A DNA stretch of 64,000 nt. Origin: Eubacteriales bacterium. GTDB lineage: Bacteria > Bacillota > Clostridia > Oscillospirales > CAG-382. A program made the translations under genes and the position numbers. The stretch covers positions 3,574 through 67,573 of the forward strand of contig JAZSQJ010000015.1 of the NCBI GenBank assembly GCA_045537905.1, read 5' to 3'. Below the pieces are notes generated by a model. The model saw nothing but the letters and a program-made list of their open reading frames with translations, was not told the origin of the DNA and ran no database searches. This document shows, one piece after another, positions 1 through 64,000 of the stretch (position 1 is the stretch's first letter; every line of letters starts with the position of its first letter).

Positions 1-1
1 C

Positions 2-1108
2 AGCGCAGACTGCATTTTTGAGGGTACGGATTGCCGTAATTACGGCATTGTGGACGGTATTCCTGCGGCAAAACGCCTGTTTGCCGATATCCTTGGCACT
101 ACTCCCGAAAAGGTTATCGTTGGCGGTAACTCCAGCCTTAACCTTATGTTCGATGCCGTTGCCCGTGCTATGCTTCGCGGAGTTATGGATGGGGAAAAGC
201 CTTGGTGTAGCTATGACGAGATAAGCTTCCTTTGTCCTGTTCCCGGCTATGACAGGCATTTTGCTATCTGCAATTACTTCGGTATAAATATGATAAACGT
301 TCCTCTTACTGCAGAGGGGCCCGATATGGATATGGTAGAGGCGCTTGTATCCGAGGATGAGACTATAAAGGGTATGTGGTGCGTGCCCAAGTACGCTAAT
401 CCTACGGGCATAACCTACTCGGCAGAAACGGTACGCCGTATGGCTTCTCTTTGTCCTAAGGCAAAGGACTTCCGTGTGTTCTGGGACAACGCCTATGTCG
501 TTCACGATTTGAGCGACGATTGTGACAGCCTGCCCGATATCCTTTCCATAGCGGCAGAGTACGGCAACGAGGATATGTTCTATGAGTTTACGTCTACCTC
601 CAAGATAAGCTTCCCCGGCGCAGGTCTTGCGGCAATAGCTTCCGGTGAGGCTAATATCAAGCGTATCGCTAAGGAGATGTCCTATCAGACCATCGGTCAC
701 GATAAGCTAAACCAGCTCCGTCACGTAAAGCTGTTCCCTGATAAGGCAGCGGTTATGGAGCATATGAAGAAGCACGCAGCCCTTATCAAGCCTAAGTTTG
801 ATGCAGTGCTGGATGCCTTTGCAGCGGAAGGTATTGACAAGCTGGCAGGCGTAAGCTATACCAGACCCAAGGGCGGTTATTTTATAAGCCTTGATTTGCC
901 CAACGGCTGTGCAAAGCGTCTTGTTCAGCTTGCGGCAGAGGCAGGACTTGCCCTTACAGCGGCAGGTGCAACTTTCCCCTACGGTAAGGACGTCAAGGAC
1001 AGCAACCTCCGAATAGCGCCCACCTTCCCCAGTCTTGAGAATATCCAAAAAGCGGCAAAGCTTCTTTGCTGTTGTATTAAATTAGTTGTAGCAGAACATA
1101 GCCTGTAA
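2..1108 (+). CDS. PLP-dependent aminotransferase (fold type I, class I/II), 5' end cut by window edge
   Basis: The frame stays open from nt 2 to the GTG at 50 used by the ORF track, so the gene starts upstream of the window. Motifs KYANPTGITYS, FWDNAYVVHDL and TSTSKISFPGAG (PLP-lysine context) are typical of class I/II aminotransferases. A hairpin terminator follows. Confidence 0.8.
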   Translation, partial: SADCIFEGTDCRNYGIVDGIPAAKRLFADILGTTPEKVIVGGNSSLNLMFDAVARAMLRGVMDGEKPWCSYDEISFLCPVPGYDRHFAICNYFGINMINVPLTAEGPDMDMVEALVSEDETIKGMWCVPKYANPTGITYSAETVRRMASLCPKAKDFRVFWDNAYVVHDLSDDCDSLPDILSIAAEYGNEDMFYEFTSTSKISFPGAGLAAIASGEANIKRIAKEMSYQTIGHDKLNQLRHVKLFPDKAAVMEHMKKHAALIKPKFDAVLDAFAAEGIDKLAGVSYTRPKGGYFISLDLPNGCAKRLVQLAAEAGLALTAAGATFPYGKDVKDSNLRIAPTFPSLENIQKAAKLLCCCIKLVVAEHSL

Positions 1109-1165
1109 TAAAAACGGAGCTATCTCATTAGTATAAAGACTTAATTATCAAACGCAAAACAACAT

Positions 1166-1210
1166 ACACCCCCGAGTAGACCTTGGATTTCTATTCGGGG
1201 GTGTATTTCT
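1166..1210 (+). terminator. intrinsic terminator of the aminotransferase gene
   Basis: Stem-loop ACACCCCCGA / 19-nt loop / TCGGGGGTGT, followed by ATTTCT. Confidence 0.6.
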
Positions 1211-1372
1211 GAGAAAAATGCTTTTGGTGAAGTTTTCGCAGGGGCGAAAGTGAAGTTGTTATCATAAATAACAGTGAAGTTTGGTCTTACAGACCAAGTG
1301 AACTTCACTTGCCCTTTAGGGCAAACTTAGTAGGGGTTGTCTCAAATGAAAATTTGAGACAACCCCGTTTTA

Positions 1373-1867
1373 TTAATCCTTAATAACCGTTACCTTTTCA
1401 ATAACGGGCTGTTCTTCAAACAAAACGGTGCCGTTATTGTCTATGGGGCGAACCATCTTCGCAATGGCGTCCACAACGTCAATGCCGTCGGTAACAACGC
1501 CAAAGGCGGCGTACTGACCGTCGAGGAAGGTAGCGTCCTCGTGTACTATAAAGAACTGGCTGGAAGCGCTGTTAGGGTCAGACGCCCTTGCCATAGAGAT
1601 TACACCACGCTTGTGGGAGATAGTGTTCTTAAAGCCGTTAGCGGCAAACTCGCCCCTGATATTGTTCATACTGCCGCCCATACCGTTATGCTCAGGGTCA
1701 CCGCCCTGTATCATAAAGCCTCTTATAATACGGTGGAAGGTAAGCCCGTCATAAAAGCCCATCTCTGCCAGCTTTACGAAATTAGCCACGGTAATAGGGG
1801 CGTCGACAGGGTTAAGGGCAAGGGTAATAGTACCAAAATCTCTTATCTCCATTTTTACAGTAAACAT
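1373..1867 (-). CDS. ppiB: cyclophilin-type peptidyl-prolyl cis-trans isomerase
   Basis: Motifs FHRIIRGFMIQGGDP, SMARASDPNSASSQFFI and LDGQYAAFG are canonical cyclophilin signatures. The ATG at 1865-1867 has a GGAGG 7 nt upstream. The longer ORF-track start at 1957 is a TTG with no RBS and overlaps the upstream terminator. Confidence 0.9.
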   Translation of the reverse strand: MFTVKMEIRDFGTITLALNPVDAPITVANFVKLAEMGFYDGLTFHRIIRGFMIQGGDPEHNGMGGSMNNIRGEFAANGFKNTISHKRGVISMARASDPNSASSQFFIVHEDATFLDGQYAAFGVVTDGIDVVDAIAKMVRPIDNNGTVLFEEQPVIEKVTVIKD

Positions 1868-1934
1868 ATTAAAACCTCCGTAAATTAATATTTTCAAGCT
1901 ATTATATATCAAAACGCCAAATAAAGCAAGATAA

Positions 1935-1970
1935 AAATAAACATCCGCCACAGCCAACGGATGCTTATTT
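1935..1970 (-). terminator. intrinsic terminator of the acyl-CoA ligase gene
   Basis: Minus-strand hairpin AAATAAGCATCCG / 10-nt loop / CGGATGTTTATTT running into a T-rich tract. It lies directly after the stop at 1977. Confidence 0.6.
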
Positions 1971-1976
1971 TTTGTC

Positions 1977-3650
1977 TTACTGCTTTTTAATATCGTTTCT
2001 CTTTATCTTTTTGGAGGAGGTCTTAGGGAACTCCTCGTCACGGATAACAACCTTGTGTATGTGCTTGTAGGAGGGAAGCCCCTTAAGCATGGCCTGTATA
2101 TCAGCCTTAAATATTTCTTCATAGCTTCTGCCGTCCTTGGGCATAAGCTCCTTATCAAGATAACCCTCAGCACAAAGGTCAACCTCGGCGCCTTTTTCGT
2201 CCTTAACGGAGTAAACAACCGCATCCTTAACGTAGGGAATGGAGTAGATGTAGTTTTCTATCTCCTCGGGGTAAATGTTCTTACCGTTGTCAAGTATGAT
2301 AAGATTCTTTTTTCTGCCGGTAATATAAAGACTGCCATCGGTGTAGTGACCAAGGTCACCGGTGTGGAACCAACCGTCAACAAGAACCTCGGCGGTCTGT
2401 TCGGGGTCTTTGTAGTAGCCCATCATAACCACGTCGCCCTTAACGCAAATTTCACCGTTGCTGTTTTCGTCCTTGTTGTCTATCTCAATCTCAAGGCAGG
2501 GAAGTACAACGCCTACAGAGTCAAAATTGTTGTTATGGCACTGGTTTACGGAAACAAGAGGAGAACACTCTGTAATGCCGTAGCCGATCTCAAGGTCTAT
2601 ACCGATGCTGGTAAAGAACGCGCCAACCTCGGCTCTTACAGGCGCGCCGCCGCAAACAAGCTGACGAAGCTCACCGCCAAAGTTGTCTATAATCTGCTTG
2701 AAGAACTTACGGCGAAAGTCTATGCCTATCTTTTTCAAGCCGTTGCTAAGCTTTATCATCTTTCTTACAAGACCAGCCTTGCCCTTTTCCTCAAGAGCCG
2801 CCCAGACACGCTTATAAAACAGCTCTGCAAAAGCGGGTACGATAAACATATACTCAGGCTTATAAAGCTGGATATTGGCAAGCACTGCACGCAAGGACTC
2901 GTTAATACAAATACAGTTGTGCTTGTGTATGCTTACAAGCACACCGATAACAGCCTCGTAGGTGTGGTGGTAGGGAAGCACGGAAAGGCATCTGCCGCTT
3001 ACGTCCTCGACCATAAGACCGTAGTTCAAGGCAGAACGCAGGTTGTGCTGTGAAAGCATAACGCCCTTAGCGTTGCCCGTTGTACCGGAGGTGTAAACCA
3101 GCATCTTAAGCTCCATATCAGGGCTTGTTTTTTCCGTATAAAGGCTGTAGCCCTCAGCCATAAGCTGACGGCCTTCGTCGATAAGGGAATCAATAGAGAT
3201 GGGTTCATCACCGTCAAGGCAAACTACAAGCTTAACATTTTCAAGCTCCTTGGCGCCGGAGGTAAACAGGGGAACAAAGGCCTTATCACAAAAGATAACA
3301 ACGCTCTCGCTATGCTCAATAACGTGAAGCTTATCCTTCTCGGGCAAGTCCTTATCAACGGGAACGATTATATTAGAGCCGCAAAGGGTACTTACGTAGG
3401 TAACAATCCAGTTATAGCTGTTTGCGCCGACGCAAGCTATATGACAGCCCTTGTCAAAGCCTCTGTTTGAAAGAGCGTTACCAAGACATATAGTCTGCTC
3501 ATAAAACTCCTTACAGCCAACCTCTACAGGCTTTCCTGCCTTTTTATGTATAAACAAGGTCTTGTCACCCATAGCGGCAACAGCCTTTTCCATCATATCA
3601 CGGATTGAGTCTATCGTAACGACTTCGTTATACTTAATCTTTTTTGCCAT
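1977..3650 (-). CDS. AMP-dependent synthetase/ligase (long-chain fatty-acid--CoA ligase-like)
   Basis: Adenylate-forming motifs YTSGTTGNAKGVMLSQHNL and WFHTGDLGHYTDGSLYITGRKKNLIILDNGKNIYPEEIE. I prefer the ATG at 3650 (MAKKIKY) because a GGAGG(G) lies 4-5 nt upstream. The ORF-track start at 3662 has no RBS. Confidence 0.85.
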   Translation of the reverse strand: MAKKIKYNEVVTIDSIRDMMEKAVAAMGDKTLFIHKKAGKPVEVGCKEFYEQTICLGNALSNRGFDKGCHIACVGANSYNWIVTYVSTLCGSNIIVPVDKDLPEKDKLHVIEHSESVVIFCDKAFVPLFTSGAKELENVKLVVCLDGDEPISIDSLIDEGRQLMAEGYSLYTEKTSPDMELKMLVYTSGTTGNAKGVMLSQHNLRSALNYGLMVEDVSGRCLSVLPYHHTYEAVIGVLVSIHKHNCICINESLRAVLANIQLYKPEYMFIVPAFAELFYKRVWAALEEKGKAGLVRKMIKLSNGLKKIGIDFRRKFFKQIIDNFGGELRQLVCGGAPVRAEVGAFFTSIGIDLEIGYGITECSPLVSVNQCHNNNFDSVGVVLPCLEIEIDNKDENSNGEICVKGDVVMMGYYKDPEQTAEVLVDGWFHTGDLGHYTDGSLYITGRKKNLIILDNGKNIYPEEIENYIYSIPYVKDAVVYSVKDEKGAEVDLCAEGYLDKELMPKDGRSYEEIFKADIQAMLKGLPSYKHIHKVVIRDEEFPKTSSKKIKRNDIKKQ

Positions 3651-3805
3651 AAAACCCTCCATAAAAAATAAAAACCGATGTAATTGTTAACACTATTATA
3701 CATAGTTTTCATTACTATGTCAATAGGCGGGCAATAAGTTTTTTTATTTTTCTTGACTAAATGACGTGCTTGTGTTACAATGCTTTAAGAAATGGAGGAA
3801 TTAAA

Positions 3806-4318
3806 ATGCTTAGTCTGGACGAGATAAAGGCGTATCGCAGTCCCCGTTGGGACAAGCTGCCTGATATAGATTTGTATATGGATCAGGTGCTGGTGGTGCT
3901 TGACAAGTATCTTTGTATATTCAAAAACAGTGAGGATGAGAAGATAATCACCTCTGCAATGATAAACAACTACGTAAAGCAGAAGATTACCAAGCCCCCT
4001 GTAAACAAAAAGTACACCCGCTATCACGTGGCGTTTTTGTACGTGGTGTGCGTGCTTAAAAACTTTGTAAGCCTGTCGGATATCTGCATAGGCGTAGGCT
4101 CTCTGTTAAGCGGCAGACACTCTGCCGAGGCGTTTGATATGTTTTGTGAGGAGCTGGACGCCGCCCTTGCCGTTACCTTTGGCGATGGGGAGGATAGCAG
4201 GAAAAAGCCTGTTACCGACGAGGAGAAGATACTTCGTGCCGTAACCACAGCCAGTGCAAATATGCTTTATGCAAAGTACTTTATATCCGCAAAGCAAGGG
4301 GAGCCTAAGGATGAATAA
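3806..4318 (+). CDS. DUF1836 family protein
   Basis: GGAGG lies 7 nt upstream of the ATG at 3806. It carries the signature LYMDQV...SAMINNYVKQKITKPPVNKKYTRYHVAFLYVVCVLK. It overlaps the next CDS by 8 nt. Confidence 0.75.
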   Translation: MLSLDEIKAYRSPRWDKLPDIDLYMDQVLVVLDKYLCIFKNSEDEKIITSAMINNYVKQKITKPPVNKKYTRYHVAFLYVVCVLKNFVSLSDICIGVGSLLSGRHSAEAFDMFCEELDAALAVTFGDGEDSRKKPVTDEEKILRAVTTASANMLYAKYFISAKQGEPKDE

Positions 4319-4784
4319 AACTAATGCAATGCGTATGCTTGACAATGCAGGCATAGAATACAAGGCGCTGGAGTACGAGTGTGATGAGTCGGACCTGTCA
4401 GGTACAACCGTTGCGGCAAAGGTAGGACTGCCTCCCGAGATGGTGTTCAAAACCCTTACCGCAAAGGGTGACAAAACGGGACTGTGTGTGTTTTGCATCC
4501 CTGCTGATAAGGAGCTGGATTTGAAGAAGGCAGCAAAGCACAGCGGCAACAAAAGGGTGGAGCTGCTTCCTGTAAAGGAGCTGCTTGGCGCAACGGGCTA
4601 CATTCGCGGCGGCTGCTCTCCCGTGGGGATGAAAAAATCCTACCCCACTTATTTTGACGAAACGGTTATTCTTTTTGAGGAGATAACTATAAGCGCAGGC
4701 GTCCGTGGCTGTCAACTGCTGCTTAATGCGGAAAGGCTTATGGAGTTTTTGAAAGCTCCTTGCTACGACCTGTTAATGCAGTAA
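4311..4784 (+). CDS. ybaK: Cys-tRNA(Pro)/Cys-tRNA(Cys) deacylase, YbaK/EbsC family
   Basis: The N-terminus MNKTNAMRMLDNAGIEYKALEY and the motif GYIRGGCSPVGMKK match the YbaK trans-editing family. It is translationally coupled to the upstream gene. Confidence 0.8.
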   Translation: MNKTNAMRMLDNAGIEYKALEYECDESDLSGTTVAAKVGLPPEMVFKTLTAKGDKTGLCVFCIPADKELDLKKAAKHSGNKRVELLPVKELLGATGYIRGGCSPVGMKKSYPTYFDETVILFEEITISAGVRGCQLLLNAERLMEFLKAPCYDLLMQ

Positions 4785-4797
4785 AAATACAAAAAAC

Positions 4798-4835
4798 AAA
4801 GGGCTGTAAAAAACTCTGTTTTTTACAGCCCTTTT
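4798..4835. terminator. bidirectional-looking intrinsic terminator after ybaK
   Basis: AAAGGGCTGTAAAAAA / ctctg / TTTTTTACAGCCCTTT, a perfect 16-bp stem with A and T tracts. Confidence 0.65.
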
Positions 4836-4994
4836 GCAGGGGATAGGAAAAAATGGTTGGAATGTGCGAGCTGAAGTTCGTACATAGCAAGAAAATATAT
4901 TACAAATAGTTAATCGTGCTTTTGTCACGATTAACAACCGTGTAAGTTGTATAGAATTTTCTTGCGGTCCAGCCTTTTTTTACAGCCCCTTTTA

Positions 4995-5294
4995 TTAAGA
5001 CTTAAATACTTTGTTAAGCACTAGCACTACACAAGCAATAAGACCAAGTACGATTACAACGCCAAGCATACCAAGACCCATATGCTCAAGAGTTTTGGAC
5101 ATATTGTCCGTGGTAAAGGAAAGCTGAACGTCGCCAACTGCGTCCTCGTTATCCTCTACGCTTTCATCTACCGCACCGATGGTAGGAATAGAAGCGTCAG
5201 AGCTTGCCTCAAGGCTATCTTCAGCAAAGGCACTTACGGAGAAAACAGAAATAAGAGTAATAATTGTAAGAATAAATATAATTGTCTTTTTCAT
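4995..5294 (-). CDS. small membrane protein, possible OadG-like gamma subunit
   Basis: The ATG at 5294 has a GAGGTG RBS 6 nt upstream that overlaps the stop of the beta-subunit gene. There is an N-terminal signal-like helix. The C-terminal helix GLGMLGVVIVLGLIACVVLVLNKVF resembles the OadG transmembrane motif. Confidence 0.5.
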   Translation of the reverse strand: MKKTIIFILTIITLISVFSVSAFAEDSLEASSDASIPTIGAVDESVEDNEDAVGDVQLSFTTDNMSKTLEHMGLGMLGVVIVLGLIACVVLVLNKVFKS

Positions 5295-5304
5295 ATTACG
5301 CACC

Positions 5305-6465
5305 TCATCCCTGTACCAGACCGAGAATCAAACCGCCTGCGATAACGGAAGCGATCTGACCGGAAACGTTAGCTGCGGTGGAATGCATAAGCAAGAAGTT
5401 CTGGGGGTCTTCCTTAAGTCCCATCTTATGGATAACACGGGAGGACATAGGGAAGGCAGAAATGCCGGCAGCACCGATCATGGGGTTAACCTTCTTCTTG
5501 GAGAACAGGTTCATAAGCTTACCAAGCATTACGCCGCCAATGGTATCGAATACAAAGGCAAACAGACCAAGACCCATAATAAGGAGGGTAGCGGGCTTAA
5601 GGAAAGCCTCGCCTCTCATAGTGAAGGCGATGGTAATACCAAGGAACAGGGTAACAAGGTTAGCAAGCTCCTTCTGGGCGGTCTGAGAAAGGTTGTCAAG
5701 CACGCCGCACTCTCTGATAAGGTTACCAAACATAAGGAAGCCAACGAGAGCAACGGAAGCGGGAGCAAACAGACCTGCAAGCACGGTAATTATAATGGGG
5801 AAAAGTATGCGTGTTGTCTTGGAAACGGAAGCAGGCTTGTATTCCATTCTTATCATACGTTCCTTTTTGGTGGTGATAAGACGGATAACGGGGGGCTGGA
5901 TAATAGGCACAAGTGCCATATAGGAGTAAGCCGCAACGGTGATAGCACCGATATAGTTGGAATTAAGCGCACGGGAAACAACTATAGCGGTAGGACCGTC
6001 AGCCGCACCGATTATACCGATAGAAGCCGCATCCTTGATGTCGAAGAAGAAGCTGGCTACAAAATAGGTGAAGAAAATACCAAACTGAGCTGCAGCGCCA
6101 AACAACAGCATCTTGGGGTTGGAAAGCAGGGGGCCGAAGTCAATCATCGCACCTATACCGATAAAGAGTATAAGGGGGAAGAGCTCGTTAGCGATACCTG
6201 CGTTATAAAGAGTCTCAAGAACCTCAGAAACGCCCTCGGCAGGAACAAGATTGCCTGCGGCATCCATCTGCAAGGGGGTAGGTAGGTTCATAAGTATTGC
6301 GCCAAAGCCCATAGGGAGAAGCAGTGTAGGTTCCATATCCTTTTTTATCGCAAGATAAATAAGGATAGCGCCGATAAGCCACATAACAGGCATTTGCCAT
6401 TCTATGTTGCCAAAGTAGCGAAACAGTATCTGTATACTATCCATTACGTAACAGCGGCAGTTCAA
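5305..6465 (-). CDS. sodium ion-translocating decarboxylase, beta subunit (OadB/GcdB/MmdB family)
   Basis: Polytopic membrane protein with the family-typical N-terminus ...LAIKKDMEPTLLLPMGFGAILMNLP... The TTG at 6465 has GGAGG 6 nt upstream. The alternative ATG is at 6444. Confidence 0.85.
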   Translation of the reverse strand: MNCRCYVMDSIQILFRYFGNIEWQMPVMWLIGAILIYLAIKKDMEPTLLLPMGFGAILMNLPTPLQMDAAGNLVPAEGVSEVLETLYNAGIANELFPLILFIGIGAMIDFGPLLSNPKMLLFGAAAQFGIFFTYFVASFFFDIKDAASIGIIGAADGPTAIVVSRALNSNYIGAITVAAYSYMALVPIIQPPVIRLITTKKERMIRMEYKPASVSKTTRILFPIIITVLAGLFAPASVALVGFLMFGNLIRECGVLDNLSQTAQKELANLVTLFLGITIAFTMRGEAFLKPATLLIMGLGLFAFVFDTIGGVMLGKLMNLFSKKKVNPMIGAAGISAFPMSSRVIHKMGLKEDPQNFLLMHSTAANVSGQIASVIAGGLILGLVQG

Positions 6466-6536
6466 GCCGCACCTCCTAAAATATTTCCATTTATTTTAAC
6501 TCATTTGTAAGCTTTTGTCAACTGATAAATTAGCCT

Positions 6537-7217
6537 CTAAAAGAATTTACCGTTTCTTAGGAGAGATTTATCCGTTATTCGAAAACTGTTTTTATAATAT
6601 TCAATAAGTCCTTCCTTTTTCATCTTAGAAAGCTCTCTGGAAAGGGCACTTCTGTCCACGTTAAGGTACCTGGCAAGGCCCTCCCGGTCAAAGGGCAGCT
6701 CAAAGGTAGCGGTGCCTGTTTTGCCGTGCATATAATTAAGCAAGCGTATAATCTTATCCCTGATGGTGGTGGCAGAAATACAAATCATCCTGTCCATCAG
6801 GGTAAAGTATTTTTCCGCATAAATCTTTGCAAGGTTTGAAAGCAAAACGCGTCTCTCCTCTGCAAAATCAAGGGATGGCGTCAGCAAGGACTCAAAGGGT
6901 ATAAACAAGGCTGTGCAGGGCACCGTGCTTATAAGGGCAACGGGACTTCGCATAGTATCGTTTGCGGCAAGAAAATCAGCAAAAATCTCACCAACGCCCA
7001 GGCTGGAGATAAGAGTGCTGTCACCGTCAAAGCCAAGGTGTACCGCCTCAATACTTCCTTCCAGCACAATACCCAGCTTGTCGGTACGGTCTCCCTGGTT
7101 AATAATAACCTCCCCCTTACCAAAGCTGCGCTTTACTGCACCTAAGGCTTGCTTAAGCTCTGCCAGTCTGTCCTCCGTAATGCCTGCAAACAAATCACGT
7201 TCCTTCTTAGTTTTCAT
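6537..7217 (-). CDS. Crp/Fnr family transcriptional regulator
   Basis: N-terminal cyclic-nucleotide-binding-like beta-roll (GEVIINQGDRTDKLGIVLEGSIE) and a C-terminal HTH (REGLARYLNVDRSALSRELSKMKKEGLIEY). Confidence 0.85.
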   Translation of the reverse strand: MKTKKERDLFAGITEDRLAELKQALGAVKRSFGKGEVIINQGDRTDKLGIVLEGSIEAVHLGFDGDSTLISSLGVGEIFADFLAANDTMRSPVALISTVPCTALFIPFESLLTPSLDFAEERRVLLSNLAKIYAEKYFTLMDRMICISATTIRDKIIRLLNYMHGKTGTATFELPFDREGLARYLNVDRSALSRELSKMKKEGLIEYYKNSFRITDKSLLRNGKFF

Positions 7218-7222
7218 ATATA

Positions 7223-7795
7223 TTAGCCCTCCCTTTTATACTTAGGGTTAAGCTCTATAAAAATAAAGTAGGGAGACGTAGGTGCATTAAGCACGTTAAA
7301 TCGGTAGGCAGACAGCTCCTTCTGTTCACGCCCGGACAGCATTTCACAGATAAGCTGTCCTTCAATATTGCCCTCCTCGTGACCCGGGTAAACGGCAATA
7401 AGCAAGCAACCACCGGGCTTGATTACGGAAATAGCGGCGTTGATTGCAGGCAGAGTGGTTTCCCTCAAGGTGGTTATCCTTTTGTCCCCTCCGGGTAAAA
7501 AGCCAAGATTAAAAACCCCTGCATCCAAAGGCTCCTTTACGTACTCAAGCAACTTGTGATGGCTATCCTTGATAAGAGTGCACCTCTCCAGACAGTCATT
7601 CTCCTCAAGGAGCTTTTTTGTGTTGGCAAGGGCACCGTCCTGTATATCAAAGGCATAAACCTTGCCCTCCTTGCCAACCCTTTCCGCCAGCCATAGAGTA
7701 TCGTGGCCGTTGCCCATAGTAAAGTCGCCAACAACGCTTCCGTTGCCGATGTGGTCGGCAAGCAAATCCTTTTCAATTACACGCAAACTCAGCAT
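7223..7795 (-). CDS. class I SAM-dependent methyltransferase (PF06962 / YtqB-MnmM-like)
   Basis: Motif GDFTMGNGHDTLWLAERVGKEGKVYAFDIQDGALANTKKLL is typical of the YtqB-type putative RNA methylase family. The ATG at 7795 (MLSLRV) is preferred over the TTG at 7834. Confidence 0.7.
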   Translation of the reverse strand: MLSLRVIEKDLLADHIGNGSVVGDFTMGNGHDTLWLAERVGKEGKVYAFDIQDGALANTKKLLEENDCLERCTLIKDSHHKLLEYVKEPLDAGVFNLGFLPGGDKRITTLRETTLPAINAAISVIKPGGCLLIAVYPGHEEGNIEGQLICEMLSGREQKELSAYRFNVLNAPTSPYFIFIELNPKYKREG

Positions 7796-7933
7796 AACTC
7801 TTTCCTTTCTGCCTCGTTTAATTTTCACAAACAAAAAGACGGTTTTTTCAAACGCGTCTTTTTGCTTGCTTTATTCAAATATTATTACTTACTGAAAAAA
7901 TATTCGGGTCGAAAACGTTCAAGTCAACGGGAC

Positions 7934-10327
7934 TTAGATTTCGTCGATAATGCCTGCGTCGTACTTAAGGATAACGGTAGCGTCAAGGTTGTTTACCTTG
8001 TCGTCCTTGTTAACGTCAGCGTTAGCAATCTCGTCAACGATGCCTGCATCGTACTTGAGAACAACGGTAGCATCAAGGTTGTCAACCTTGCCGTCGCTGT
8101 TGGTGTCGCCAAGGGCATAGATAGGATCGTCGGTGCCGCCGTCAATCTTTCTACCAAGAACTTCGATTTCGGTAACAGCTATAACGTATGCCTTGGAGTT
8201 GTAATCAACCTTAAAGTAGCGTGCCTTTACTTCGTCAAAGGTGCCGAGGTGGGTTTCAAGGGAGGTATCCTTTTCTCCACCGGGCGTAGAGAAGTAAATA
8301 GTATCGGTAAAGCCCGTAACCTCGGTAAAGTTTTCACCGTCGTCAGAGTAGGAAACCTTCAGGGAGCCGTCCTGGATACCCTGGAAGCTGGTACCGTGTG
8401 CGGAAGCATCGCGGAGAACAACGTTGGAAATTACTTCTGCCTTGCCAAGGTCAATAGTGATCTCAGCCTTACCGCCTGTACCCTGGAAGCCGACAAAGTT
8501 CAAGGGGTTGTTGGCAAAGCCTGCGGTAGCTATAACGCCGTCAGTAAGCTTGGTAAGATTTTCGTCCTTGGAAACGCCGTAGTAGGAAATCTCTGTGGAG
8601 GAACCCTTCCAAACCTCGGTGTACTTCTTGCCGAGAGCGTAGTTGGTGAGGTGGGAAACGTCAAGCTCGCCCATATCTTCATAGGTAGCTCTGATTTCGG
8701 TATCCTTGTTGCTGGTGGTGAAGGCGGTGGTAGCAGCAGTTGCATCAGCAAAGGTGCCTTCGCCTTCGTCTATAACCCACTTAACAAATGCCTTACCGGG
8801 CATATTTCTAGCGGAAATATTAACGGTCTCGCCGTTAGCGTATCTGCCGGAGCCTGTACCGGAGGTAACGGCAAGGTCATACTTGTCACGGTAGCTAGCC
8901 TTAATAACTACGTCACTTGCAATAACGGTGACAGTAGTGGTGGTAGCGTTTCTGTCAGCAATGGAAGCGCCGCCGTAGGTAACTTCCCAAATGTCAAAGA
9001 GGAATACGCCTTCGGGAGCGTTAGCGGTAACCTCAAAGGTATCGCCTACAGCGTAGTACTTAGGCTCTGCACCGAAGGTATCGTCGTTTTCAACGGTAAC
9101 CTTGTAAACCTTGGTAAGGGTGGTAACGTCAGCAGTGCCGCCCTCATAGGTAGCGGTGGTGCCGTCAATAGCGGTAACGTCAATTATGGTGCCGTCAGCA
9201 GTTCTGTAGCTGCCGAGAGCGTAGCCTGCACCCTTGTAGGTGAGAGCAGAAATATCAATCCAGCCCTTGGTGCCGTCAGCCAGGGTAACCTTACCCCAGT
9301 TCCAGGAGGTCTGTTCTACGTAAGCAGTGCTATCCTTAGCGATGGTGCCAACCTTGCCGGTAGCGGTGTTAGCTGCACGGTAAACGCTGATTTCAGCGGG
9401 GATAGCGTATGCGCCCTTGTTGTAAACCTTGCTGCTGGGATTGTAATAGGTGTTCTTAACGGTATCGGTTTCAACGTAGGTACCGCCCATTGCTTCGTAA
9501 TAGTCATACATTCTGTCAAGGAATACCTTGAAGTATGTACCGTAGAAGTCAAACTTCTTACCGCCGGAGCCAAATACGTAACGCATCTGGATGGGGCAGT
9601 TTTTAGCAGCGGAGGAGTAGTGCTGAACAACCTGAGTGTAGGGGTTGAAGTTGAGCTTCAAGCAAATGTAAGCAACAAGCTCTGCAAGGTAGGTAGCAGT
9701 GCTGTCGAAGGTGTTTGCATACCACTCATACATTTCAACAGAATCCCAAAGCTCACCGGCAGAGGTCTGCTCTGCAGGGAAGCCGGGGGTAGCGGTCTCA
9801 ATACCTACAGCGGAGGAGTTGGAAGCGTCCTGAACCCAACCCATTTCTATCTTGGTAGCAACGTCGGTGGTGCCCCAGTAGTTACCGCCTGCGTGCCAGC
9901 CTTTTTCGTTAAGGGGTATCATCTGGAAAATACCGTCGTTACCGCAGGTGTAGTGCCAAGAAACCTCAACGTCTGTATTCTTACCGTAGTTGTGGTTAGC
10001 AAGGGCGGTAGAAGAAGCGGGATAAGCGCCGGTGTTGTGTACGGTTATATACTTCTGATAGTTGTATGTACCGCGGCTCTTAAAGTTTTCAGCCATAAAG
10101 TCGGCAGTAACCTTCTGCTGCCATCTTGTACCTTCAGCAAGGTAAAATTCCTCGTTGTTGGTAAGGGTATCGTTGTCGGGGAGAGGAAGATACTCGGGTA
10201 TCAAAATCTCCGGAGCAACAAATTCAGCATCTGTAACAACATCAGCTGCAAAGGCAGGGAAAGCGATAACAGCGGATGCCAGTACAAATGTCAGCGCAAG
10301 CAAACATGAGAGCAAGCGTTTTTTCAT
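7934..10327 (-). CDS. secreted multidomain protein: N-acetylmuramoyl-L-alanine amidase (Amidase_2) + SH3-like + Ig-like repeats + F5/8 type C (discoidin) + C-terminal dockerin
   Basis: Signal peptide MKKRLLSCLLALTFVLASAVIAFPAFA. Amidase_2 motif VHNTGAYPASS...VSWHYTCGNDGIFQMIPLNEKGWHAGG. SH3-like WNWGKVTLADGTKGWIDISAL. Discoidin-like segment ending ARYFKVDYNSKAYVIAVTEIEVLG. Two dockerin Ca-binding repeats, GDTNSDGKVDNLDATVVLKYDAG and ADVNKDDKVNNLDATVILKYDAG, in the last ~61 aa (about nt 7937-8119). Confidence 0.85.
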   Translation of the reverse strand: MKKRLLSCLLALTFVLASAVIAFPAFAADVVTDAEFVAPEILIPEYLPLPDNDTLTNNEEFYLAEGTRWQQKVTADFMAENFKSRGTYNYQKYITVHNTGAYPASSTALANHNYGKNTDVEVSWHYTCGNDGIFQMIPLNEKGWHAGGNYWGTTDVATKIEMGWVQDASNSSAVGIETATPGFPAEQTSAGELWDSVEMYEWYANTFDSTATYLAELVAYICLKLNFNPYTQVVQHYSSAAKNCPIQMRYVFGSGGKKFDFYGTYFKVFLDRMYDYYEAMGGTYVETDTVKNTYYNPSSKVYNKGAYAIPAEISVYRAANTATGKVGTIAKDSTAYVEQTSWNWGKVTLADGTKGWIDISALTYKGAGYALGSYRTADGTIIDVTAIDGTTATYEGGTADVTTLTKVYKVTVENDDTFGAEPKYYAVGDTFEVTANAPEGVFLFDIWEVTYGGASIADRNATTTTVTVIASDVVIKASYRDKYDLAVTSGTGSGRYANGETVNISARNMPGKAFVKWVIDEGEGTFADATAATTAFTTSNKDTEIRATYEDMGELDVSHLTNYALGKKYTEVWKGSSTEISYYGVSKDENLTKLTDGVIATAGFANNPLNFVGFQGTGGKAEITIDLGKAEVISNVVLRDASAHGTSFQGIQDGSLKVSYSDDGENFTEVTGFTDTIYFSTPGGEKDTSLETHLGTFDEVKARYFKVDYNSKAYVIAVTEIEVLGRKIDGGTDDPIYALGDTNSDGKVDNLDATVVLKYDAGIVDEIANADVNKDDKVNNLDATVILKYDAGIIDEI

Positions 10328-10387
10328 GTGGTGTTTCTCCTTTTCAATAAATATTTGCAGTAATAGCCTACTGCGTTTTCTACTAGC

Positions 10388-10416
10388 ATTTTATAACAAA
10401 ACTCAAATAATGTCAA
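10388..10416 (-). promoter_or_regulatory. putative sigma-A promoter of the amidase-dockerin gene
   Basis: On the minus strand: TTGACA (10411-10416), 17-nt spacer, TAAAAT (10388-10393). Confidence 0.45.
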
Positions 10417-10418
10417 CC

Positions 10419-10438
10419 TGTATTTTATATAAAATACA
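10419..10438. repeat. perfect 20-bp palindrome TGTATTTTATATAAAATACA
   Basis: The sequence equals its own reverse complement. It lies 2 nt upstream of the predicted -35 of the amidase promoter. Confidence 0.8.
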
Positions 10439-10512
10439 AAATATATTCTGTTAAAAAGTACCAACACTCTTTTTTTCAGAACGAAATATCGTTTTATATA
10501 AAAACAATTCCG

Positions 10513-10542
10513 TTGACAGTAAAGGGCACGGAGTGCTATAAT
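10513..10542 (+). promoter_or_regulatory. putative sigma-A promoter of the MBL-fold hydrolase gene
   Basis: TTGACA (10513-10518), 18-nt spacer, TGcTATAAT extended -10 (TATAAT at 10537-10542). Confidence 0.5.
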
Positions 10543-10574
10543 CAAGGACGTAAACGAAAGGGTGGGTAACGCTT

Positions 10575-11351
10575 ATGAAAATAACGGTTTTAGCAGAAAA
10601 CGTAACGGAAACGGATAGCCTTTCGGCAGAGCACGGACTGTCTTTGTACATAGAAACAGACACGAAACGGCTGCTGTTTGATATGGGGCAAACGGATCTG
10701 TTTGCAGAAAACGCAAAAAAGCTGGGCGTAGACCTTGGCGCGGTGGACTTCGCCGTACTGTCTCACGGTCACTATGACCACGGCGGCGGACTGTCTGCCT
10801 TTTTGTCCGTAAACGACCACGCCCCCGTGTACGTAAACGAAAGGGCGTTTTTGCCCTATTATAACGGAAGCGACAAATATATAGGGCTTGATAAAAAGCT
10901 ACAGGTTGCTGACAGACTACACTTTGTAAAGGATAGCTTTATTATAATGGAAGGCTTTCATCTTTACACCTGCAACGGCAAACGTAAAAGCTTTGAGCTT
11001 GGTAGCTTTGGGCTTAACAAGTTGGAGGAGGGTAGCCTCGTTCCCGACGATTTTCTCCACGAGCAATACCTGCTTATAGAGGAAAAGGGAAAGCGGGTAT
11101 TGATAAGCGGATGTTCTCATAAGGGGGTGCTTAACGTTGTAAAGTGGTTCTCCCCCGATGTTTTTATAGGAGGTTTTCATTTTTCAAAGCTGCCTACGGA
11201 TAACACGTTGACAGAGTATGCGAGGTACCTGTCAGGCTTTGATGCCGACTATTACACCTGCCATTGCACGGGGGTAGAGCAGTTTGAGTATATGCAAAAA
11301 ACTATGCCAAGGCTGGAGTATATTTCCACCGGGAAAAGGATAATAATATAA
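10575..11351 (+). CDS. MBL-fold metallo-hydrolase
   Basis: Metal-binding motif AVLSHGHYDHGGGL. The N-terminus MKITVLAENVTE...EHGLSLYIET is typical of the COG1237-type beta-lactamase-fold family. Confidence 0.8.
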   Translation: MKITVLAENVTETDSLSAEHGLSLYIETDTKRLLFDMGQTDLFAENAKKLGVDLGAVDFAVLSHGHYDHGGGLSAFLSVNDHAPVYVNERAFLPYYNGSDKYIGLDKKLQVADRLHFVKDSFIIMEGFHLYTCNGKRKSFELGSFGLNKLEEGSLVPDDFLHEQYLLIEEKGKRVLISGCSHKGVLNVVKWFSPDVFIGGFHFSKLPTDNTLTEYARYLSGFDADYYTCHCTGVEQFEYMQKTMPRLEYISTGKRIII

Positions 11352-11419
11352 CAAAAAGCTCCCAAAAGGAGGGTTTGCCGTACAGCATATCCTTTAGGGA
11401 GCTTTTTATATTTACAGTA

Positions 11420-12238
11420 TCACCTTAAAAAATCCTTTCTGTAATTAACGCCAATGCTTTCCGCAAGGCTTGCAAGCTGCTCGTTTGATATATGGTTTTT
11501 ACGGGGCAGATGGGCGGTAAGCATATAAATCTGTGCCGCCTTTTCTGCGGTTTCAATCAGGCCAAAAGCCTCGTCAAGGGTTTTGCCCACGCCGTAAATG
11601 CCGTGCATCGCCCAAACCACAAGGCGAAAACGTCTCATCTTTTCGGCAGTAGCTCTGCCAATTTCCTCCGTACCGCAAACCATCCAGGGAAGCACTCCCA
11701 CTCCGTCGGGGAACACCATAATCCCCTCCGTACAGCTCCCCCACAGACTGCGGGTAAAAGCCCCCTCTTCCGGCTCGTGTACGAAGCTCATCGCCATAAG
11801 GTGGGTAGGGTGGCAGTGGGTAACCACACGGTTAGAGCCGTCAACACCAAGTCTTTCGATATGGCTCATAAGATGGGCAGGAAGCTCACTGGTAAACCTG
11901 CCGCCGCCCTCGTATCCCCATAAAAGCTCGGCAGTTTTACCGTCCCTTGCAATTCTCAGTATGCCAAGACATTCGGAGGGCTTTTCTCCGATGTTTTTGA
12001 AATAGCTGCCCGTCGCCGTAACAAGAAAGCAGCGTCCCGGCAGGGAAGAGGCGTCAAAATCTATGTTGTAACTGCGTATAACCTTGCTTGTATCAAGGTA
12101 TTCTGTAAGCTCCGTCTCCTCAAGCAGGTAGCTTATGTTTCCGCTGTTTCGCTCGCACCAGCCAAGACGGTACATATCCCCCGCAGTTTTTGCTATCTGT
12201 TTAATAAAAGGTGCAGAAAGAATATCCCTCATAAACAT
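11420..12238 (-). CDS. rhaD: rhamnulose-1-phosphate aldolase (class II aldolase/adducin family)
   Basis: The N-terminal motif MYRLGWCERNSGNISYLL matches the RhaD signature (GWDERNGGN in E. coli RhaD). A histidine cluster VVTHCHPTHLMAM is present. No rhaA or rhaB is nearby. Confidence 0.7.
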   Translation of the reverse strand: MFMRDILSAPFIKQIAKTAGDMYRLGWCERNSGNISYLLEETELTEYLDTSKVIRSYNIDFDASSLPGRCFLVTATGSYFKNIGEKPSECLGILRIARDGKTAELLWGYEGGGRFTSELPAHLMSHIERLGVDGSNRVVTHCHPTHLMAMSFVHEPEEGAFTRSLWGSCTEGIMVFPDGVGVLPWMVCGTEEIGRATAEKMRRFRLVVWAMHGIYGVGKTLDEAFGLIETAEKAAQIYMLTAHLPRKNHISNEQLASLAESIGVNYRKDFLR

Positions 12239-12726
12239 AAAATCCTTTCAAGTGATTACGCCAGTATTATACAGGAAAAATACAAACATTTCAACACATA
12301 TACGGCAAGAAAATATAATAGATTAATTGTCAAACCAAGTGCAACGCTTTTTGACAAAGAATTCAAACAAATCAACAGCTTTTTGAAAATTGAGAACCTT
12401 TATTGGTCTGGTTTCGAACAACGCTATGTTCTTTTTTTGTGCCTTCAGGCGTGAAAATAACCCCCGCGGTTTTACTGTGGGAAGAAAAATACTTTAGTAT
12501 ACTTGGTGTTCCGCCTATAGTTTTTGTTTGCATTTGTTGTAAAAGAAGGGACGTATACCGAATAGCCTTTGATATGGCGATAAACGATAAAAACCGCACC
12601 GATATCTTGCGGATTCTGTCAAAAGTTGTGCTTATGCTATTGTTATGGACAAGAAAATATGTTATAATGTAAGTTCTAAAGGAGTATCCTGCGAAACAAT
12701 TAAGTTGGTATTTAGGAGTGATATCT

Positions 12727-14760
12727 ATGTGGAACGCAATTAGCATAGTTATTTTAATTATCGAGGCTTTGATGATTGCTGGGTTTATCATCGGCAGATT
12801 TCAAAAAAGACGGTTTAACGAAACCGCTTCGTTTATCTGCATAGTTCTTTTGCTGAACTATTCCTTGCACCTGGTTCCCTATCTCTACGGAGTTTTGGAG
12901 CTTGGTGAGGAGTCCAACGTTATTTTAGGCTTGCTCGGCTGTCTGGGCTCGTCGATAAAGTTCTTCGTTGGTGAACCCAACGTGGAAGCGGTTGAAAAGT
13001 TTACGGATGCCTTTACACATTTTTCTGTTGCCTATATGTTAGGTGTTGTTGTATCTCTGCTTACCACCATCAGCACGGCAATAGAAGTTTTCAGCACTTC
13101 TATAGTAAACAGCTTCCGTTTATCCAAGGCTATGGGCAGGGAAAGCTGTGATATTGTCCTTGGCAACAGTCCAAAAGCACTGCACTATACAAAAACCTGC
13201 AATGCAGTACTGTTGCTTGATGACAGCGTGGGGAAGGATGTTGTAACAGAGCTAATCGAAGACGGCTATGCTGTTTTGCGTAAAGGCTTTACCGTGCAGC
13301 TGCTAAGGGGGCGTCGTTTGAATGCTGAGACCAGATATAACGTAATCTGCACGGAATCGGATAAAGCACTGGACTATATCGACGTCTTTATTACATACAA
13401 AAAGACGGAAGCAAAGGCGAAAAACGTATATTTGTATATAGAGCTTGATGGCGAAAAGGCAGAAACCGTTCGCCGTGAAATTATTGAAAAAAACGGAATG
13501 GAAGCCTATATCGACACCTTCTGTACAAGAGAGCTGATGGCAAGAACCTTTGTTGAAGAAAACCCTGTTACCAAATATCTGCCCAAGTCATACGTCCAAG
13601 ATGCGGCGATAAAAAACGGTACCGAAATAAACGTGTTTCTGCTTGGTTTTTCTAAGCATGGTAAAGAGCTGTACCGTCAATCGGTGATGAATAATCAGTT
13701 GGTTACCTTTGATGGGGAATACAGGGTACTTCCGATAAACTACTATTTGTGTGACAGGGGCATAGATAGCACCGAATGGAGCATCAGCGGCTTGACTGAG
13801 GCACTGGGCGAGCTGGATCCTGCAAAGCATTTTCCTTTGATTGAAACACCCTTCAAAACAAGGGTTGTTGACAAGGCTCCAACCTCCCGTGAGGTGCTTA
13901 CGGCGATCAAAGCACAGGTGAAAAGGGAAAACAGCTATACGTTCGTTATCATCGACACCGACGAGGATTGCCGTAATATTGAAATCAGTGCCAGGCTTAA
14001 AACCCTATTGTTCGGTGCCGACAACTATCATATATTTGTAAGAAGCGAAGCCGCTTATACAAAGGATGATGATGCCGTTACTTATTTTGGTAACAGCCAG
14101 GACGTGTTTAATCACGACGTAATCGTAAACGATTCTCTGGCGGTAATGGCAAAGAAGCTGAACGAGGTTTATACCGCCCAGCACGCAGATGCGGAGGAGA
14201 GAAAACGGGCAGACTTTGCCGAGTACATACAGAAAAAAGCCGAAAAAGACTGGAACGGTTTTGACTACTTCACTATGTATTCCAATATTTATTGCGCTAT
14301 GAGCCTGCGTGTAAAGCTTAACTTACTGGGACTGGATTACGTCAAGGACGGAAAAGGTGCCGGGGTTTCACTTATCAAAGAGCGTAACGGACGTAAGGAT
14401 GGATATGCTTATAGCGAGTATGCCGGTCCGTCCGTCCGCAACGCACTGATTGCACAAGAGCACGCCAGGTGGAACGCCTACCATCTTTTGAGTGAGTATT
14501 TGCCCCTTGAAAAAGAGGGCATTACGGTCATGTCGGATAACGGTAAAAAAGTGCGTTTTAACGTAAAAAACCTTGCGGCTAAAAAGCACGCTTGTCTTAC
14601 AAGCTATAAAGGACTAAGTGTTTTGTCTGCCTATCTTGCAGAAAAGGCAGGGAGGGGATGCACTGCCGCAGACTATGACTATTATATTCATGACGAAATG
14701 CTGATTATCTCGGCTGAGGAGCTGCTAACCTCTCTCGGCTATTCGGTAACGGAAAAATAA
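12727..14760 (+). CDS. hypothetical membrane protein: N-terminal TM helices + two Rossmann-like segments + RyR-like C-terminal motif
   Basis: The ATG at 12727 lies 8 nt after AGGAG. There are about 4 hydrophobic helices in the first ~130 aa. Segments CDIVLGNSPKAL and INVFLLGFSKHGKELY look like nucleotide-binding beta-alpha starts. The C-terminal QEHARWNAY...KKHACLTSYKGL loosely resembles the bacterial RyR-domain motif (low confidence). No confident family assignment. Confidence 0.6.
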   Translation: MWNAISIVILIIEALMIAGFIIGRFQKRRFNETASFICIVLLLNYSLHLVPYLYGVLELGEESNVILGLLGCLGSSIKFFVGEPNVEAVEKFTDAFTHFSVAYMLGVVVSLLTTISTAIEVFSTSIVNSFRLSKAMGRESCDIVLGNSPKALHYTKTCNAVLLLDDSVGKDVVTELIEDGYAVLRKGFTVQLLRGRRLNAETRYNVICTESDKALDYIDVFITYKKTEAKAKNVYLYIELDGEKAETVRREIIEKNGMEAYIDTFCTRELMARTFVEENPVTKYLPKSYVQDAAIKNGTEINVFLLGFSKHGKELYRQSVMNNQLVTFDGEYRVLPINYYLCDRGIDSTEWSISGLTEALGELDPAKHFPLIETPFKTRVVDKAPTSREVLTAIKAQVKRENSYTFVIIDTDEDCRNIEISARLKTLLFGADNYHIFVRSEAAYTKDDDAVTYFGNSQDVFNHDVIVNDSLAVMAKKLNEVYTAQHADAEERKRADFAEYIQKKAEKDWNGFDYFTMYSNIYCAMSLRVKLNLLGLDYVKDGKGAGVSLIKERNGRKDGYAYSEYAGPSVRNALIAQEHARWNAYHLLSEYLPLEKEGITVMSDNGKKVRFNVKNLAAKKHACLTSYKGLSVLSAYLAEKAGRGCTAADYDYYIHDEMLIISAEELLTSLGYSVTEK

Positions 14761-14899
14761 AAAGCGTTAAGTAAGCGTTTGATACAGCCTCTTTTCGTCG
14801 CTTTGCACAAAGGTATATTGCTTTTCGCTCCTGCGGAGCATCCTTTGTAGTACATTATAGAGAATTAAAGAAGTATTGCACAAAAAACGCCCTTAGGTC

Positions 14900-14927
14900 T
14901 TGAAACTTATAAAAAAGATGGTATAAT
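14900..14927 (+). promoter_or_regulatory. putative sigma-A promoter of the giant beta-helix protein gene
   Basis: TTGAAA (14900-14905), 16-nt spacer, TATAAT (14922-14927). Confidence 0.5.
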
Positions 14928-14984
14928 ATATATTGTATCACTGTGGATGCTTGTATTATTCAACGACAACGGAGGAAGATATAG

Positions 14985-17900
14985 ATGAAAATAACAAGGA
15001 CAACGGCTGTATTTCTTTGTATAACAATGCTGTTTGCTTTATTTACGGGCGGCGTTTATGCAGAGGATGGCGTTACATACATTGATGAAACAACGCTGGT
15101 TATAGAAGACGGCAAGGTAGTAAGCGGCGACAAAAGCCTTATAGAAAACGGTATAGTAGTCATCGGTGACAATGCTTCCTCCGGAGCGGATTGTGACGAC
15201 CCTTCCGAGGAGGATACCTTCGGGAACGAGGACCCCTCTGTAAAAATAGACACCCAAACATCGGGTGCAGAAATCGTCCCCGACTCCTCCCTACCTGCTA
15301 CCGAAACTGTAACTACCGAACAAACGGAATCTCAAAGCAGCAAACAACCCGTAAAGGATAACTCTGCCCTTACTGCTCCCACTGTAAAGCCGGATACAAA
15401 TACTAACACCAATACCGAAACAAAACTCCCAACCGAAACTCCCACCGCTGTTAATCCCAATGTACCACAGGAGGGAGCAAAAGGCAGCTGCTACATAAAC
15501 TATCCTTCTTTAGGCGCGACACTTGAAGGGACTACAATCTACCTGTATGAAGCAGATCAAGAGTACGTTTACGTTTACCAAACCCAAAAGGTTCAAAAAA
15601 GCAGCGGAACAATAAGCTCGCTGACGTATCAGACCTCAAATACAATTGCGGTGTTTTACCGTTTAAAGGATGCTCATTCCAGCCGTGGTCCTGATGGAAC
15701 CGGTACTTTTTCTGGCATTATGTTTGACGTAATTGAAGGTAAAACATTTAATTTGGTCGGTAGCTCTACCTATGACATACGCATCGACGGAAGACTGTGC
15801 TCCTCTCAGGCTACGGGCGCAAGCTCTTTTCTTCCCTCAAGCCCTACAGCTGTAAGCAGAACTAATCCCCAAGTAAGCGTTCCGTTGATGCGCGTTTCGG
15901 GAAGCAATGCCAAACTGAATTTGACCTACGTAACTTTAAGAAACTCCAACGCAACCGGCAACGGCGGTGGCGTACGTGTAGGGGATGGCGGCACCCTGAA
16001 AATGACTAATTGCACCATCGACAACTGCGATACCACAGGCAACGGCGGCGGTATATATATAGCAAGCGGCGGATCGGTAGACCTTAATAACGTTACAATT
16101 AAGAATTGTAACGCAGCCTACGGCGGTGCTATTTACATAGCGGGAGACTGCACACTTAAAATGAACACCGTTACCATAGAATCAAATACTGCAGAAAACA
16201 GCGGCAAAACCGACGGCAACGGCGGCGGTATGTGGATAGGCGCAAGCGACACCGGCTTAACTATCGGTTCCACCGTTACCTTTGACAACAACACAGCAAA
16301 CAATAACGGCGGTGCCATAGCTTTAGCAAGAAAAAGAAAGCTTACAATAAACGGTGCTGAGTTTAAGAATAACGATGCAAAAAAAGGCGGTGCCATATCG
16401 GTTTACTCGGCAGACGATGCGGGTGACCCAACACTTATACTTGATTTGGGAAAGATACACGATAATACTGCATCTGAAGCCGGCGGAGGAGTTTATATCG
16501 CCGCAGGCACCGGTCATCAGCTTAACAACACCTCATCTACCGTAAACAATTCCTCCATATACAATAACAGTGCACCAAAGGGTGGCGGAATTTGCGTAGT
16601 AAAAACCTCTTTTACAGGCGTAAGCAACGGCAAGATAACCCTTAACAAGGGGAAAATATACGGCAACAACAAATCCCGCACGGACACTAACTACGGTGGT
16701 GGCGTATATGTAGATAACGGTGGCACCGTTGACCTTAAAGGCACTATAATTGGGGCAGATTCAACTACCAACGGCAACAAGGCTGCTCATGGTGCCGGTG
16801 TATATGTAGCCTCAGGCGGGACCTTCACTATGAACAGCGGCGAGATAAAATATAACACTGCAACAGTAAACGGCGGCGGTATATATTCTCTCGGTCAAAC
16901 CAACTTAAATATCAAAGGTGGCACCATAAGCTACAACGAGGCAACGCAGAACGGCGGCGGTATATACGTTGCGGGAACCAATGCAGGAGGCGTGCGCATA
17001 GTTGGTGAATCGGGGGATATATCCATCCACCACAACAAGTCTAAAGACTCCGGAACAGGTGGCGGCGGTGGTTTGTGCTTCTCCAACCACTCAAGCGAGG
17101 AAGGCGTGGAGTATCCTGTAACGGGTGTTGTTATCGGCGGCGGCTCAAATGCTGTAAACATTTACTCAAACGAGGCAATATACGGCGGCGGTGTACGTAC
17201 CCTTAACAGTGGCTACGGTCTTATCTCTGTTGAAATAAAGAACAACGTTAACATTTATTCCAACACTGCAACCGCAGGTGAAACCTCTACCTATAAGGGC
17301 GGCGGCGGTATATTTGTGGGTGGCAACTCCGAGCTGGTTATCGACGGTGCAGACATATACAATAACATCGCATCGTTTTACGGCGCAGGTATGGTCATAG
17401 CAGGCGGGGAAGTTACCTTCAAAAGCGGTAATATAAGAAATCACACGGTTATTCATTCCGGTGGCGGAATTGAAATGATGTCTAGAGGCTCCTTCACCAT
17501 GACAGGCGGCGATATAAAGGAAAACTCTGCTAACGACGGCGGCGGTATACATTTTGACGGCACCTTTACGGTTACGTTAAGCGGCGGCAATATAATGAAC
17601 AACACCGCAAGTCAGCGTGGCGGCGGCGTTGCCCAAGGCAGCGGTGAATTAACCGTGTCCGGCACTACCATAAAAGATAACACTGCTCATAACGGCGGCG
17701 GTGTATACACCAACGGCGGCTCTCTTACTGTCAGCGGTGGCTTCATAACAAGCAATGATGCCACGTATGGCGGCGGTGTACACATCGATGACAACACTGA
17801 TAAAACAAAAACCGTTGTTTTCAGCGGTGGCACCATAAACGAAAATACCGCTGTATATAACGGTGGCGGGGTATGGATAGGCGTATTTGCGAGATTTACC

Positions 17901-20900
17901 ATGCGAAACGTTACCGTAGACGAAAACTATGCGGGGCGTATAGGCGGCGGTTTGTTCTTTAACCGTGGTAACGAAGAAGGCACTTTGCTTATCGAAAGCG
18001 GCACTGTAAGCAACAACTATACAGCCACTCCCGCTTCTAACCCCAACAACACACAATATCTTGGCGGCGGTATTTACTTCGGCAACGGAGCAGACGGTAC
18101 GCTTCCTTGCCACGCAGTTCTTGGAGGCGGAAGTACGCCCCTTAACATATTCGGCAACCGTTCTCTCAGAGGTGGCGGTATATGTGTAGATGACGGTGGC
18201 GGGCAACCGACAACCGTTGTGCTTAATTCGGGCGTTAATATTTATGACAATACCGCTTTGGATACTATGGAAAGCGGTATGGGCGGCGGCGGCCTTTACA
18301 TCTCCCCCAGCGGTCACGTTACCATGAACGAGGGTGCTACCATCGGCGGCACCTCCCTTGAAAACGGCAACAAGGCGAAATACGGTGCAGGCGTTCAGAT
18401 AAACCGCGGCACCTTTATCCAAAACGGCGGTAGCATTCAGTACAATACGGCTACTTATTACGCAGGCGGCGTTTACGTTATAGACACCACTTTCGTAATG
18501 AACGGCGGTACCAACAAGGGTAACTATGCCCAAGAAATAGGCGGCGGTGTTTACGTTTCTACCGGCAGTACGTTTGAGCTTAAGACAGGGGCTATGCTTA
18601 CCGAAAACAAGGCAAACTACGGCGGCGGTGTTTACGTAAATGGCACTATGACTATGAGCGGCGGCTCCATAGGCAATGTTACTACCGACTCCAACATTGC
18701 AACCTATGGCGGCGGTGTTTGCGTTGCCGAAAGCGGCGTGTTTAATATGTCCGGCGGCTCTATTAAAAACAACGTTTACACGGAAGGTGCTGCTTTTAAT
18801 ATGAACTACGGCGGCGGTGTTTCCGTATTTGGTACCTTTAATATGTCCGGCGGCGAGATAACGGGCAACCAAGTTACCGGCTTGGGCGGCGGCGTTATTA
18901 TAGACGAGCATAACGACAGCAATACCCCTACCGCATCCTTCGTTATGACGGGCGGCTCTATAACAAACAACGGTAATTTAGCAACAACGGACGCAGGCAA
19001 CGGCGGCGGTATATGGGTAGGCACCTGCCTGACCTTCAAGATAGAAGGTAACGGTACAAACAACCCCGTTATAAGCGGCAATACCACCTCGGCTACAAAA
19101 GCCAACGCCAACGGTGCCGGTATGTTTATCAACCGTAGCGTTACCAACCCGATAATAATTAAAAACTGTACGATAAGCGATAACATTTGTAACGGCAACC
19201 AAAGCAAGGGCGGCGGTATATGCTTCAGCAATACGGGTTTGGTTAGCGACAACACCGCTACTATCGAAAACGTGGTATTTGACGGCAACGAGGCTGCTAT
19301 CGGCGGCGGTATCTCCATAAACGGTAACAGCGGCTATTCTTACGGTATAACCGTTACAATGGACGGACTTACCGTTAACGATAACGAAGCAACCAACGGT
19401 GAAGGCGGCGGCATACACGTTAGCGGCAATATTGCTAAGGTTTCACTCAGCGATTCTGCAGTAACCAATAACACTGCAAACGGTTGCGGCGGCGGTATAT
19501 ACCTGTTTGAGGCTAAGGGCATCTCCGGTGACGCCGTTTCCTTCTCCAACGTTGAAGTGAACGGTAATACAGCCACCGGCACCGACTCTTTTGGTGGCGG
19601 CTTGGTTGTGGATACCGTTGTTGTAAACCTTACGGGCAACAACGAAATCAACCAAAACACAGCTAATGCTTGGGGCGGCGGTTTGATAGTACGTGCCTCA
19701 GGAGGCACGGGAGTGGCGGAGGTCAATATCAATATGACCGATGCAGGCACCACGACAATAAACAACAACACGGTTGGCAAATATGGTGGCGGTGTTCACG
19801 TTGCTAACGTAGGTACCTCACGCTTCAATATGAGGGGCGGTGAAATATGCGGCAACACCTCCAACAATGCCTCCGGCGGCGGCATTGACACCCAGGGCAT
19901 TACCACTCTTAACGGTACGACTATATCCGATAACACGGCTAAAAACGGCGGCAATATCGCTTTTGGCGGCGGCGTTGTCACCAGAGGAGAGATAAGTAAC
20001 CTCACTCTCACAAACTGCACCGTAAGCGGCAACACCGCTCAATACGGTGGTGGTGTAACGGTAACCGAATTTGCACAGGCTACAATTAACGGCGGCACTG
20101 TAAGCGGCAACACCGCAGACGAGGCAGGCGGAATTTTGGTATATAATAACAGCTCTGCAACAGCTTCCGGTCTTACGGTAAGCGGCAATACCACCACTGC
20201 CGGCGACGGCGGCGGTGTGTTGGTTACCATAAATAGCTCTCTTGAAATGGAAAACAGCTTTATCTACGGTAACAGTGCATCGGGTAGCTATGAGGGTGAG
20301 ACTGCATACGTTGCAGAGAATAGCCTTGTAGGTGCAGGCGGCGGCGTTGCGGTTTTTGACAGCTCCTCGTTTACTCTTACAAGCGGCGGTATTTACAACA
20401 ACCTGGCTTCTACAGCAGGCGACGATGTTTTTGCCAACGGCAGCGATACCAAGCTTGATCTGCCTTCAGCCTCGGATATGGATACCGCACATCTTGTAAA
20501 GGAAAACTCTGATGATGTTTACTGTTGGGTAGAGGACTACATGAACGGTGATACAAGCTACACCTCGGGTCTTAACGGTAGCAACGGCAGAATAGTAATG
20601 AGATACAGACAAACTCCTGCTTCTGTCAGTGCTTTTACAAGTAATCTTGAGGGTACTTCTCCCGTTGGAAAATACATAAATGACGAGGACAGGTTTGTAG
20701 CTATAACCTTTGGCGTACCCAAGTACAACGTAGGCTCTGTTGCCATAACGGCTCCTCATAGTGATGATCCCAACCAGCGTTTTGTGTTTACTTTAAGCGG
20801 CGTTAACACCTTAGGTGAATCCATAAACATCACCGTAAGTGCCCTCAGTGACCAAACAATAGTTATAACTGAGCTCATTTCCGGTACCTACACCATAGTT

Positions 20901-21173
20901 CAGAATGATGATTGGTCGTGGAGATATGAGTTCACCAATGCCAGAGTTGACGACAGCACCGACAGTGGCACTAACTCGGTTACTGTAACCATAACGGGTA
21001 CGGAGCTTGAGGAAATTCACACTGTAGAGTACACCAACAGCCTAACAAATAATAAGTGGCTAAGTCATAACAGCGTGGGTAAGGTGAATATACCGCCCGA
21101 TACGGTGCGTGACGATCCGGCGCTTGCGGCAAGCACCTTCTTGATCCCCAACAAGCGCTTTTACACAGTTTAA
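14985..21173 (+). CDS. giant (2062 aa) secreted parallel-beta-helix repeat protein (polymorphic-membrane-protein/PMP-type GGxIY repeats) with C-terminal prealbumin-like (SpaA/Cna-B-like) domain
   Basis: Signal peptide MKITRTTAVFLCITMLFALFTGGVYA, then a Thr/Pro/Asn-rich linker. Dozens of ~25-30-aa repeats of the form N-x-A-x(2,4)-GGG(I/V)Y follow. The C-terminal FVFTLSGVNTLGESINITVSALSDQTIVITELISGTYTIVQNDDWSWRY resembles a Cna-B/SpaA-like fold. No LPXTG, dockerin or SLH module was seen. Confidence 0.85.
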   Translation: MKITRTTAVFLCITMLFALFTGGVYAEDGVTYIDETTLVIEDGKVVSGDKSLIENGIVVIGDNASSGADCDDPSEEDTFGNEDPSVKIDTQTSGAEIVPDSSLPATETVTTEQTESQSSKQPVKDNSALTAPTVKPDTNTNTNTETKLPTETPTAVNPNVPQEGAKGSCYINYPSLGATLEGTTIYLYEADQEYVYVYQTQKVQKSSGTISSLTYQTSNTIAVFYRLKDAHSSRGPDGTGTFSGIMFDVIEGKTFNLVGSSTYDIRIDGRLCSSQATGASSFLPSSPTAVSRTNPQVSVPLMRVSGSNAKLNLTYVTLRNSNATGNGGGVRVGDGGTLKMTNCTIDNCDTTGNGGGIYIASGGSVDLNNVTIKNCNAAYGGAIYIAGDCTLKMNTVTIESNTAENSGKTDGNGGGMWIGASDTGLTIGSTVTFDNNTANNNGGAIALARKRKLTINGAEFKNNDAKKGGAISVYSADDAGDPTLILDLGKIHDNTASEAGGGVYIAAGTGHQLNNTSSTVNNSSIYNNSAPKGGGICVVKTSFTGVSNGKITLNKGKIYGNNKSRTDTNYGGGVYVDNGGTVDLKGTIIGADSTTNGNKAAHGAGVYVASGGTFTMNSGEIKYNTATVNGGGIYSLGQTNLNIKGGTISYNEATQNGGGIYVAGTNAGGVRIVGESGDISIHHNKSKDSGTGGGGGLCFSNHSSEEGVEYPVTGVVIGGGSNAVNIYSNEAIYGGGVRTLNSGYGLISVEIKNNVNIYSNTATAGETSTYKGGGGIFVGGNSELVIDGADIYNNIASFYGAGMVIAGGEVTFKSGNIRNHTVIHSGGGIEMMSRGSFTMTGGDIKENSANDGGGIHFDGTFTVTLSGGNIMNNTASQRGGGVAQGSGELTVSGTTIKDNTAHNGGGVYTNGGSLTVSGGFITSNDATYGGGVHIDDNTDKTKTVVFSGGTINENTAVYNGGGVWIGVFARFTMRNVTVDENYAGRIGGGLFFNRGNEEGTLLIESGTVSNNYTATPASNPNNTQYLGGGIYFGNGADGTLPCHAVLGGGSTPLNIFGNRSLRGGGICVDDGGGQPTTVVLNSGVNIYDNTALDTMESGMGGGGLYISPSGHVTMNEGATIGGTSLENGNKAKYGAGVQINRGTFIQNGGSIQYNTATYYAGGVYVIDTTFVMNGGTNKGNYAQEIGGGVYVSTGSTFELKTGAMLTENKANYGGGVYVNGTMTMSGGSIGNVTTDSNIATYGGGVCVAESGVFNMSGGSIKNNVYTEGAAFNMNYGGGVSVFGTFNMSGGEITGNQVTGLGGGVIIDEHNDSNTPTASFVMTGGSITNNGNLATTDAGNGGGIWVGTCLTFKIEGNGTNNPVISGNTTSATKANANGAGMFINRSVTNPIIIKNCTISDNICNGNQSKGGGICFSNTGLVSDNTATIENVVFDGNEAAIGGGISINGNSGYSYGITVTMDGLTVNDNEATNGEGGGIHVSGNIAKVSLSDSAVTNNTANGCGGGIYLFEAKGISGDAVSFSNVEVNGNTATGTDSFGGGLVVDTVVVNLTGNNEINQNTANAWGGGLIVRASGGTGVAEVNINMTDAGTTTINNNTVGKYGGGVHVANVGTSRFNMRGGEICGNTSNNASGGGIDTQGITTLNGTTISDNTAKNGGNIAFGGGVVTRGEISNLTLTNCTVSGNTAQYGGGVTVTEFAQATINGGTVSGNTADEAGGILVYNNSSATASGLTVSGNTTTAGDGGGVLVTINSSLEMENSFIYGNSASGSYEGETAYVAENSLVGAGGGVAVFDSSSFTLTSGGIYNNLASTAGDDVFANGSDTKLDLPSASDMDTAHLVKENSDDVYCWVEDYMNGDTSYTSGLNGSNGRIVMRYRQTPASVSAFTSNLEGTSPVGKYINDEDRFVAITFGVPKYNVGSVAITAPHSDDPNQRFVFTLSGVNTLGESINITVSALSDQTIVITELISGTYTIVQNDDWSWRYEFTNARVDDSTDSGTNSVTVTITGTELEEIHTVEYTNSLTNNKWLSHNSVGKVNIPPDTVRDDPALAASTFLIPNKRFYTV

Positions 21174-21200
21174 TTTAAGGGCGTAAAACAGCCTAAAGGG

Positions 21201-21246
21201 GCTGTCTCAAATGCAAGGATTGAGCATTTGAGGCAGCACCTTTTTT
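21201..21246 (+). terminator. intrinsic terminator of the giant gene
   Basis: GCTGTCTCAAATGC / aaggattga / GCATTTGAGGCAGC (one mismatch), followed by caccTTTTTT. Confidence 0.65.
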
Positions 21247-21266
21247 GCATATGAACTGTATAACTA

Positions 21267-21295
21267 TTGCATTGCTTTACCTGATGTGGTATAAT
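21267..21295 (+). promoter_or_regulatory. putative sigma-A promoter of the XRE regulator gene
   Basis: TTGCAT (21267-21272), 17-nt spacer, TGgTATAAT (TATAAT at 21290-21295). Confidence 0.5.
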
Positions 21296-21335
21296 GGTTG
21301 TCGCTGATACGGCAAATTTACACACGGAGGGGAAT

Positions 21336-21845
21336 ATGGCGCGAGCTTCTACAAAACAGAACAAAAACGTATACCACACTACCAGAGAGGCTTTGGGACT
21401 GACCCGTGAGAGCGCAAGCGAGCTTTTGGGGTGTCTTCCTCCCGAGAGGATAGAGAAAATTGAAAACGAGCGTTCTACACCCCGTCCCGACGAGGTTTTG
21501 CTGATGGCGGAAAAGTATAAGGCTCCTACCCTTTGCAACTACTATTGCTCCAACCAGTGCCCTATAGGTAAGCAGTACGTGCCGTCTATAAAACCCAAGG
21601 CACTGTCCCAGATAGTGCTGGAGATGCTTGCCTCCCTTAATTCTATGAACAAGCAGAAGGAGCGTCTTATAGAGATAACTGCCGACGGTGAGATAGAGGG
21701 CGAGGAGCTTAAGGATTTTGTCGCCATACAAAAGGAGCTGGAGCGTATCTCCGTTACGGTGGAGACCCTGCAGCTTTGGGTGGAGCAGATGCTTGCCACA
21801 GGCAGGATAGATGCGGACAAGTACAAAACAGTAACAAGTGAATAA
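21336..21845 (+). CDS. XRE-family helix-turn-helix transcriptional regulator with Cys-rich linker and coiled-coil tail
   Basis: GGAGGGG lies 5 nt upstream of the ATG at 21336. HTH region TTREALGLTRESASELLGCLPPERIEKIENERSTPRPDEVLLMAE. Cys motif LCNYYCSNQCPIG. The C-terminal half is heptad-like. Confidence 0.8.
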   Translation: MARASTKQNKNVYHTTREALGLTRESASELLGCLPPERIEKIENERSTPRPDEVLLMAEKYKAPTLCNYYCSNQCPIGKQYVPSIKPKALSQIVLEMLASLNSMNKQKERLIEITADGEIEGEELKDFVAIQKELERISVTVETLQLWVEQMLATGRIDADKYKTVTSE

Positions 21846-21950
21846 AACCCAAACAGCAAAATAAGGGTGCTTATTTTGCTGTTTTTATCCTTTATTACCC
21901 GCCGTATTTAAGTTATAATACAAAAAAAGGTACATAAAGGAGCTAAAACT

Positions 21951-22364
21951 ATGAAACGCACGGTAATTAATACCCTTACCCTTGTTTTTACTTTAACAAT
22001 ACTTGTTCTGTTCAAGGTCTACGGAGACGGTATGAGTCTCAGTCAAAAAGCGTTTATCCTGATAGTATGTGTAGGTATACTTCTTATCAGGATACTTGGC
22101 GAGCTTTTGTATTTGCGGTATGTGCGCAAGCTGCTTGACACCTCTGCGGCAGACGCCGTTCCCCTTTGGGCGGGGCTTAAAATAATAAAGGACAGCGAAT
22201 TTGCCTGTCCCAACTGCGGCAGCCATTTCAAAAAGAAGTGGTGGCACTATACCTTTTCCTTTTTAAGGCATAGAGCTATTGCCTTGTGCACCTTTGGTAA
22301 AACCAATTTCCGTTGCCCCCATTGCAAAAAGTTTGACACCTGTGTTAAAGTCCATAAGGACTGA
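21951..22364 (+). CDS. small membrane protein with C-terminal zinc-ribbon (CPNC...CPHC)
   Basis: AAGGAG RBS. Two hydrophobic helices are followed by CPNCGSHF...FRCPHCKKF. Confidence 0.6.
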   Translation: MKRTVINTLTLVFTLTILVLFKVYGDGMSLSQKAFILIVCVGILLIRILGELLYLRYVRKLLDTSAADAVPLWAGLKIIKDSEFACPNCGSHFKKKWWHYTFSFLRHRAIALCTFGKTNFRCPHCKKFDTCVKVHKD

Positions 22365-22405
22365 CAGGAAAGGGGGATAAATCGTCTTGTAAAGGACTTA
22401 ATTCT

Positions 22406-22939
22406 ATGAAGAAAGAAATTTTAACTACCGAAAACATCAAAAAGGATTTAAGTAGACACTTTTTTAACAGAATAAAAAAATTTCCGATCGCGCTGACTGT
22501 GTGTATAGCTGTGACGTATGCCGGTTCATCTTTCCATCAGGGAAGGTCATTTGAAAACAAACTCGTAATTGTTCTTTTAGCTATTAGTTTAATAATGATA
22601 TCTTACGCTTTGGTAACAATTATTATAGGTTTAATTCAAACCAAAAAGGGGAAATTTACAATTACAACGGACTGGGTTGTTGATAAAGCGGGCGTGGTAG
22701 GCGGAAGCTCTGCCAGAGGTACAATAACGTACAGGCTTATATTTGCTAAAAGCGGTGCGTGTGACATACCATTCGGCATAAATTATCAGTGGTCAAAGAT
22801 GTTTGCAACATCAGCCGAAACGCTTTATGAACATACTGAGATAAACGAGGAGTTTTACGTGATACACTTGGGGAAAAAGAACGTTATGGCGTACAGGAAA
22901 AAGCATTTTGAGCTTGAAAACTTGCAGGTATCGCAATAA
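22406..22939 (+). CDS. hypothetical 2-TM membrane protein (paralog A of tandem pair)
   Basis: It has an RBS and two TM helices. Shared paralog motifs are KFTITTDWVV, YQWSKMFATSAETLYEHTEINEEFYVI and YRKKHFEL. Confidence 0.65.
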   Translation: MKKEILTTENIKKDLSRHFFNRIKKFPIALTVCIAVTYAGSSFHQGRSFENKLVIVLLAISLIMISYALVTIIIGLIQTKKGKFTITTDWVVDKAGVVGGSSARGTITYRLIFAKSGACDIPFGINYQWSKMFATSAETLYEHTEINEEFYVIHLGKKNVMAYRKKHFELENLQVSQ

Positions 22940-22977
22940 ATAAGCCAAAGCATATCCTATTGTAAGGGGGCTGTTTT

Positions 22978-23547
22978 ATGAAAAAAGAAATTTTAACTAT
23001 CGAAAACATCAAAAAGGATTTAAGAGCCGTCTTTTATAGCAGCTTCAAATCTAAGCCTCTGTATATTTTGATGTTACTGCTCTTATATTTTATTATGAAG
23101 GTCTATTTGTTGATTCTTTTTGATCCGAGTGATTCGTTCAAAACCAAATTCGCTATTATTTTTTGGACCATTTGTATTATCGGATTCGCTTATGATCTGA
23201 TAAATCAAGTTATATGTTTAAGGAAGATCAAAAACGGAAATTTTACAATTACGTCGGATTGGGTTGTTGAAAAAAAGAACAAGAGATATGGTTTTAGGAT
23301 TTTTGGGATAAGATTTTTCCCAAAACATAATAGATTTATTTTTGCTAAAATCGGTGAGTATCCCGTAACAGCCGGCAAATGGTATAAGTGGTCCGAAATG
23401 TTTGCAACAACGGGTAGAGTCCTTTATGAAAACACCGATATAAACGAGGATTTTTACATAATAAGCATTGAGGATATCCTTGGGAATATACATAATCTTG
23501 TAGTGTACAGGAAAAAACATTTTGAATTAAAAGAGCAACTCGCATGA
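22978..23547 (+). CDS. hypothetical 2-TM membrane protein (paralog B of tandem pair)
   Basis: AAGGGGG RBS and the same architecture as 22406-22939. Motifs are NFTITSDWVV, YKWSEMFATTGRVLYENTDINEDFYII and YRKKHFEL. Confidence 0.65.
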   Translation: MKKEILTIENIKKDLRAVFYSSFKSKPLYILMLLLLYFIMKVYLLILFDPSDSFKTKFAIIFWTICIIGFAYDLINQVICLRKIKNGNFTITSDWVVEKKNKRYGFRIFGIRFFPKHNRFIFAKIGEYPVTAGKWYKWSEMFATTGRVLYENTDINEDFYIISIEDILGNIHNLVVYRKKHFELKEQLA

Positions 23548-23572
23548 TTTTTCTATAAGAAAGGGAAATGCT

Positions 23573-24037
23573 ATGTACAGTGTAGAAGAAGGCAACGATG
23601 ACCTCAGAAGAAAAGAGCTGTTCAGCATAACAACTATGCTTATATCTACTGCAGTTTTGGCGATTTTTATTTGGGCAACGGTGTTAAGATACGGTATAAG
23701 CGGCCCCTATGTGGTTATTTATGCATTGTGGTTTTTCCTTAGCCTACGGTATACAAGGGGTTACCTCTTTTTAACTCCCCGTAAGCGTTACGGTACCGTA
23801 ACGGCTATAAAGGATTTTAAGGAAACCCAGTATAGCGAAAACGGCGGTGCGGGCAGGCGTTACCAAAGAAGATATGCCATTATAACCGAGTGTACCCTTA
23901 GCGTAGCCTTTGACGGCGGCAAAACGGGCGACTTTGTTTTTGTTTACAAGGGCGAGCTTAAAAAACTAAACCTTGGCGACCGTATCGGTATATTCCGTTT
24001 TCTGAAAATGCCCGTGTGGGAAACAAATCCCAAGTAA
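23573..24037 (+). CDS. hypothetical 2-TM membrane protein
   Basis: Two N-terminal hydrophobic helices, then a small beta-rich soluble segment (GTVTAIKDFKETQYSENGG...). It is on the same strand and closely spaced with its neighbours. Confidence 0.55.
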   Translation: MYSVEEGNDDLRRKELFSITTMLISTAVLAIFIWATVLRYGISGPYVVIYALWFFLSLRYTRGYLFLTPRKRYGTVTAIKDFKETQYSENGGAGRRYQRRYAIITECTLSVAFDGGKTGDFVFVYKGELKKLNLGDRIGIFRFLKMPVWETNPK

Positions 24038-24156
24038 GCTTTTGGTAAAAAACAAACCCAAGGGGGTAAACAAAAATGGCAAAAAGGCTTTCTGCGGGCA
24101 GCAGAGCTTAACGTAGCGGATAGATATTTTTGTAAATACGATAAGGAAGAATAAAT

Positions 24157-24579
24157 ATGCTTGTAGATATATGCATCGTCTCCGCCGTGTTACTGGTAGG
24201 GCTGTACTATCTGACAATAGCAATTTTGGGTCTGTTTCCAAAGTTCAGAGCTACGGCAGTGGGCACCTTAAGCAAGGCAAAGACCTATAAACACGTTCCG
24301 AAAAGACACGGCGGCACGATTCCTCATTTAACCAAATACGTATATCTGTATACCGTCAACGGAAAGGTTTACCGTCATAAGGGAGAGGGGCGTTATTCCA
24401 AACGCCGTCTTCATCCCAAAGGACAAATAGTGTATGTAAAAGGTTTTCCACGCCACGCTTATCTTAATAAGTTCAGAGGGGAAAAGGAATGGATATGGGG
24501 CGTGACATTGCTTATTTGCGGATTGATGTTGCTTGTGGTATTGTTTCGCAATTTTTCGGAGGGTTATTATAATATATAA
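24157..24579 (+). CDS. DUF3592-like membrane protein (TM - beta domain - TM)
   Basis: AAGGAAG RBS. TM1 is VSAVLLVGLYYLTIAILGLF. The central segment ATAVGTLSKAKTYKH...YLYTVNGKVYRHKGEG is typical of DUF3592 architecture. TM2 is WIWGVTLLICGLMLLVVLF. Confidence 0.55.
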   Translation: MLVDICIVSAVLLVGLYYLTIAILGLFPKFRATAVGTLSKAKTYKHVPKRHGGTIPHLTKYVYLYTVNGKVYRHKGEGRYSKRRLHPKGQIVYVKGFPRHAYLNKFRGEKEWIWGVTLLICGLMLLVVLFRNFSEGYYNI

Positions 24580-24707
24580 AGTAAAAGGGTAAAATTTTTG
24601 CATATTTATGTGAGAAATTTACCCTTTTCAACCGTCTAATAAGTAAAGGGGGCGAAAGTACCCTCGATACATTAGTAAAGGGATATACTTGAAAGGAGAA
24701 AAGCGGA

Positions 24708-25949
24708 ATGAAAAGAACAAAGCTATTAATAAGCTTGCTGTTGCTATGCGCATTGGCTGTCAATCTGGCAGGCTGTGCAAAGGCAGGGGCAACAAACCTT
24801 ATGGACGGTATAACCCCCCGCTTGTTGGATTTAAGAGTGGACTTAAGTCTACAAAACCCAAACGTAACCGATTTTGCCGTCCGCCTGTTTAAGGCAAGTG
24901 AAGAAAAGGGCAAAAACACTCTTGTCTCTCCCTTATCCGTCCTCAGCGCTTTGGCAATGACCGCCAACGGTGCTCAGGGTGAGACCCTGTCTCAGATGGA
25001 GTCTGTCTTTGGTATCAGATCCAAGGAGCTTAACGAATATATGTACACGTATATGGATACTCTTCCCACGGGAGACAAATACAAGCTAAGCCTTGCAAAC
25101 TCCATCTGGTTTACAGACTCCCTTGATGTAAGCGGTAGCTTTTTGCAGACCAACGGAGATTATTACGGAGCCGATATCTACAAGGCGCCCTTTGACAGTC
25201 AAACCTGCGGTGAAATAAACGCCTGGGTTAAGGAAAAGACCGAGGGGATGATACCCGAAATTATAAAGCAGATACCGGAGCAGACTGTTATGTACCTTAT
25301 AAACGCCCTTGCTTTTGAGGCGGAATGGTTAAGGGTTTACGAAAAAAGCCAGGTAAGTGAGGGCGAGTTTACCAAGGAGGACGGCACCAAGCAGAAGGCT
25401 GATTTTATGCACAGCCAAGAAGGTAGCTATCTGGAGGACGAAAGGGCAACGGGCTTTATAAAATACTACAAGGACAGAAAATACGCTTTTGTAGCTATGC
25501 TCCCCAAGGAGGACGTAAGTCTGTCCGACTACGTTGCATCCCTTCAAGGCGACGCCTTGAATACACTGCTGAAAAATCCCCAATACACAACGGTTTATGC
25601 CTCTATCCCCAAGTTTGAAACCGAGTATAATGCGGAGATGAAGGACGTTTTGAAGGGGATGGGAATGCCCAAAGCCTTTGACCCGCAGGATGCGGAATTT
25701 GGCAGAATGCTGGAAGGAGGCGCGGCAGACCTTCATATCGGCGGAGTGATACACAAAACCTTTATCTCCGTTGGAGAAAAGGGAACCAAGGCAGGTGCGG
25801 CAACGGCTGTGCATATGGATTTGGCAGGGATGGAGACCCCCGAGGAAATCAAGGAGGTAAAGCTGGACAGACCCTTTGTGTATATGCTCATTGATTGCAA
25901 AAACAACGTTCCCTTCTTTATGGGAACGATGAGGGACATAGAAAAGTAA
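24708..25949 (+). CDS. serpin-family protease inhibitor, lipoprotein
   Basis: Lipobox LAGC after a signal peptide. Serpin core motifs NTLVSPLSVLSALAMTANGAQGETL and NALAFEAEWL. Inhibitory-type hinge GEKGTKAGAATAV followed by DRPFVYMLID. Confidence 0.9.
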   Translation: MKRTKLLISLLLLCALAVNLAGCAKAGATNLMDGITPRLLDLRVDLSLQNPNVTDFAVRLFKASEEKGKNTLVSPLSVLSALAMTANGAQGETLSQMESVFGIRSKELNEYMYTYMDTLPTGDKYKLSLANSIWFTDSLDVSGSFLQTNGDYYGADIYKAPFDSQTCGEINAWVKEKTEGMIPEIIKQIPEQTVMYLINALAFEAEWLRVYEKSQVSEGEFTKEDGTKQKADFMHSQEGSYLEDERATGFIKYYKDRKYAFVAMLPKEDVSLSDYVASLQGDALNTLLKNPQYTTVYASIPKFETEYNAEMKDVLKGMGMPKAFDPQDAEFGRMLEGGAADLHIGGVIHKTFISVGEKGTKAGAATAVHMDLAGMETPEEIKEVKLDRPFVYMLIDCKNNVPFFMGTMRDIEK

Positions 25950-25956
25950 TAATAAA

Positions 25957-25980
25957 GGGGTTGCCGTTTTCGGCAACCCC
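25957..25980. terminator. shared hairpin between convergent serpin and adhesin genes
   Basis: GGGGTTGCC / gttttc / GGCAACCCC, flanked by A-rich sequence on the left and T/A-rich sequence on the right. Confidence 0.55.
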
Positions 25981-26000
25981 TTAAAAATGCTTATAAAATA

Positions 26001-28520
26001 TTAAACTTTTTCGTTTTTGCGCTTTAGGTAAAGCAACACACAGCCAAGACAGATAAACAAGATACCGCTAAGCGTGAATACGGTCGTACCGATGCCGCCG
26101 GTGGTAGGAAGTGCCACGCCGGAGTCATTTTTAACGGTAACAAGGTTTTCGTCGCTGTGGCTGGTAGCATCTACTATAAGCTCAATGGGAGCCCCCAGCA
26201 GATTATAACCTGCAGGTGCCTTTGTTTCCACAAGGAAGTACTTGCCATATGCAAGACCGTAGAAGGAAGCCTTGCCGTCAATACCGGTAATAACGGAGCT
26301 TGCTTTTTCGCCTTGCATAGCAGCGTTGTCATAGAAGGAAACCTTTATAACCTTGCCAACAACCCCTGCAATCTCAGTCAGGCGTGGGTCGTTTGCACCA
26401 ACCTCCTCCTGAGTTGCCGTGCGGTACAGCTCAAATACCGCACCCGACAGCGTAAGATTTTCATTTTCAGAGTCTACCTTAAGCAGGTTGATACCCCCTG
26501 TGTAAACAACAGGCTCATCGGATTTGGCGGTAAATTCAAAGCTTACGGAGTTAATATAGGACAGCTCTGCACTGTTGGGTATCTCGGTACCCATTTCGGC
26601 GTTAGCGTTGATCTGCGCTTCAAAATAAACACGAAGCATATAGCTGTTAAAGCTGTTGTCGCCAATGGTGTTCGCAATCTTGCTCATACCGTTAGCAGTA
26701 AGCTCAAGCTTAAAGTAGTCCGAGGGCTTAGTACCGGCAGTGGAGTCCACGTCGTTTACAGTCAGGATGTAATCCGTATCAGCTCCGAGAGCCAAAACGG
26801 CACCATCGCCGCTTTTTTCAAGGACTACCACTAAATTGCCAAGATAGTCCAGACGGTTGTCCAAGGTGTCTGTAATTACATAGGATTGACCTGTGGCAAT
26901 ATCCTCGGGGATTGTACTGCCAATAATCCAGGTGTGCTTTTCGTAAGCGTTAAGGGTGGAGGAATCGTTGCCTACGGAGATAACGTCCTTTTCAATGTGT
27001 ACGCCGCCCTTAACCTCGTTTTTCGGTTTTATGGTAATCTCATACAGGTCCTCACCCGTTGCGGGGTCGGTACTGGGAACGTACAGATAAAAGGGCTCGA
27101 TAGGAGCAACGATGCTGGGGTGGGGATGCTCAACAACCAGATACACGCCGTCGGGTAACCCCTGATGCAAAAAGTTCATAGAAGCCTTACCGTTTTCATC
27201 GGTGGTAAGGGTGTAATCTGCAATTGCGGGATACTGATACTCGGTAGCATCGGGAAGGGTAACGGCGCCGGAAAGATACTCGTCCATGGTTGCAACGGGG
27301 AAGATGTCAAAAGCAATATTGCTAAGTGGCTTTTTTGCAAAAGAATCGTTACCTATAGCCACGTTAGCGGTCTTGTTGATGTTAAGTATACGGTCCTCAG
27401 CCGCAAGAACGGAGGCGTATACGGGAAGCCGGCTGTCGTCGTAGCCTACCATCGACTGGGAGGCACGGCGGTCACCTACGGCGTCAAAAAAGAAATATCC
27501 CTTCGAGGTCTGATAGCCGGAAATAGCAAGGGTTATATCCTCTGATATAAGGGCTGCAGGAACGTTGTGCAGGGTTAACGTAAGGGTCTGCTCGCCGTTA
27601 ACAAGCTCAACGCTAGCAGTATAAACCTCGTTAAGCTGTGCCGTTAAGGTCAAAGTGTCTGCCGCTTTTATTTCCACATCCACGGTGGTGGTAACGGAAA
27701 TATCGTAGCTGCCGTCTGCGTTTTCGGTAAAAACAGGGTCGTTAAGGTCGGTAAAGGAAGCGGGAGAAACCGTTTTTTCCGTAGCGGCTACGGGATTCAA
27801 AGAAATAAGATAGTTAAACGCCGTTTCTATGGTAGAGTTAATCAAAGCGTTGTTTTTATACCTCAGCTCGTTGTAAGAGCAGAGGGAGCCGTATTTTGTA
27901 TTCGTGGGGTTGAAAACGTATCGGCAGAATTTGGGGAAGGAAAGCTCAGGCCCGTGGATGATCTGCCATATAGCGGCCTGAGTTGCCGCGATGGCCTCAC
28001 CCGTGGTAAGCCCCTCTGCGCCGGAGGCTGCCGCCAGCTCAGCGGTTTTGGCGCTGACTCTTGCTGCGTGGTCGGCATCAGTCTCACCGTCGATGGGGAT
28101 GATATAAAAGCCATTCTGCAGTATAGCGCGGATTTTTCCTGCAGAGCTTGCAGAAAAGGACGAGTCCTCCAGATTCAAACGGCGGTAGTCCGTGCCCTGT
28201 ACTGCCGTAATGTGAATGTCGCCGCAGTAGGTAGGGAAATGCTCCCCTGTAAGGGAGTTATACATAGTGTAAATAAACGCCTGGATGGGAACACCGTTTC
28301 CGCCGTATTGATTGTTAAGGTCATAGCCTATCATACAGGGACTTTGATAGCGGTACAAAGGCTCACCGTTGCCGTCACGGTTAAGAACATAGGTGGTGTT
28401 TTCGGTTACAGCGTCTGCCGCAAACGCAACTGAAAATAAAGACGCCGCAACAACAGACAATACCGTTAAAACAGCCAGCACAAAAGAAACTGCTTTTTTC
28501 TTTTGCAATAAAGTTGTCAT
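26001..28520 (-). CDS. LPXTG-anchored surface adhesin with N-terminal thioester (TQXA) domain and SpaA/Cna-B-type domains
   Basis: It has a signal peptide. The thioester-domain Cys context is FPTYCGDIH and the Gln context is ATQAAIWQI (TQXA motif). Cna-B-like repeats include GKYFLVETKAPAGYNL. The C-terminal sorting signal is LPTTGG, then a hydrophobic helix, then KRKNEKV. Confidence 0.9.
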   Translation of the reverse strand: MTTLLQKKKAVSFVLAVLTVLSVVAASLFSVAFAADAVTENTTYVLNRDGNGEPLYRYQSPCMIGYDLNNQYGGNGVPIQAFIYTMYNSLTGEHFPTYCGDIHITAVQGTDYRRLNLEDSSFSASSAGKIRAILQNGFYIIPIDGETDADHAARVSAKTAELAAASGAEGLTTGEAIAATQAAIWQIIHGPELSFPKFCRYVFNPTNTKYGSLCSYNELRYKNNALINSTIETAFNYLISLNPVAATEKTVSPASFTDLNDPVFTENADGSYDISVTTTVDVEIKAADTLTLTAQLNEVYTASVELVNGEQTLTLTLHNVPAALISEDITLAISGYQTSKGYFFFDAVGDRRASQSMVGYDDSRLPVYASVLAAEDRILNINKTANVAIGNDSFAKKPLSNIAFDIFPVATMDEYLSGAVTLPDATEYQYPAIADYTLTTDENGKASMNFLHQGLPDGVYLVVEHPHPSIVAPIEPFYLYVPSTDPATGEDLYEITIKPKNEVKGGVHIEKDVISVGNDSSTLNAYEKHTWIIGSTIPEDIATGQSYVITDTLDNRLDYLGNLVVVLEKSGDGAVLALGADTDYILTVNDVDSTAGTKPSDYFKLELTANGMSKIANTIGDNSFNSYMLRVYFEAQINANAEMGTEIPNSAELSYINSVSFEFTAKSDEPVVYTGGINLLKVDSENENLTLSGAVFELYRTATQEEVGANDPRLTEIAGVVGKVIKVSFYDNAAMQGEKASSVITGIDGKASFYGLAYGKYFLVETKAPAGYNLLGAPIELIVDATSHSDENLVTVKNDSGVALPTTGGIGTTVFTLSGILFICLGCVLLYLKRKNEKV

Positions 28521-28680
28521 AAAGCTATACCTCCCCTATGTTTTCATACTATTCTACTATATATTAATACAAATTGCAACAGTAAAAAGCAAAAATATCC
28601 GAAATATTTATAAAAATTACCTACATCCCGTATCCAAGGTGCGAAAAGCTTAATACTTAGAGTTTTATATGTTATAAAGC

Positions 28681-28709
28681 TTGCATTTACGTCGTTTAAT
28701 TGATATAAT
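28681..28709 (+). promoter_or_regulatory. putative sigma-A promoter
   Basis: TTGCAT (28681-28686), 17-nt spacer, TATAAT (28704-28709), upstream of the CDS at 28766. Confidence 0.5.
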
Positions 28710-28765
28710 AAATTATAGGCGATTAACCGATATCAGCTTTACTCAAAAAGGAAAGGGGCATTACT

Positions 28766-29272
28766 ATGGAAAAGACGACCAAGAAAACCAAAAGAGAATT
28801 GATGGAAAGAACGAAAAAAGAGCTGTATTACCTTGGCTTGGCTTTGGTAGTTACAGGCGCTATTGACGGAGCACAGACAATAGGCGGTTTTATCTACGGC
28901 TTGTTTAATGACAACCCCGATAAAACACTTTCAGAACTTGACCCTGCTACGGTAAGATGGATGGGGGTTGTTGTGCTTATCCTTGGCTTGGCGTTAATTC
29001 TTGTTCAAGTTGCGATAGGCGCAAAGGGTATGCGTGTAAGTAAGGCTCCCACGGCAGATAAAGGCTATATTAAAGCCGCAAAGGTATTTTTGGGTATATA
29101 CGCCGTTCTCGCTGTTACCTATCTTCCTTCGTTGTTTGCTATTAAGGAAAGCATTTCTTTTTCAGAGCATATACTTCCCTTCATTTTAGTAACCGTGGAC
29201 GCCGTTCTGTATTGGCTGTTTGTAAAAAGGGCAAAGCTTGTCCGTCAGTCCGTTGCCAAGGGTAAAAAATAA
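28766..29272 (+). CDS. hypothetical 4-TM membrane protein
   Basis: AAAGGGG RBS, a Lys-rich N-terminus, four hydrophobic helices and no recognisable family. Confidence 0.6.
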   Translation: MEKTTKKTKRELMERTKKELYYLGLALVVTGAIDGAQTIGGFIYGLFNDNPDKTLSELDPATVRWMGVVVLILGLALILVQVAIGAKGMRVSKAPTADKGYIKAAKVFLGIYAVLAVTYLPSLFAIKESISFSEHILPFILVTVDAVLYWLFVKRAKLVRQSVAKGKK

Positions 29273-29293
29273 AACACAAAAGGCGGTGGGTAA

Positions 29294-29965
29294 GTGTTTG
29301 GCTTTTTCAAAAAAACAAAGTCCAAAATAAACGTAACGGAAATAATCGACCGTATCGAGGCAAGGGTTTATACCTTGCTTAAGCCCTACGGTTTCCGCAA
29401 ATACGGCAGGACGCTTCACCGTTTCGTGGATGGTGACGTTTCACAGGTGATTAATTTCCAATGCGGACAAGCCTATCGGGACGAAACTCATTTAATGTGG
29501 GTAAACACAGGCATCCGTGTGCCTGAATGTATGCTTCGTAGCTTTAACGGAGATACCCTTCCAAAAAAGTATTACCACGAATACGAGTGTAACATACGCT
29601 CTCACCTGGGCACTGTAAAAAAGAAAAAGGAAAGCTGCTATGACCTTCGTGGCGACACGGAAAAAATAACAAAGGATATCGTAGAGCAAATCGGTAAATA
29701 CGTTTTACCCGTCTTTGACGTGTTAAACAGCCGCAGCGCCATATTAAAGGAACGCAAAAGCTACCCCCATTTTGACGTTATCAGCGGTCATCTTCGCCTT
29801 TTGGATGAGGCGATGATCTTCGGCAGACTGGGGGATATACCCACGGCAACTGCCCGTTTTAACGAGTATTACAAGGGCTGCCTGGCCGCCAAAGACCCCG
29901 TTGTCCCTCACATAAAGTATCTGGAAAAGCTGGCAGAAGATTTGGGTATAGCGTTGCACGATTAA
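29294..29965 (+). CDS. hypothetical protein, DUF4304-like
   Basis: GTG start. The N-terminal pattern ...LLKPYGFRKYGRTLHRFVDGDVSQVINFQCGQ resembles DUF4304 (low-confidence recognition). Confidence 0.5.
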   Translation: MFGFFKKTKSKINVTEIIDRIEARVYTLLKPYGFRKYGRTLHRFVDGDVSQVINFQCGQAYRDETHLMWVNTGIRVPECMLRSFNGDTLPKKYYHEYECNIRSHLGTVKKKKESCYDLRGDTEKITKDIVEQIGKYVLPVFDVLNSRSAILKERKSYPHFDVISGHLRLLDEAMIFGRLGDIPTATARFNEYYKGCLAAKDPVVPHIKYLEKLAEDLGIALHD

Positions 29966-29995
29966 AAGACCGATAACGTAAACGGAGTAAAAAAT

Positions 29996-30841
29996 ATGAA
30001 AATTATTAAAAAAGCTTCCCCTTATGAATTTGATACCGATTGTAACGGTTTTCCCACGTTTACAAAAAAGAACGTTAATTTCATAAAAGCTATTTTACGC
30101 TACGAATCTCCTTATAGCATTTTCTCGGATAAAACTACTCCTGAGTATAATAGCGAATATCCCGGTATTTTGGAAAAAGGCGATTTTTTTAAGTTTGCAA
30201 GTCCGGAAACAACAGATGATTATCTAATTGATGATCTTTACCGCGTGATTGTGTCGATTGATAAACTTAACTCTACCCATCTATCCTCAGAGGGGAGACA
30301 AAAAAGCAGCAACACGCAAGGCAAACGCAATAAAGGTAGGGAGAAAGTCGCAAAAATGATTAGGGACATAGGCGGCGAAAACTTAAAACAGCGTTTGTCG
30401 AAAGGTGATCCGGAGCTTGTGGGAGCTATAGCCAGCAAGGATGCAGGCGGAAAACACAATTTTTCATTTGCAACCAAGTTTTGTTCATATGTGTCTATTC
30501 ATGCGTTGGGGCAAGACAACTTTTGTATTTATGATGAAATTCTTCAATCAATATTGCCATATTATGCGTATATGTACGTAGACGATTTTGAAAATAACGA
30601 AAACTGTAGCGGCATATATCAGAAAGCAAAAGGAAAAAAGAAAAACAAAAGCCTGGTTTGTAAAAAATACAAGGAAGAAGACGATTATAAAGGATACAGA
30701 GCTCTCATCGATGAAATATTAACGGGAATAGAGAGCAAGCTTGGTGAAAAGATATCCTATTCTGTTTTTGACTGTATGCTTTGGTTCTACTTCAAAGGCT
30801 CGGTCAGCAAAGTTCAAGCGGCGATGGATAAACTTCCGTAA
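29996..30841 (+). CDS. hypothetical protein
   Basis: ORF of 281 aa, AT-rich by eye, with no recognisable domain. It has Lys-rich low-complexity insertions. Confidence 0.55.
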   Translation: MKIIKKASPYEFDTDCNGFPTFTKKNVNFIKAILRYESPYSIFSDKTTPEYNSEYPGILEKGDFFKFASPETTDDYLIDDLYRVIVSIDKLNSTHLSSEGRQKSSNTQGKRNKGREKVAKMIRDIGGENLKQRLSKGDPELVGAIASKDAGGKHNFSFATKFCSYVSIHALGQDNFCIYDEILQSILPYYAYMYVDDFENNENCSGIYQKAKGKKKNKSLVCKKYKEEDDYKGYRALIDEILTGIESKLGEKISYSVFDCMLWFYFKGSVSKVQAAMDKLP

Positions 30842-30968
30842 AAATTAAAACAAACAATATTTTTTGTAAAAAAACAAAAAACTTGCTCCAAACAGTGGAC
30901 TTTTGCTTAAAAATAAGTATAATATGAATGTAATAATACGAAATTTTATAAAACAGGAGGATTATACA

Positions 30969-31538
30969 ATGGGTATTTTTGACAAACTTAAGGCAAACGC
31001 AAGCTCTGCAATCAAGGGAGCGGTATCAAATCTGGGCAACAAGAGCGAGACCTTTACATTTGCAGTTCTGCCCGAAAGTCTTGCAGAGATGCAGGCTCTT
31101 CCCGAGGCAAAGCTGGACACTCCTTTTAAGACGGCGGCTCTCACCGTATGTGCTCTTTGCGCTTATGCGGCTGACAAGCAGATAGGCACCGAGATGCTTA
31201 ACTGGCTCCGCGGTCCCCGCCCTCTCAGCGGCGTGGATATCTCTTTCCTTAACGACCGTTTCCGTGACGGTAAGACCTATGTACCCTTCTCTTATTTTGA
31301 AGGTGCAACCCCCGAAAACGATTACACCCCTGCAGAGCCCTTTAAGATCACCGTCAGCACCAACCCCTATTCTGACGCTAACGAAGGCTATATGAAGCTG
31401 TTTATCAAGAGCGGCGGCGCAGACAACGCCCGTGAGGTTGTGCTTCGTCAGAGAGGCAGTGACGGCGTATGGTTCCTTTGGGATCAGATGCTTCTTCCCG
31501 ACATCCGCAGTCCCAAGTCCGCTGATCCTTGGGCATAA
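30969..31538 (+). CDS. hypothetical protein
   Basis: AGGAGG lies 8 nt upstream of the ATG at 30969 (MGIFDKLKANASS). It looks like a soluble protein of 189 aa. A hairpin terminator follows. Confidence 0.65.
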   Translation: MGIFDKLKANASSAIKGAVSNLGNKSETFTFAVLPESLAEMQALPEAKLDTPFKTAALTVCALCAYAADKQIGTEMLNWLRGPRPLSGVDISFLNDRFRDGKTYVPFSYFEGATPENDYTPAEPFKITVSTNPYSDANEGYMKLFIKSGGADNAREVVLRQRGSDGVWFLWDQMLLPDIRSPKSADPWA

Positions 31539-31577
31539 GCCACTGCAGTCAATAGCAACCTATAATACGTAATATAA

Positions 31578-31610
31578 AGCACCCTGTCACGAAAGGATAG
31601 GGTGCTTTTC
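31578..31610 (+). terminator. intrinsic terminator
   Basis: AGCACCCT / 13-nt loop / AGGGTGCT followed by TTTT. Confidence 0.6.
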
Positions 31611-31728
31611 TGCGAAAAAACAATAAAAACAGTTTTATCGTTAATGAAATCAAAAGACGCAAAAAAGGGTTAATAGCAATAAAGCATTAATTGGCAGGGG
31701 CATTTTTGTAAAAAAATATTAAAATGTG

Positions 31729-31756
31729 TTGATTTTATATTAAAATGTGATATACT
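31729..31756 (+). promoter_or_regulatory. putative sigma-A promoter of the ydjGHI-like operon
   Basis: TTGATT (31729-31734), 16-nt spacer, TATACT (31751-31756). Confidence 0.4.
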
Positions 31757-31808
31757 TTAATTGATAAAGAGTATACACTCTTGGTGTTGCTTGGTGAGGA
31801 GGCGTACC

Positions 31809-32087
31809 GTGTTGAGGAGGACAAAGCGTGCAGGTAACTTATTTCTTGTGCTTCTGTTCAATATGGTGCTTAATATAGAGGGGTCTGTTCCTGCGTGGAT
31901 ATTGCTTATATTACATTACGTCTTAGGCTGGAGCATATTATGGTTTTGGTTGGCATTGGGTGTGTGGCTCCTTGGCATTCTTCTGTGGATGGGCTTTATG
32001 TCTTTTGCAAGCAACAGCAGTAACGAAAAACCGTACAGGGAAAACAAAAACCCCTATTCAAAGGGTAACAACACGGCAAAAAAATAA
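31809..32087 (+). CDS. small hydrophobic membrane protein
   Basis: GTG at 31809 lies 6 nt after GTGAGGAGG. There are two to three TM helices (LFLVLLFNMVL..., WILLILHYVLGWSILWFWLALGVWLLGILLWMGF). It is the first gene of the operon. Confidence 0.5.
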   Translation: MLRRTKRAGNLFLVLLFNMVLNIEGSVPAWILLILHYVLGWSILWFWLALGVWLLGILLWMGFMSFASNSSNEKPYRENKNPYSKGNNTAKK

Positions 32088-32120
32088 ATACATTTTTATA
32101 AACCGAAAGGAGTCTTGATT

Positions 32121-33572
32121 ATGGGACTTATTAAAGCAGGCATAGGTGCTCTCGGCGGCACGTTGGCAGATCAATGGAAGGAGTTTTTCTACTGTGACTC
32201 TCTTCCCAATGACGTACTTGTAAAAAAGGGTCAGAAGAGAACCGGCAGCAGATCCTCCAACACCAAGGGTGAGGACAATATTATATCCAACGGCTCCGGT
32301 ATTGCGGTAGCAGACGGACAGTGTATGATAATCGTTGAGCAAGGCAAGATAGTAGAGGTTTGTGCTGAACCCGGTGAGTTTACATACGATTCTTCAACAG
32401 AACCCTCCATCTTTTCCGGCAGCCTTGGCAGAAGCATACTTGACACCTTTAAGACCATAGGCAAGCGTTTTGCTTACGGCGGCGATACAGGCAAGGACCA
32501 GAGAGTTTATTACTTCAACACCAAGGAAATACTTGGCAACAAGTTTGGTACCAAGACTCCCATTATGTTCGAGGTAGCCAGCAAGGCGCTTTCCTTCAGC
32601 AAGACCGTAGGTATCCGTTGCAACGGTATATATTCTTACGAAATAAGCAACCCCCTTCTTTTCTATACCAACGTTTGCGGTAACGTAGAAAACGAATATA
32701 GAAGAGACCAGATAGACGAAACTCTTAAGACTGAGTTTATCTCTGCCCTTCAGCCTGCATTTGCAGCCTTGGCTGAGCTTGAGCTGAGACCTGCCCAGAT
32801 CCCCGGCAAGGTAAACGAGCTTAGAAAAGCAATGAATGACGCTCTTAAGATGGAGTGGGAAGAAAGCCGCGGTATAACCGTAGGCAAGATAGCTCTTAAC
32901 CCCATCAGCCTTGCAGACGAGGATATGAAGGCCATCAAGGATATGGAAGACGCTCTTCTTATGGGTAGCAACGCCTATATGATGGCAGGCAGAATGACCA
33001 ACGCAACAGCCGACGCTATGAATGCGGCTGCAAACAACAGTGCCGGTGCAATGACAGGCTTTATGGGCATGGGCATGGCAGGCGGCGCTATGGGCGGCGG
33101 CTTCAATGCGGCGCAGAATTTCTATAATATGGGCCAGCAACAGCAGGCACAGCAGCAACAGCAGGGTGTTGTAAATCCTGCCGTTCAAAACGCAATGAAC
33201 GACAGCAGCGCTGCAATGGGCTGGAAGTGCTCCTGCGGTGCAACTGCTACAGGCAAGTTCTGCCCCGAGTGCGGTGCAAAGAAGCCCGAGCCTAAGGTAG
33301 AGGGCGGCTGGAAATGTGCTTGCGGCGCAACACCTACCGGTAAATTCTGTCCCGAATGCGGTGCTCCCAAGCCTGCAGAGGCAGAGGGCTGGAGCTGCTC
33401 CTGCGGTGCAGTAAACAAGGGTAAATTCTGCCCTGAGTGTGGCGGTAAAAAGCCTGCAGGCGTTCCTCAGTACAAGTGCGACAAGTGCGGCTGGGAGCCT
33501 GAAAAGGGTGTTACACCTCCCAAATTCTGCCCCGAATGCGGCGACCCCTTTGATAACGGTGATATAGTTTAA
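32121..33572 (+). CDS. SPFH-domain protein of the YdjI type with four C-terminal zinc ribbons
   Basis: AGGAG lies 8 nt upstream of the ATG at 32121. The N-terminus MGLIKAGIGALGGTLADQWKEFFYCDSLPNDVLV is typical of the YdjI / virion-core-protein-like COG4260 family. There is a Gln/Gly-rich linker, then WKCSCGATATGKFCPECGAKKP-type ribbons. Confidence 0.8.
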   Translation: MGLIKAGIGALGGTLADQWKEFFYCDSLPNDVLVKKGQKRTGSRSSNTKGEDNIISNGSGIAVADGQCMIIVEQGKIVEVCAEPGEFTYDSSTEPSIFSGSLGRSILDTFKTIGKRFAYGGDTGKDQRVYYFNTKEILGNKFGTKTPIMFEVASKALSFSKTVGIRCNGIYSYEISNPLLFYTNVCGNVENEYRRDQIDETLKTEFISALQPAFAALAELELRPAQIPGKVNELRKAMNDALKMEWEESRGITVGKIALNPISLADEDMKAIKDMEDALLMGSNAYMMAGRMTNATADAMNAAANNSAGAMTGFMGMGMAGGAMGGGFNAAQNFYNMGQQQQAQQQQQGVVNPAVQNAMNDSSAAMGWKCSCGATATGKFCPECGAKKPEPKVEGGWKCACGATPTGKFCPECGAPKPAEAEGWSCSCGAVNKGKFCPECGGKKPAGVPQYKCDKCGWEPEKGVTPPKFCPECGDPFDNGDIV

Positions 33573-33663
33573 TAACTAAGCTTGGCGGAACAAGGCTGAA
33601 AAGGGCGTTGTTCCGCCATATACTAAATACAAATCCTAAAAAGGAGTGATACTCTTGGCAGAG

Positions 33664-34737
33664 ATGCAATATAAATGTCCGTGCTGTGGCGGTCAGATAG
33701 AGTTTGACAGTGCCTCTCAAAATATGAAATGCCCTTACTGTGACACCGAGTACGAGGTGGAAACCCTTAAGTCCTATGACGACGTGTTAAGCGGTGAGCA
33801 GGCGGACAAAATGGACTGGGACACAAGCGCAGGCAGTGAATGGTCTGAGGGTGAAACCGAGGGAATGCGTGTTTACTCCTGTAAGTCCTGCGGCGGTGAG
33901 ATAGTAGCTGACGAAACTACAGCCGCATCAGCTTGTCCCTTCTGTGATAATCCTATAGTTATGATGGGTCAGTTTACAGGTGCCCTTAAGCCTGACTACG
34001 TTATTCCCTTCAAGCTGGATAAGGAAGCGGCAAAGAAAGCACTCAGAAAGCACTACGAGGGCAAGCGCCTTCTTCCCAAGGTTTTCAAGGACGAAAACCA
34101 TATAGACGAAATAAAGGGCGTATACGTACCCTTCTGGCTCTTTGATGCAGATGCAGACGCAAACGTACGCTACAAGGCAACCAGAGTCCGTGCCTGGACC
34201 AGTGGTGACTACGATTATACAGAAACCAGCTTTTACTCCGTGCTCCGTGCGGGTAGTCTCGGCTTTGAGCGAGTGCCTGTAGACGGCTCTACTAAAATGG
34301 CGGACGACCTTATGGAGTCTATCGAGCCCTACGATTTCAAGGATGCGGTGGATTTCCAGACGGCGTATTTGTCAGGTTATCTTGCAGATAAGTACGACGT
34401 AGACTCCGAGCAGACCATAGAGAGAGCAAATACCAGAATAAAGACCAGTACCGAAAAAGCCTTTGCGGCAACGGTACAGGGCTATACGACTGTATTACCC
34501 GAGCATACGAATATCCAGCTCCAAAACGGCAAGGCAAAGTACGCACTGCTCCCCGTGTGGCTTCTTAACACCACCTGGCAGGGGAAGAAGTACACCTTTG
34601 CGATGAACGGTCAGACAGGCAAGCTGGTAGGCGACCTTCCTGTGGATAAGGGTGCTTACAAGAGATGGCTTTGGGGACTTACCGCAGGGATAGGTGCCGC
34701 TTGCTTTGGTATATCCTATCTTATGTGGTTGCTGTAA
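33664..34737 (+). CDS. zinc-ribbon membrane protein, YdjG-like
   Basis: N-terminal ribbons are YKCPCCGGQIEF...MKCPYCDTEY and YSCKSCGGEI...CPFCDNP. There is a single C-terminal TM helix (WLWGLTAGIGAACFGISYLMWLL). The start is ambiguous: ATG 33664, TTG 33655 or GTG 33646. Confidence 0.7.
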   Translation: MQYKCPCCGGQIEFDSASQNMKCPYCDTEYEVETLKSYDDVLSGEQADKMDWDTSAGSEWSEGETEGMRVYSCKSCGGEIVADETTAASACPFCDNPIVMMGQFTGALKPDYVIPFKLDKEAAKKALRKHYEGKRLLPKVFKDENHIDEIKGVYVPFWLFDADADANVRYKATRVRAWTSGDYDYTETSFYSVLRAGSLGFERVPVDGSTKMADDLMESIEPYDFKDAVDFQTAYLSGYLADKYDVDSEQTIERANTRIKTSTEKAFAATVQGYTTVLPEHTNIQLQNGKAKYALLPVWLLNTTWQGKKYTFAMNGQTGKLVGDLPVDKGAYKRWLWGLTAGIGAACFGISYLMWLL

Positions 34738-34750
34738 GGAGGTGCCCGAT

Positions 34751-35467
34751 ATGAAGAAAAGAATAATAGCATTACTTACAGTTATATTTGTGCTTAGCAT
34801 AAGTATTATCAGCGTAGCCGCCTCCAAATCAAAGCTCTATGTAATCGACAAAGCAGACCTGCTTACCGACAGAGAAGAGATAGCTTTGGGCGTTAAGCTT
34901 GAGAATATAAATAAACAGTTTGACCTGGATATCGTTGTTCTTACGGTTGACAGCATCGGGGACAAAACTCCCACGGAGTATGCTGACGACTACTATGATT
35001 ATAACGGCTACGGTGACGACGGCGCCCTTATCCTCGTGGCGGTTGAAGAGGGCGAGCGTTATGTTTCCACCTGCGGAAGCTGTATCGACAAAATAGACGT
35101 AAGCGAGCTGGGCGATCAGATCAGCTCCTATCTTGACAGCAAATCCTATAACCAGGCATTCATCGGATTTGCAGACTACGTAAACGAAGTATACGGCTTC
35201 AAAATGGGCAGAAGCCTTATTATATCTTTGGTAATCGGCTTTATAATAGCGCTTATTTCAACAAGCGTTATGAAGGGTAAGCTTAAGTCCGTGCATATGC
35301 AAAGCGGTGCGGCGGAATACGTTAAGGCAGGCAGTCTTAACGTTACAAATTCCCGTGATATATACCTGTACCGTACCGTTACCAGCAGAAAAAGACCCAG
35401 CTCTAACAGCAGTAGCGGCTCCCACCGCTCCTCCTCCGGCAGGTCTCACGGCGGCGGCAGTCTGTAA
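34751..35467 (+). CDS. TPM-domain membrane protein, YdjH-like
   Basis: AAGGAGG RBS and a signal/anchor helix. TPM-type motif YVIDKADLLTDREEIALGVKLENINKQFDLDIVVLTVDS. There is a C-terminal TM helix and a Ser/Gly-rich tail ending GGGSL. Confidence 0.75.
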   Translation: MKKRIIALLTVIFVLSISIISVAASKSKLYVIDKADLLTDREEIALGVKLENINKQFDLDIVVLTVDSIGDKTPTEYADDYYDYNGYGDDGALILVAVEEGERYVSTCGSCIDKIDVSELGDQISSYLDSKSYNQAFIGFADYVNEVYGFKMGRSLIISLVIGFIIALISTSVMKGKLKSVHMQSGAAEYVKAGSLNVTNSRDIYLYRTVTSRKRPSSNSSSGSHRSSSGRSHGGGSL

Positions 35468-35481
35468 TATCGCTTAAAATT

Positions 35482-35512
35482 AAAAACAGCACCCACTGGG
35501 GTGCTGTTTTTT
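35482..35512 (+). terminator. intrinsic terminator of the ydjGHI-like operon
   Basis: CAGCACCC / actg / GGGTGCTG followed by TTTTTT. Confidence 0.7.
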
Positions 35513-35594
35513 GCATATATTTAAGCAACGGATTGATTTTAGATACGGTTAGTGGTATAATACGTGCAAGCAAACAAGGAAGGAGGGAAAAGCA

Positions 35595-36290
35595 GTGCGG
35601 TGTTTCAAGTATAATAACGGCAATAAAATCATTAATAACGCCCTTAAAGAGCAATACAAAATATTGACAGAGGATGAAAAACGCATATTCCGTCAAAGAA
35701 AACGGTGGAAAACATTCAGTGTTATTGTCTTCTTTCTGATCTACTGTTTGTGTTTAGCACTTGGCATTTATTTATTGGTATCAATTCCATTGCCAAACCA
35801 TTGGCTTATGGAAGCTCTTGTTATTGTCGGCAAGATGATAATAGGCTTTATTATAGCTATTTTATCCGGAGGCTTAAGCTTTTGGATAACCACGCCCCTA
35901 TGGAATAAGCTTGATTCACTGCATACCCCTTCGATGAAAAAAGAGCTTTTTTCAAAAGCCTGCAAGCCATTGCGGGAGTATTACCGATTAACAGAGCCGT
36001 ATATCGTAACAAAATGCTTTGATGCCACGGATAAAAGCTTCCAAAACCATGACGTGTGTATTTTTGCAGTTGATGGCGAGTTGCGTATCACCACTGATAT
36101 TATCCGTGGATTTCTTCACGGTGAAAGAGATTTGGGGTGCTACGCCTTCAAATTTGACGAGATAACGCTGACAAAGGCACTGGAGAATAATCGCTTGGTA
36201 GCGGAGCTGAAAGCGGATAATACCCTTTTTCTGCTAGGCTACCGTGCAAAAAGCTTTATTGAGAAATTGATAAATAAAAAGTTTAATTAA
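35595..36290 (+). CDS. hypothetical 2-TM membrane protein with C-terminal soluble domain
   Basis: GTG start 6 nt after GGAGGG. Two long hydrophobic helices are followed by a ~120-aa soluble region. No family was recognised. Confidence 0.55.
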   Translation: MRCFKYNNGNKIINNALKEQYKILTEDEKRIFRQRKRWKTFSVIVFFLIYCLCLALGIYLLVSIPLPNHWLMEALVIVGKMIIGFIIAILSGGLSFWITTPLWNKLDSLHTPSMKKELFSKACKPLREYYRLTEPYIVTKCFDATDKSFQNHDVCIFAVDGELRITTDIIRGFLHGERDLGCYAFKFDEITLTKALENNRLVAELKADNTLFLLGYRAKSFIEKLINKKFN

Positions 36291-36374
36291 TTTAATTTTT
36301 TTGAACGGATTTGCCTCCCTCAATCGTATTGTTGTATGAAGCCGTAAAAAACGGCAAATTCTAGGAGGTATATT

Positions 36375-37310
36375 ATGAAAAGACTACTCACATCCATTTT
36401 AGCGCTGACCTTAGTGTTGGTAATCTCAGGTGTTTCTGCCTATGCCGTTGGCTTTGGACGCAGGGCACCCCTTGCTCTTGACGACGCTGTTGTATCCGAG
36501 GACTTCTCTGAGGAAGAAATATCTGTAGACGTATCCGAGGACACTGCAGAGGAAGAAATCTCTGAAGACCTTTTCGAAGACGTAAGCGTAGAAGAAAGCT
36601 CTGAAGCTGTTTCTGAGGATATAACAGATGAGGAAATTTCCGAAGAGGCTTCCGACGAAACCATTGTTGATGAAACATCCGAAGAAGAGATTTCCGAGGA
36701 CGTTTCTGAAGAAATCTCTGAAGACGTTTCCGAGGATGTCTCTGAAGATATCTCCGAAGATATCCCTGAAGAAAAGCATGAACAGGGCAAGAAGCCCAAC
36801 AAAACTCACACTGCAGAAACCTGCAAAAAGCTCGTAGATGCAGACGGCGATGGCCTTTGTGATAACTGTGTGGATGCAGACGAAGACGGTATCTGTGACA
36901 ACACAGGCAAGGGTAACAAAGGCGATAAGGGCGATAAGGCTGACGAAGCAGGCAAGACCCACACTGCAGAAACCTGCAAAAAGCTCGTAGATGCAGACGG
37001 TGACGGCCTTTGCGATAACTGTGTAGACACTGACGGTGATGGTATCTGCGACAACAAGCCCGCAAAGGCAGATAAGGCAGAAGGTGACAAACCCGCAAAA
37101 GCAGAGGGTAAAAAGAATCAGAAGTGCGAAAACTTTATAGATGAAGACGGTGACGGCATCTGCGACAATAAGCCCGCAAGGAAAGAGTCTGCAGAGGGAG
37201 ACAAACCCCAAAAGGGCGATAAGTTTGTTGACGAAGACGGTGACGGCGTTTGTGACAACAAGGGCGCAAAGGGCGGCAAGGGTCAACAAAAAGGAAGAAA
37301 CAGAAAATAA
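36375..37310 (+). CDS. secreted acidic protein with thrombospondin-type-3-like Ca-binding Cys repeats (DxDGDGxCDN)
   Basis: AGGAGG RBS and signal peptide. An EEISEDVSE-type acidic low-complexity region is followed by six DADGDGLCDNC / DEDGDGICDN motifs that resemble TSP type 3 repeats. It lies directly upstream of an ECF sigma gene. Confidence 0.7.
   Translation: MKRLLTSILALTLVLVISGVSAYAVGFGRRAPLALDDAVVSEDFSEEEISVDVSEDTAEEEISEDLFEDVSVEESSEAVSEDITDEEISEEASDETIVDETSEEEISEDVSEEISEDVSEDVSEDISEDIPEEKHEQGKKPNKTHTAETCKKLVDADGDGLCDNCVDADEDGICDNTGKGNKGDKGDKADEAGKTHTAETCKKLVDADGDGLCDNCVDTDGDGICDNKPAKADKAEGDKPAKAEGKKNQKCENFIDEDGDGICDNKPARKESAEGDKPQKGDKFVDEDGDGVCDNKGAKGGKGQQKGRNRK
36804..36902 (+). repeat. 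99-nt direct repeat, copy 1 (within the acidic Cys-repeat gene)
   Basis: It encodes THTAETCKKLVDADGDGLCDNCVDADEDGICDN. It is about 90% identical by eye to 36957-37055. Confidence 0.8.
36957..37055 (+). repeat. 99-nt direct repeat, copy 2
   Basis: It encodes THTAETCKKLVDADGDGLCDNCVDTDGDGICDN. Confidence 0.8.
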
Positions 37311-37334
37311 ATCATTACACAGTGAGGCGATATT

Positions 37335-37817
37335 GTGCGAAGTGAAATAGAATTAAACAACGCAATAGAGCTGTACTCAAACACTATGAGGCGAATATGT
37401 ATGTTGCATTTGAAGAATTATCACGATGCAGAGGACATCTGCCAGTCGGTGTTTATCAAATATATGTGCAGCGACCTTGTGTTTGAAAGCAGAGAGCATG
37501 AAAAGGCGTGGATTATCAGAGTAACGATCAACGCCTGTAAGGATATGCTTAAAAGCTTTTTCAAAACTCGCACGGTTAGCTTTAATGAGTTAATAAGTGA
37601 AGCAGAATGCGTTTCTCCTGAATCAAGCTGTGTTTTGGAGGCGGTGTTATCACTGCCTCCTAAATACAAAAACGTAGTGTACCTGCATTACTACGAGGGA
37701 TACACCGCACCCGAGATAGGGAAGCTTCTTGGCAAGAACGTTAACACGGTATACACGCTTTTGAAAAGAGCAAAAAATATGCTTAAGGAAAGGTTGGGAG
37801 GTGAAGAATTTGCATAA
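37335..37817 (+). CDS. ECF-type sigma-70 family RNA polymerase sigma factor
   Basis: GTG start 7 nt after GTGAGG. The region-2-like segment is DAEDICQSVFIKY...EKAWIIRVTINACKDMLK. The region-4 HTH is YEGYTAPEIGKLLGKNVNTVYTLLKRAKNMLKE. Confidence 0.85.
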   Translation: MRSEIELNNAIELYSNTMRRICMLHLKNYHDAEDICQSVFIKYMCSDLVFESREHEKAWIIRVTINACKDMLKSFFKTRTVSFNELISEAECVSPESSCVLEAVLSLPPKYKNVVYLHYYEGYTAPEIGKLLGKNVNTVYTLLKRAKNMLKERLGGEEFA

Positions 37818-38625
37818 AGATATAAAAAAAGCCTTTGATGAAATCGGTGCGGACAGGGGGTTTAAGGAAAGACTGAAGCTGGGTGTGACGGAAAAACTGC
37901 CTACCGAAAAAAGGAAAAACTACTTTAAGTATGCGGTAGCAGCCGCAGCCTGTATGCTTGTTCTTTGCCTGGGTCTTGTTGGCTACAAGCTGTACTTTAC
38001 CCCAATTACAGTCATCAGCGTGGATATAAACCCATCTGTAGAGCTGGGTATTAACCGTTTTGACAAGGTGGTAACGGTAGAGGCGTTTAATGAAGAGGGT
38101 GCAGAGATAGCTGACTCGGTAAATGTTAAGCACCTTAATTATAAGGATGCGGTTGACAAGCTTCTCAACGATGACTCCTTTGCAAAGTATGTGGAGACAG
38201 AAGGCACGGTTTACCTTACGGTGTTTGGCGACAACAAGGAGACAGACAGCGTTGCCGAAAAGCTTATGGAGTACTCCAGCGAGAGAGGTGACGTAAACTG
38301 TAAGCACGGAGGCAAGGGTAATAAGGAAGCTCACAAAAACGGGCTGTCTGCAGGAAAATATGACGCCTACCTGAAAATGAAAGAATATAACCCTGACCTT
38401 ACTGTGGAACAGGTAAAGGGCATGACCATGCGCGAGCTTATGGAAAACCGGCACAACGATCAAAACAACAACCGACCCAACCACAATGGCGATACAAACA
38501 AGCCTGATACAGACATCGGCAACCCCGATATAGATATAAGCCGTCCCAACCGTCCAGGTAAGGGCAACGAAAGCCACGACGGACAAGGCAACCAAAACTC
38601 CCACGGAAACGGCAGAGGAGATTAA
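37801..38625 (+). CDS. putative anti-sigma factor (single-pass membrane protein)
   Basis: It overlaps the sigma gene stop. There is a cytoplasmic N-terminus, one TM helix (YAVAAAACMLVLCLGLVGYKLYF), an extracytoplasmic segment ISVDINPSVELGINRFDKVVTVEAFNEEG, and an Asn/Asp/Gly/His-rich tail. The start may be the TTG at 37810. Confidence 0.6.
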   Translation: MKNLHKDIKKAFDEIGADRGFKERLKLGVTEKLPTEKRKNYFKYAVAAAACMLVLCLGLVGYKLYFTPITVISVDINPSVELGINRFDKVVTVEAFNEEGAEIADSVNVKHLNYKDAVDKLLNDDSFAKYVETEGTVYLTVFGDNKETDSVAEKLMEYSSERGDVNCKHGGKGNKEAHKNGLSAGKYDAYLKMKEYNPDLTVEQVKGMTMRELMENRHNDQNNNRPNHNGDTNKPDTDIGNPDIDISRPNRPGKGNESHDGQGNQNSHGNGRGD

Positions 38626-38632
38626 TCCGAAC

Positions 38633-38680
38633 AAAAAAACAACACCTCATATGGGGAAACCCCAGGAGGTGTTGTTTTGT
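38633..38680. terminator. bidirectional hairpin between convergent genes
   Basis: AACAACACCTC ... GAGGTGTTGTT, with an inner GGGGaaaCCCC hairpin and flanking A and T tracts. Confidence 0.6.
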
Positions 38681-38694
38681 GTTATTGTTAAAGC

Positions 38695-39639
38695 CTAGTC
38701 ACAGCAGGGGTCTACTTTCTTAGCCTTCTTGACCTCGGGAGCGGGGGAGGTTACGTCGCCCAGTCCTGTAGTTTCGGAAAACAAAACGTTTGCCTTGGTA
38801 GCGTTGACTGCATCGGTAGGAACGATAATCTTAGAAGCCTTGCCGTTAGACATAGCAACCAAAGCCTCGTACTTCTTAATCTCAAGCACTGCCGCATCTG
38901 CTCCTGCCTCTTTCAGTGCACGCAGACCGTCAGCCTCTGCCTTTTTAGCAAGGTAAATGGCTTTAGCTTCACCCTCTGCACGGGCAATACGTGCATCACG
39001 CTCACCCTCAGCAGCAAGTATCATTGCCTGCTTTTCACCCTCGGCTCTGGTAATAGAAGCCGCCTTGTGACCTTCAGCCTGCAACAGGGTTTCACGGCGG
39101 TCACGCTCTGCCTTCATCTGCTTTTCCATTGCGTTTTGTATCTCGGCAGGAGGAATGATATTCTTCAGCTCAACACGGTTTACTTTTATGCCCCACTTAT
39201 CCGTAGCCTCGTCAAGGATGGCGGTCATCTTTGCGTTGATGGTATCACGGGAGGTAAGGGTGCCGTCCAGCTCCAGCTCACCAACTATGTTACGGAGTGT
39301 GGTAGCGGCAAGGTTGGAAAGGGCAGAGATAGGGTTTACAGCACCGTAAGCGTAAAGGTTAGAGTCGTAAACGGCAAAATAAACCACGGTATCGATCTGC
39401 ATAGTAACGTTATCCTTGGTGATAACGGGCTGAGGAGGGGAGTCAAGCACCTGCTCCATCAGCGTAACCTTTTTTGCAACCCTGTCAACAAAGGGAACGG
39501 TTACGTGAAAGCCTGCACCCCACGTGGTTCTGTATTTACCCAGACGCTCGATAACGTATTCGTGGGCTTGGGGTACGATTTTTGCATTTACAATAATGAT
39601 AATAAGTAAGATAACGACTGCAATAATAGCAAATTCCAT
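38695..39639 (-). CDS. SPFH/Band 7 (stomatin/prohibitin-like) membrane protein
   Basis: The ATG at 39639 has a GGAGAG RBS. There is an N-terminal anchor helix, then IVPQAHEYVIERLGKYRTTWGAGFHVTVPFVDRV and an EA-rich coiled coil, as in stomatin-like proteins. Confidence 0.85.
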   Translation of the reverse strand: MEFAIIAVVILLIIIIVNAKIVPQAHEYVIERLGKYRTTWGAGFHVTVPFVDRVAKKVTLMEQVLDSPPQPVITKDNVTMQIDTVVYFAVYDSNLYAYGAVNPISALSNLAATTLRNIVGELELDGTLTSRDTINAKMTAILDEATDKWGIKVNRVELKNIIPPAEIQNAMEKQMKAERDRRETLLQAEGHKAASITRAEGEKQAMILAAEGERDARIARAEGEAKAIYLAKKAEADGLRALKEAGADAAVLEIKKYEALVAMSNGKASKIIVPTDAVNATKANVLFSETTGLGDVTSPAPEVKKAKKVDPCCD

Positions 39640-39769
39640 AATATTCTCTCCTTTTTGTTTTATTACAATCATATTATACAGCAGGGAAGAGAAAAATGCA
39701 ATACATAATTCTTTCCATAAGCAAAAAGCATCTGCCCCCACCAAGCTTGGTCGATGCAGATGCTTAAAC

Positions 39770-40282
39770 TTATTTTTTCTTTTTGGGTTTCAAACGTTTT
39801 ACTCCCCGTTCCTTCAACAGCTTCTTAAACCTTTTATAGTTTGTAAGGCTGTTACTTATACGCATAGGGAGCCCCTTATCAAAATACAAAAGTATCGTAT
39901 ACTCTTCCTCAACATAGCCCGAGGTGTCTCCGTACCGGCTTGTGTCTATCCGGTATTCCCCCTCGGTATGCTTCAGTCTGTAAGCCCTTGCCTTGCTCCA
40001 TTCCTTTTTTCGGCAGTACAGATACAAACAGCGTTTTTCTATATACTCTGCCGTAACCGTAACCTTGTAGCTTTTCTTAAATATCTTATGCAGTACGGAG
40101 AAAAGGGCAAAGGGGACAGCAATATAGTACACGTAGAGAATGTTTTGTGCAAAGAAAGCCCAACCACACACAAAAACCGCAAAAAACCAAGCTATAAACC
40201 GTAAAACCACGTCAAGATCGGTTGTTTTACATTCAAGTACCAATACGTCTTGTCTTTCGTCCACAAAATCACCTCGGCGCAT
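39770..40282 (-). CDS. hypothetical 2-TM membrane protein
   Basis: Its start overlaps the stop region of the upstream fusion gene (TAAAAATG). It has two TM helices, a soluble basic C-terminal domain and a KPKKKK tail. Confidence 0.55.
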   Translation of the reverse strand: MRRGDFVDERQDVLVLECKTTDLDVVLRFIAWFFAVFVCGWAFFAQNILYVYYIAVPFALFSVLHKIFKKSYKVTVTAEYIEKRCLYLYCRKKEWSKARAYRLKHTEGEYRIDTSRYGDTSGYVEEEYTILLYFDKGLPMRISNSLTNYKRFKKLLKERGVKRLKPKKKK

Positions 40283-40284
40283 TT

Positions 40285-42744
40285 TTACTGTTTAAGTCCT
40301 AAAATCTCAGCAGACATATCACGCATCTTGTATTTAAGAATTTTACCTGCCGCATTCATCGGGAACTCCTTCACAAACAAAAAGTATCTGGGCACCTTAT
40401 GTCTTGCGATAGAAGCGTTACCGTACTCCTTCATTTCTTCCTCGGTAGCTGTCTCACCGTCGTGGAGTATCACCCAGGCACAGCATTCCTCGCCGTACCT
40501 TTCGTCGGGTACGCCAACAACCTGTACGTCACGCACCTTGGGATTGGTAAGATAAAACTCCTCAATCTCACGGGGGTAAAGGTTTTCACCGCCACGGATA
40601 ATCATATCCTTAAGTCTGCCCGTTACCTTGTAGTAACCGTCGGGAGTACGGCAGCAGATGTCACCGCTGTGAAGCCAGCCGTCGGCGTCGATGGCTTGTG
40701 CGGTAGCCTCAGGCATTTTGTAATAGCCCTTCATTATGTTAAAGCCGCGGGCAACAAACTCGCCGCTCTCACCGTCGGGAAGCTCCTCGCCTGTTTCGGG
40801 GTCTATAACCTTACACTCTACACCGGGGAAAGGACTGCCAACGGTTTCAACACGGTGGTCAAGGTCCTCGTTAACCTCGCCCATAGTACAGCCGGGGGAA
40901 GCCTCCGTCTGCCCGTAAACGGATATAATCTCCGTCATATTCATCTCGGCGGCGGCACGCCTCATCAAATCGGCAGGGCAGTTAGCACCAGCCATAATAC
41001 CCGTACGCATATAAGAGAAATCGGTCTTTGCAAAATCCGGGTGTCCAAACATAGCAATAAACATAGTAGGCACGCCGTTAAAGCAGGTTATATGCTCGTC
41101 GTTTACACAGGCAAGGGAGGACTTGGGAGAGAAATAGGGAATAGGACACAGGGTACCGCCGTGGGTCATAGTGGAGGTCATAGAAAGCACCATTCCGAAG
41201 CAATGGAACATAGGCACCTGTATCATCATACGGTCAGCAGTAGAAAGATCCATACGGTCGCCTATGGTCTTACCGTTGTTTACGATGTTGCGGTGGGTAA
41301 GCATAACGCCCTTGGGAAAGCCTGTAGTACCGGAGGTATACTGCATATTGCAAACGTCATCAGGCTTAACAAGGGAAGCTCTTCTGTAAACCTCCTCACG
41401 GGGTACCAGGGAAGAACGTGCCATCATCTGCTCGAAGGAGAGACAGCCTTCCATAGAAAAGCCAACGGTAACTACGTTGCGAAGGAAGGGCAGGTTTTTG
41501 GAATACAGCGCCTTACCGGGGGTAAGACCCTCCAGCTCGGGACAAAGCTGTTTTATAATCTCCTTATAGTTGATATCCTTGCAGAACTCAATCATCACCA
41601 GAGTATGGGTGTCGGACTGCCTTAAAAGATATTCAATCTCGTGTATCTTGTAAGCGGTGTTTACGGTTACAAGCACGGCACCGATCTTTGTGGTTGCCCA
41701 AAAGGTAATAAACCATTCGGGCACGTTGGTTGCCCATACAGCCACGTGGTCACCCGCCTTAACGCCTAAGGATATAAGGGCGGCGGCACACTTGTCCACG
41801 TCACGGCGGAACTGCTCGTAGGTCCTGGTATAGTCCAGGGTGGGGTACTTAAAGGCATACTGGTCGGGGTATTTTGTTGCCATGGTGTCAAGCACGTCGG
41901 AGAAGGTAGCGTCAATAACGTCGTACTTCTTCCAAACGAAGGTGCCTGTTTTTGCCCTGTTGTAGTAAACCTTATCGGTTTTCTTTTTATCACGGGCAAG
42001 GGAAGAGATATAGTTGGTAAAATGGGTAAGCACTATATCGGCATCGTTAATCTCCTCGTTCCAGGCGGCACAGATAAAGCCGTCAAAGTTAAGGGAGGAG
42101 AGGGCATCGAGAATCTTTTCCACAGGCAGCTCACCCTCACCGATAAGCACGGTTTTGCCGTCCTTCATATCCCCAAGACGAACGTATTTAATGTATGCGC
42201 CAAGGGTTTTGATGGTGGTCTCTGCAGTTTCACCTGCAGAAAAATAGGTGCCTCTTATATTCCAGGATGCGCCGAGCACAGCCGAGGAAAAGAAGTTTAT
42301 TATATCAATAACCTTTTCCGTGTCAGACAGGTATCCGATAGTCTCCAGAAGTATGCCCACGTCCAAAGTCTCGGCACGCTTAATGGCGTTGCCCAGCTTT
42401 TCCGCAAGCAGCTCCTTGGATACCTCCTTTTCCACACGGACGATAATATTGGCAATGCCTGCGTTTGCCGCCATTTCCACGTATTTAAGTATGGCGTCGG
42501 CACTTGCCTCCTCGGTCTCTACGGAGTAGGGATAGCTCAGTGCAGAAACGGTAAGCCCTCTGTTTATAAGCTTTCTCTTGGAGTCAGCAACACGGTCACG
42601 ACGCAGTATGCTGTCGTGGTGCTGATTGCGTTCCTTTATTGCATCGTAAATCTCAAAGCCCTCAAAGCCGTAGTCAAAGGCGTAACGGCACAAATCAATA
42701 AAAGAGGGACGATTTACAAATTTTGTTGAAAACACTATTTTCAT
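40285..42744 (-). CDS. fusion protein: xylose-isomerase-like TIM barrel (sugar phosphate isomerase/epimerase family) + AMP-dependent acyl-CoA synthetase/ligase
   Basis: The N-terminal ~270 aa show the AP_endonuc_2/TIM pattern (FEGFEIYD..., ILLETIG..., YVRLGD...). The C-terminal ~520 aa carry adenylation motifs YTSGTTGFPKGVMLTHRN, WLHSGDICCRTPDGYYKVTGRLKDMIIRGGENLYPREIE and AGKILKYK. Confidence 0.85.
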   Translation of the reverse strand: MKIVFSTKFVNRPSFIDLCRYAFDYGFEGFEIYDAIKERNQHHDSILRRDRVADSKRKLINRGLTVSALSYPYSVETEEASADAILKYVEMAANAGIANIIVRVEKEVSKELLAEKLGNAIKRAETLDVGILLETIGYLSDTEKVIDIINFFSSAVLGASWNIRGTYFSAGETAETTIKTLGAYIKYVRLGDMKDGKTVLIGEGELPVEKILDALSSLNFDGFICAAWNEEINDADIVLTHFTNYISSLARDKKKTDKVYYNRAKTGTFVWKKYDVIDATFSDVLDTMATKYPDQYAFKYPTLDYTRTYEQFRRDVDKCAAALISLGVKAGDHVAVWATNVPEWFITFWATTKIGAVLVTVNTAYKIHEIEYLLRQSDTHTLVMIEFCKDINYKEIIKQLCPELEGLTPGKALYSKNLPFLRNVVTVGFSMEGCLSFEQMMARSSLVPREEVYRRASLVKPDDVCNMQYTSGTTGFPKGVMLTHRNIVNNGKTIGDRMDLSTADRMMIQVPMFHCFGMVLSMTSTMTHGGTLCPIPYFSPKSSLACVNDEHITCFNGVPTMFIAMFGHPDFAKTDFSYMRTGIMAGANCPADLMRRAAAEMNMTEIISVYGQTEASPGCTMGEVNEDLDHRVETVGSPFPGVECKVIDPETGEELPDGESGEFVARGFNIMKGYYKMPEATAQAIDADGWLHSGDICCRTPDGYYKVTGRLKDMIIRGGENLYPREIEEFYLTNPKVRDVQVVGVPDERYGEECCAWVILHDGETATEEEMKEYGNASIARHKVPRYFLFVKEFPMNAAGKILKYKMRDMSAEILGLKQ

Positions 42745-42755
42745 AAGTCTGCTTA

Positions 42756-44141
42756 TTACTCCTCTTCAAACACTATTTTGTTCAAAGCGTTTATATAGGC
42801 TCTGATACTGGCGGCAACGATATCGGTAGAAATGCCGTTACCCGAATAAAGCTTGCCGTTATTGCGAAGCTTAACGAGGGCACTACCCAAGGCATCCTTA
42901 CCTTCGGTAACAGCCTGTATCTGGAAATCGTCCAGCTCGTAATGGTGACCTATGCACTGCTCGATAGCACGGAAGGCAGAATCTACGGCACCGTCACCCA
43001 TACTAACGCCGTATATAAGCTCACCGCCGCACTTAAGTGTTACCTGCGACATAGAGCTGGTGACGTTACTGCAGGTGGTGGTATAGCTTTCAAGATGGTA
43101 GGTGGAGGGAGCCTGCATAGCGTAGCTTGCTACAAGTGCGTCAAACTCCTTGGCACCGATAGCACCCTTCTTTTCACAAACCTTTATCAAAGCCTTGTGT
43201 ACGTTACCGCAGTCAACCTCAGAAAGGTCATAGCCTAACACGGCGGCAGTTTGTGCAACCTGTGCAATACTGCAGTCGGAGTCCAGCAGTATCTTCTTGC
43301 TTTCGCTGACTGTCTCGTCAGTATAAACCTGATGGCTTATGCTGGAAAGCATATCCTCAATGCTGGTGTGTATCTTGGTGCCGTCCAGATTGCTCTGGGC
43401 GTCAATCTCCGCACCGCAAACCTTAAGTGCGTCAGACAGCTTGCCTGTAAGCAGAACGTCCTTGCCTGCCATAGCGCATTTTACGCCGTCAATACCTTTA
43501 GCAATGCACGTAATAGCAGAGGAAACCGCCATGCTTATCTTATCGGAGGTCTGAATATATACGGGCACGTCAACGGCGGCCTTAACCTTTTCAGCCAGTG
43601 CAGCTATACTTTCGGGCAGAGAAATACCCGCATCGTCACAAAGGGTAACAAGGGTAGCACCCTTTTCAACAGCCTCTTTAGCCGCAGCAATCAAAAAGTC
43701 CTCATCAGCACGGGTAGCGTCAAGGGCGGCAAACTCAACGTCCTCGGTAAGTCCCTTAGCAGCCTTAACCAGCTCGCCTATCTTTGCAAGCATCTTGTCG
43801 CTTTTAAGATGGTAAATATATTCCATCTGAACGGTAGAAACGGGCAGCTCTACCTGTAAACGGGGATTTCCGGCGCTTTTAATGCACTCAAAAGCATCAA
43901 CCACGGAGGATACCGTAAAGCCTACGGGTATAGCAAGGGTAGCGTTTTTAACCTTTTGTGCGATGGTTTTATAAATAATACCGTCTTCACGAAGATTCTT
44001 AACAGGTGCAAGCTCAACGGCGTCTACACCCAACGCAGCCGCACAAGCGGCAATCGCAGCCTTTTCACGGAACAGCAGGGAAACCTCGCTGCTTCCTCCA
44101 AGCTTCTTAAGCGTGATATCGGTAACTTTAACGTTTCTCAT
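42756..44141 (-). CDS. 2-isopropylmalate synthase/homocitrate synthase-like protein with LeuA allosteric (dimerisation) domain; catalytic motifs degenerate
   Basis: The HMGL-like barrel is recognisable (ALDATRADEDFL, LCDDAGISLPES), as is the C-terminal LeuA_dimer-like region (GDGAVDSAFRAIEQCIG...QIQAVTEGKDALGSALVKLRNNGKLYSGNGISTDIVAASIRAYINALNKI). However, DTTLRDGEQ is TDITLKKLGG and the HxH motif is IQTSDK. Confidence 0.7.
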   Translation of the reverse strand: MRNVKVTDITLKKLGGSSEVSLLFREKAAIAACAAALGVDAVELAPVKNLREDGIIYKTIAQKVKNATLAIPVGFTVSSVVDAFECIKSAGNPRLQVELPVSTVQMEYIYHLKSDKMLAKIGELVKAAKGLTEDVEFAALDATRADEDFLIAAAKEAVEKGATLVTLCDDAGISLPESIAALAEKVKAAVDVPVYIQTSDKISMAVSSAITCIAKGIDGVKCAMAGKDVLLTGKLSDALKVCGAEIDAQSNLDGTKIHTSIEDMLSSISHQVYTDETVSESKKILLDSDCSIAQVAQTAAVLGYDLSEVDCGNVHKALIKVCEKKGAIGAKEFDALVASYAMQAPSTYHLESYTTTCSNVTSSMSQVTLKCGGELIYGVSMGDGAVDSAFRAIEQCIGHHYELDDFQIQAVTEGKDALGSALVKLRNNGKLYSGNGISTDIVAASIRAYINALNKIVFEEE

Positions 44142-44196
44142 ATTGAAAACTCCTTTTTCAGCTAGTGTATATAATAAAAACTATACGTAATAAAAC

Positions 44197-44503
44197 AAAA
44201 AACGCCCTCGTCTCCTTGTTCTTTGCAAAGAGACGAAAACGCATTAACCCACAGGGGGTATATTCCGTTTCCGCGGTACCACTCTTTTTCGTCCCTCAAA
44301 GGAACGCACCTTAGATGCCACCACATCTTAACTCTGTAACGGGAGTTCCCGTCTGTCACTACCTTCTACCGACGGTGATAAAAATCGCAACAGCCGCTCC
44401 GCGGTGAGTTCAGCAAAGCTTTCCCGGCGTTTCACAGCAACCAACGCCTCTCTCAAAGGTGAAATCATTCGCTTACTATTCCGCATCTCTGCGTTTATCA
44501 ATG
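44197..44503 (-). promoter_or_regulatory. T-box riboswitch leader, predicted Leu (CUC) specifier, with terminator/antiterminator
   Basis: Reading the minus strand gives the expected elements. Stem I has GCAGAGATGCGG..AATAGTA on the 5' side. There is an AG-bulge/distal loop GAGAGAGGCGTTGGTTGCTGTGAAACGCC. The specifier-loop 3' side is GAA-CTC-A (CTC at 44406-44408). The conserved T-box sequence is AGAGTGGTACCGCGG (44271-44285). A 12-bp terminator stem CGUUUUCGUCUC/GAGACGAGGGCG plus UUUUUU lies at 44197-44241. Confidence 0.85.
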
Positions 44504-44509
44504 TGTTGC

Positions 44510-44538
44510 ATTTTATCACAGCTTTTTTTGTTTGTCAA
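44510..44538 (-). promoter_or_regulatory. putative sigma-A promoter of the T-box operon
   Basis: On the minus strand: TTGACA (44533-44538), 17-nt spacer, TAAAAT (44510-44515). Confidence 0.6.
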
Positions 44539-44630
44539 TACTTTTTTGTATTTTTTATGTTTATTTTTATTGAAAAATCCACGGTGTTTTGTTATACTGT
44601 TTATCGGTATTTATACAAGCGGAGGTCGTT

Positions 44631-46886
44631 ATGAGATACAAAATACTGATTGCTGTTTTATGTCTGTTTTCTGTAATCCTTTCTTTCGGGGCCTGCGGTT
44701 CTGAACAGGTAAGCCCCTCGGACTCCTCTGAGTTAATCAGTGCAGAAAGCACTGACAGCAGTGAGGAAACAAGCGAAGATATCAGCGAGGAAATATTAAC
44801 CCTTCCCGCAGGGGAGCTTAAAGACACGTCAAGCGGTAAAACAACCCCCCGTCTGGTACAAACCCTTTATCCCACGGAGGACGTGGTGATAGCTGATATT
44901 ATCCCTACCGAGGACGGCTATGCGGTAGGAGATAACGGCATAGGTGACAGCACGGCAGGCATACAGAAGGCGCTTAACGACTGCTTTGACAATGGGGGCG
45001 GTACCGTATATCTCCCTGCAGGCATCTACGCCATTTCAGGCAAAATATTCATCCCTCCCTTCGTTACTCTGCGAGGGGATTGGCAGGACCCCGACAAGGG
45101 CACGGACTACGGTACGGTAATCTTTGTGTATAACGAAAGCAAGGAGGACTACGCCAAGGGCAAAACCGTTACCGAGGGTATATTTAACCTTGGCGGCTCC
45201 GGCGGTGTTCTGGGGCTTACCGTCTATTATCCCAACCAGTCCGTAAATAACGTAAAGCCCTATCCCTTTACCTTTTACAGCGACGGTATGGGTGCAAACT
45301 ATATGCTGTCTACCGTGAAGAACGTTACGGTAATCAACGGCTATCGTGGTATCGGTGCCTGCTGTCTTAACACCAACCAGGGGGGCGGTGCTCACGAGCA
45401 GTTAACGGTAGAAAACTTTAAGGGCACCTTCCTTTATTGCGGTACCGAGGTTTACAACCAAGCCGATGTAGGCACCTGGCAAAACGTAAGCGTAAGCAAC
45501 AAATACTGGAAGGAGGCCAAGGGGGAGGGCATCCGCGCCGTAGACGGCGTAAAGCTTGATACTTATACCAAGAAAAACACGGTGGGACTTAAGCTGGGCG
45601 ACCTTGAGTGGACGGAGTTCGAGGGCCTTAGTGTAAGCGGCTGTAAAATCGGTATAGAGATACTTAAGGGCAAGCGTATAAGGTTTGCAGGCTCTATCCA
45701 CAACGTAGATATAAGAGATTGCACTACAGGCATTAAGCTTAACGACCTTGACAGCCGTTGGGGTATGCTTATCAGTGAGGGCGTAATAGAGGGCGGCATC
45801 CAAAACAAGGCGCTGGGTCTGGTTAAGCTGTGCGGTGTAAAGGTAAGCGGCACCTTAAAGGGCAAGACCGAGCAGGATGACAGTGCGGATATATCCTCCT
45901 ATGATATAGACTATAACAGAAGCTATACCAAGCCGGTTTCCGTGTTGTATGTGGCGGAGTTGGACGGCACGGGCAAAACCGACGTAACGTCAGCTCTCCA
46001 AAGCACTCTGGATACTGCAGGCAAAACGGGCGGCGTAGTGTACCTGCCTGCAGGCAGATATAAGCTGGAGGGTTCGGTAAGCGTACCTGCAGGGGTAGAG
46101 CTAAGAGGTGCAAGCTCCGTAGCCGGCAGAGACCAAGGGGGGATGAGTCTTGGCACGGTAATCTACTGCTACTACGGTGACGATGAACCGGTAAAGCCCG
46201 ATACGGACAAAGCCTTTATAACTCTGTCGGGTAAAAATGCTGGAATTAACGGAATCCGCATAATATACCCCGAAAACGGCCCCTTTGACAGGGACCTTAA
46301 CACAACCTATACAGTCCGTGGCACCGCCGAGGGCGTGTATTTTGTAAACGGTATGATATCCGCCTCGGGCTACGGCGTAGACTTCCGCGGCTGTGACGGG
46401 CACTTTATTAAAAAGGTAAGCACCTGCTGCTACTACAACTCCTACCTGTTGGGCGGAGAGGGCGGAATGCTTAACGGCTGTCTGCAAAACGGTACTGTAA
46501 TCTACCGCACAGACTTAAATACAGGCTTCCTGCATAATTGGCCCACCAACGAGGCACAAATCTGGAACGAGCTGTTTAACCCCATAACCCGTGCCTACAA
46601 CCAATTCATAATAGCAGAGGGAGCAAAGAACCAGCAGATATACAACACCTTTATTTACGGTTGTGCAAATATGCTGGTATGCAAGGACTCTACGGTGTTG
46701 GCGGTGAATATCGGATCCGACAACATCGGCGCTGCCCAGTTGGTTGCAGAAAGCGGCGAAATGACCGTAATCAACGCTATGCGATACAACGGCACGTCCT
46801 ATAAGCACAGCGGCGGTATACTCAGGCTGTACAACAGACTGACGATAAATGATAAAACAGAAAAAACCGTTATTATAGGTGAATAA
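44631..46886 (+). CDS. lipoprotein with two right-handed beta-helix (Pectate_lyase_3-type) domains, GH55-like architecture
   Basis: GGAGG RBS and lipobox SFGAC. Two copies of the N-cap motif are present: DSTAGIQKALNDCFDNGGGTVYLPAGIYAISGKIFIPPFVTLRG and TDVTSALQSTLDTAGKTGGVVYLPAGRYKLEGSVSVPAGVELRG. Confidence 0.65.
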   Translation: MRYKILIAVLCLFSVILSFGACGSEQVSPSDSSELISAESTDSSEETSEDISEEILTLPAGELKDTSSGKTTPRLVQTLYPTEDVVIADIIPTEDGYAVGDNGIGDSTAGIQKALNDCFDNGGGTVYLPAGIYAISGKIFIPPFVTLRGDWQDPDKGTDYGTVIFVYNESKEDYAKGKTVTEGIFNLGGSGGVLGLTVYYPNQSVNNVKPYPFTFYSDGMGANYMLSTVKNVTVINGYRGIGACCLNTNQGGGAHEQLTVENFKGTFLYCGTEVYNQADVGTWQNVSVSNKYWKEAKGEGIRAVDGVKLDTYTKKNTVGLKLGDLEWTEFEGLSVSGCKIGIEILKGKRIRFAGSIHNVDIRDCTTGIKLNDLDSRWGMLISEGVIEGGIQNKALGLVKLCGVKVSGTLKGKTEQDDSADISSYDIDYNRSYTKPVSVLYVAELDGTGKTDVTSALQSTLDTAGKTGGVVYLPAGRYKLEGSVSVPAGVELRGASSVAGRDQGGMSLGTVIYCYYGDDEPVKPDTDKAFITLSGKNAGINGIRIIYPENGPFDRDLNTTYTVRGTAEGVYFVNGMISASGYGVDFRGCDGHFIKKVSTCCYYNSYLLGGEGGMLNGCLQNGTVIYRTDLNTGFLHNWPTNEAQIWNELFNPITRAYNQFIIAEGAKNQQIYNTFIYGCANMLVCKDSTVLAVNIGSDNIGAAQLVAESGEMTVINAMRYNGTSYKHSGGILRLYNRLTINDKTEKTVIIGE

Positions 46887-46894
46887 TAGCAAAA

Positions 46895-46922
46895 GACGCA
46901 GACATTAAAAACGTTCTGCGTC
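46895..46922. repeat. terminator hairpin, left copy of a 28-nt direct duplication flanking element copy A
   Basis: GACGCAGAcattaaaaacgtTCTGCGTC is identical to 47145-47172. Only this copy keeps the upstream AAAA tract. Confidence 0.9.
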
Positions 46923-47144
46923 AGCTTGATGACAAACCTTGTCATCAAGCTGGCAGAGTGCTGAGAAAGAGTACAGACAAGACGAACCGAGGCGATAACT
47001 GTACTAAGTACTGTGAGCCGAGGTTCGTTTTGAACGAAAAAACAAATAAAATGTAGAAAATTCAGGAAAATTTCCCCTGAATTTTCTACTTTAGAATGAG
47101 TATATTTTGTTCTTTTTCGTGCTCTGTGCCTTTGTCAGCGGTCT
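46923..47144 (+). mobile_element. ~222-nt non-coding structured repeat (MITE-like), copy A
   Basis: About 95% identical by eye to the reverse complement of 59473-59696. It has imperfect terminal inverted repeats (C)AGCTTGATGACAAA / (C)AGACCGCTGACAAA and three strong internal hairpins. These are AGCTTGATGACAAaccTTGTCATCAAGCT, GACGAACCGAGGC...GCCGAGGTTCGT and GTAGAAAATTCAGG...CCTGAATTTTCTAC. It has no ORF. Confidence 0.75.
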
Positions 47145-47172
47145 GACGCAGACATTAAAAACGTTCTGCGTC
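47145..47172. repeat. terminator hairpin, right copy of the 28-nt duplication
   Basis: Identical to 46895-46922. Only this copy is followed by TTTTTT. Confidence 0.9.
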
Positions 47173-47211
47173 TTTTTTGTTAGATAGTACTAAAAAATTA
47201 ATATATAGCTA

Positions 47212-47240
47212 TTGCAAGCTAGTGCATTCGGTGCTAAAAT
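47212..47240 (+). promoter_or_regulatory. putative sigma-A promoter of the GLUG/MBL/dockerin gene
   Basis: TTGCAA (47212-47217), 17-nt spacer, TAAAAT (47235-47240). Confidence 0.5.
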
Positions 47241-47278
47241 TAAGTGATGGAATTTATCTATAATACGGAGGTATCCTT

Positions 47279-50200
47279 ATGTATAAAAGAATAACAACAA
47301 AAGTATTGTCCTATAAAAGAATAACAACAAAAGTATTGTCCGCAATGCTCAGTTTTTTGATGGTGCTTAGCGTTTTTGTCTTCGTGCCTCCAAAGGACAC
47401 CGCCGTTTCTGCCGCTGGCTATTACAAATGGAGCGGATATGCTACCTATCTGCAGGGCGCAGGTACCGAGGACGACCCGTTTTTGATAAACACACCAAAC
47501 GAGCTGGCTTATTTCCGTAAGCAGGTAAGTGCAACGGATGGCACAATAAGCTATTATGCCAATAACGATACCACTACCACCGCAAAGACCAAGGATGCCC
47601 AGGCGGCTTTCTATAGGCTCACCACAGACATATACTATAACGACCCTAACGGTACTGAGTGGGAAAGCTGGTCGGATACCGTGGGTCCCACCAACGGCGG
47701 TGCCTCTATCCACAAATGGGCACCTGCAGGCTACGATAACGAAAGCACCCGCCGTTTTCAAGGCTGCTTTGACGGCGACGGCCACACGATCTATGGCTTG
47801 TACATAGCATATCCTGACAAGAACTGCATTGGCTTTATAGGCTCCTTCCGTTACGGCACTATAAAGGACCTTACACTGGCAAAGGGCTATGTAAGCGGCG
47901 CCAACCTTGTAGGCGGATTTGTGGGTCAGGCAAAGGTTTGCACCGAGCTTATCAACTGCCACAGCACCCTCCGTGTAAAGGGTGCTATAGGTGTAGGCGG
48001 TCTTGTAGGCGGTAACCCTAAGGACGCTACCGCCCCTTATACCGACGTCGACGTAAACAGCGAGGCAACCATAGCCAACTACGTGTTGTACAACTGTAGC
48101 AACGGTGGTGACGTCAGCGGTACCCACTACGTAGGCGGTCTGGCAGGCATAGTAAGTGCAGGCTCCTCCAGAGTGCAGATATACAGGTCAAGCAACAGCG
48201 GTACTGTCAGTGCAACAACCAATTGTACGGGCGGTATACTTGGTGGTGTAAGCGAAGTGGACAATTTCGGACACAGCCACATACAGCACTGTGTAAACAC
48301 AGGTAAGATACAGGGCGGTACAGGCTATTATACAGGCGGTATAGTAGGCTGTGGCAGAGCTATTGAGGTTGAAAACTGTATAAACCATTCCGATATAAGT
48401 GCAAACGGAGCAATATACACGGGCGGCATCTCGGGCGGCTGTAATTCCGGAGACGGTCTTTCCAACAGCAAGGTAAAAAGCTGCTTTAACTACGGTAACG
48501 TAACGGGTACCCAGTATACCGGCGGTATAATAGGCGTTGCAAAAAGCACTAATGTAAATATGTGCGGTAATATCGGCAACGTTAAGGGAAGCTCCTATGT
48601 TGGGGGTATTTCAGGCAAGTCCGGCGGTAGTAACGATAACCGTGATACCGAGCTTTACGATTGCTACAACACAGGCAGTGTTACCAGCACCGACAATAGT
48701 AGCAGTGTTGCAGGTATTGTGGGCGAGGCATACTGCGAGGGTACGGTAAGCGACAACAAGTTTGTAAAGGTTAAACGCTGTATCAACCTTGGTGCGGTAA
48801 CGGGTGGCAGGGCGATTGCCAACACCACCAGCACTCTTATGAACAGCGCGGGGACAGGTCTGTTTGTGTATCAGTATGCAAATACCTGCTTTGGTCTTGC
48901 AGGGGTAAACACCGGCTTTGACGGCGGTGTAGCGGTAAGCTCCCTTGCAAGCAAGGAGGTGCTTGATAAGCTTAATGCAGGTGGCGCCTGGTCCGCAGGC
49001 TATCCTTATCCCACTCTTAACAGCATTCCCTATGAGCACCAGGGCAGGTCAGAGATGTTTGGCGTAGCAGACGTTAAGGCAGCAAACGCTCCTGCACTGG
49101 AAATAAGCTATAAGATAAATACAGCAAACAGCTACTACAAAAGCCTTTCTGCATTCGATATAGAACACGGCGTGCTTGCAGTCAAGAGCGAGACTCTTGG
49201 CGAGGCAGAGCTTACGGCAAGCACCAACGGCGTTATCAACTGTAAGGGCAATCTCTCCTCCTCTACGGTAAATGCCGTTCTCGGCAACGTATCGGCAGAT
49301 GACTTTGACGATATGTTTACCCTCCGTCCCTACGCAGTATTCACCGTAGAGTCTGTACAGATTTACGTTTACGGCACCCCTACGGAAAGCTCGTTTTACA
49401 CCGCAAAGGGCAGTGCAGACATATCTGCCATAAGCAATACAGCTGCATTCAGCTGTGACGAAAAGCTGTTTTTGCTTACGGGCACTACAGACAAAATCAA
49501 TACAGGCATCATCTCCTCGGGTGAGAACGAAAGCATAAGCTTTATCTCTGCAGACCCCACCGTTGCTACCGTCAGTGGCGGCACGGTAAAGGGACTTAAA
49601 GCGGGCGTTACCGACGTTACCGTAACCTATACAGGTCCCTGGGGTGCAAAAACCGGGCACTGCAAGGTAACGGTGCTTAACGACCTAACAAGCACAGTTT
49701 ACGCCAACCAATATGCAGAAAAGACCGGAGACCTTCGTCTCCACACAAACAAGCTTGTCCGTGTAGGTACTACCAACAAAAACGACGCCTTTGTTCTTGA
49801 CTTCAACGGTACCGTGATTATGATAGACGGCGGTAATAGAAATGACGAGTCCTTGAAGTATCTTCTTAAGCTCCGTGACGAGTTTTTGGAGGAGGGCTAC
49901 AAAAACGGCTTGCTTACCGAGTCTCAGTATTACCGGAGACTGCTTTCCGACAAGTGTAAGATACAGCTTACAAGTCTTATAACCCACTGGCACTCTGACC
50001 ATATCTATGCTCTTCGCTACGTTATCAACCAAAGCACCAGAGTTGCTATCAACGAGATGTATACCGTAAAGGCACCTGCGGGCACCGATGCTGAAAGCTA
50101 CAACAGTTATATTTTGGCCCATGATAGGATGATAACGGCGCTGCAGACCAATAATCCCAATATGGTGGAAAACCGCTTTGATTACGAAACGAAGGTAGTT

Positions 50201-51244
50201 CGTTATATAGGCGACAACGGTACGGTTTCCACAGGCTCTACAGGTTGTCCCGTTAAGCTTACTATGCTTACCGGCAAGGACTGGAGTACCGTTGCGGCAA
50301 TGAAAACCTATGACACGGCATGGATAAACTCCAGCTCCTCCTGGTTCCTGTTCGAGTACGGCGGCAGCAAGCTGTTGTTCACAGGTGACACCTATCCAAC
50401 TAACACAGGCACTACCTATACAGGTACAAGCACTGTAGGTAACACCGCAGTGGATTATATGCTCTATAAGTACGCCTCCGTTCTGGATGGCGGCGTAACC
50501 TTCCTTGACGTAAACCACCACGCCCGTTCATCTTTCGTGGAAAACATTTACACCGTAACCAAGCCTAAGCTTATATTTGCAGGCGTAAACTACGGCAGGG
50601 ACGATCCAAAGGCAACGGATAAGGCGGTAGAAACGGGCGACTTCTACCTTGGCGGCGATGCCGAGCAGGTATTTGTGTTCAGTGCAAAGGGCAGCATAGA
50701 TACAAGCGGTGCCCTCTGCTCCTATTCCCAAAACGACAACGGCAGGGCAATTCGCAATTCCCTGCCCATCAGCTATGACGCAGAGTATGCCCTTGTTGAC
50801 GACGCAGAGATAAAAACCACAGCACCCACGGGTGTCAGTCTCAGTTCAAGCACCCTTTGGTTGGCGGAGGGTGACGTTGCGTGGCTTTCCGCAAAGGTAA
50901 GTGGCGGCACTACGGTTGACAAAAATGTGGTATGGACTGTCAGCGATCCCGGCGTGCTCAGCACTGACGGCGCCTATGTAACCGCCCACAAAACGGGTAA
51001 GGTAACCGTTGCCGTAAAGGCTGGCAGCTATAGCGATAGCTGCACAGTTAACGTGGTTGTCAGGGGTGACGTCAACAGGGACGGTGTTTTCAGTACGGCA
51101 GACTGTATTTCTCTTAAGATGGCGATAATCCAGGCTATAGAGATAAGCGACTTTATGCTTGCTGCAGGCGATTTCAGCAGGGACGGCGTAATAACCGCTA
51201 CGGATTACAGTGCACTGATGCAATATATAAAAACCAACGGCTAA
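47279..51244 (+). CDS. large secreted protein: GLUG-motif repeats + Big_2 Ig-like domains + MBL-fold (ComEC-type) domain + C-terminal dockerin
   Basis: GGAGG RBS. GLUG-type repeats include VGGFVG, VGGLVGG, VGGLAG, TGGILGG, TGGIVG, TGGISGG and VGGISG. Big_2-like segments are ISFISADPTVATVSGGTVKGLKAGVTDVTVTY and VVWTVSDPGVLSTDGAYVTAHKTGKVTVAV. MBL motifs are ITHWHSDHIYAL, LLFTGD and VNHHARS. The dockerin is RGDVNRDGVFSTADCISL...AGDFSRDGVITATDYSAL. Confidence 0.8.
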   Translation: MYKRITTKVLSYKRITTKVLSAMLSFLMVLSVFVFVPPKDTAVSAAGYYKWSGYATYLQGAGTEDDPFLINTPNELAYFRKQVSATDGTISYYANNDTTTTAKTKDAQAAFYRLTTDIYYNDPNGTEWESWSDTVGPTNGGASIHKWAPAGYDNESTRRFQGCFDGDGHTIYGLYIAYPDKNCIGFIGSFRYGTIKDLTLAKGYVSGANLVGGFVGQAKVCTELINCHSTLRVKGAIGVGGLVGGNPKDATAPYTDVDVNSEATIANYVLYNCSNGGDVSGTHYVGGLAGIVSAGSSRVQIYRSSNSGTVSATTNCTGGILGGVSEVDNFGHSHIQHCVNTGKIQGGTGYYTGGIVGCGRAIEVENCINHSDISANGAIYTGGISGGCNSGDGLSNSKVKSCFNYGNVTGTQYTGGIIGVAKSTNVNMCGNIGNVKGSSYVGGISGKSGGSNDNRDTELYDCYNTGSVTSTDNSSSVAGIVGEAYCEGTVSDNKFVKVKRCINLGAVTGGRAIANTTSTLMNSAGTGLFVYQYANTCFGLAGVNTGFDGGVAVSSLASKEVLDKLNAGGAWSAGYPYPTLNSIPYEHQGRSEMFGVADVKAANAPALEISYKINTANSYYKSLSAFDIEHGVLAVKSETLGEAELTASTNGVINCKGNLSSSTVNAVLGNVSADDFDDMFTLRPYAVFTVESVQIYVYGTPTESSFYTAKGSADISAISNTAAFSCDEKLFLLTGTTDKINTGIISSGENESISFISADPTVATVSGGTVKGLKAGVTDVTVTYTGPWGAKTGHCKVTVLNDLTSTVYANQYAEKTGDLRLHTNKLVRVGTTNKNDAFVLDFNGTVIMIDGGNRNDESLKYLLKLRDEFLEEGYKNGLLTESQYYRRLLSDKCKIQLTSLITHWHSDHIYALRYVINQSTRVAINEMYTVKAPAGTDAESYNSYILAHDRMITALQTNNPNMVENRFDYETKVVRYIGDNGTVSTGSTGCPVKLTMLTGKDWSTVAAMKTYDTAWINSSSSWFLFEYGGSKLLFTGDTYPTNTGTTYTGTSTVGNTAVDYMLYKYASVLDGGVTFLDVNHHARSSFVENIYTVTKPKLIFAGVNYGRDDPKATDKAVETGDFYLGGDAEQVFVFSAKGSIDTSGALCSYSQNDNGRAIRNSLPISYDAEYALVDDAEIKTTAPTGVSLSSSTLWLAEGDVAWLSAKVSGGTTVDKNVVWTVSDPGVLSTDGAYVTAHKTGKVTVAVKAGSYSDSCTVNVVVRGDVNRDGVFSTADCISLKMAIIQAIEISDFMLAAGDFSRDGVITATDYSALMQYIKTNG
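47282..47341 (+). repeat. perfect 30-bp tandem duplication at codons 2-21
   Basis: TATAAAAGAATAACAACAAAAGTATTGTCC occurs twice back to back. This duplicates YKRITTKVLS in frame within the signal-peptide n-region. Confidence 0.95.
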
Positions 51245-51257
51245 AGGAGTGTAAACT

Positions 51258-51779
51258 ATGGACTTTTTCAAATTTGCTTCAGACAGATATTCGGTAAGAA
51301 AATTTCAAAACAAAGCTCTGGCGGGGGATGTTATAGACAAAATACTTGCCTGCGGACACGTAGCGCCAACGGGTTGTAACTATCAACCCCAAAGGATACT
51401 GGTGCTTAACACTGCAGAGTCTATAGAGAAGCTGAAAAGCTGTACCAAGTGTCATTTTGATGCACCTACTGCTATGCTTATATGCTATAACAGGGACGAA
51501 ACCTGGGTAAGAAAGTATGACGGAGCTACGTCTGCTCCAACGGACGCCGCTATAGTTACCACCCATCTTATGCTTATGGCACACTCTCTTGGAGTAGGCT
51601 CCTGCTGGGTAATGCATTTCGATCCCGAGGCGGTAAGAAAAGAGTTTTCCGTTCCCGAAAATTATATACCTCACTCCCTTCTTGTTATGGGCTACCCTCA
51701 CGAGGATAGCGTTCCTAACGAAAGGCACAGCCAAACAAGGCCTATTGATGAGGTTGTTTATTACGAAAAGTTTCAGTAA
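51258..51779 (+). CDS. nitroreductase family protein
   Basis: The N-terminus RYSVRKFQNKALAGDVIDKILACGHVAPTGCNYQPQRILVL and the motif SCWVMHF are typical NfsB/FRP-type nitroreductase motifs. AAGGAG RBS. Confidence 0.85.
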   Translation: MDFFKFASDRYSVRKFQNKALAGDVIDKILACGHVAPTGCNYQPQRILVLNTAESIEKLKSCTKCHFDAPTAMLICYNRDETWVRKYDGATSAPTDAAIVTTHLMLMAHSLGVGSCWVMHFDPEAVRKEFSVPENYIPHSLLVMGYPHEDSVPNERHSQTRPIDEVVYYEKFQ

Positions 51780-51805
51780 AGCCGTCGGGAGATAACATAA
51801 AAACA

Positions 51806-53176
51806 ATGGACAGTAAAAAAATAAGCAAAGATTTTACGTCGGGTAATATAGCCACTCAGCTTTTGTGGTTTACCGTACCCTTTATGGCATCCAACGCCTT
51901 GCAGGTACTGTACAGCACGGTGGATATGGTAATAGTAGGGAAGTACGTAGGCACAGCGGGTCTGTCTGCCGTTTCCCAAAGCAGCCAGATACTAAATTTT
52001 GCAACTATGGTGTGTCTCGGTTTTTCCAATGGCGGACAGGTTCTTGTATCACAGGCTATCGGCGCAGGCAAGCGTAAGGAGCTAAACCGTATCATAGGTA
52101 CTCTTTTCAGCCTGATACTTATACTGGCGGTAGTGCTATCCGTATTTATGCTCTGTGCCAGACATTGGTTGGTTGACGTAATGAATATCCCCACCGAAGC
52201 CCTTGACTACTCGCTGGACTATCTTATAATATGCGGCGGCGGTCTTGTGTTTACCGCAGGCTATAATATGGTGTCAGCCGTGCTACGCGGTATGGGTGAC
52301 TCCAAAAGACCCTTTCTGTTTATCGGCATAGCCTCTGCTGTAAACCTGGCGCTGGATATAGTGTTTACAGGCCTTCTCGGCTGGGAGGTAGCAGGTGCCG
52401 CTTGGGCAACCATTATAGGTCAGGCGGTTTCCTTCCTGTTTTCCTTGGTATACCTCTACCGAAAAAAGGAGCAGTTTGGTTTTGATTTCAAAAAGCAAAG
52501 CTTTGCTATTGATAAGCATTACAGTAAGATGATAAGCTCTCTGGGGGCACCTATGGCAATCCAGTCGGGCTGTATCAATTTATCTATGCTTTTTGTAAAC
52601 TCTCTGGTAAACGACATCGACGTAGTGGCATCCGCTACCTTTGGAGTAGGCATCCGTATAGACGATATAATCAACAAAATCTCCCAGGGCATCCAGTATG
52701 CGGCTATGCCTATGATAAGCCAGAATATTGCGGCAAAGCGAGAGGATAGGGGCGTAAAGGTTGTATGGTACGCCTGGCTCTATTCCGGTATATTTACGGT
52801 TGTATCCATAGCGGCGTATCTCATCTTCGGTAAGGAGCTGTTTATGATGTTCTCCGATGACCCTCTGGTGCACGGTATGTCTGGTGAATTTATCAGCGCC
52901 ATCCTCTGGATGTTCCCTGCCCTTGCGGTGATGCGTGGCAGCAGTGCCTTTATACAGGGTATCGGTAACGCCAAGCTCAGTATGGTGCTGGCACTGCTTG
53001 ACGGCGTAATCCTCCGTATAGGCTTCAGTTGGCTTTTCGGTATAGTATTCGGCTGGGGCTTCTTTGGCTTTGTTCTTGGCTACGGTATAGCGGCATACGG
53101 CTGTGCTATCCCGGGTATGATATACTTCCTCAGCGGCAGGTGGAAAAAACGGAAGGTTCTGGCAGAGGATATATAA
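51806..53176 (+). CDS. MATE family efflux transporter
   Basis: Twelve-helix hydrophobic protein with the MATE N-terminal pattern LLWFTVPFMASNALQVLYSTVDMVIVGKYVG and an internal duplication (LGAPMAIQSG...). Confidence 0.85.
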   Translation: MDSKKISKDFTSGNIATQLLWFTVPFMASNALQVLYSTVDMVIVGKYVGTAGLSAVSQSSQILNFATMVCLGFSNGGQVLVSQAIGAGKRKELNRIIGTLFSLILILAVVLSVFMLCARHWLVDVMNIPTEALDYSLDYLIICGGGLVFTAGYNMVSAVLRGMGDSKRPFLFIGIASAVNLALDIVFTGLLGWEVAGAAWATIIGQAVSFLFSLVYLYRKKEQFGFDFKKQSFAIDKHYSKMISSLGAPMAIQSGCINLSMLFVNSLVNDIDVVASATFGVGIRIDDIINKISQGIQYAAMPMISQNIAAKREDRGVKVVWYAWLYSGIFTVVSIAAYLIFGKELFMMFSDDPLVHGMSGEFISAILWMFPALAVMRGSSAFIQGIGNAKLSMVLALLDGVILRIGFSWLFGIVFGWGFFGFVLGYGIAAYGCAIPGMIYFLSGRWKKRKVLAEDI

Positions 53177-53295
53177 GCTTGTTTTTTGTTGAAAATCAAC
53201 AAAAACGCCCTGCAAAATCTATACTGTTTTTCGCTTGTTGATTTGATGGAAATGTGATATAATTTATGTGATTTTTGATGTATTTGGAGGCAGTT

Positions 53296-55227
53296 ATGAA
53301 AAAGTGTTTTACCAAATCCTTTTCGTTGGTCTTGGCGGCATTGTTGCTTATCCCTATGTTTGTAATCCAGGCTGGGGCGGCAATCACCTTTGAGCGTAAG
53401 CTTGGTGTGCCCGTTGACTATCAGTTTAACTATACAACCGTAAGATGGGGAACGGACAGGTCTACCAAGTCCTCCGGCTGCGGTGCGGCAAGTGCATCTA
53501 TGGTTGTTGAATATTTTACAAACAATACCAGCCAAAACCCCGACACACTCTTTACCTGGTGCTGTAAAAACGGCTACTACTACGGTAGCGGTCTGGATTT
53601 CTCTACGGTAGGCGTGCTTTGTAAAAACTACGGTGTTACAATGACCTACGCCAGCGGTCAGACTCAGGTTATCAACGCTCTTAAGGCAGGTAACCCCGTT
53701 ATTGCTCTTATGGGTCCCGGCACCTTCACCAGCGGCGGTCACTACATAGTACTTTCCGGTATCAAGATTGAGAACGGCACTACTTATATCAGAGTAAATG
53801 ACCCCAACAGCTCTTCCAGAACAAACAGCTACTACACCATAAGCCTTATTGCAAGCCAGCTTAAAAATTGGGCAATCTGTACCTACAGTACAGCGGCAAA
53901 GGGTGCGGTTAGCGACTTTTACGTAGAGCCCGGTAAGTTCAGTCAGGTTTACTGCAGTGACGGCGGTCTTAACCTCCGTTCCCAGGCTTCCTCCTCCAGC
54001 ACCCTCCTTGTTACCATTCCCAACTACACCTATCTGCAGATACAAAGCGTTTCCGGCAGTTGGGCATATACCACCTATAACGGTATGAGCGGCTACGTTT
54101 ATACCAGCTATCTCCACGACGGCGGTGATCCTAAGATTACTGCTCCCACCCTTAACGCTCCCTCTACCCTGGCATACGGTGCGTCTGCTACCGTTTCCTG
54201 GGCGGCTGTTCCCGATGCTACAAGCTACAGCTATACTGCTCAGGCTTACCCCGGCGAAATCAGTGCAGGCAACGCCAAAACAATAGCTTCCGGCTCCGGT
54301 ACTGCCACCAGCTTCAGCATCCCTGCTCAGACAAGCGGCAAGTACGTTAAGGTTAGCGTTACCGCAACGGGTGCTACCAACTCCGCCACCTCCACGTCTG
54401 AGATTATGCTTGGCAGTGTTTCCGCATATCCCGACAGCGTTCAGTATATCCCCGTTGTGGATATCAACGGCGGCGTTAACGTAAGCAGCGCCACGGTATG
54501 GACGGCAGACAAGGGCTCTGCATTCTCTGCAGTATACTGGGATGCCTTCCTCTGCTCTCCCAATACCGACGGTACTTATACCGTTAAGGAGGCACACAGA
54601 AGCGGCAGTACCAAATCCATTACCGTAAGCGGTACGAATATACTGTTTGCTATACATATGAGCTATACTAACTACGAATATGCAAACGCAATAGCAGTAG
54701 GCGATAAGCTCAGCCTCAACGGCGTATATCTTGATAAAAAAACCGTTAATGCAAAGGCACATATCCTTGTAAACGGCGGCATACCTCTTGCTCCTGCTGA
54801 TATAACTCCTGCCGTTCCTTCCGTTAAAAAGGTTAACGGTAACGCATACCGCGGCTTTGCCGAAAACACCACTATTGCCGACGCAAAGAGCAAGTTTGCA
54901 GAAAACGGCAAGTATCTTGAGATAAGAAACGCAAAGGGCGAGCTTGTTGGTGACAGCGATATCCTTTGCACAGGCTATACGGTAAACATCGTTGTAAACG
55001 GTAACGCATCCGTTTCCTACGATATAGTTGTAGCAGGGGATATCAACGGCGACGGTGTTATCAGCACCAGCGACTACACCTCCGTTAAGCAGGTGCTTAA
55101 ATCTGCCGCTACCGTAAAGGGCGCTTACAGCCACGCTACCGATATTGATGCAGACGGCTCTGTTTCCTCTAACGATTACATCGTGCTTAAAAGCCATATT
55201 AACGGCACGGGTAAGATAAACGGCTAA
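53296..55227 (+). CDS. secreted protein: papain-like Peptidase_C39_2-type domain + SH3-like + Ig/Fn-like + C-terminal dockerin
   Basis: GGAGG lies 6 nt upstream of the ATG at 53296, and there is a signal peptide. The Cys context is TKSSGCGAASASMVVEYF and the His context is GGHYIVLSG. SH3-like segment LNLRSQASSSSTLLVTIPNYTYLQIQSVSGSWAYTTYNGMSGYVYTSYL. Dockerin AGDINGDGVISTSDYTSV...TDIDADGSVSSNDYIVL. Confidence 0.75.
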   Translation: MKKCFTKSFSLVLAALLLIPMFVIQAGAAITFERKLGVPVDYQFNYTTVRWGTDRSTKSSGCGAASASMVVEYFTNNTSQNPDTLFTWCCKNGYYYGSGLDFSTVGVLCKNYGVTMTYASGQTQVINALKAGNPVIALMGPGTFTSGGHYIVLSGIKIENGTTYIRVNDPNSSSRTNSYYTISLIASQLKNWAICTYSTAAKGAVSDFYVEPGKFSQVYCSDGGLNLRSQASSSSTLLVTIPNYTYLQIQSVSGSWAYTTYNGMSGYVYTSYLHDGGDPKITAPTLNAPSTLAYGASATVSWAAVPDATSYSYTAQAYPGEISAGNAKTIASGSGTATSFSIPAQTSGKYVKVSVTATGATNSATSTSEIMLGSVSAYPDSVQYIPVVDINGGVNVSSATVWTADKGSAFSAVYWDAFLCSPNTDGTYTVKEAHRSGSTKSITVSGTNILFAIHMSYTNYEYANAIAVGDKLSLNGVYLDKKTVNAKAHILVNGGIPLAPADITPAVPSVKKVNGNAYRGFAENTTIADAKSKFAENGKYLEIRNAKGELVGDSDILCTGYTVNIVVNGNASVSYDIVVAGDINGDGVISTSDYTSVKQVLKSAATVKGAYSHATDIDADGSVSSNDYIVLKSHINGTGKING

Positions 55228-55243
55228 TTAAAATCTAAAATAG

Positions 55244-55276
55244 AAATGCCTCTCGCGTAATGCGAGAGGCATTTTT
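55244..55276. terminator. bidirectional intrinsic terminator
   Basis: AAATGCCTCTCGC / gtaat / GCGAGAGGCATTT followed by TT. It lies between convergent genes. Confidence 0.7.
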
Positions 55277-55283
55277 GCTGTAG

Positions 55284-55817
55284 TTACGCTTCTTTTTTAC
55301 CGTATTTTACAATGGCATACAGGTCTGCTATCAATTCAAAGCTGTAGGACAGGGCAACAAATATCATATCACCAAGCAATAACAGGTAAGCTATAGCCAA
55401 AATGTGGGGAATGATAATAGTGTATCTTACGGTCTTTATGTTTCTTATCCTGAAAATAAAGGCGTACATAACCTGCGAAACAAGCTGAAGCAGGTCAAGG
55501 GGCTTAGCGGTTTTAAGTATAACCAGGTTTACCAGCAGGTAAGCGCATACCGTCAAAAAGCCAAAAAGATAGGAGTAGGCAATATGGGCTTCCTTGTCCT
55601 TCCTTTCGTAGGCGAAAAAGGTAAGAGTACGGGTCAAGCCGACCGTAAGAGTAATCATCGCAAAATATTCTTCGCCAAAAAGGTAGGAAAAAAACATACA
55701 CACCAGCCCTAAGGTTTGAAAAAGCAGGTATTTGGTTTTACTTTTGAACAGATAGCTAAGCACCATCAAGACAAGGGTTGCCGCCCCTGCCATCTGGGAT
55801 AGGGTATAGTTATACAT
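55284..55817 (-). CDS. small polytopic membrane protein (YgjV-like, low confidence)
   Basis: About six hydrophobic helices in 177 aa. It starts 11 nt after the stop of the upstream dockerin gene, so it is probably co-transcribed. Confidence 0.55.
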   Translation of the reverse strand: MYNYTLSQMAGAATLVLMVLSYLFKSKTKYLLFQTLGLVCMFFSYLFGEEYFAMITLTVGLTRTLTFFAYERKDKEAHIAYSYLFGFLTVCAYLLVNLVILKTAKPLDLLQLVSQVMYAFIFRIRNIKTVRYTIIIPHILAIAYLLLLGDMIFVALSYSFELIADLYAIVKYGKKEA

Positions 55818-55828
55818 ACAATCCTACG

Positions 55829-56854
55829 CTACTCAATAACAAAGGTACCAAAGTAGGCAGGCTGATGGAAGTTAGGTGTATTACCCCCAACCTCGGTCCA
55901 CATACCGTAGTGTCTTACTCCGGTAACGGCGTCACTGCCTATCTTGTAGAAGTTGCCTGTAAAGGTGTAGCCGGATACAAAGGTATCAAAGCTAAGGTCG
56001 GTCCCGTAAAGCCTCTGTAGCTTTGCTATAGGCAGGTCCATAGTCAAAGTCCAGCGGTCGTCCTCAACCACAGGGTTCATCTCAAAAATCTCACTCATAG
56101 CCATATAATCGGTTATAGGCTTTCTGTTCTTTTGGGTCTTGCCAAACTGACAGCACATTGCACCCAAGGAGTTAGACTCAACGTTAATATAGCTTTCATT
56201 ATCAAAAGCGGCAAAAAACTCCATACAGCTGTCAAGATATACAGGGTCGCCAAATTGGGTGTAGTTTGCAAGAGGCTCAGTCTCCATACAGGTCATACGG
56301 CAAATAAAGCCGTAGTCCTTTACATAAACAAGCTGAGCATAGGCGTCATACTCCACGCTGTTAACCCACTTGTAAATATCAATTTCTGCTTTCTCTACGG
56401 CGTCCCAAAGAACGGCACTCTTATCGTCATAGCATTTAATTACGTAAGCACCCTCGGGATATTCAGGGGCGTAGCTTGTATCCTCCACAGTGCTGTCCGT
56501 AACACTGCTGTCAACGCTCTCTACGCTTTCCGCTGAGGATACGTCGGCGGATACTTCAACGGGGAAGCTATCGATAATCCCCGCATCGTAACGTAAAATC
56601 ATCCCTGCGTCAAGGTTGTTGGTAGCCATGTCGCCGTTTACGTTGGCTGCGGTGTGCTGTTCTGCAGTAAGCTCGATAAGCGCTGCATCATATTTAAGCA
56701 CCAACACAGAATCGAGGTTGTTGGCTATGCCGTCGCTATTTACGTCGCCGTAAGCAAAGCCTTCTCTGCTATCACAGTTGGCAAGGATAGCAAGGGGCAA
56801 AATACATGCCAGCAAAACAAGGGTGGCAGTTACTAAAGTCAGCTTTCTTTTCAT
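55829..56854 (-). CDS. secreted protein with N-terminal dockerin and C-terminal CBM9/DOMON-like sugar-binding domain
   Basis: The ATG at 56854 lies 6 nt after GAGGA. After the signal peptide the dockerin repeats come first: GDVNSDGIANNLDSVLVLKYDAA and ANVNGDMATNNLDAGMILRYDAG. The C-terminal end ...NFHQPAYFGTFVIE resembles CBM family 9-like domains. Confidence 0.65.
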   Translation of the reverse strand: MKRKLTLVTATLVLLACILPLAILANCDSREGFAYGDVNSDGIANNLDSVLVLKYDAALIELTAEQHTAANVNGDMATNNLDAGMILRYDAGIIDSFPVEVSADVSSAESVESVDSSVTDSTVEDTSYAPEYPEGAYVIKCYDDKSAVLWDAVEKAEIDIYKWVNSVEYDAYAQLVYVKDYGFICRMTCMETEPLANYTQFGDPVYLDSCMEFFAAFDNESYINVESNSLGAMCCQFGKTQKNRKPITDYMAMSEIFEMNPVVEDDRWTLTMDLPIAKLQRLYGTDLSFDTFVSGYTFTGNFYKIGSDAVTGVRHYGMWTEVGGNTPNFHQPAYFGTFVIE

Positions 56855-57056
56855 AATATTCCTCACAATTTACATATTAACAGCATTATAACACAATAAA
56901 ACAAGGTTTTCAATAACAAGAAAAATATAAATTGTGCGGGTTCTACAATAAGGATGGAGTCTTTATGTTCACAATTAATATTGTAATATGATCCTTGAAG
57001 TATTATAATATGAATAAGTAATTAAAAGGCATTGTTTTCAAATTCAGGAGGAGGTT

Positions 57057-58103
57057 ATGAAGCTTTTAAGAATAGCATTGTTTCTTGTTTTGGTTTTAGC
57101 CTTGCTTGGCTCCTGCAGTAAGGAAGATGCTCTCGGTAAGTACGGCGAAAGCTACGTCTTTAATTATCATTACGCTATGACGCCAAACAGTATGTTTTTT
57201 GTAAATAACAGCGGTGTAGTACGGGTATCTAAAAACGATTTTTCAAAAATTGAACAAATAGCAGAAAGGTCAGCTCTTGGTTCGGAAAACCCAATAGACC
57301 GAAATGCTGAAATCGTAGGTATAAGCTCTAAGTGGCTGTTTGTAAATTCCCTTGGCAATGTTTACAAGCTCTCCCACAACGGCGAGACTGTAGAAAAAAT
57401 ACTCGAGTCAGTAGAATCTGCTTGCTTCCACAATGGAAACGGACTTGTTTATTTTACAAAAAACAACGATGACGGTGTGCTTAGCGTATATTCCTTTGAT
57501 TTAGAAAAGAACAAAACCGTTTTTGTTCAAGCCTCACCTTCTAGTTCGGACCATTGGTACCAGATGCCAGACGGTGCAATAGCACTTCAAGCTGAAACAG
57601 ACATAGCTATTTATCCTGACGGCAGGGTAGAGGAGAGAGAGGTATCTTATCAGGACAGAGCTGTAGATATGGGCAGAGACCCTGCTTTGGATAAGAAAAT
57701 ACGGGGATTTATGGAAGAGTTTCATACTCTTTTAAGCTATGCGGAGCTTGGCGACTATATCTATTACCTGGATGTTCATCCCTTAACCAAGGTTACAAGC
57801 CTTGTCCGTACCAATAAGAACGGAACAGACAGCCTTGTTCTTGACGAGGATACGGAGCTTGTGTCCATCTTTTCGTACAATAATACCCTTTACGGTGATA
57901 TAGATGAATACGACGCTGCCCGTCTGGTTACTGTTGACGAAAAGGGCGTTACAAGTAAAACTGCGGCTATTACAACAGGTGCCGGGCAGTGGGGGCACGT
58001 AGAGATAGTTGATGGATTTTTTGTCAAAACTTATGATTCTATAAACGTTCCGTTCCTTAGGTATATATACAATCCTGCAACAGACGAGGTATTGGTTCCG
58101 TAA
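57057..58103 (+). CDS. lipoprotein, beta-propeller-like (DUF5050-like, low confidence)
   Basis: AGGAGGAGG RBS and lipobox LLGSC. It has repeated beta-strand-rich segments. Confidence 0.6.
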   Translation: MKLLRIALFLVLVLALLGSCSKEDALGKYGESYVFNYHYAMTPNSMFFVNNSGVVRVSKNDFSKIEQIAERSALGSENPIDRNAEIVGISSKWLFVNSLGNVYKLSHNGETVEKILESVESACFHNGNGLVYFTKNNDDGVLSVYSFDLEKNKTVFVQASPSSSDHWYQMPDGAIALQAETDIAIYPDGRVEEREVSYQDRAVDMGRDPALDKKIRGFMEEFHTLLSYAELGDYIYYLDVHPLTKVTSLVRTNKNGTDSLVLDEDTELVSIFSYNNTLYGDIDEYDAARLVTVDEKGVTSKTAAITTGAGQWGHVEIVDGFFVKTYDSINVPFLRYIYNPATDEVLVP

Positions 58104-58316
58104 TTCACGTTAAAAACCCACCCCGGGCATTTTACATGCCGAGGTGGGTTATATTGTTATATGAAAAAGGTGACAAAATGCTTATGCGGGTAATAAGGCG
58201 ATAATAACGTATTTTGAAGTCAGATTAACTCTACTAACAAGAATTCAGCAACATTTGGCTTTGACGTATAATACCCTATATTCGAAGAAAAATGGGCTAT
58301 CTCAAAAGAGATGGCC

Positions 58317-59354
58317 CTATGTTTTTACACTCTTGGAAAACTCTACAAGCTGCTTACGAGAAGCAACCCCCAGCTTGCCGTAGATGTTTTTGTTATGGAA
58401 TTTAAGTGTGTTTTCCGTAATCCCCAACATACTCATTACGTCCTTGGTGGATTTTCCCTCCAGATAAGCGTCATATATAAGCCTTTCCGTTTTTGTCAGG
58501 GAAGCCAGACCGTTTTTGTATAGCTGTAAAAGCTCTTTATCCACGATAATAGGAGCCGTTTTGCTTTTATTTTCCTCGCCCAGCTCAGAAATTTGTTCCT
58601 TAAGCCTGTTTTGCTCGGCAATAAGTATATTAAGTCCAAGCAAAAACAGCTCACTTATTATGTACGATACGGAAAGCAGCTCAAAGCCTATGTTAACAAG
58701 CTGTTCAATAAACCACAGACCTATATTAATAAAAACTGCCATTACAAGAATAAAGGTGTGAACCTTGTTCTCCAGCGTCTTTTTGCGTAGTGCGTAAATA
58801 ATAGTGTAAACCATTGCAGAAAAATATCCTACAAGATACACAAGATAAACGCCGTGCAAGGGACCGTAAACCTTTTTAAGCACCGAAAACCCGTCAAGGC
58901 TTACAAGATAAACCTCTTTATAGTAAATATCTAAGTAACCGGGACTGGCGGCAATCAAAAACACCACGCCGCCAATACCTAAAAGAAGCATAACCACAAG
59001 CCGCTTGCATTTAATTTTCATAGCGTCAAGCATTATCATAAGCATTGAAAGGGGTAAAAATACCGAGCCCAGATAGGAAAGCCTGTTAGCCATAAGGGCA
59101 TTCCCCAGCGTGTCCGAAACGGAAAGCCATAAATACCCAAGGTTTACTACAAAAACCGAGGATAACAATACCGTATACCAAAAATCCTTTTTCCTTGATA
59201 AAAAGGTATAGCAGGCAAGCACGCCAAAAGCAATTAAAGCGGTAACAGCGTAAACCATCGAAAGGTTAGCGGTTTTGTTGTCAAATATCTCGTTGTTAAA
59301 AAGCACAAAAGTAAGCATAGCCGTAGGTATGCAAAACCAAAGCAGCTTTTTCAT
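58317..59354 (-). CDS. membrane-embedded LuxR-family transcriptional regulator (7-8 TM sensor domain + C-terminal HTH)
   Basis: GGAGGG RBS. About 250 aa of TM helices precede the LuxR-type HTH LTKTERLIYDAYLEGKSTKDVMSMLGITENTLKFHNKNIYGKLGV. Confidence 0.8.
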   Translation of the reverse strand: MKKLLWFCIPTAMLTFVLFNNEIFDNKTANLSMVYAVTALIAFGVLACYTFLSRKKDFWYTVLLSSVFVVNLGYLWLSVSDTLGNALMANRLSYLGSVFLPLSMLMIMLDAMKIKCKRLVVMLLLGIGGVVFLIAASPGYLDIYYKEVYLVSLDGFSVLKKVYGPLHGVYLVYLVGYFSAMVYTIIYALRKKTLENKVHTFILVMAVFINIGLWFIEQLVNIGFELLSVSYIISELFLLGLNILIAEQNRLKEQISELGEENKSKTAPIIVDKELLQLYKNGLASLTKTERLIYDAYLEGKSTKDVMSMLGITENTLKFHNKNIYGKLGVASRKQLVEFSKSVKT

Positions 59355-59391
59355 AAACGCCCTCCTTTTCGATGATTACTGACGATTATAT

Positions 59392-59420
59392 ACTATATCA
59401 TATTTTCATCAATTAGTCAA
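59392..59420 (-). promoter_or_regulatory. putative sigma-A promoter of the 7TM-LuxR gene
   Basis: On the minus strand: TTGACT (59415-59420), 17-nt spacer, TATAGT (59392-59397). Confidence 0.5.
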
Positions 59421-59440
59421 GAATAAAAGGAAGACGTATA

Positions 59441-59472
59441 AAGGTGTTGGCAGAAATTACAGCCAACGCCTT
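59441..59472. repeat. terminator hairpin, one copy of a 32-nt direct duplication flanking element copy B
   Basis: AAGGTGTTGGCagaaattacaGCCAACGCCTT is identical to 59697-59728 except for one base (T at 59445 versus C at 59701). Confidence 0.9.
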
Positions 59473-59696
59473 CAGACCGCTGACAAAGGCACAGGGCACG
59501 AAAAAGAATAAAATATACTCATTCTAAAGTAGAAAATTCAGGGAAAATTTCCCTGAATTTTCTACATTTTATTAGTTTTTTCGTTCAAAACGAACCTCGG
59601 CTTACAGTACTTAGTACAGTTATCGCCTCGGTTCGTCTTGCCTGCACTCTTTCTCAGCACTCTGCCAGCTTGATGACAAGGTTTGTCATCAAGCTG
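59473..59696 (-). mobile_element. ~222-nt non-coding structured repeat (MITE-like), copy B, inverted relative to copy A
   Basis: Its reverse complement aligns end to end with 46923-47144, with roughly 8-10 mismatches by eye. It has the same three hairpins and the same termini, with one extra C and G at the junctions. Confidence 0.75.
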
Positions 59697-59728
59697 AAGG
59701 CGTTGGCAGAAATTACAGCCAACGCCTT
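59697..59728. repeat. terminator hairpin, second copy of the 32-nt duplication
   Basis: AAGGCGTTGGCagaaattacaGCCAACGCCTT has an 11-bp stem. It lies 6 nt after the stop of the CDS at 59734-60234 (minus strand). Confidence 0.9.
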
Positions 59729-59733
59729 ACATT

Positions 59734-60234
59734 TTAGTTGTCTTGTTTTTTGAAAAGTGCCATCAGGTCACAAACAGCCTCATAGCTGATAAAGCTGTCC
59801 TGGTTGTGATTTGCGCTTATACATTCACCGTTTTTGTATTCTACGTAAAGGTAAGCGCCGTACATATCGGGCAGTCCGCTGACACACACGTTTATTCCGT
59901 TGTGCTTTGCAAAACCGTAGACGGTTACAAGCTCCTGCAGCTTATCCATAAAGCCGGCAGACGCTGTAAAGCAATGCTGTTCCTTGCGGCATTTATAGCC
60001 AGCCTCTACCTTGTCTTCCGCAAGTCTTGCTGTAAAGGTAAATACATCCCGAAAAACATCCTCGTCCGCCAAATCAAGGGTAGAAGCAGTGCATTCAAAC
60101 GCAATTATCTCGGTACAGCTGATTGCCTTGGCAGCGCTATGATTGCTGCGGTCAATCGTTCCGCCGTCAACGATTTCTTCCTCAGGCACTTGGCCTTTCC
60201 TGCCCAAAATGCTATTCAATAGTTTTTCCATCAT
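59734..60234 (-). CDS. hypothetical cytoplasmic protein
   Basis: ORF of 166 aa with an AAGGGA RBS, no signal peptide and no recognisable family. It lies downstream of a lipoprotein gene on the same strand. Confidence 0.55.
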   Translation of the reverse strand: MMEKLLNSILGRKGQVPEEEIVDGGTIDRSNHSAAKAISCTEIIAFECTASTLDLADEDVFRDVFTFTARLAEDKVEAGYKCRKEQHCFTASAGFMDKLQELVTVYGFAKHNGINVCVSGLPDMYGAYLYVEYKNGECISANHNQDSFISYEAVCDLMALFKKQDN

Positions 60235-60258
60235 CCAATCCCTTGGTAGATAACAGCC

Positions 60259-60879
60259 TTATTCTGCAGAGCCGTCCTCGGATGCAGAGCTATCCTCGAA
60301 AGAAGCGGTACCGCCAACGCCTTCCTTGATGGTAAGGCTGGCAATTATACGCTTAACCTCTTCGTCCTCAAGGTCAATAGCGTCGTCGCCTGTGCCGCAG
60401 GAAATAACAGCCTGATACTGGTCGTCACCTTCGTCGATGAAAAGGATAATCAAAGGAGCACCAAGGCTTTCGCAGGAGAAGCCTGCCCAGGTACGGCCGC
60501 CAAGCTCAAAGGGAGCTATATCCACAACCTTATCGTAAAAGCTCTTATCGGGAGCCATAAGGTAAATGCTCTCATCCTGATAGTCAAGCTTGATGTAAGG
60601 CTTTGTGAAAATATCAGTGCCGCCTTTGCATATGGTAACGGAACGCTTGCTTAAGGTAGAGGGGTCGTCAGCGTGAATGTCGGTGTTGTTAAAGGCTTCC
60701 CAGCCCTCGGGTACGGCAACGGTCATATCGCCAACGTCATAAATTACGTCAACGGGCTTGCTTCCCTCGCCGCTGTTGCCGCCGTTGTCACCGCTGTCGG
60801 TAACGTCGGTGTCAGAAGCACAAGCGGCAAACGCACCAAGACAAATAAACATACATAAAAGCATTGCGATAAATCTCAT
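60259..60879 (-). CDS. hypothetical lipoprotein
   Basis: GGAGG lies 7 nt upstream. The signal peptide has the lipobox FAAC. The mature part is acidic. Confidence 0.65.
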   Translation of the reverse strand: MRFIAMLLCMFICLGAFAACASDTDVTDSGDNGGNSGEGSKPVDVIYDVGDMTVAVPEGWEAFNNTDIHADDPSTLSKRSVTICKGGTDIFTKPYIKLDYQDESIYLMAPDKSFYDKVVDIAPFELGGRTWAGFSCESLGAPLIILFIDEGDDQYQAVISCGTGDDAIDLEDEEVKRIIASLTIKEGVGGTASFEDSSASEDGSAE

Positions 60880-61039
60880 AAAAATACCTCCAAAAATTTA
60901 ATGTTCTAAAAAACTTAAAAGGGGTGTCTGTCCTCAGACAGACAGCGGATGGTTGATGCGGTTTTTATTGTAAGTACCTCAAATTAATTATATTATAATC
61001 CGTTAAAGGGCAAAAGTACACACACTTTTGTAAAAAACG

Positions 61040-61126
61040 GTGTGGTTTTTTACTTAAAAGTGTGGTAAAAGGTGTGGGGGTGCAAAAAAAATACTGATTT
61101 CCCACACTAAAAACCAAAAAGTGTGG
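61040..61126 (+). promoter_or_regulatory. cluster of GTGTGG motifs upstream of the dockerin gene at 61209
   Basis: GTGTGG occurs at 61040, 61060, 61072 and 61121, with an inverted CCACAC at 61102. Two copies extend to AAAAGTGTGGT and are spaced about 60 nt apart. Confidence 0.5.
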
Positions 61127-61208
61127 TGACTTTTACCTTTAATTATGCTATGTTTATTTTGTAATATTATAATTATCGGTTTTTTACAAATTACGGAGGT
61201 AAAAGCTT

Positions 61209-63269
61209 ATGAAAAAATTATTAACGTTTACTTTATGTATAGCTCTTTTGCTTGGTGTGTTTCCTGCTTTTGGTACGGTAGGTAACGCTGCAGCGGACTA
61301 TAACATATATGTGGGCGACGTGGAAATCGAAAGCGGTAAATACCTTTTGCAGGGGGCAACGTCTACTATAGGATTTTCAGATCTGCCTGCAGACTTTGAC
61401 TTTGACGAGGCTAGCTATGCCTATGTTTGGGAAGAAAACCTTTGGCTTAACAACTTTACTTATAACGGTGCGGGCTACGGTGCCGCAGGTGAGCGCAAAG
61501 CGGCTATCCGCGGTGAAAATATAACTCTGCTTCTGCACGGTGAAAACTACATCACCTGTACGACCGAAAACGCTGTGGCGATAAGCTCAACGGACGGCCT
61601 CACAGTAATAGAAGACTACGACGAGGACGATATATCTGATTATCACGCTACCGGCACCCTTACAGTAAACGCCTCCAACGGCTTTATGCTAAGCCCGGGC
61701 TCCGATTCCACTAACAGCACAATTGCTTATCAACAGAAGATCGTTACCGTTAACCTCAACGTAGAAGAAAACGGCAGAGGTATTATGATATCCTCTGAGG
61801 GCGAAAGAGATATAAACATAACGCTTATCAGCGGAGAGCTTAATATAACGGGCGTTGACGAAAACGCTACTGCAGGTATAGAAACTTTATGCACAGGCAC
61901 GGGAAAAGCAGCCTTTTACAATGCAACGGCTGAGGTTTATATAACAGGCTGTTATCAAGGCATAGTTACAAACGACGTCCAACTGCAAGGTGGCAGTACC
62001 ACCATAGAAACCACCGGCGGCTACGGTATAAATGCGGTAGGCGGTGAAATATACTTTGCTAATGCTTATATTGATATTTCCGTTGCAGGCTATGCCTACG
62101 ATGCTATGCACGCAGGCGATATGATAAGCTATAACCAAAAAAACGCTGAGATCACCCGTGGCGATTTTGATGAAACCGCACTTCGCATCTCTCCCGTAAC
62201 CAACATCGTTGTCGGCGGCGTTACAATGAACCACGGTGACTACCTTGCCATAGGTGCTACCAACACCACGAGAACAAAGCCCTCGGGCGGCTATGCTTAT
62301 TATACTACCGACGTTTGGGGCGGTTATTTAGAGCTTAACAACTTCAGCTACACGGGCGAAGGCAGCGAGGAGCTGTATTTTGAATATTGGAACCACACCT
62401 GCATTTTCAGTTATTACAACACAGAGCTTAAGCTTAAAGGCTCAAACCGTATAACTGCAGAAAAGGCTGACGGTATAACGGTTTACGGTTCACTGGTTAT
62501 AAGTGGCAACGGTTTTCTTTCAGTTACTGCTGACTATGACGGTATATATCTTATGACCTCAGAGTCTTTTGCCGATGCGGAATTTACTATGAACAGCGGT
62601 GCTTTGATAGTAGAAGCCGATCGAAGCGTAGTGGCGGATGCATACGGCTATAACAAAAATGCAATATTTACCGTAAACGGCGGTGCTTGCGGCTTTGTTG
62701 GCGAGGTTGCCCTCTTCTCTGCATACAATGGCACTTCTACCGTAAACATAAAGGACGGCACGGTTACAGTTATGGAAACGTATAAATATTACTCTCCCTT
62801 CTATATATTTTCCTATGCGTCTGCGCGCTATGTGCAAGAGGGCGGCAACGTTACCCTTCAAACCCAAGGCTGTAAGCACGCTTTGGATCTTAGCAGTGAG
62901 TATCAGTATAACGATACCGTAGAGTTTACAGGCGGTGTATTTACCGCACGGGGCGAAACCGTAGAGGGTACCATCGCAACCGATTATCTTGATATAGTTC
63001 ATCCAATGGATATAGTTGAGGGTGCCTTTGATACCGATTATGTAAAAATATCCGATTCAACTGCTGATTCTTTCTTACTTGGTGACGTAAACGCAGACGG
63101 CAAAATCAACAACCTTGATGCTGCTATGATACTAAAATACGATGCAGGTATTATAGAGCTTAGCGACATCGAAAAGAGTGCTGCCAACGTAAACGGCGAT
63201 GCCTCTGTAAATAATCTGGATGCTACAGCAATCCTCAAATACGACGCAGGCATTATAAACGGATTCTAA
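61209..63269 (+). CDS. secreted protein with two internally duplicated beta-rich modules and C-terminal dockerin
   Basis: GGAGG RBS and signal peptide. Module 1 is NIYVGDVEIESGKYLLQGATST...LWLNNFTYNGAG. Module 2 is NIVVGGVTMNHGDYLAIGATNT...LELNNFSYTGEG. The dockerin is GDVNADGKINNLDAAMILKYDAG / ANVNGDASVNNLDATAILKYDAG. Confidence 0.75.
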   Translation: MKKLLTFTLCIALLLGVFPAFGTVGNAAADYNIYVGDVEIESGKYLLQGATSTIGFSDLPADFDFDEASYAYVWEENLWLNNFTYNGAGYGAAGERKAAIRGENITLLLHGENYITCTTENAVAISSTDGLTVIEDYDEDDISDYHATGTLTVNASNGFMLSPGSDSTNSTIAYQQKIVTVNLNVEENGRGIMISSEGERDINITLISGELNITGVDENATAGIETLCTGTGKAAFYNATAEVYITGCYQGIVTNDVQLQGGSTTIETTGGYGINAVGGEIYFANAYIDISVAGYAYDAMHAGDMISYNQKNAEITRGDFDETALRISPVTNIVVGGVTMNHGDYLAIGATNTTRTKPSGGYAYYTTDVWGGYLELNNFSYTGEGSEELYFEYWNHTCIFSYYNTELKLKGSNRITAEKADGITVYGSLVISGNGFLSVTADYDGIYLMTSESFADAEFTMNSGALIVEADRSVVADAYGYNKNAIFTVNGGACGFVGEVALFSAYNGTSTVNIKDGTVTVMETYKYYSPFYIFSYASARYVQEGGNVTLQTQGCKHALDLSSEYQYNDTVEFTGGVFTARGETVEGTIATDYLDIVHPMDIVEGAFDTDYVKISDSTADSFLLGDVNADGKINNLDAAMILKYDAGIIELSDIEKSAANVNGDASVNNLDATAILKYDAGIINGF

Positions 63270-63381
63270 GCATTTATATAAGCAATAATAGGATGTCTTA
63301 AATCCAAATCAATTTGTGGCATCCTATTGACTAAACGGCTTTTTTCAAGTAATATATACACAGGTATGAAAGGAGCAGACT

Positions 63382-64000
63382 ATGACTAACTATAATATAA
63401 AACCCGTAGACGGTATGAGCGTGGACGAGCTTATTGGTCAGATATTAATGGTAGGACTCCCCGGTGAAAAGCTGGACGACTTCTACGCAGACTTTATAAA
63501 GGAATACAAAATAGGCAACTACATCCTGTTTTCAAGAAACTACAAAAACACCGTCCAGATGAAAGGCTTTATGAAGGAGCTTTACAAATACACTTCAGAC
63601 GTAACAGGCTCCTTCCCCTTGGTTTCCATAGACCAGGAGGGAGGTATGGTAGTAAGGCTGTTTAAGGACGTAACCTTCCCTGCAAGCCCTCTTACCACCT
63701 CTGCAAGCGCCGTTCAGGATGCACCCTATTCAACCGGTGCCATAATCGGCAAGGATATGCTTAGTCTTGGTATAAATCTTAACCTGGCACCCTGTCTGGA
63801 GATAAACGAGGGGCTATCAAACCCCTTGGTAAACACCAGGGGCTACGGTGCAAATAAGGAGCTGGTGTTAAAAAACGCCACAGCCTTTGTACACGGCATA
63901 CAGCAAAGCGGGGCTCTTAGCTGTATCAAGCATTTTCCCGGTGCAGGCTCCAGCACCAAGGACTCTCATCTGGAGCTGCCTGTTATCGAGGACAGCAAGG
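63382..64000 (+). CDS. glycoside hydrolase family 3 (beta-N-acetylhexosaminidase/NagZ-like), 3' end cut by window edge
   Basis: My own translation starts at the ATG at 63382, with AGGAG 6 nt upstream. It reads MTNYNIKPVDGMSVDELIGQILMVGLPG...LVSIDQEGGMVVRL...GINLNLAPCLEI...CIKHFPGAGSSTKDSHLELPVIE. These are canonical GH3 N-terminal domain motifs. The frame is open to the window end. Confidence 0.8.
   Translation, partial: MTNYNIKPVDGMSVDELIGQILMVGLPGEKLDDFYADFIKEYKIGNYILFSRNYKNTVQMKGFMKELYKYTSDVTGSFPLVSIDQEGGMVVRLFKDVTFPASPLTTSASAVQDAPYSTGAIIGKDMLSLGINLNLAPCLEINEGLSNPLVNTRGYGANKELVLKNATAFVHGIQQSGALSCIKHFPGAGSSTKDSHLELPVIEDSK

Follow-up and report, generated by a model that had tools for sequence, protein, structure and literature searches.

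A leucine T-box-controlled fusion of a TIM barrel and an acyl-CoA ligase as a candidate isovalerate-activating enzyme in gut Clostridia

What would a cell gain from joining a sugar-isomerase-like TIM barrel to an acyl-CoA ligase, and from placing the product under the control of leucine? This question is raised by a gene found in a stretch of 64,000 nucleotides (hereafter, the window) of an Eubacteriales genome (assembly GCA_045537905.1, contig JAZSQJ010000015.1). Fibre-degrading bacteria of the rumen and hindgut require branched-chain volatile fatty acids, which are therefore fed to dairy cattle, and since the 1960s labelling has shown that isovalerate is carboxylated to leucine. In the searchable literature, which is incomplete, no gene has been assigned to the activation of isovalerate, and a 2020 paper assumes a promiscuous acetyl-CoA synthetase for this step (PMC7709123). 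The original prediction proposed that the fusion could be a leucine-responsive ligase acting in this route.

The fusion itself, described at the outset as a TIM barrel and a complete adenylate-forming enzyme in one open reading frame, was confirmed (Table 1). Pfam detected an AP_endonuc_2/xylose-isomerase-like TIM barrel (residues 20-229; 57.6 bits, cut-off 31.1), an AMP-binding domain (residues 287-675; 319 bits, cut-off 29.9) and an AMP-binding_C domain (residues 726-801; 61.2 bits, cut-off 24.5). The core motifs A3 (TSGTTGFPKG, 470-479), A5 (YGQTE, 610-614) and A8 (GRLKDMIIRGGENLYPREIE, 709-728) are present, as is A10 (PMNAAGK), from which Lys801 was read as the catalytic lysine. Between the two halves, residues 253-285 have AlphaFold2 pLDDT values below 50. 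The distance from the stop of the preceding gene, which is LeuA-like, to the start of the fusion measured 11 nt, the same spacing as initially reported, and holds a GAGGAG ribosome-binding site. The concern that the fusion could be an assembly artefact, with two separate genes in relatives, can be dismissed: fused open frames of 810-940 aa were found in 15 of the 15 genera sampled within the family, and clustering of proteins at 86-90% identity gave over 120 clusters with the fusion. Moreover, approximately 120 of the 300 genomes in a class-wide sample carry it, its relatives are encoded in at least 596 species-level genomes, and the module is present in at least 13 families.

Table 1. Features of the locus, listed in the direction of transcription (positions are those of the window).
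Feature	Position	Strand	Description
Sigma-70-type promoter	44510..44538	-	TTGACA-17-TAAAAT, extended -10 TG; 11/12 consensus matches; pattern match only
T-box leader, RF00230	44250..44498	-	Leu specifier CUC; 111.1 bits (gathering 93); covers the whole model
Intrinsic terminator of T-box leader	44202..44242	-	17-bp stem, then TTTTTTGTTTT
LeuA-like pseudo-enzyme	42756..44141	-	461 aa; DRE-TIM barrel without catalytic or metal residues; LeuA_dimer intact
Fusion gene	40285..42744	-	single open reading frame, 819 aa, ATG start
N-terminal xylose-isomerase-like TIM barrel	41980..42744	-	residues 1-255; PF01261, AlphaFold2 model, fold comparison
Linker between barrel and ligase	41890..41979	-	residues 256-285; low model confidence
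Adenylate-forming acyl-CoA ligase domain, PRK12583-like	40288..41889	-	residues 286-819; Pfam, family profiles, core motifs
Gene for 170-aa protein	39770..40282	-	two hydrophobic stretches; starts 2 nt past the fusion stop; no Pfam family

We then focused our attention on the leader. Control by leucine, as originally claimed, is well supported by the match to RF00230 with its CUC specifier, since covariance score, specifier codon, T-box sequence and terminator all place this leader in the Leu class of T-boxes. The specifier lies in the context GAA-CUC-A, the T-box sequence is AGAGUGGUACCGCGG and the bulge is UGGU, and inspection by eye found the same CUC specifier in 12 further related leaders. 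T-boxes sense uncharged tRNA, and the specifier fits the amino acid of the downstream gene in every verified case (PMC2494555). A tRNA-Leu(GAG) gene was not found in the assembly, which holds only 35 tRNAs and misses several essential ones. One gut metatranscriptome library contained short, near-identical contigs at low depth within both genes, although such contigs cannot prove a transcript, DNA carry-over being possible.

Regarding the ligase, its Pfam scores (PF00501 and PF13193) and core motifs assign it to the ANL superfamily of acyl-CoA ligases. Its best family is PRK12583/NF009233 ("fatty acid CoA ligase family protein"), with which it shares the core motifs; membership was rejected, as the 670.7 bits obtained over residues 277-817 fall short of the curated cut-off, 832, and the family carries no defined substrate. 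MbcS (NF047394, cut-off 850 bits) was rejected as well, lying outside the 25 best NCBIfam matches, the lowest of which scored 249 bits. The nearest solved chains are 8weu and 8wev (fatty-acyl/feruloyl-CoA synthetase) and FadD13 (3r44); unlike the fusion, neither these nor PRK12583 proteins have an N-terminal barrel. Across all fusion tiers, the identity of the ligase is 67-94%, with a dN/dS of approximately 0.04.

The barrel belongs to PF01261 by its score of 57.6 bits and by its fold. An AlphaFold2 model (pLDDT 87.5) aligned with UlaE, ketose 3-epimerases (DPEase) and AsbF at TM values of about 0.65-0.73; these proteins share both fold and Pfam family with the barrel, but are only 12-17% identical to it, and the barrel differs in being joined to a ligase and in having lost three of its four metal ligands. 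In the E-D-H-E catalytic metal site, E134 is retained, while N162, R189 and A227 stand in place of D, H and E, replacements shared without exception by 30 close relatives; the middle and distant tiers of the fusion have a complete site. No NCBIfam subfamily profile matched the barrel, and the fold search assigned it to no characterised subfamily. A dN/dS of approximately 0.10 indicates purifying selection. A second activity had been proposed for the barrel, and for this protein it is unsupported, because three of the four catalytic metal ligands are replaced. In this lineage, the barrel is probably structural or ligand-binding rather than catalytic.

The first gene of the unit tells a similar story of lost catalysis. 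Pfam detected HMGL-like (90 bits) and LeuA_dimer (PF08502, 107.6 bits) in its product, which scores far under every LeuA cut-off (223.8 bits at best, against 532) and in which TLRDGEQ has become TLKKLGG and HxH has become QxS, a loss common to all 17 orthologues. It is, therefore, not a 2-isopropylmalate synthase (IPMS) by cut-off or catalytic motifs, even though it carries the C-terminal allosteric/dimerisation domain of LeuA, which is the most conserved part of the protein. In relatives, the LeuA-like open reading frames are full length, at 39-79% identity. Matches of about 180 bits to LeuA in other genera were considered as further LeuA-like proteins and rejected, as these are true long-form IPMS. 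Since the protein appears to be a conserved dead enzyme with a retained regulatory domain, it may act as a leucine sensor. A complex prediction for the LeuA-like protein with the barrel fragment (residues 1-255) scored 0.02 against a mark of 0.32, which speaks neither for nor against a complex.

Comparison of related loci delimited the conserved unit. In related ruminant-gut MAGs, the LeuA-like gene lies directly upstream of the fusion in 75 of 75 loci, and the T-box is present in 69 of 69. The small membrane-protein gene reported to adjoin the fusion stop does follow it at the short distance claimed; no terminator-like site separates the two, so that they are probably co-transcribed here. Nevertheless, it falls outside the conserved unit, as it was found in none of 100 related loci, and this comparison led us to reject both this gene and the SPFH gene as parts of the module. 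The suggested search for oxidoreductase genes next to the fusion was rewarding: the gene right after it encodes a NifJ-type 2-oxoacid:ferredoxin oxidoreductase (OFOR) in two relatives (L045 and L041; approximately 1,700 bits), and an IlvE in a third (L044; 483 bits, cut-off 307).

To which pathway could the ligase then contribute? In this 96%-complete genome, leuA, leuB, leuC, ilvC and ilvD were not found, while controls were matched in 14 of 14 genomes, and no butyrate kinase scored above cut-off. Within the annotated part of the window there is no 2-oxoacid:ferredoxin oxidoreductase gene, in agreement with the original prediction; VOR (VorB-type) and IOR-type oxidoreductases are encoded elsewhere in the genome, on different contigs. 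The genes available here for an isovalerate route are thus the ligase, an IOR, a vorB that is interrupted in this assembly by an in-frame CAG to TAG change at codon 311, and a weak class-IV aminotransferase, the only one found in the genome, whose best match is a D-amino-acid transaminase below cut-off; the OFOR and IlvE linkages of relatives can be added to these. Among the 27 close-form genomes, 25 have a VorB that exceeds its curated cut-off.

The distribution of IPMS across genomes was also informative. Within the family sample, neither short-form nor long-form IPMS occurs in any of the 27 genomes with the close-form fusion. Class-wide, none of 34 close-form genomes from 13 families has an IPMS above cut-off, and 30 of them have no IPMS-family match at 1e-48, the background being 210 in 300. 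The remaining four show mid-scoring IPMS-family matches, and a true IPMS is kept in some genomes with a more distant form of the operon (G019 and G048); both observations count against the proposed isovalerate route. Furthermore, the module has counterparts for other amino acids: in the same genome a Phe T-box (UUC) drives a PaaK-type ligase, and in relatives Ile-type T-boxes drive MbcS-like ligases.

Overall, we consider a leucine-starvation-induced isovalerate-CoA ligase that feeds reductive carboxylation to leucine to be the best reading of this locus, with a probability of roughly 60%. Directly observed are the domain architecture and the Leu T-box, the conservation of the gene pair, the negative search for an isopropylmalate pathway and the OFOR/IlvE linkage in relatives. 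Upon leucine shortage, uncharged tRNA-Leu would permit read-through of the T-box into the LeuA-like gene and the fusion; the ligase would then form, at the expense of ATP, the CoA thioester of a short branched acid, most likely isovalerate (3-methylbutyrate); isovaleryl-CoA would be reductively carboxylated to 2-oxoisocaproate by a ferredoxin-dependent 2-oxoacid oxidoreductase, here the VOR encoded elsewhere; and an aminotransferase would yield leucine. Rumen bacteria are documented to carboxylate isovalerate to leucine (PMC7356843, which cites Allison 1962 and 1966). In addition, MbcS accepts 2-methylbutyrate and isobutyrate and barely takes isovalerate (PMC10026030), so that a separate ligase for isovalerate is to be expected. 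The core of the original proposal, a ligase induced by leucine shortage that would serve the route from isovalerate to leucine, thus has strong comparative support, with the Leu T-box, the failure to find an isopropylmalate pathway, the VOR, the OFOR/IlvE linkage and the parallel Phe and Ile modules in its favour, while isovalerate as the substrate, and carboxylation as the direction of flux, are inferred. Against this reading speak the sub-threshold PRK12583 match, the TAG codon in vorB, the weak aminotransferase and the IPMS kept in some distant-form genomes.

The isovalerate pathway does not explain the barrel and the LeuA-like protein. A tentative idea, to which we would give clearly less than even odds, is that the dead LeuA paralogue has been re-used as a leucine-sensing regulatory subunit that feedback-inhibits or scaffolds the ligase, with the degenerate barrel docking it or transmitting its signal, and with an ACT protein beside the Phe-T-box-controlled PaaK as the phenylalanine counterpart. 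If so, leucine supply would be controlled twice, at the RNA level by tRNA charging and at the protein level by free leucine.

These two modules without a role in a simple pathway also invite a different explanation, namely that the ligase takes another leucine-related or unrelated acid, that the LeuA-like protein and the barrel carry out unrecognised chemistry, and that leucine is made without carboxylation of isovalerate. The ligase family match, which gives no substrate, and the complete E-D-H-E site of the middle and distant tiers would both be compatible with it. Yet it appears improbable to us, given that none of the 17 LeuA-like orthologues retains any catalytic or metal residue in its barrel, that only one of the four ligands survives in the fused barrel of this lineage, although the ligase half is still 84-94% identical, and that every other piece of the isovalerate route is present or linked.

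It could also be argued that short branched acids are activated mainly as primers of branched-chain membrane fatty acids, as by MbcS in Staphylococcus (PMC10026030), and not for leucine. Rumen cocci do incorporate branched acids into both lipids and amino acids (PMC7709123), and the distant forms of the fusion are found in genomes with a full leuA, and in the four loci examined they lack a LeuA-like neighbour, so that the ligase may originally have had a role independent of leucine. A T-box, however, answers to uncharged tRNA, with a specifier that fits the amino acid in every verified case (PMC2494555); moreover, the IlvE/OFOR linkage in relatives points to amino-acid synthesis, and the module complements the loss of IPMS across genomes, which together leave the lipid role only a slim chance. 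Slimmer still, and already disfavoured, is the chance that the unit is what is left of a decaying leu operon, in which a dead leuA is followed by an unrelated ligase by coincidence. The loss of the LeuA-like catalytic residues, and the fact that a Leu T-box before leuA is an ancestral arrangement in several phyla (PMC2494555), would suit such decay, but a pair found whole and side by side in all 75 loci, a module that occurs in at least 13 families, a LeuA-like protein that is full length, 39-79% identical and highly conserved in its regulatory domain, and a fusion with dN/dS values of approximately 0.04-0.10 would not.

Taking the isovalerate reading as the preferred one, the fusion ligase is most likely the isovalerate-activating enzyme, which has long gone without an assigned gene. 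The locus would offer a specific and very widespread candidate gene for this step, with the Leu T-box as a built-in regulatory readout, and, in addition, a single module in which two pseudo-enzyme domains, the LeuA-like protein and the fused barrel, are maintained.

Compared with the rumen carboxylation route (Allison, as cited in PMC7356843), the habitat is the same, the ruminant gut, and so is the logic proposed here, by which a branched fermentation acid and CO2 give a 2-oxoacid and then leucine; the expected phenotype is matched too, as no isopropylmalate pathway was found. That route is known from labelling and cell extracts, whereas the present locus provides a gene candidate. MbcS of Staphylococcus aureus (PMC10026030; NF047394) resembles the proposed role in being an ANL ligase that uses ATP to salvage short branched acids from the surroundings, but it belongs to another ligase lineage, has neither an N-terminal barrel nor a T-box, works in lipid synthesis and is a very poor ligase for isovalerate. 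In this clade, the MbcS-like ligases are those under Ile-type T-boxes, not the fusion, and other ligases found in the clade reach about 450 bits on NF047394 (cut-off 850).

A closer parallel in design is PaaK, the phenylacetate-CoA ligase of the phenylacetate-to-phenylalanine route (with IOR), where an amino-acid-specific T-box (Phe, UUC) likewise precedes a ligase, and where, in relatives, a small amino-acid-binding-type (ACT) protein lies alongside as the LeuA-like protein does here. PaaK differs in its ligase subfamily (AMP-binding_C_2) and in having that ACT protein, not a LeuA-like one, as its partner; the literature that can be searched, itself incomplete, gives no description of T-box control of PaaK or of other CoA ligases. 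Finally, the Leu T-boxes that precede leuA or ilv-leu operons share their riboswitch class and CUC specifier with this locus, whose first gene is, as in the case of feedback-inhibited LeuA, a LeuA homologue with its regulatory domain kept; here, in contrast, that homologue is dead, the remaining leu genes were not found and what the T-box controls is a CoA ligase. The known cargo of T-boxes, comprising tRNA synthetases, transporters and classical biosynthesis genes, would in this way be extended to acid-CoA ligases, with sister switches for phenylalanine and isoleucine.

The open reading frame does, as first proposed, join a TIM barrel to a complete adenylate-forming enzyme: three Pfam domains are found (see the table), and the ligase half holds the A3 P-loop (residues 470-479), the A5 motif YGQTE (610-614), the A8 hinge (709-728) and the A10 lysine, within PMNAAGK. 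Its top NCBIfam family is PRK12583, 'fatty acid CoA ligase family protein' (670.7 bits, short of the curated cut-off of 832), its closest solved chains are fatty-acyl and feruloyl-CoA synthetases and FadD13, and its substrate is inferred here from context only. The barrel gave a confident AlphaFold2 model (pLDDT 87.5) that superposes with UlaE, ketose 3-epimerases, AsbF and IolI at a TM score of about 0.7, yet at 12-17% identity, so that a characterised subfamily cannot be named for it.

Positions of the features discussed (C, contigs of the genome carrying the window; L, fetched loci)
Feature	Location	Strand	Remark
Fusion ORF, 819 codons	window 40285-42744	minus	ORF call
TIM barrel, xylose-isomerase-like, PF01261	fusion residues 20-229		Pfam, above cut-off
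AMP-binding domain	fusion residues 287-675		Pfam, above cut-off
AMP-binding_C	fusion residues 726-801		Pfam, above cut-off
LeuA-like gene, 461 aa	window 42756-44141		same operon as fusion; ends 11 nt upstream of it
T-box leader, full-length	window 44250-44498		111.1 bits; gathering score 93
SPFH/HflK-like gene, longest ORF	window 38695-39744	minus	opens at TTG
T-box, Leu (CUC)	own genome		fusion operon
T-box, Phe (UUC)	C56:22426-24079 (L050:8427-9803)		PaaK-type ligase (533 bits, best family)
T-box, Trp (UGG)	C64:9388-10933 (L051:2717-3934)		lone trpB
T-box, probably Asn	own genome		591-aa gene, then apparent gat genes (judged by size and order only)
MbcS-like ligase, class-IV aminotransferase	C54:10701-13859 (L052:3702-6860)		ligase 457 bits, best family
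vorB	C78:77601-78647 (L054:5599-6669)		TAG at codon 311
HTH-cupin::ligase, Ile-type (AUC) T-box	L032:2701-5312; L039:1989-4550		755-788 aa
Amidohydro_2 (PF04909) gene, ~270 aa	L039:4576-5403; L040:5796-6605		directly after fusion, two relatives
M24 Xaa-Pro-type peptidase gene	L048:6574-7653; L049:4325-5422		after distant-tier fusion

The fusion is real and old. Its three-domain architecture recurs in over 120 protein clusters (86-90% identity), which the sources label merely 'AMP-binding protein', and the barrel was matched in 93 of 121 same-family genomes, in all 15 genera, almost always within an open frame of 810-940 aa; about 120 of 300 genomes in a class-wide sample have it in a frame of that length. 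Among named genomes, at least 596 encode a relative; the 80 best-matching ones are without exception uncultured MAGs, and their sources are the guts of goat, sheep, cattle, buffalo, yak and deer. Relatives fall into three tiers according to the identity of their barrel with that in the window protein: close (51-84%), middle (31-36%, BLASTP) and distant (approximately 29-32%); across all three, the ligase half is 67-94% identical.

Leucine control, also part of the original prediction, is borne out at the level of sequence by a strong promoter match ahead of the LeuA-like gene, the T-box leader with a leucine codon as specifier (GAA-CUC-A), and its terminator, a 17-bp stem with a T-run. The spacing to the LeuA-like gene is as predicted, and the ribosome-binding site of the fusion (GAGGAG) sits inside the last codons of that gene. 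Among 20 family loci, the LeuA-like gene lies directly upstream in 16, preceded in 12, among them each of the 10 close-tier loci, by a T-box above gathering score; all of these T-boxes have a CUC specifier. In the 80 named loci, it is directly upstream in all 75 with enough sequence and follows a T-box in 69 of 69; CUC was called in 60, the simple specifier pattern having failed on most of the remainder. On the other side, the predicted membrane-protein gene (170 aa, two hydrophobic stretches) does begin 2 nt past the fusion stop and is followed by the SPFH gene; as the former is beside the fusion in none of 100 related loci, and the latter occurs in one, at an unrelated position, both are local passengers. 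The longest SPFH/HflK-like frame adds 35 odd residues, and the true start is probably the ATG opening MEFAIIAVV, where the membrane anchor begins.

The genome itself (1.88 Mb, 96% complete) needs another route to leucine. Searched with curated models, it has the LeuA-like gene as its sole leuA match, its best leuB and leuC matches resemble isocitrate dehydrogenase and aconitase, and neither ilvC nor ilvD was found by searches that matched 14 of 14 control genomes. Butyrate kinase likewise gave no match above cut-off, and hence no kinase/phosphotransacylase route of acid activation was seen. In the route proposed, the fusion ligase would activate isovalerate for reductive carboxylation by a VOR-type enzyme. 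The genome encodes a three-subunit oxidoreductase with a VorB alpha subunit (476 bits vs 399), IorA/IorB (693 bits vs 651) and, at a contig edge, a NifJ-type PFOR. In this assembly vorB carries a single in-frame CAG-to-TAG change at a codon that is Gln in two same-genus genomes; the change could reflect the assembly or the strain, or be a genuine lesion in an enzyme that the proposed pathway requires. No gene of this genome could be firmly assigned as the final aminotransferase. A single class-IV aminotransferase gene is present, two genes downstream of an MbcS-like ligase gene, on the same strand and with no T-box; as a pair, the two are candidates for the branches that start from isobutyrate and 2-methylbutyrate.

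Distribution among relatives points in the same direction, and is given as counts without statistics because related genomes are not independent. In 27 of 27 close-tier family genomes, leuA models match only at the LeuA-like level (approximately 1e-30 to 1e-37), while the 30 family genomes with leuA above cut-off have the distant tier or no fusion. A third class of matches, at about 180 bits, is genuine long-form IPMS (PRK03739, 748 bits vs 455), absent from close-tier genomes of the family sample. The class sample, a more independent replicate, holds 34 close-tier genomes from 13 families, none with IPMS above cut-off; 30 of them lack any IPMS-family match at 1e-48, compared with 210 of the 300 genomes overall, and the other four have mid-scoring matches. 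Middle-tier genomes do not follow the exclusion strictly: two of them (G019 and G048) combine the operon with long-form IPMS. Of the 27 close-tier family genomes, 25 have a VorB match above cut-off, the two misses being 58% and 84% complete. Two genera mostly without VorB still have the operon, and the neighbourhood analysis originally suggested found in them, directly after the fusion, a NifJ-type single-chain 2-oxoacid:ferredoxin oxidoreductase of about 1,700 bits (L045, with a Leu T-box in front, and L041, with none at gathering score). At a further locus, L044, IlvE directly follows (483 bits vs 307).

Both barrels of the operon have degenerated. The LeuA-like protein has lost the DRE-TIM signature (TLRDGEQ to TLKKLGG, HxH to QxS), as have all 17 orthologues, yet the reading frames are unbroken (39-79% identity) and conservation peaks in the C-terminal allosteric domain; it is thus a pseudo-enzyme that has been maintained. 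In the fused barrel, middle- and distant-tier proteins have all four residues of the E-D-H-E metal site, but the window protein and its close tier retain E134 alone; N162, R189 and A227 occupy the remaining positions and are invariant across 30 full-length relatives. The second activity once suggested for it is therefore unlikely there, and a structural, docking or ligand-binding role appears more likely. The barrel is still constrained, with a dN/dS of about 0.10 compared with about 0.04 for the ligase, an approximate figure because it comes from 8 usable pairs at dS near 1.

In the class-wide sample, at least 13 families have the module in its close form (barrel identity 68-78%), whereas the other genera in the family of the window have only forms at about 29-38%; so patchy a distribution suggests that the module either spread horizontally or goes back to an ancient paralogy followed by differential loss. 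As distant forms sit in leuA-positive genomes, with no LeuA-like neighbour in four loci examined, the ancestral ligase role may be broader than leucine. Two such loci, with the barrel metal site intact, have the peptidase gene listed in the table; the Amidohydro_2 family, seen in two other relatives, includes reversible non-oxidative decarboxylases.

The genome contains just four T-boxes in all, of which no more than one lies ahead of an aminoacyl-tRNA synthetase gene. The Trp T-box suggests salvage of indole to tryptophan, and the Phe T-box with PaaK, together with IorAB on contig C58, resembles a pathway that makes phenylalanine from phenylacetate and is switched on by phenylalanine starvation; the Phe T-boxes of relatives stand ahead of PaaK and an ACT-pair protein. 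Relatives also carry a second unusual ligase fusion under T-box control, of Ile type, whose ligase best matches MbcS and whose HTH and cupin domains resemble a sensor that binds DNA. The substrates of MbcS are 2-methylbutyrate and isobutyrate, but it takes isovalerate only with a KM above 500 uM (PMC10026030), and classical labelling is cited for isovalerate to Leu, isobutyrate to Val and phenylacetate to Phe (PMC7356843). A scheme of three acids and three amino acids predicts a separate ligase lineage under the Leu switch.

Overall, every component (T-box, ANL ligase, xylose-isomerase-like barrel, LeuA regulatory domain) is of a known class, and the biochemical route from isovalerate to leucine is old knowledge. 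What is new, within partial literature coverage, is a candidate gene for its activation step, for which a 2020 paper still assumed a promiscuous acetyl-CoA synthetase (PMC7709123), the fusion architecture and its pairing with a dead LeuA, and T-box control of CoA ligases, which are absent from a survey of T-box regulons (PMC2494555).

Follow-up and report, generated by a model that had tools for sequence, protein, structure and literature searches.

A miniature element of gut Clostridia flanked by duplicated terminator hairpins of variable length

Introduction

Two places in the 64,000-nt stretch of Eubacteriales DNA analysed here (the window) raise one question: how does a short non-coding sequence come to lie between two copies of a complete stem-loop, when the stem-loop is a different one at each place? 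An earlier note, made from the sequence alone, had drawn attention to these two places and had read the stem-loops as target-site duplications whose length equals that of the hairpin. The sequence between them is a MITE, which is a known kind of element, and its unusual property is a target duplication that takes in a whole hairpin and varies in length.

Copies and boundaries of the element

The window contains two copies of a non-coding element of ~224 nt, which lie in opposite orientation and are 96% identical (the earlier estimate, by eye, was about 95%). Together they form an inverted pair (46921–47146 and 59472–59697; 226 nt, 96% complementary), and each is flanked by hairpins specific to its own site.

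46922–47145, plus strand: non-coding MITE copy A, 224 nt with the terminal C and G counted; ends C-AG...CT-G set by the empty site described below
59473–59696, minus strand: MITE copy B, also 224 nt; identity with copy A 96%
46895–46922, no strand: left target hairpin of copy A; A-tract kept, T-tract lost; identical to 47145–47172
47145–47172, no strand: right target hairpin of copy A; T-tract kept (47173–47178)
59441–59472, no strand: target hairpin of copy B, 32 nt, distal to the gene it terminates; 31 of 32 positions match 59697–59728
59697–59728, no strand: second target hairpin of copy B, directly 3' of the stop codon of a 166-aa gene

Copy A resides between a Pect-lyase-like gene (44589–46886) and the promoter of a gene for a 1321-aa dockerin protein (47279 onwards), and its left hairpin is the terminator stem-loop 3' of the Pect-lyase-like gene, which ends at 46886. 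The two 28-nt hairpins that flank it, both GACGCAGAcattaaaaacgtTCTGCGTC, match each other perfectly, with the A-tract on the left only and the T-tract on the right only, just as the earlier note had described. Copy B resides between the stop codon of the 166-aa gene (59734–60234, minus strand) and the start of a LuxR-type regulator gene (58317–59354, minus strand). Its hairpin is unrelated to that of copy A; the claim of a duplicated but different 32-nt hairpin holds, with a duplication that is imperfect at one position (T59445 against C59701).

The termini follow the pattern CAGCTTGATGACAAA...TTTGTCAGCGGTCTG. Other copies and the empty site show that the C that precedes AGCTT and the G that follows GGTCT are parts of the element, which corrects the length originally given, 222 nt, to 224 nt. 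As the terminal C and G belong to the element, the duplication at copy A comprises 26–28 nt with an ambiguity of 1 nt per side: the core duplication is 46896–46921, and G46895 and C46922 can be assigned either to the target or to the element.

A perfect 30-nt tandem duplication at 47282–47341 (TATAAAAGAATAACAACAAAAGTATTGTCC, twice) repeats 10 codons that directly follow the start codon of the gene for the 1321-aa dockerin/Big_2 protein, and the 82%-identical relative contains a single copy of the 30-nt unit. Elsewhere in the window, five small ORFs (137–189 aa) without a Pfam match form a run at 21951–24579, downstream of an HTH gene and the gene for a 2062-aa beta-helix protein and followed by a serpin gene (24708–25949); two of the five are paralogous (direct repeats D8 and D13, 73–82% identical).

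Distribution and recent activity

The search for further copies in related genomes, which the earlier note had suggested, used the left-end hairpin to scan the contigs of a one-genome-per-species set, and it returned at least 64 loci in at least 8 related Clostridia MAGs. Gut samples, from goat and sheep among others, are the source of the eight uncultured Clostridia MAGs to which nearly all of these loci, cited below by their L numbers, belong. BLAST combined with mapping of the ends identified ~35 full copies among the matches listed, plus many copies broken by contig ends. Copies within the MAG RGIG1907 are 97–99.6% identical, and the median identity between genomes is 81%; the high identity within RGIG1907 therefore points to recent activity. 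The element is a multicopy, lineage-restricted, and recently active repeat. It is small, lacks a transposase gene, possesses terminal inverted repeats, exhibits a target duplication relative to an empty site, and occurs as dispersed near-identical copies, all of which place it among the MITEs.

BLAST of the element against plasmid and phage collections gave no relevant match, and exact-pattern scans of JGI metagenomes (with the copy-A site and with a conserved internal 20-mer) and of viral contigs (with both ends) gave 0 hits. A peptide search based on the element's open reverse frame yielded no more than 3 called ORFs, which contributed two extra copies and no parent.

In L041 (167–1486), two MITE copies surround an ~880-nt segment with two small genes, and one 34-nt hairpin occurs three times, once to the right of copy a and once on either side of copy b; this arrangement may have arisen by local rearrangement or by composite movement. 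The MITE-flanked genes of L041 and L056 were considered as a composite transposon, which was rejected because the genes are unrelated. In L039 (3221) and L024 (137), orthologous genes of two MAG species each have a MITE in the terminator with unrelated flanking hairpins, so that either the site was hit independently in each species, or the insertion is old and the hairpins have since turned over.

Anatomy of the element

The following parts are distinguished in copy A.

46923–46951, plus strand: terminal hairpin H1 (AGCTTGATGACAA acc TTGTCATCAAGCT), an outer terminal-repeat-like sequence with its own inverted copy
46954–46977, plus strand: inner left inverted repeat (CAGAGTGCTGAGAAAGAGTACAGA), pairs with the right terminus at 13 of 16 positions
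46978–47032, plus strand: stem-loop H2, conserved, with a symmetric GA/GA internal loop, within the conserved left block (nt 1–125)
47053–47089, no strand: central hairpin with A-tract and T-tract, resembling a bidirectional terminator; terminator-like match on the minus strand
47123–47145, plus strand: right terminal inverted repeat (TCTGTGCCTTTGTCAGCGGTCTG), marked by end conservation and by pairing with the inner left repeat

The left end folds into H1, a hairpin of 13–14 bp (folding z = -6.8), in which pairs 2:28, 3:27, and 4:26 are altered on both sides in 10–12 of 26 copies; across lineages, the paired substitutions in the stem read AGC/GCT, AAG/CTT, AGG/CCT, and AAC/GTT. The imperfect terminal inverted repeats claimed previously are present, and they are displaced relative to the original description, the best left partner being 46954–46977 (13/16) and not the outermost end, where the 14 terminal nt of the two ends match at only 10 of 14 positions. 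RNAalifold pairs columns 33–55 with columns 212–233, and the best partner of the right terminal 22 nt is the inner left repeat (nt 33–55). Since the right end pairs best with this inner repeat, the left end bears an extra, outer repeat-like copy that is folded as a hairpin.

Conservation is strongest in the first ~125 nt and the last ~32 nt, with a variable centre between them, and mean majority-base fractions are 0.92 (nt 56–125), 0.96 (last 32 nt), and 0.73 (centre). The sequence of the central hairpin is hypervariable, nearly every lineage having its own, but the near-perfect fold is kept throughout, and each of the pairs 138–149:163–174 has changed on both sides up to 10 times. The three strong internal stem-loops are present, and folding of the region as DNA gives z = -13.9 against shuffles. 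Copies measure 219–229 nt, or 251–264 nt when they contain a 40-nt mini-insert; the indels between them are not multiples of 3, and there is no coding capacity. No promoter-like site was found inside the element, and the Rfam/Infernal check, an Rfam 15 scan of the region that included the terminator-targeting group II introns, returned nothing near threshold (best E = 0.014–0.75, far below gathering scores). DNA palindromes also gain compensatory changes by template-switch correction, so that the paired changes do not in themselves prove an RNA function.

Several variants were observed among the copies. The H1 loop (element nt 14–16) flips between ACC and GGT in L002, L004, and L010. A hairpin mini-insert of ~40 nt, with conserved ends (ACCACCCC...GGGGACCCCG) and a variable core, occurs at two different positions inside the MITE, after nt ~52 in L008, L038, L043, L044, L056 (4052), and L062, and at nt ~85 in L029, L031, and L069; it may be a yet smaller mobile hairpin. 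Other insertion sequences have landed in the variable central region (L009 ~2930–4290 and L016 ~5880–6648): in L009, an IS3-family element (OrfA/OrfB) resides within the loop of the central hairpin, and in L016, an IS200-like element (Y1 transposase) resides at element nt ~126, just upstream of this hairpin. L037 (3274–3302) contains a solo MITE terminal hairpin (AAAGCTTGATGACAAaccTTGTCATCAAGCTTTTT) that serves as a gene terminator, with the rest of the element absent.

Flanking hairpins as target-site duplications

Among the matches listed, 30 full copies could be analysed at both flanks: 18 exhibit clean duplications, 6 exhibit the same hairpin in a decayed state, and 6 have chimeric flanks. 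The 18 clean direct repeats are 18–34 nt long and palindromic, with stems of 8–13 bp that extend from the repeat ends, and the decayed pairs differ by loop changes, tip deletions, or indels in an otherwise identical hairpin. Two further copies from other assemblies have hairpin duplications of 34 nt and 20 nt. In each of the copies analysed, the duplication is a palindrome centred on the hairpin dyad, and the hairpin differs by site. In most copies the repeat leaves out a left C and a right G, which yields an element of the form C-AG...CT-G.

Nearly every copy adjoins a hairpin rich in GC. The association of ends and hairpins was quantified with a strict criterion, a perfect stem of at least 7 bp that ends no more than 3 nt from the junction. 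Such a hairpin adjoins 46 of 62 left ends and 18 of 30 right ends among the loci listed, and 1.1% of 20,000 random positions, an enrichment of ~70-fold at the element ends; the ends that fail the test mostly adjoin hairpins with 2-nt loops or one mismatch. The duplication often falls 1–5 bp short of the longest palindrome that could form and stops where the GC-rich stem gives way to the A/T tract, leaving 0–5 further pairable bp outside, mostly A:T, and its first base is A in ~15 of 17 cases. The join thus usually lies at the boundary of a stable stem and an A/T tract, with some base preference; a duplication that stops short of the palindrome base and starts with A points to such a preference, or to an effect of stem stability, beside the recognition of structure.

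The copy in L012 (RGIG1907) provides an empty site. The trpB-like protein encoded beside it has a 99%-identical relative on two ENA contigs (L071 and L072, conspecific), which read ...AAAAAAGT ATGGGATGCAAAACATTTTGCATCCCAT TTAAAATT... with one 28-nt palindrome. At the same position, L012 has the palindrome, the 225-nt element, and the palindrome again, that is, 253 extra nt between flanks that are otherwise identical; this identifies the repeats at the two ends as target-site duplications covering the hairpin. In other MAGs, the orthologous regions between genes likewise contain a single terminator hairpin. From the single hairpin at both empty and orthologous sites it follows that the hairpins were pre-existing gene terminators that were duplicated on insertion. 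For the copies in the window, no empty site was found in the JGI exact-pattern scan (copy-A site) or in the nearest relative (82% aa identity), in which the copy-A site is a shorter intergenic region without hairpin and without element.

The central proposal of the earlier note, that the flanking hairpins are target duplications of hairpin length, is borne out by hairpins that are specific to each site and by their lengths of 18–34 nt, by the single native terminator at orthologous sites, and by the pair of L012 and L071/L072. The comparison of flanks across copies, which the note had recommended, gave clean hairpin duplications in 18 of the 30 copies among the matches listed, and the comparison with sister strains gave the single 28-nt palindrome at the L012 site. 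The hairpins are not conserved parts of the element, and the sister strains have one hairpin and no bare tandem pair.

Within one MAG, the left hairpin of L007 is the same as the right hairpin of L010, and L005 coincides with a synteny breakpoint relative to RGIG1907; recombination through the repeat, or joins made there in assembly, could account for the six copies with chimeric flanks.

Where the two copies of a duplicated hairpin differ, they do so almost always in the loop (L045, L056 (4052), L052, L062, L039, L070, L028, L015, and L006), through point changes and 1-nt indels and, in L028 and L015, inversion of the whole loop; a difference in the stem is seen in window copy B only. This restriction to the loop suggests template-switch events at hairpins or selection on stems. 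A recurrent hairpin family (AAAGGGGCTGTAAAAAAC...GTTTTTTACAGCCCCTTT) occurs alone and unoccupied at window 4800–4832, in L036 (4542–4580), in L033 (5386–5419), and in L050 (minus strand), and the same family forms the duplicated target in ~12 MITE copies (L028, L057, L009, L003, L031, L055, and others). The stem start of these hairpins, AAGGGGCTGT, is identical to the terminal repeat of ISClbu1 and IS1182, and the hairpin of L034 has 14 nt in common with an ISClbu1 end; the family may be REP-like or may consist of relics of insertion-sequence ends.

Proposed mechanism and alternative explanations

The element is probably a non-autonomous MITE for terminator hairpins that is moved in trans by a transposase joining its ends to the 5' feet of a hairpin or cruciform, and the duplication of the entire hairpin, at any length, suggests that the mobilising enzyme reads DNA shape and not DNA sequence. 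Structure-guided staggered cleavage at the base of the hairpin would be the most economical account. A transposase supplied in trans would recognise the target as a hairpin or cruciform and would join the element ends at the 5' feet of the extruded structure; the two join positions would sit side by side in the extruded cruciform, and gap repair would copy the whole stem-loop onto both sides. The stagger would be set by hairpin geometry, with no fixed ruler in the protein, and a duplication length that follows the hairpin and does not cluster at a single value speaks against such a ruler. Relative to co-directional flanking genes, 6 copies have the same orientation and 5 the opposite one; this lack of bias fits a symmetric double-stranded target and speaks against insertion into single strands exposed with a replication bias.

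A more elaborate version is possible but doubtful, in which the structure-reading transposase binds the extruded cruciform, the four-way junction spaces the two strand transfers, and the elements at times capture a duplicated hairpin as a new terminus. Capture would account for the covarying H1 and for a right end that resembles the 3' arm of H1, as well as for the solo H1 terminator in L037, the terminator-like left-end hairpins, and the diverse ends of IS1182-type elements. The structure-reading enzyme could also come from an undescribed family.

The duplications themselves can be read in three other ways, none of which fares well. A long fixed stagger of ~27–28 bp, with a preference for AT-flanked intergenic DNA and with the hairpin present incidentally, would suit copy A (26–28 nt), the copies near 27–28 nt (L004, L012, L032, L035, L043, and L056b), and the usual start of the duplication with A beside an A-tract. 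It is very improbable, as lengths range from 18 to 34 nt and are always centred on the hairpin dyad, hairpins adjoin ~74% or more of the ends and only 1.1% of random positions, and the survey reveals a trend of duplication length with stem-loop length. That the hairpins are part of the element, or are created by it, has next to no probability: each site has a different hairpin, empty and orthologous sites have a single palindrome, and for L012 the empty site refutes the idea, although at the copy-A site the 82% aa relative has neither hairpin nor element, and the left end of the element is a hairpin whose solo copy is a terminator in L037. Single-stranded movement by an HUH/Y1 enzyme, in the manner of IS200/IS605 or REP/RAYT with hairpins exposed on the lagging-strand template, deserves very little credence. 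Such systems do not produce target duplications and are strand-biased, whereas duplications and no orientation bias are found here, and the target hairpins are unique sequences and not one repeated REP family; the conserved left-end structure with compensatory changes in H1 and the choice of hairpins as targets would suit such an enzyme, and an IS200-like Y1 transposase gene does exist in one MAG (L016), but that element sits inside a MITE copy and does not flank one.

Two further alternatives concern the enzyme and the cargo. Mobilisation by a non-DDE integrase, for example a casposase of the Cas1 type or an enzyme resembling a junction resolvase, with staggered attacks at both borders of the palindrome, is unlikely. 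Its outcome would formally be that of CRISPR repeat duplication at spacer acquisition, and no DDE partner has been found; the window has no integrase domain either, cas1-like or other, casposon duplications are of fixed length, and the left-end hairpin architecture resembles that of IS1182-type ends (the similarity of the repeats is not significant). It is improbable that the element is in the main a mobile small-RNA or terminator module, with conservation of its 125-nt left block owed to an RNA function and not to transposition, for instance as a 3'-UTR-derived RNA of any gene that reads into it; this reading is compatible with movement in trans by a hairpin-targeting transposase. Conservation of the left block lies far above that of the centre (0.92 against 0.73), the GA/GA internal loop of H2 is typical of RNA motifs, and the central hairpin covaries and is terminator-like; against this stand the lack of an Rfam match and of a promoter-like site inside the element, the ability of template-switch correction to generate paired changes without RNA selection, and the occurrence of both insertion orientations relative to upstream genes.

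Search for the transposase or a parent element

No transposase or recombinase Pfam domain occurs among the 46 window ORFs of at least 110 aa, which agrees with the earlier statement that the window encodes no transposase. A longer autonomous relative with the same termini, the search for which had also been proposed, was found neither in the window nor in the 70+ loci, an absence that is weak evidence in MAGs as fragmentary as these. Duplicated hairpins 60–4000 nt apart flank only MITE copies in all loci, no multicopy ORFs are present in the 70+ loci, and tblastn with six IS1182-family transposases gave no match in any locus or in the window. L009 (1590 nt) and L016 were considered as autonomous forms and rejected, the former being a MITE with a nested unrelated IS3-family element and the latter a MITE with a nested unrelated IS200-like element. 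The likeliest source of the transposase may be an IS1182-family-like DDE enzyme, because hairpin targeting and a left-end terminal hairpin are in common, and this serves as a lead and not as a demonstrated membership.

Consequences of insertion and significance

After insertion, the hairpin copy nearest each flanking gene would be without a T-tract of its own, the copy on the far side would keep the T-tract, and the central bidirectional terminator-like hairpin of the element could terminate transcription in both directions. With the distal T-tract and the central hairpin, termination of the flanking genes would therefore be preserved and insertions would be nearly neutral, which would fit the abundance of the element at the 3' ends of genes.

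Each transposase normally leaves a target duplication of fixed form; here, the duplication length (18–34 bp) follows the secondary structure of the target. A whole-hairpin duplication of variable length was not described in the literature searched and is absent from the 2024 review of prokaryotic MITEs (PMC10969869). The many natural sites point to the recognition of terminator palindromes as hairpins or cruciforms in living cells, and with its ~224 bp, its defined ends, and its numerous natural targets, the element offers a compact system for structure-directed transposition and for the identification of its enzyme. For annotation, tandem identical terminators ~225 bp apart and contig breaks in these gut Clostridia MAGs are useful signatures, and chimeric flanks warn of mis-joins or rearrangements at copies of the element.

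Comparison with known systems

Several mobile elements insert into extragenic palindromes capable of forming hairpins, including the REP/BIME-targeting IS1397 and ISKpn1 (IS3 family) and the IS1111/IS621-type elements (IS110 family). These target one specific palindrome family, in the loop or at a fixed position, and create duplications of 0–4 bp. The targeting by IS1111 of a REP inside QMITE2 is mentioned in the MITE review (PMC10969869). The present MITE likewise targets palindromes, but it uses unrelated hairpins and duplicates the whole structure. Cas1–Cas2 and casposons duplicate an often palindromic unit by two staggered attacks at its borders and gap filling. They act, however, at sequence- and ruler-defined sites in one array and belong to another enzyme class, and no cas genes are present in the window. 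Duplications well above the usual 2–14 bp are produced by the IS1634 group (long and variable) and the IS1202 group (~27–28 bp); to our knowledge, these have not been reported as hairpin-defined, whereas each MITE duplication analysed is a palindrome. From IS200/IS605-type and REP/RAYT systems, the MITE differs by its target duplication, its lack of orientation bias, and the diversity of its target hairpins.

The closest parallels lie in the IS1182 family, for which ISfinder is said to list duplications of 0–60 bp. ISBst12 is not one of its members but belongs to the IS66 family. The E. faecalis copy of IS1182 has a hairpin at one end only, the left (z = -7.0), where the terminal repeat pairs with an inverted copy next to it, starting at nt 1 as in the MITE. 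Similar hairpins that start 4–7 nt in are found at both ends of ISClbu1 (z = -6.7 and -8.3) and at an end of a Lactobacillus (L. amylovorus) element (z = -3.5), whereas the left end of a Kurthia element does not fold; the left-end terminal hairpin is an architecture of several IS1182 members and not a formal criterion of the family. IS1182, ISClbu1, and the Lactobacillus element differ from the MITE in their size of 1.8–2 kb and in encoding a DDE transposase. The MITE ends align with 10 IS1182-family ends no better than shuffles do (P = 0.2–0.8), and the flanks of the six IS1182-family plasmid elements sampled, IS1272 (beside a plasmid-borne fabI) and five others, contain no hairpin duplication.

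IS1272/TnSha1 of this family, found in staphylococci, target terminator hairpins without sequence specificity (Furi et al., PMC4923244), and their target has been proposed to be a cruciform (PMC4923244, PMC5678879). The join made by IS1272 is at the 3' feet and eliminates the hairpin, and duplication through the 5' feet has been drawn as a hypothetical pathway (Wan et al., PMC5678879). Like the MITE, IS1272/TnSha1 use terminator-type hairpins without a primary-sequence consensus and in both orientations, and they contain extra repeat-derived sequence at the left end, which is a tandem terminal-repeat copy in IS1272L and a hairpin-folded outer copy in the MITE. The ends of IS1272 do not fold, whereas the left end of the MITE does (z = -6.8), and IS1272 removes the target hairpin without a duplication, whereas the MITE duplicates it. 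The element would thus work like a mirror image of IS1272, without being filed as a member of the IS1182 family, and it supplies the missing "duplication" counterpart to the hairpin-deleting IS1272.

Follow-up and report, generated by a model that had tools for sequence, protein, structure and literature searches.

To our knowledge, structure-guided target choice is rare among transposons and has been documented in bacteria mainly for IS1272, where it is accompanied by the loss of the hairpin. For the IS1182 family, to which IS1272 and TnSha1 belong, direct repeats of 0-60 bp are given in ISfinder. Structure is also favored over sequence by the class C group II introns, which home just past intrinsic terminator hairpins. 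These introns are retroelements that combine a ribozyme with a reverse transcriptase; they insert in a single orientation and are not known to duplicate the hairpin. Long target duplications occur in IS1634 and IS1549, and we know of no report that these elements track hairpins.

In staphylococci, the targets of IS1272 and TnSha1 were found to be inverted repeats or terminator hairpins of 21-38 bp and up to approximately 85 bp, which are used without primary-sequence specificity, in both orientations and mostly directly downstream of genes; the stem-loop is deleted wholly or partly and is not duplicated (PMC5678879; PMC4923244). This mode was named "stem-loop replacing" or structure-dependent transposition (Wan et al., 2017, PMC5678879; Furi et al., 2016, PMC4923244). 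A cruciform target is proposed by Wan et al., who describe, as a hypothetical and unobserved pathway b, joining at the 5′ feet of the cruciform, by which the whole stem-loop would be duplicated (PMC5678879). As far as it is cited in these two papers, Siguier et al. (2015) report that some IS1182 members target palindromes (PMC5678879; PMC4923244). Published work on target duplications that are long or palindromic, and on MITEs situated at terminators, mostly offered no parallel, and the IS1272 papers were the relevant lead.

Other systems resemble the present element in single aspects. Cas1-Cas2 duplicates the whole, often palindromic CRISPR repeat of 25-50 bp and integrates off target beside cruciform-forming inverted repeats, and casposons generate duplications of 14-15 bp (PMC5137440). 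Duplications of more than 15 bp were described for a subgroup of the IS1202 family (PMC10132070), which is similar to the element described here in that the target duplication is far above the usual 2-12 bp; the two differ in that the length in IS1202 is fixed per subgroup and dif-like sites are used. The classical bacterial MITEs (Correia, RUP, ERIC, BOX/SPRITE) create short fixed duplications such as TA. Like the present element they are small, lack coding capacity, occur in many copies between genes and have inverted-repeat ends, folded transcripts and mutual nesting, whereas none that duplicates a whole terminator hairpin is found in the review of these elements (PMC10969869).

The element analyzed here shares with IS1272 and TnSha1 the hairpin targets, the absence of sequence specificity, the position at gene 3′-ends, the use of both orientations, repeated independent insertions at one hairpin and ends that are able to form stem-loops. 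It differs in the outcome, since IS1272 deletes the hairpin whereas two full copies are left here, as in pathway b of Wan et al., and in being a 224-nt non-coding derivative for which the transposase was not found. Structure-dependent transposition into hairpins is already known from IS1272; new here are the duplication of the hairpin and the MITE as its carrier. The family thus represents the outcome complementary to that of IS1272, in more than 30 independent events. We assign a probability of about 70% to the reading that it is a family of approximately 224-nt MITEs in ruminant-gut Clostridia with structure-selected hairpin targets, for which a DDE transposase acting in trans is the likeliest catalyst.

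Two copies of the element in the window

The window, i.e., the whole stretch of 64,000 nucleotides that was analyzed, contains two copies of the element on opposite strands, which differ at 8 of the 224 positions (Table 1). Copy B is flanked by 32-nt direct repeats that are identical except for one mismatch (T at 59445 and C at 59701), as given in the preliminary description of this DNA. A comparable match of the flanks was found in none of 100 shuffles of the window. Each repeat unit consists of an 11-bp hairpin, AAGGCGTTGGC-loop-GCCAACGCCTT, with calculated free energies as RNA of the gene strand of −19.5 kcal/mol for the proximal and −14 kcal/mol for the mismatched distal hairpin. The distance between the stop codon of the 166-aa gene and the start of the proximal hairpin is 5 nt. 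The flanking stem-loop is strong and its tail is TTTATACG, with no clear T-run. The flanks of copy A are two copies of ACGCAGACATTAAAAACGTTCTGCGT, and the tail of this hairpin is T6. Along the upstream gene both copies show the same order, which is gene, hairpin, CAGCTTGATGAC..., ...CAGCGGTCTG and hairpin, in agreement with the earlier reading.

Table 1. Features of the two element copies and of the genes next to copy B (positions in the window).
Feature	Position	Strand	Remarks
MITE copy B	59473..59696	−	224 nt; minus strand reads CAGCTTGATGAC...CAGCGGTCTG; supported by the family alignment
Proximal copy of the duplicated target hairpin, copy B	59697..59728	−	32 nt, AAGGCGTTGGC...; 11-bp stem
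Distal copy of the duplicated hairpin, copy B	59441..59472	−	AAGGTGTTGGCAGAAATTACAGCCAACGCCTT; single mismatch weakening the stem
166-aa ORF, upstream, 3′-end toward the hairpin	59734..60234	−	without Pfam family
345-aa membrane regulator, downstream	58317..59354	−	HisKA_7TM and GerE/LuxR-type domains
Promoter-like site of the LuxR-type gene	59392..59420	−	TTGACT-17-TATAGT, TG extension; consensus match only
Left-terminal perfect hairpin, copy B	59666..59696	−	13-bp stem, loop AACCT; stem covaries between copies
Central hairpin, copy B	59529..59565	.	17 bp; terminator-like opposite to the element orientation, tail ATTTTATT
Conserved right end, copy B	59473..59505	−	TTTTTCGTGYTCTGTGCCTTTGTCAGCGGTCTG; bears the right inverted repeat; 97% conserved per column
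MITE copy A	46922..47145	+	224 nt; 96.5% identity to copy B
Left copy of the duplicated hairpin, copy A	46896..46921	+	26 nt, ACGCAGACATTAAAAACGTTCTGCGT
Right copy of the duplicated hairpin, copy A	47146..47171	+	followed by CTTTTTTG (original T-tract)

The length of the element had been given as either 222 or 224 nt, depending on one outer C and one outer G. The flanks of copy L072 (...GGTG/CAGC and ...TCTG/CACC) show that both bases are part of the element, which is therefore 224 nt long with CA...TG termini, and the shorter length can be discarded. As a consequence, the duplication at copy A has a length of 26 nt.

At copy B, 20 nt separate the distal hairpin from the promoter-like site of the LuxR-type gene, which is a consensus match only, and the previously stated gap to the predicted −35 box was thus reproduced. 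The further suggestion that signals borne by the element act on this gene was not supported. Because the hairpin is duplicated, the sequence beside the −35 box is the same as prior to the insertion, and no outward-facing promoter was predicted in the element by a simple scan. As a probable result of the insertion of copy B, the 166-aa gene has a longer 3′ untranslated region, whereas the LuxR-type promoter is untouched.

The element family and its anatomy

A scan of genome contigs with a pattern of 19 nt from the terminal hairpin resulted in at least 95 matching stretches of DNA besides the two window copies. Overall, more than 100 copies are present in at least nine gut Clostridia MAGs (goat, sheep, other). 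Nearly all of the matches listed belong to the goat and sheep gut Clostridia MAGs RGIG1823, 1834, 1907 and 6501, to five Eubacteriales SGB bins or to one Oscillospiraceae MAG. Numerous matches are located at contig ends and many MAG contigs break inside the element, since repeats break assemblies. A set of 38 complete copies with 60-nt flanks was compiled, of which two are from the window and the rest are among the matches listed. The longer variants contain nested unrelated elements, namely an IS3-family insertion sequence (L030), an IS200-type tnpA (L046) and mini-repeats of the GGGGTCCCC type with approximately 37 nt.

For the analysis of conserved positions, 30 copies of 219-227 nt were aligned. 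The conservation per column was found to be 93-97% for the two ends, compared to 71-78% for the center. The median pairwise identity of the copies among the matches listed is 80%; the closest pair is 4 nt apart and none are identical, so that very recent bursts of transposition are not indicated.

The ends of the element read CAR...TGACAAAGG and CCTTTGTCAGCGGTCTG. Its inverted repeats, CAGCTTGATGACAAACC and CAGACCGCTGACAAAGG, match at 11 of the 17 outer positions, and the pairing of the ends extends inward (alignment columns 33-56 with 210-232). At the left end, the outer inverted repeat and an inward inverted copy of it form the perfect terminal hairpin of 13 bp, whose stem covaries (columns 3-5 with 27-29, 8-10 double changes). 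An internal stem pairs columns 57-67 with 103-113. The central hairpin ranges between 13 and 17 bp across the family and is preserved by compensatory changes, which affect as many as 12 of the 30 sequences at a single base pair. In each of the two window copies this hairpin, together with its T-rich tail, received a terminator-like score on the strand that runs against the element orientation.

No ORF was identified in the element, and a search against Rfam gave no match even at permissive E-values. The family shows the characteristics of MITEs: the element is short and non-coding, occurs in many dispersed copies and has terminal inverted repeats and a target-site duplication that varies from site to site. 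Class C group II introns differ from it in the points named above, since it is 224 nt in size, occurs in both orientations and has no Rfam match.

Duplicated hairpins and gene context

Direct-repeat flanks of 20-38 nt, with a median of 26 nt, were found in 31 of the 38 complete copies (among the matches listed), and 22 of these duplications are perfect. The duplicated units are unrelated from site to site, and every one of them is a hairpin with a stem of 7-16 bp. Using a perfect stem of at least 6 bp with its foot at most 3 nt from the junction as the criterion, a hairpin adjoins the left junction in 85 of 100 cases and the right junction in 46 of 50 (among the matches listed, partial copies included). 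At control positions 150 nt away, a hairpin was found in 3 of 96 (left) and 1 of 47 (right) cases. That the element enters a hairpin at a gene 3′-end and duplicates it completely, as first described for the window, is therefore the rule for the family, given the 31 of 38 copies and the junction counts compared to approximately 3% in the controls. The target is chosen by the shape of the hairpin, without sequence specificity.

The duplications of the 31 copies are mostly symmetric about the dyad of the hairpin. The first base was determined to be an A in 26 of 31 and the last base a T in 27 of 31 duplications, and typically 1-3 A:T pairs beyond the GC-rich stem are included. The palindrome ends together with the duplication in 15 of 31 cases and extends 1-10 bp past it in the other 16, e.g., at copy A and L011. 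Since these palindromes run further, the boundary of the duplication is not simply the end of the palindrome and seems to correspond more closely to the foot of the stable stem portion. These joining positions relative to the stem, with their A:T pairs outside the GC core, dyad symmetry and A/T ends, constitute a natural data set that constrains models of how a cruciform is read.

The loop is inverted between the two flank copies in L048, L057, L045 and L093. A flip of the loop was also observed in the terminal hairpin of the element itself (AACCT to AGGTT) in L032, L011 and L027, which suggests that hairpins in general may flip their loops once an insertion has taken place.

Unlike hairpins on the two sides were found in 7 of the 38 complete copies. 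This mismatch of the flanks could be due to recombination between copies or to misassembly of the MAGs, and for L093 the fold-back flanks indicate an assembly artifact. Some contigs being rearranged or misassembled in this way, one may consider that no transposition took place and that the hairpins are part of the repeat unit itself or result from recombination, from a local duplication or from an error of assembly. This is extremely unlikely, as the flanking hairpins are unrelated and the 224 nt between them are homologous with identical end bases. Moreover, the pattern recurs in independent assemblies of different studies and in the window, and the hairpins are located where terminators are expected.

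For the analysis of the gene context, the longest ORF on each side was scored if it had at least 100 aa and was no more than 400 nt away, and 7 copies with no such ORF on one or both sides were left out. The context was convergent for 18 copies, tandem in the orientation of the window copies for 5 (both window copies included) and tandem in the opposite orientation for 8, and no copy was located between divergent genes. By our own arithmetic, 0 of 31 divergent contexts has a probability of approximately 1e-4 if a quarter of the spacers are divergent, and the split of 5 to 8 is unremarkable, with a two-sided binomial value of approximately 0.6. The element thus has a strong preference for hairpins at gene 3′-ends without an orientation bias. 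Real genes are found in the cases of opposite orientation: between the right end of the element and the ends of lepA (L073), folD (L062) and a PALP-enzyme gene (L038) there are 28-58 nt, and the A-runs are on the expected side. For annotation, twin hairpins approximately 224-300 nt apart at gene ends of gut Clostridia are to be read as the element and not as tandem terminators or small-RNA genes.

The preliminary description had assumed a fixed polarity of the element with respect to transcription into the terminator and had named a larger sample of copies as the check. In this sample the preference for terminators was borne out by the absence of divergent contexts and by the junction counts, whereas the polarity was not, as shown by the tandem split and by the three genes at the opposite end. 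A fixed polarity, together with a modulation of the LuxR-type gene by element signals or read-through, is very unlikely on this evidence, by which the polarity is already contradicted. The two window copies are indeed ordered alike relative to the upstream gene, which chance alone gives half the time, and the promoter-like site is located close to the distal hairpin. Some read-through into the element is plausible, since the proximal hairpin loses most of its T-tract on insertion. However, the sequence on the promoter side is unchanged and no outward promoter is predicted in the element.

The two loci L024 and L081 are orthologous, with 86.7% identity over 2.9 kb, and the element was inserted in each of them separately, since its orientations are opposite and the duplicated hairpins differ. 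This bears on the question of whether the element moves as single-stranded DNA by an HUH enzyme (IS200/IS605, REPIN/RAYT, IS91-like) or an IS110-type enzyme, with the hairpins exposed on the lagging-strand template and the terminal hairpin as the recognition structure. The perfect hairpin with a covarying stem at one end and the hairpin nature of the targets would fit such a pathway, as would the IS200-type tnpA that is present in one host genome, nested inside a copy of the element. However, these families duplicate nothing or few bases, compared to the 20-38 nt found here, and use one orientation relative to the hairpin strand, whereas both are used here, even at orthologous loci. The ends of the element are inverted repeats and not two different subterminal hairpins, and the Rfam search, in which the guide-RNA families of such elements were included, gave no match. 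Taken together, this makes movement by an HUH or IS110-type enzyme distinctly unlikely.

Possible mechanism and relation to the IS1182 family

The findings are best explained by a MITE that is mobilized in trans. A transposase supplied in trans would bind both ends of the element, and the paired-end complex would engage a short GC-rich palindrome that is extruded as a cruciform. The two 3′-OH ends would attack opposite strands at, or 1-3 bp outside, both 5′ feet, and gap repair would then copy the palindrome to both sides. Because the joinings would lie on opposite strands at the outer 5′ feet, a complete hairpin would result on each side. The length of the duplication (20-38 bp) would be set by the hairpin. 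Most targets would be intrinsic-terminator hairpins at gene 3′-ends, with the element in either orientation. We infer a staggered cut at the feet of the hairpin and a cruciform target. The catalyst is most likely a DDE transposase acting in trans and is probably related to the IS1182 family.

The insertions would be near-neutral for the host genes, since neither flank is left without a hairpin and the original T- or A-tract stays with the far copy. In all probability termination is preserved, and the cost would be a 3′ untranslated region that is approximately 250 nt longer. If true, such near-neutral insertion could account for the copy number.

More tentatively, and as a possibility rather than as our expectation, the family may represent a mode of transposition that lacks a detailed description so far, in which an extruded hairpin or cruciform of any sequence serves as the ruler, joining takes place at both outer feet and terminators of 20-38 bp are duplicated. 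This would be the mirror image of the stem-loop replacement by IS1272, and the catalyst could be either another integrase or an uncharacterized IS1182-family branch. The element would then be "terminator-safe," which could explain the dozens of copies per genome.

A comparable geometry is known from the duplication of the CRISPR repeat by Cas1-Cas2, where two joinings flank a palindromic unit so that the whole unit is duplicated; this is an analogy and not evidence on the enzyme. By this analogy, the element might be mobilized by a Cas1-type (casposase-like) integrase that duplicates the palindromic unit as in spacer integration, and the off-target integration attracted by cruciform-forming repeats (PMC5137440) would be in line with it. 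Such an enzyme, which would be of another class, appears very unlikely. The targets of Cas1-Cas2 and casposons are set by the leader-repeat sequence or by tRNA ends, and for casposases the latter, as sequence-specific sites, are the targets known to date. No cas1 or casposon gene was found among the ORFs looked at near the copies or in the window, and the inverted repeats with the terminal hairpin are closer to IS1182-type ends.

To compare the ends, approximately 15 IS1182-family elements from plasmids were used, including ISClbu1, IS1182, ISSau3, ISKpn6 and ISCfr1 as well as elements of Subdoligranulum, C. felsineum, Bacteroides and E. faecalis pE035. These elements have a size of 1.5-2 kb, encode a DDE transposase (PF05598, PF13751, PF01609) and have the ends G(G/A)GGCTG..CAAAA. 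In the Firmicutes elements (ISClbu1 and those of C. felsineum, E. faecalis pE035 and Subdoligranulum) the tips are GGGGCTGT..CAAAA. The terminal hairpins of ISClbu1 and of the C. felsineum and pE035 elements are formed by the inverted repeat and an inward copy, which is similar to the left end of the MITE. The Firmicutes elements extend from stop codon to T-run or from A-tract to T-tract, as if they had replaced a terminator hairpin. A duplicated hairpin was found in none of the approximately 15 IS1182-family elements inspected.

The tips of the MITE are CAGACC-GCTGACAAAGG and CAGCTT-GATGACAAACC. Its inverted repeats share with the IS1182 ends only the short core GCTGACAAAG (compared to GGGGCTG..CAAAA), a weak match that is located 6 nt inside the tip. 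Membership of the element in the IS1182 family is therefore unproven. Targets are chosen by the same logic in both, yet with opposite results, and no enzyme was found for the element.

A transposase was identified neither in the element and ten mid-sized ORFs of the window (Pfam) nor in the 571 kb around 100 copies. Searches with four IS1182-family transposases against all copy-bearing loci and the window (tblastn) gave no match. An autonomous element with the same ends was not found in the loci, the window, the genome contigs (matches listed) or the metagenome, viral and plasmid collections, and the viral scans and the plasmid blastn gave no related element of any kind. The absence of the parent element is weak evidence, since MAGs seldom assemble insertion sequences. 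A self-comparison of the 571 kb of copy-bearing loci revealed no repeat of at least 500 bp except orthologous genes, and a regular expression for the inverted repeats detected only a 34-nt remnant with both ends (L021) in the same sequences. Other hairpin duplications around longer inserts were not found; a generic search yielded dockerin repeats (L042) and an unrelated family of repeats (L092) and nothing else. Four matches of the metagenome scan, all in GC-rich coding DNA, were rejected as chance, and a protein search that started from the Subdoligranulum transposase yielded only near-identical copies from the human gut.

An exact-protein look-up with both genes flanking copy B returned nothing on record. 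In a homologue search, the nearest relative of the flanking regulator was found to have an identity of only 71%, so that no empty site could be recovered. The loci of the relatives of this regulator are non-syntenic upstream, and one of them carries its own diverged copy of the element downstream.

IS1182-family resemblance and independent insertions at one gene end

The arms of the terminator hairpin at positions 21195-21245 of the window (GGGGCTGT..CAAA / ..ACAGCCCC) resemble the tips of Firmicutes IS1182-family elements, and flank hairpins with such arms were also found at other loci carrying the approximately 224-nt non-coding element (MITE), namely L095, L083, L030, L018 and L032. These hairpins may be IS1182-family relics or ordinary terminators that look alike. 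The IS1182-family elements of two plasmids fetched for comparison, P. fluorescens pPHE24 (L112) and an L. salivarius plasmid (L121), have split-terminator halves (AAAAACCCGCC...GGCGGGTTTTT) or an A-tract and a T-tract on either side, which suggests that hairpin-centred insertion is widespread in the IS1182 family.

At orthologous loci of two MAGs (L024 and L081; flank identity 86.7%), the MITE copies have opposite orientations and different hairpin duplications; the same gene end was struck independently.

Features identified in the window and at MITE-carrying public-genome loci
Feature	Locus	Position	Remarks
MITE at orthologous loci	L024	785-1043	
MITE at orthologous loci	L081	4462-4683	
IS3-family element (orfA/orfB)	L030	about 2922-4300	Inside central hairpin of MITE copy
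IS200-type tnpA and its hairpins	L046	about 5880-6560	Nested inside MITE copy
34-nt mini-element	L021	4593-4626	Two right-end-type inverted repeats, CAGACCGCTGACAAAG..CAAAAGGCAGCAGTCTG
Second-family small repeats	L092	5294-5470 and 6388-6500	On both sides of tpiA
Nested second-family small repeats	L062, L024, L017, L001, L069, L026, L018, L095		
30-nt tandem duplication	window	47283-47342	5′ end of 1321-aa ORF; YKRITTKVLS encoded twice
T-box leader	window	44250-44498	Minus strand; 111 bits

Nested, possibly rearranged and diverged copies

The insertion sequences within two of the MITE copies (L030 and L046) are unrelated to the MITE. A second family of small repeats, distinct from the MITE, has a unit of approximately 37-40 nt (e.g., CACCCCATTGCTCACTTCGTTCGCAACGGGGACCCCG and CCACCCCACAAAAATACATTTTTGTGGGGACCCCGG); the loops of the larger MITE variants (260/300 nt) hold inserted repeats of this family.

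The mini-element of L021 has a different hairpin on each side and is immediately adjoined by a full MITE copy. The flanks of the MITE copy at 12-354 of L093 are perfect inverted repeats of one another over more than 36 nt, reflecting either an inversion or a fold-back assembly artefact.

Four JGI metagenome contigs (L097-L100) encode a homologue, 71% identical, of the LuxR-type membrane regulator located downstream of copy B in the window. Downstream of this homologue lies a diverged MITE copy (about 3770-4002 in L097 coordinates) that lacks a clear hairpin duplication.

Other features of the window

The ORF with the tandem duplication is located immediately downstream of copy A, the plus-strand MITE copy, and the T-box leader precedes a 461-aa ORF (42756-44141).
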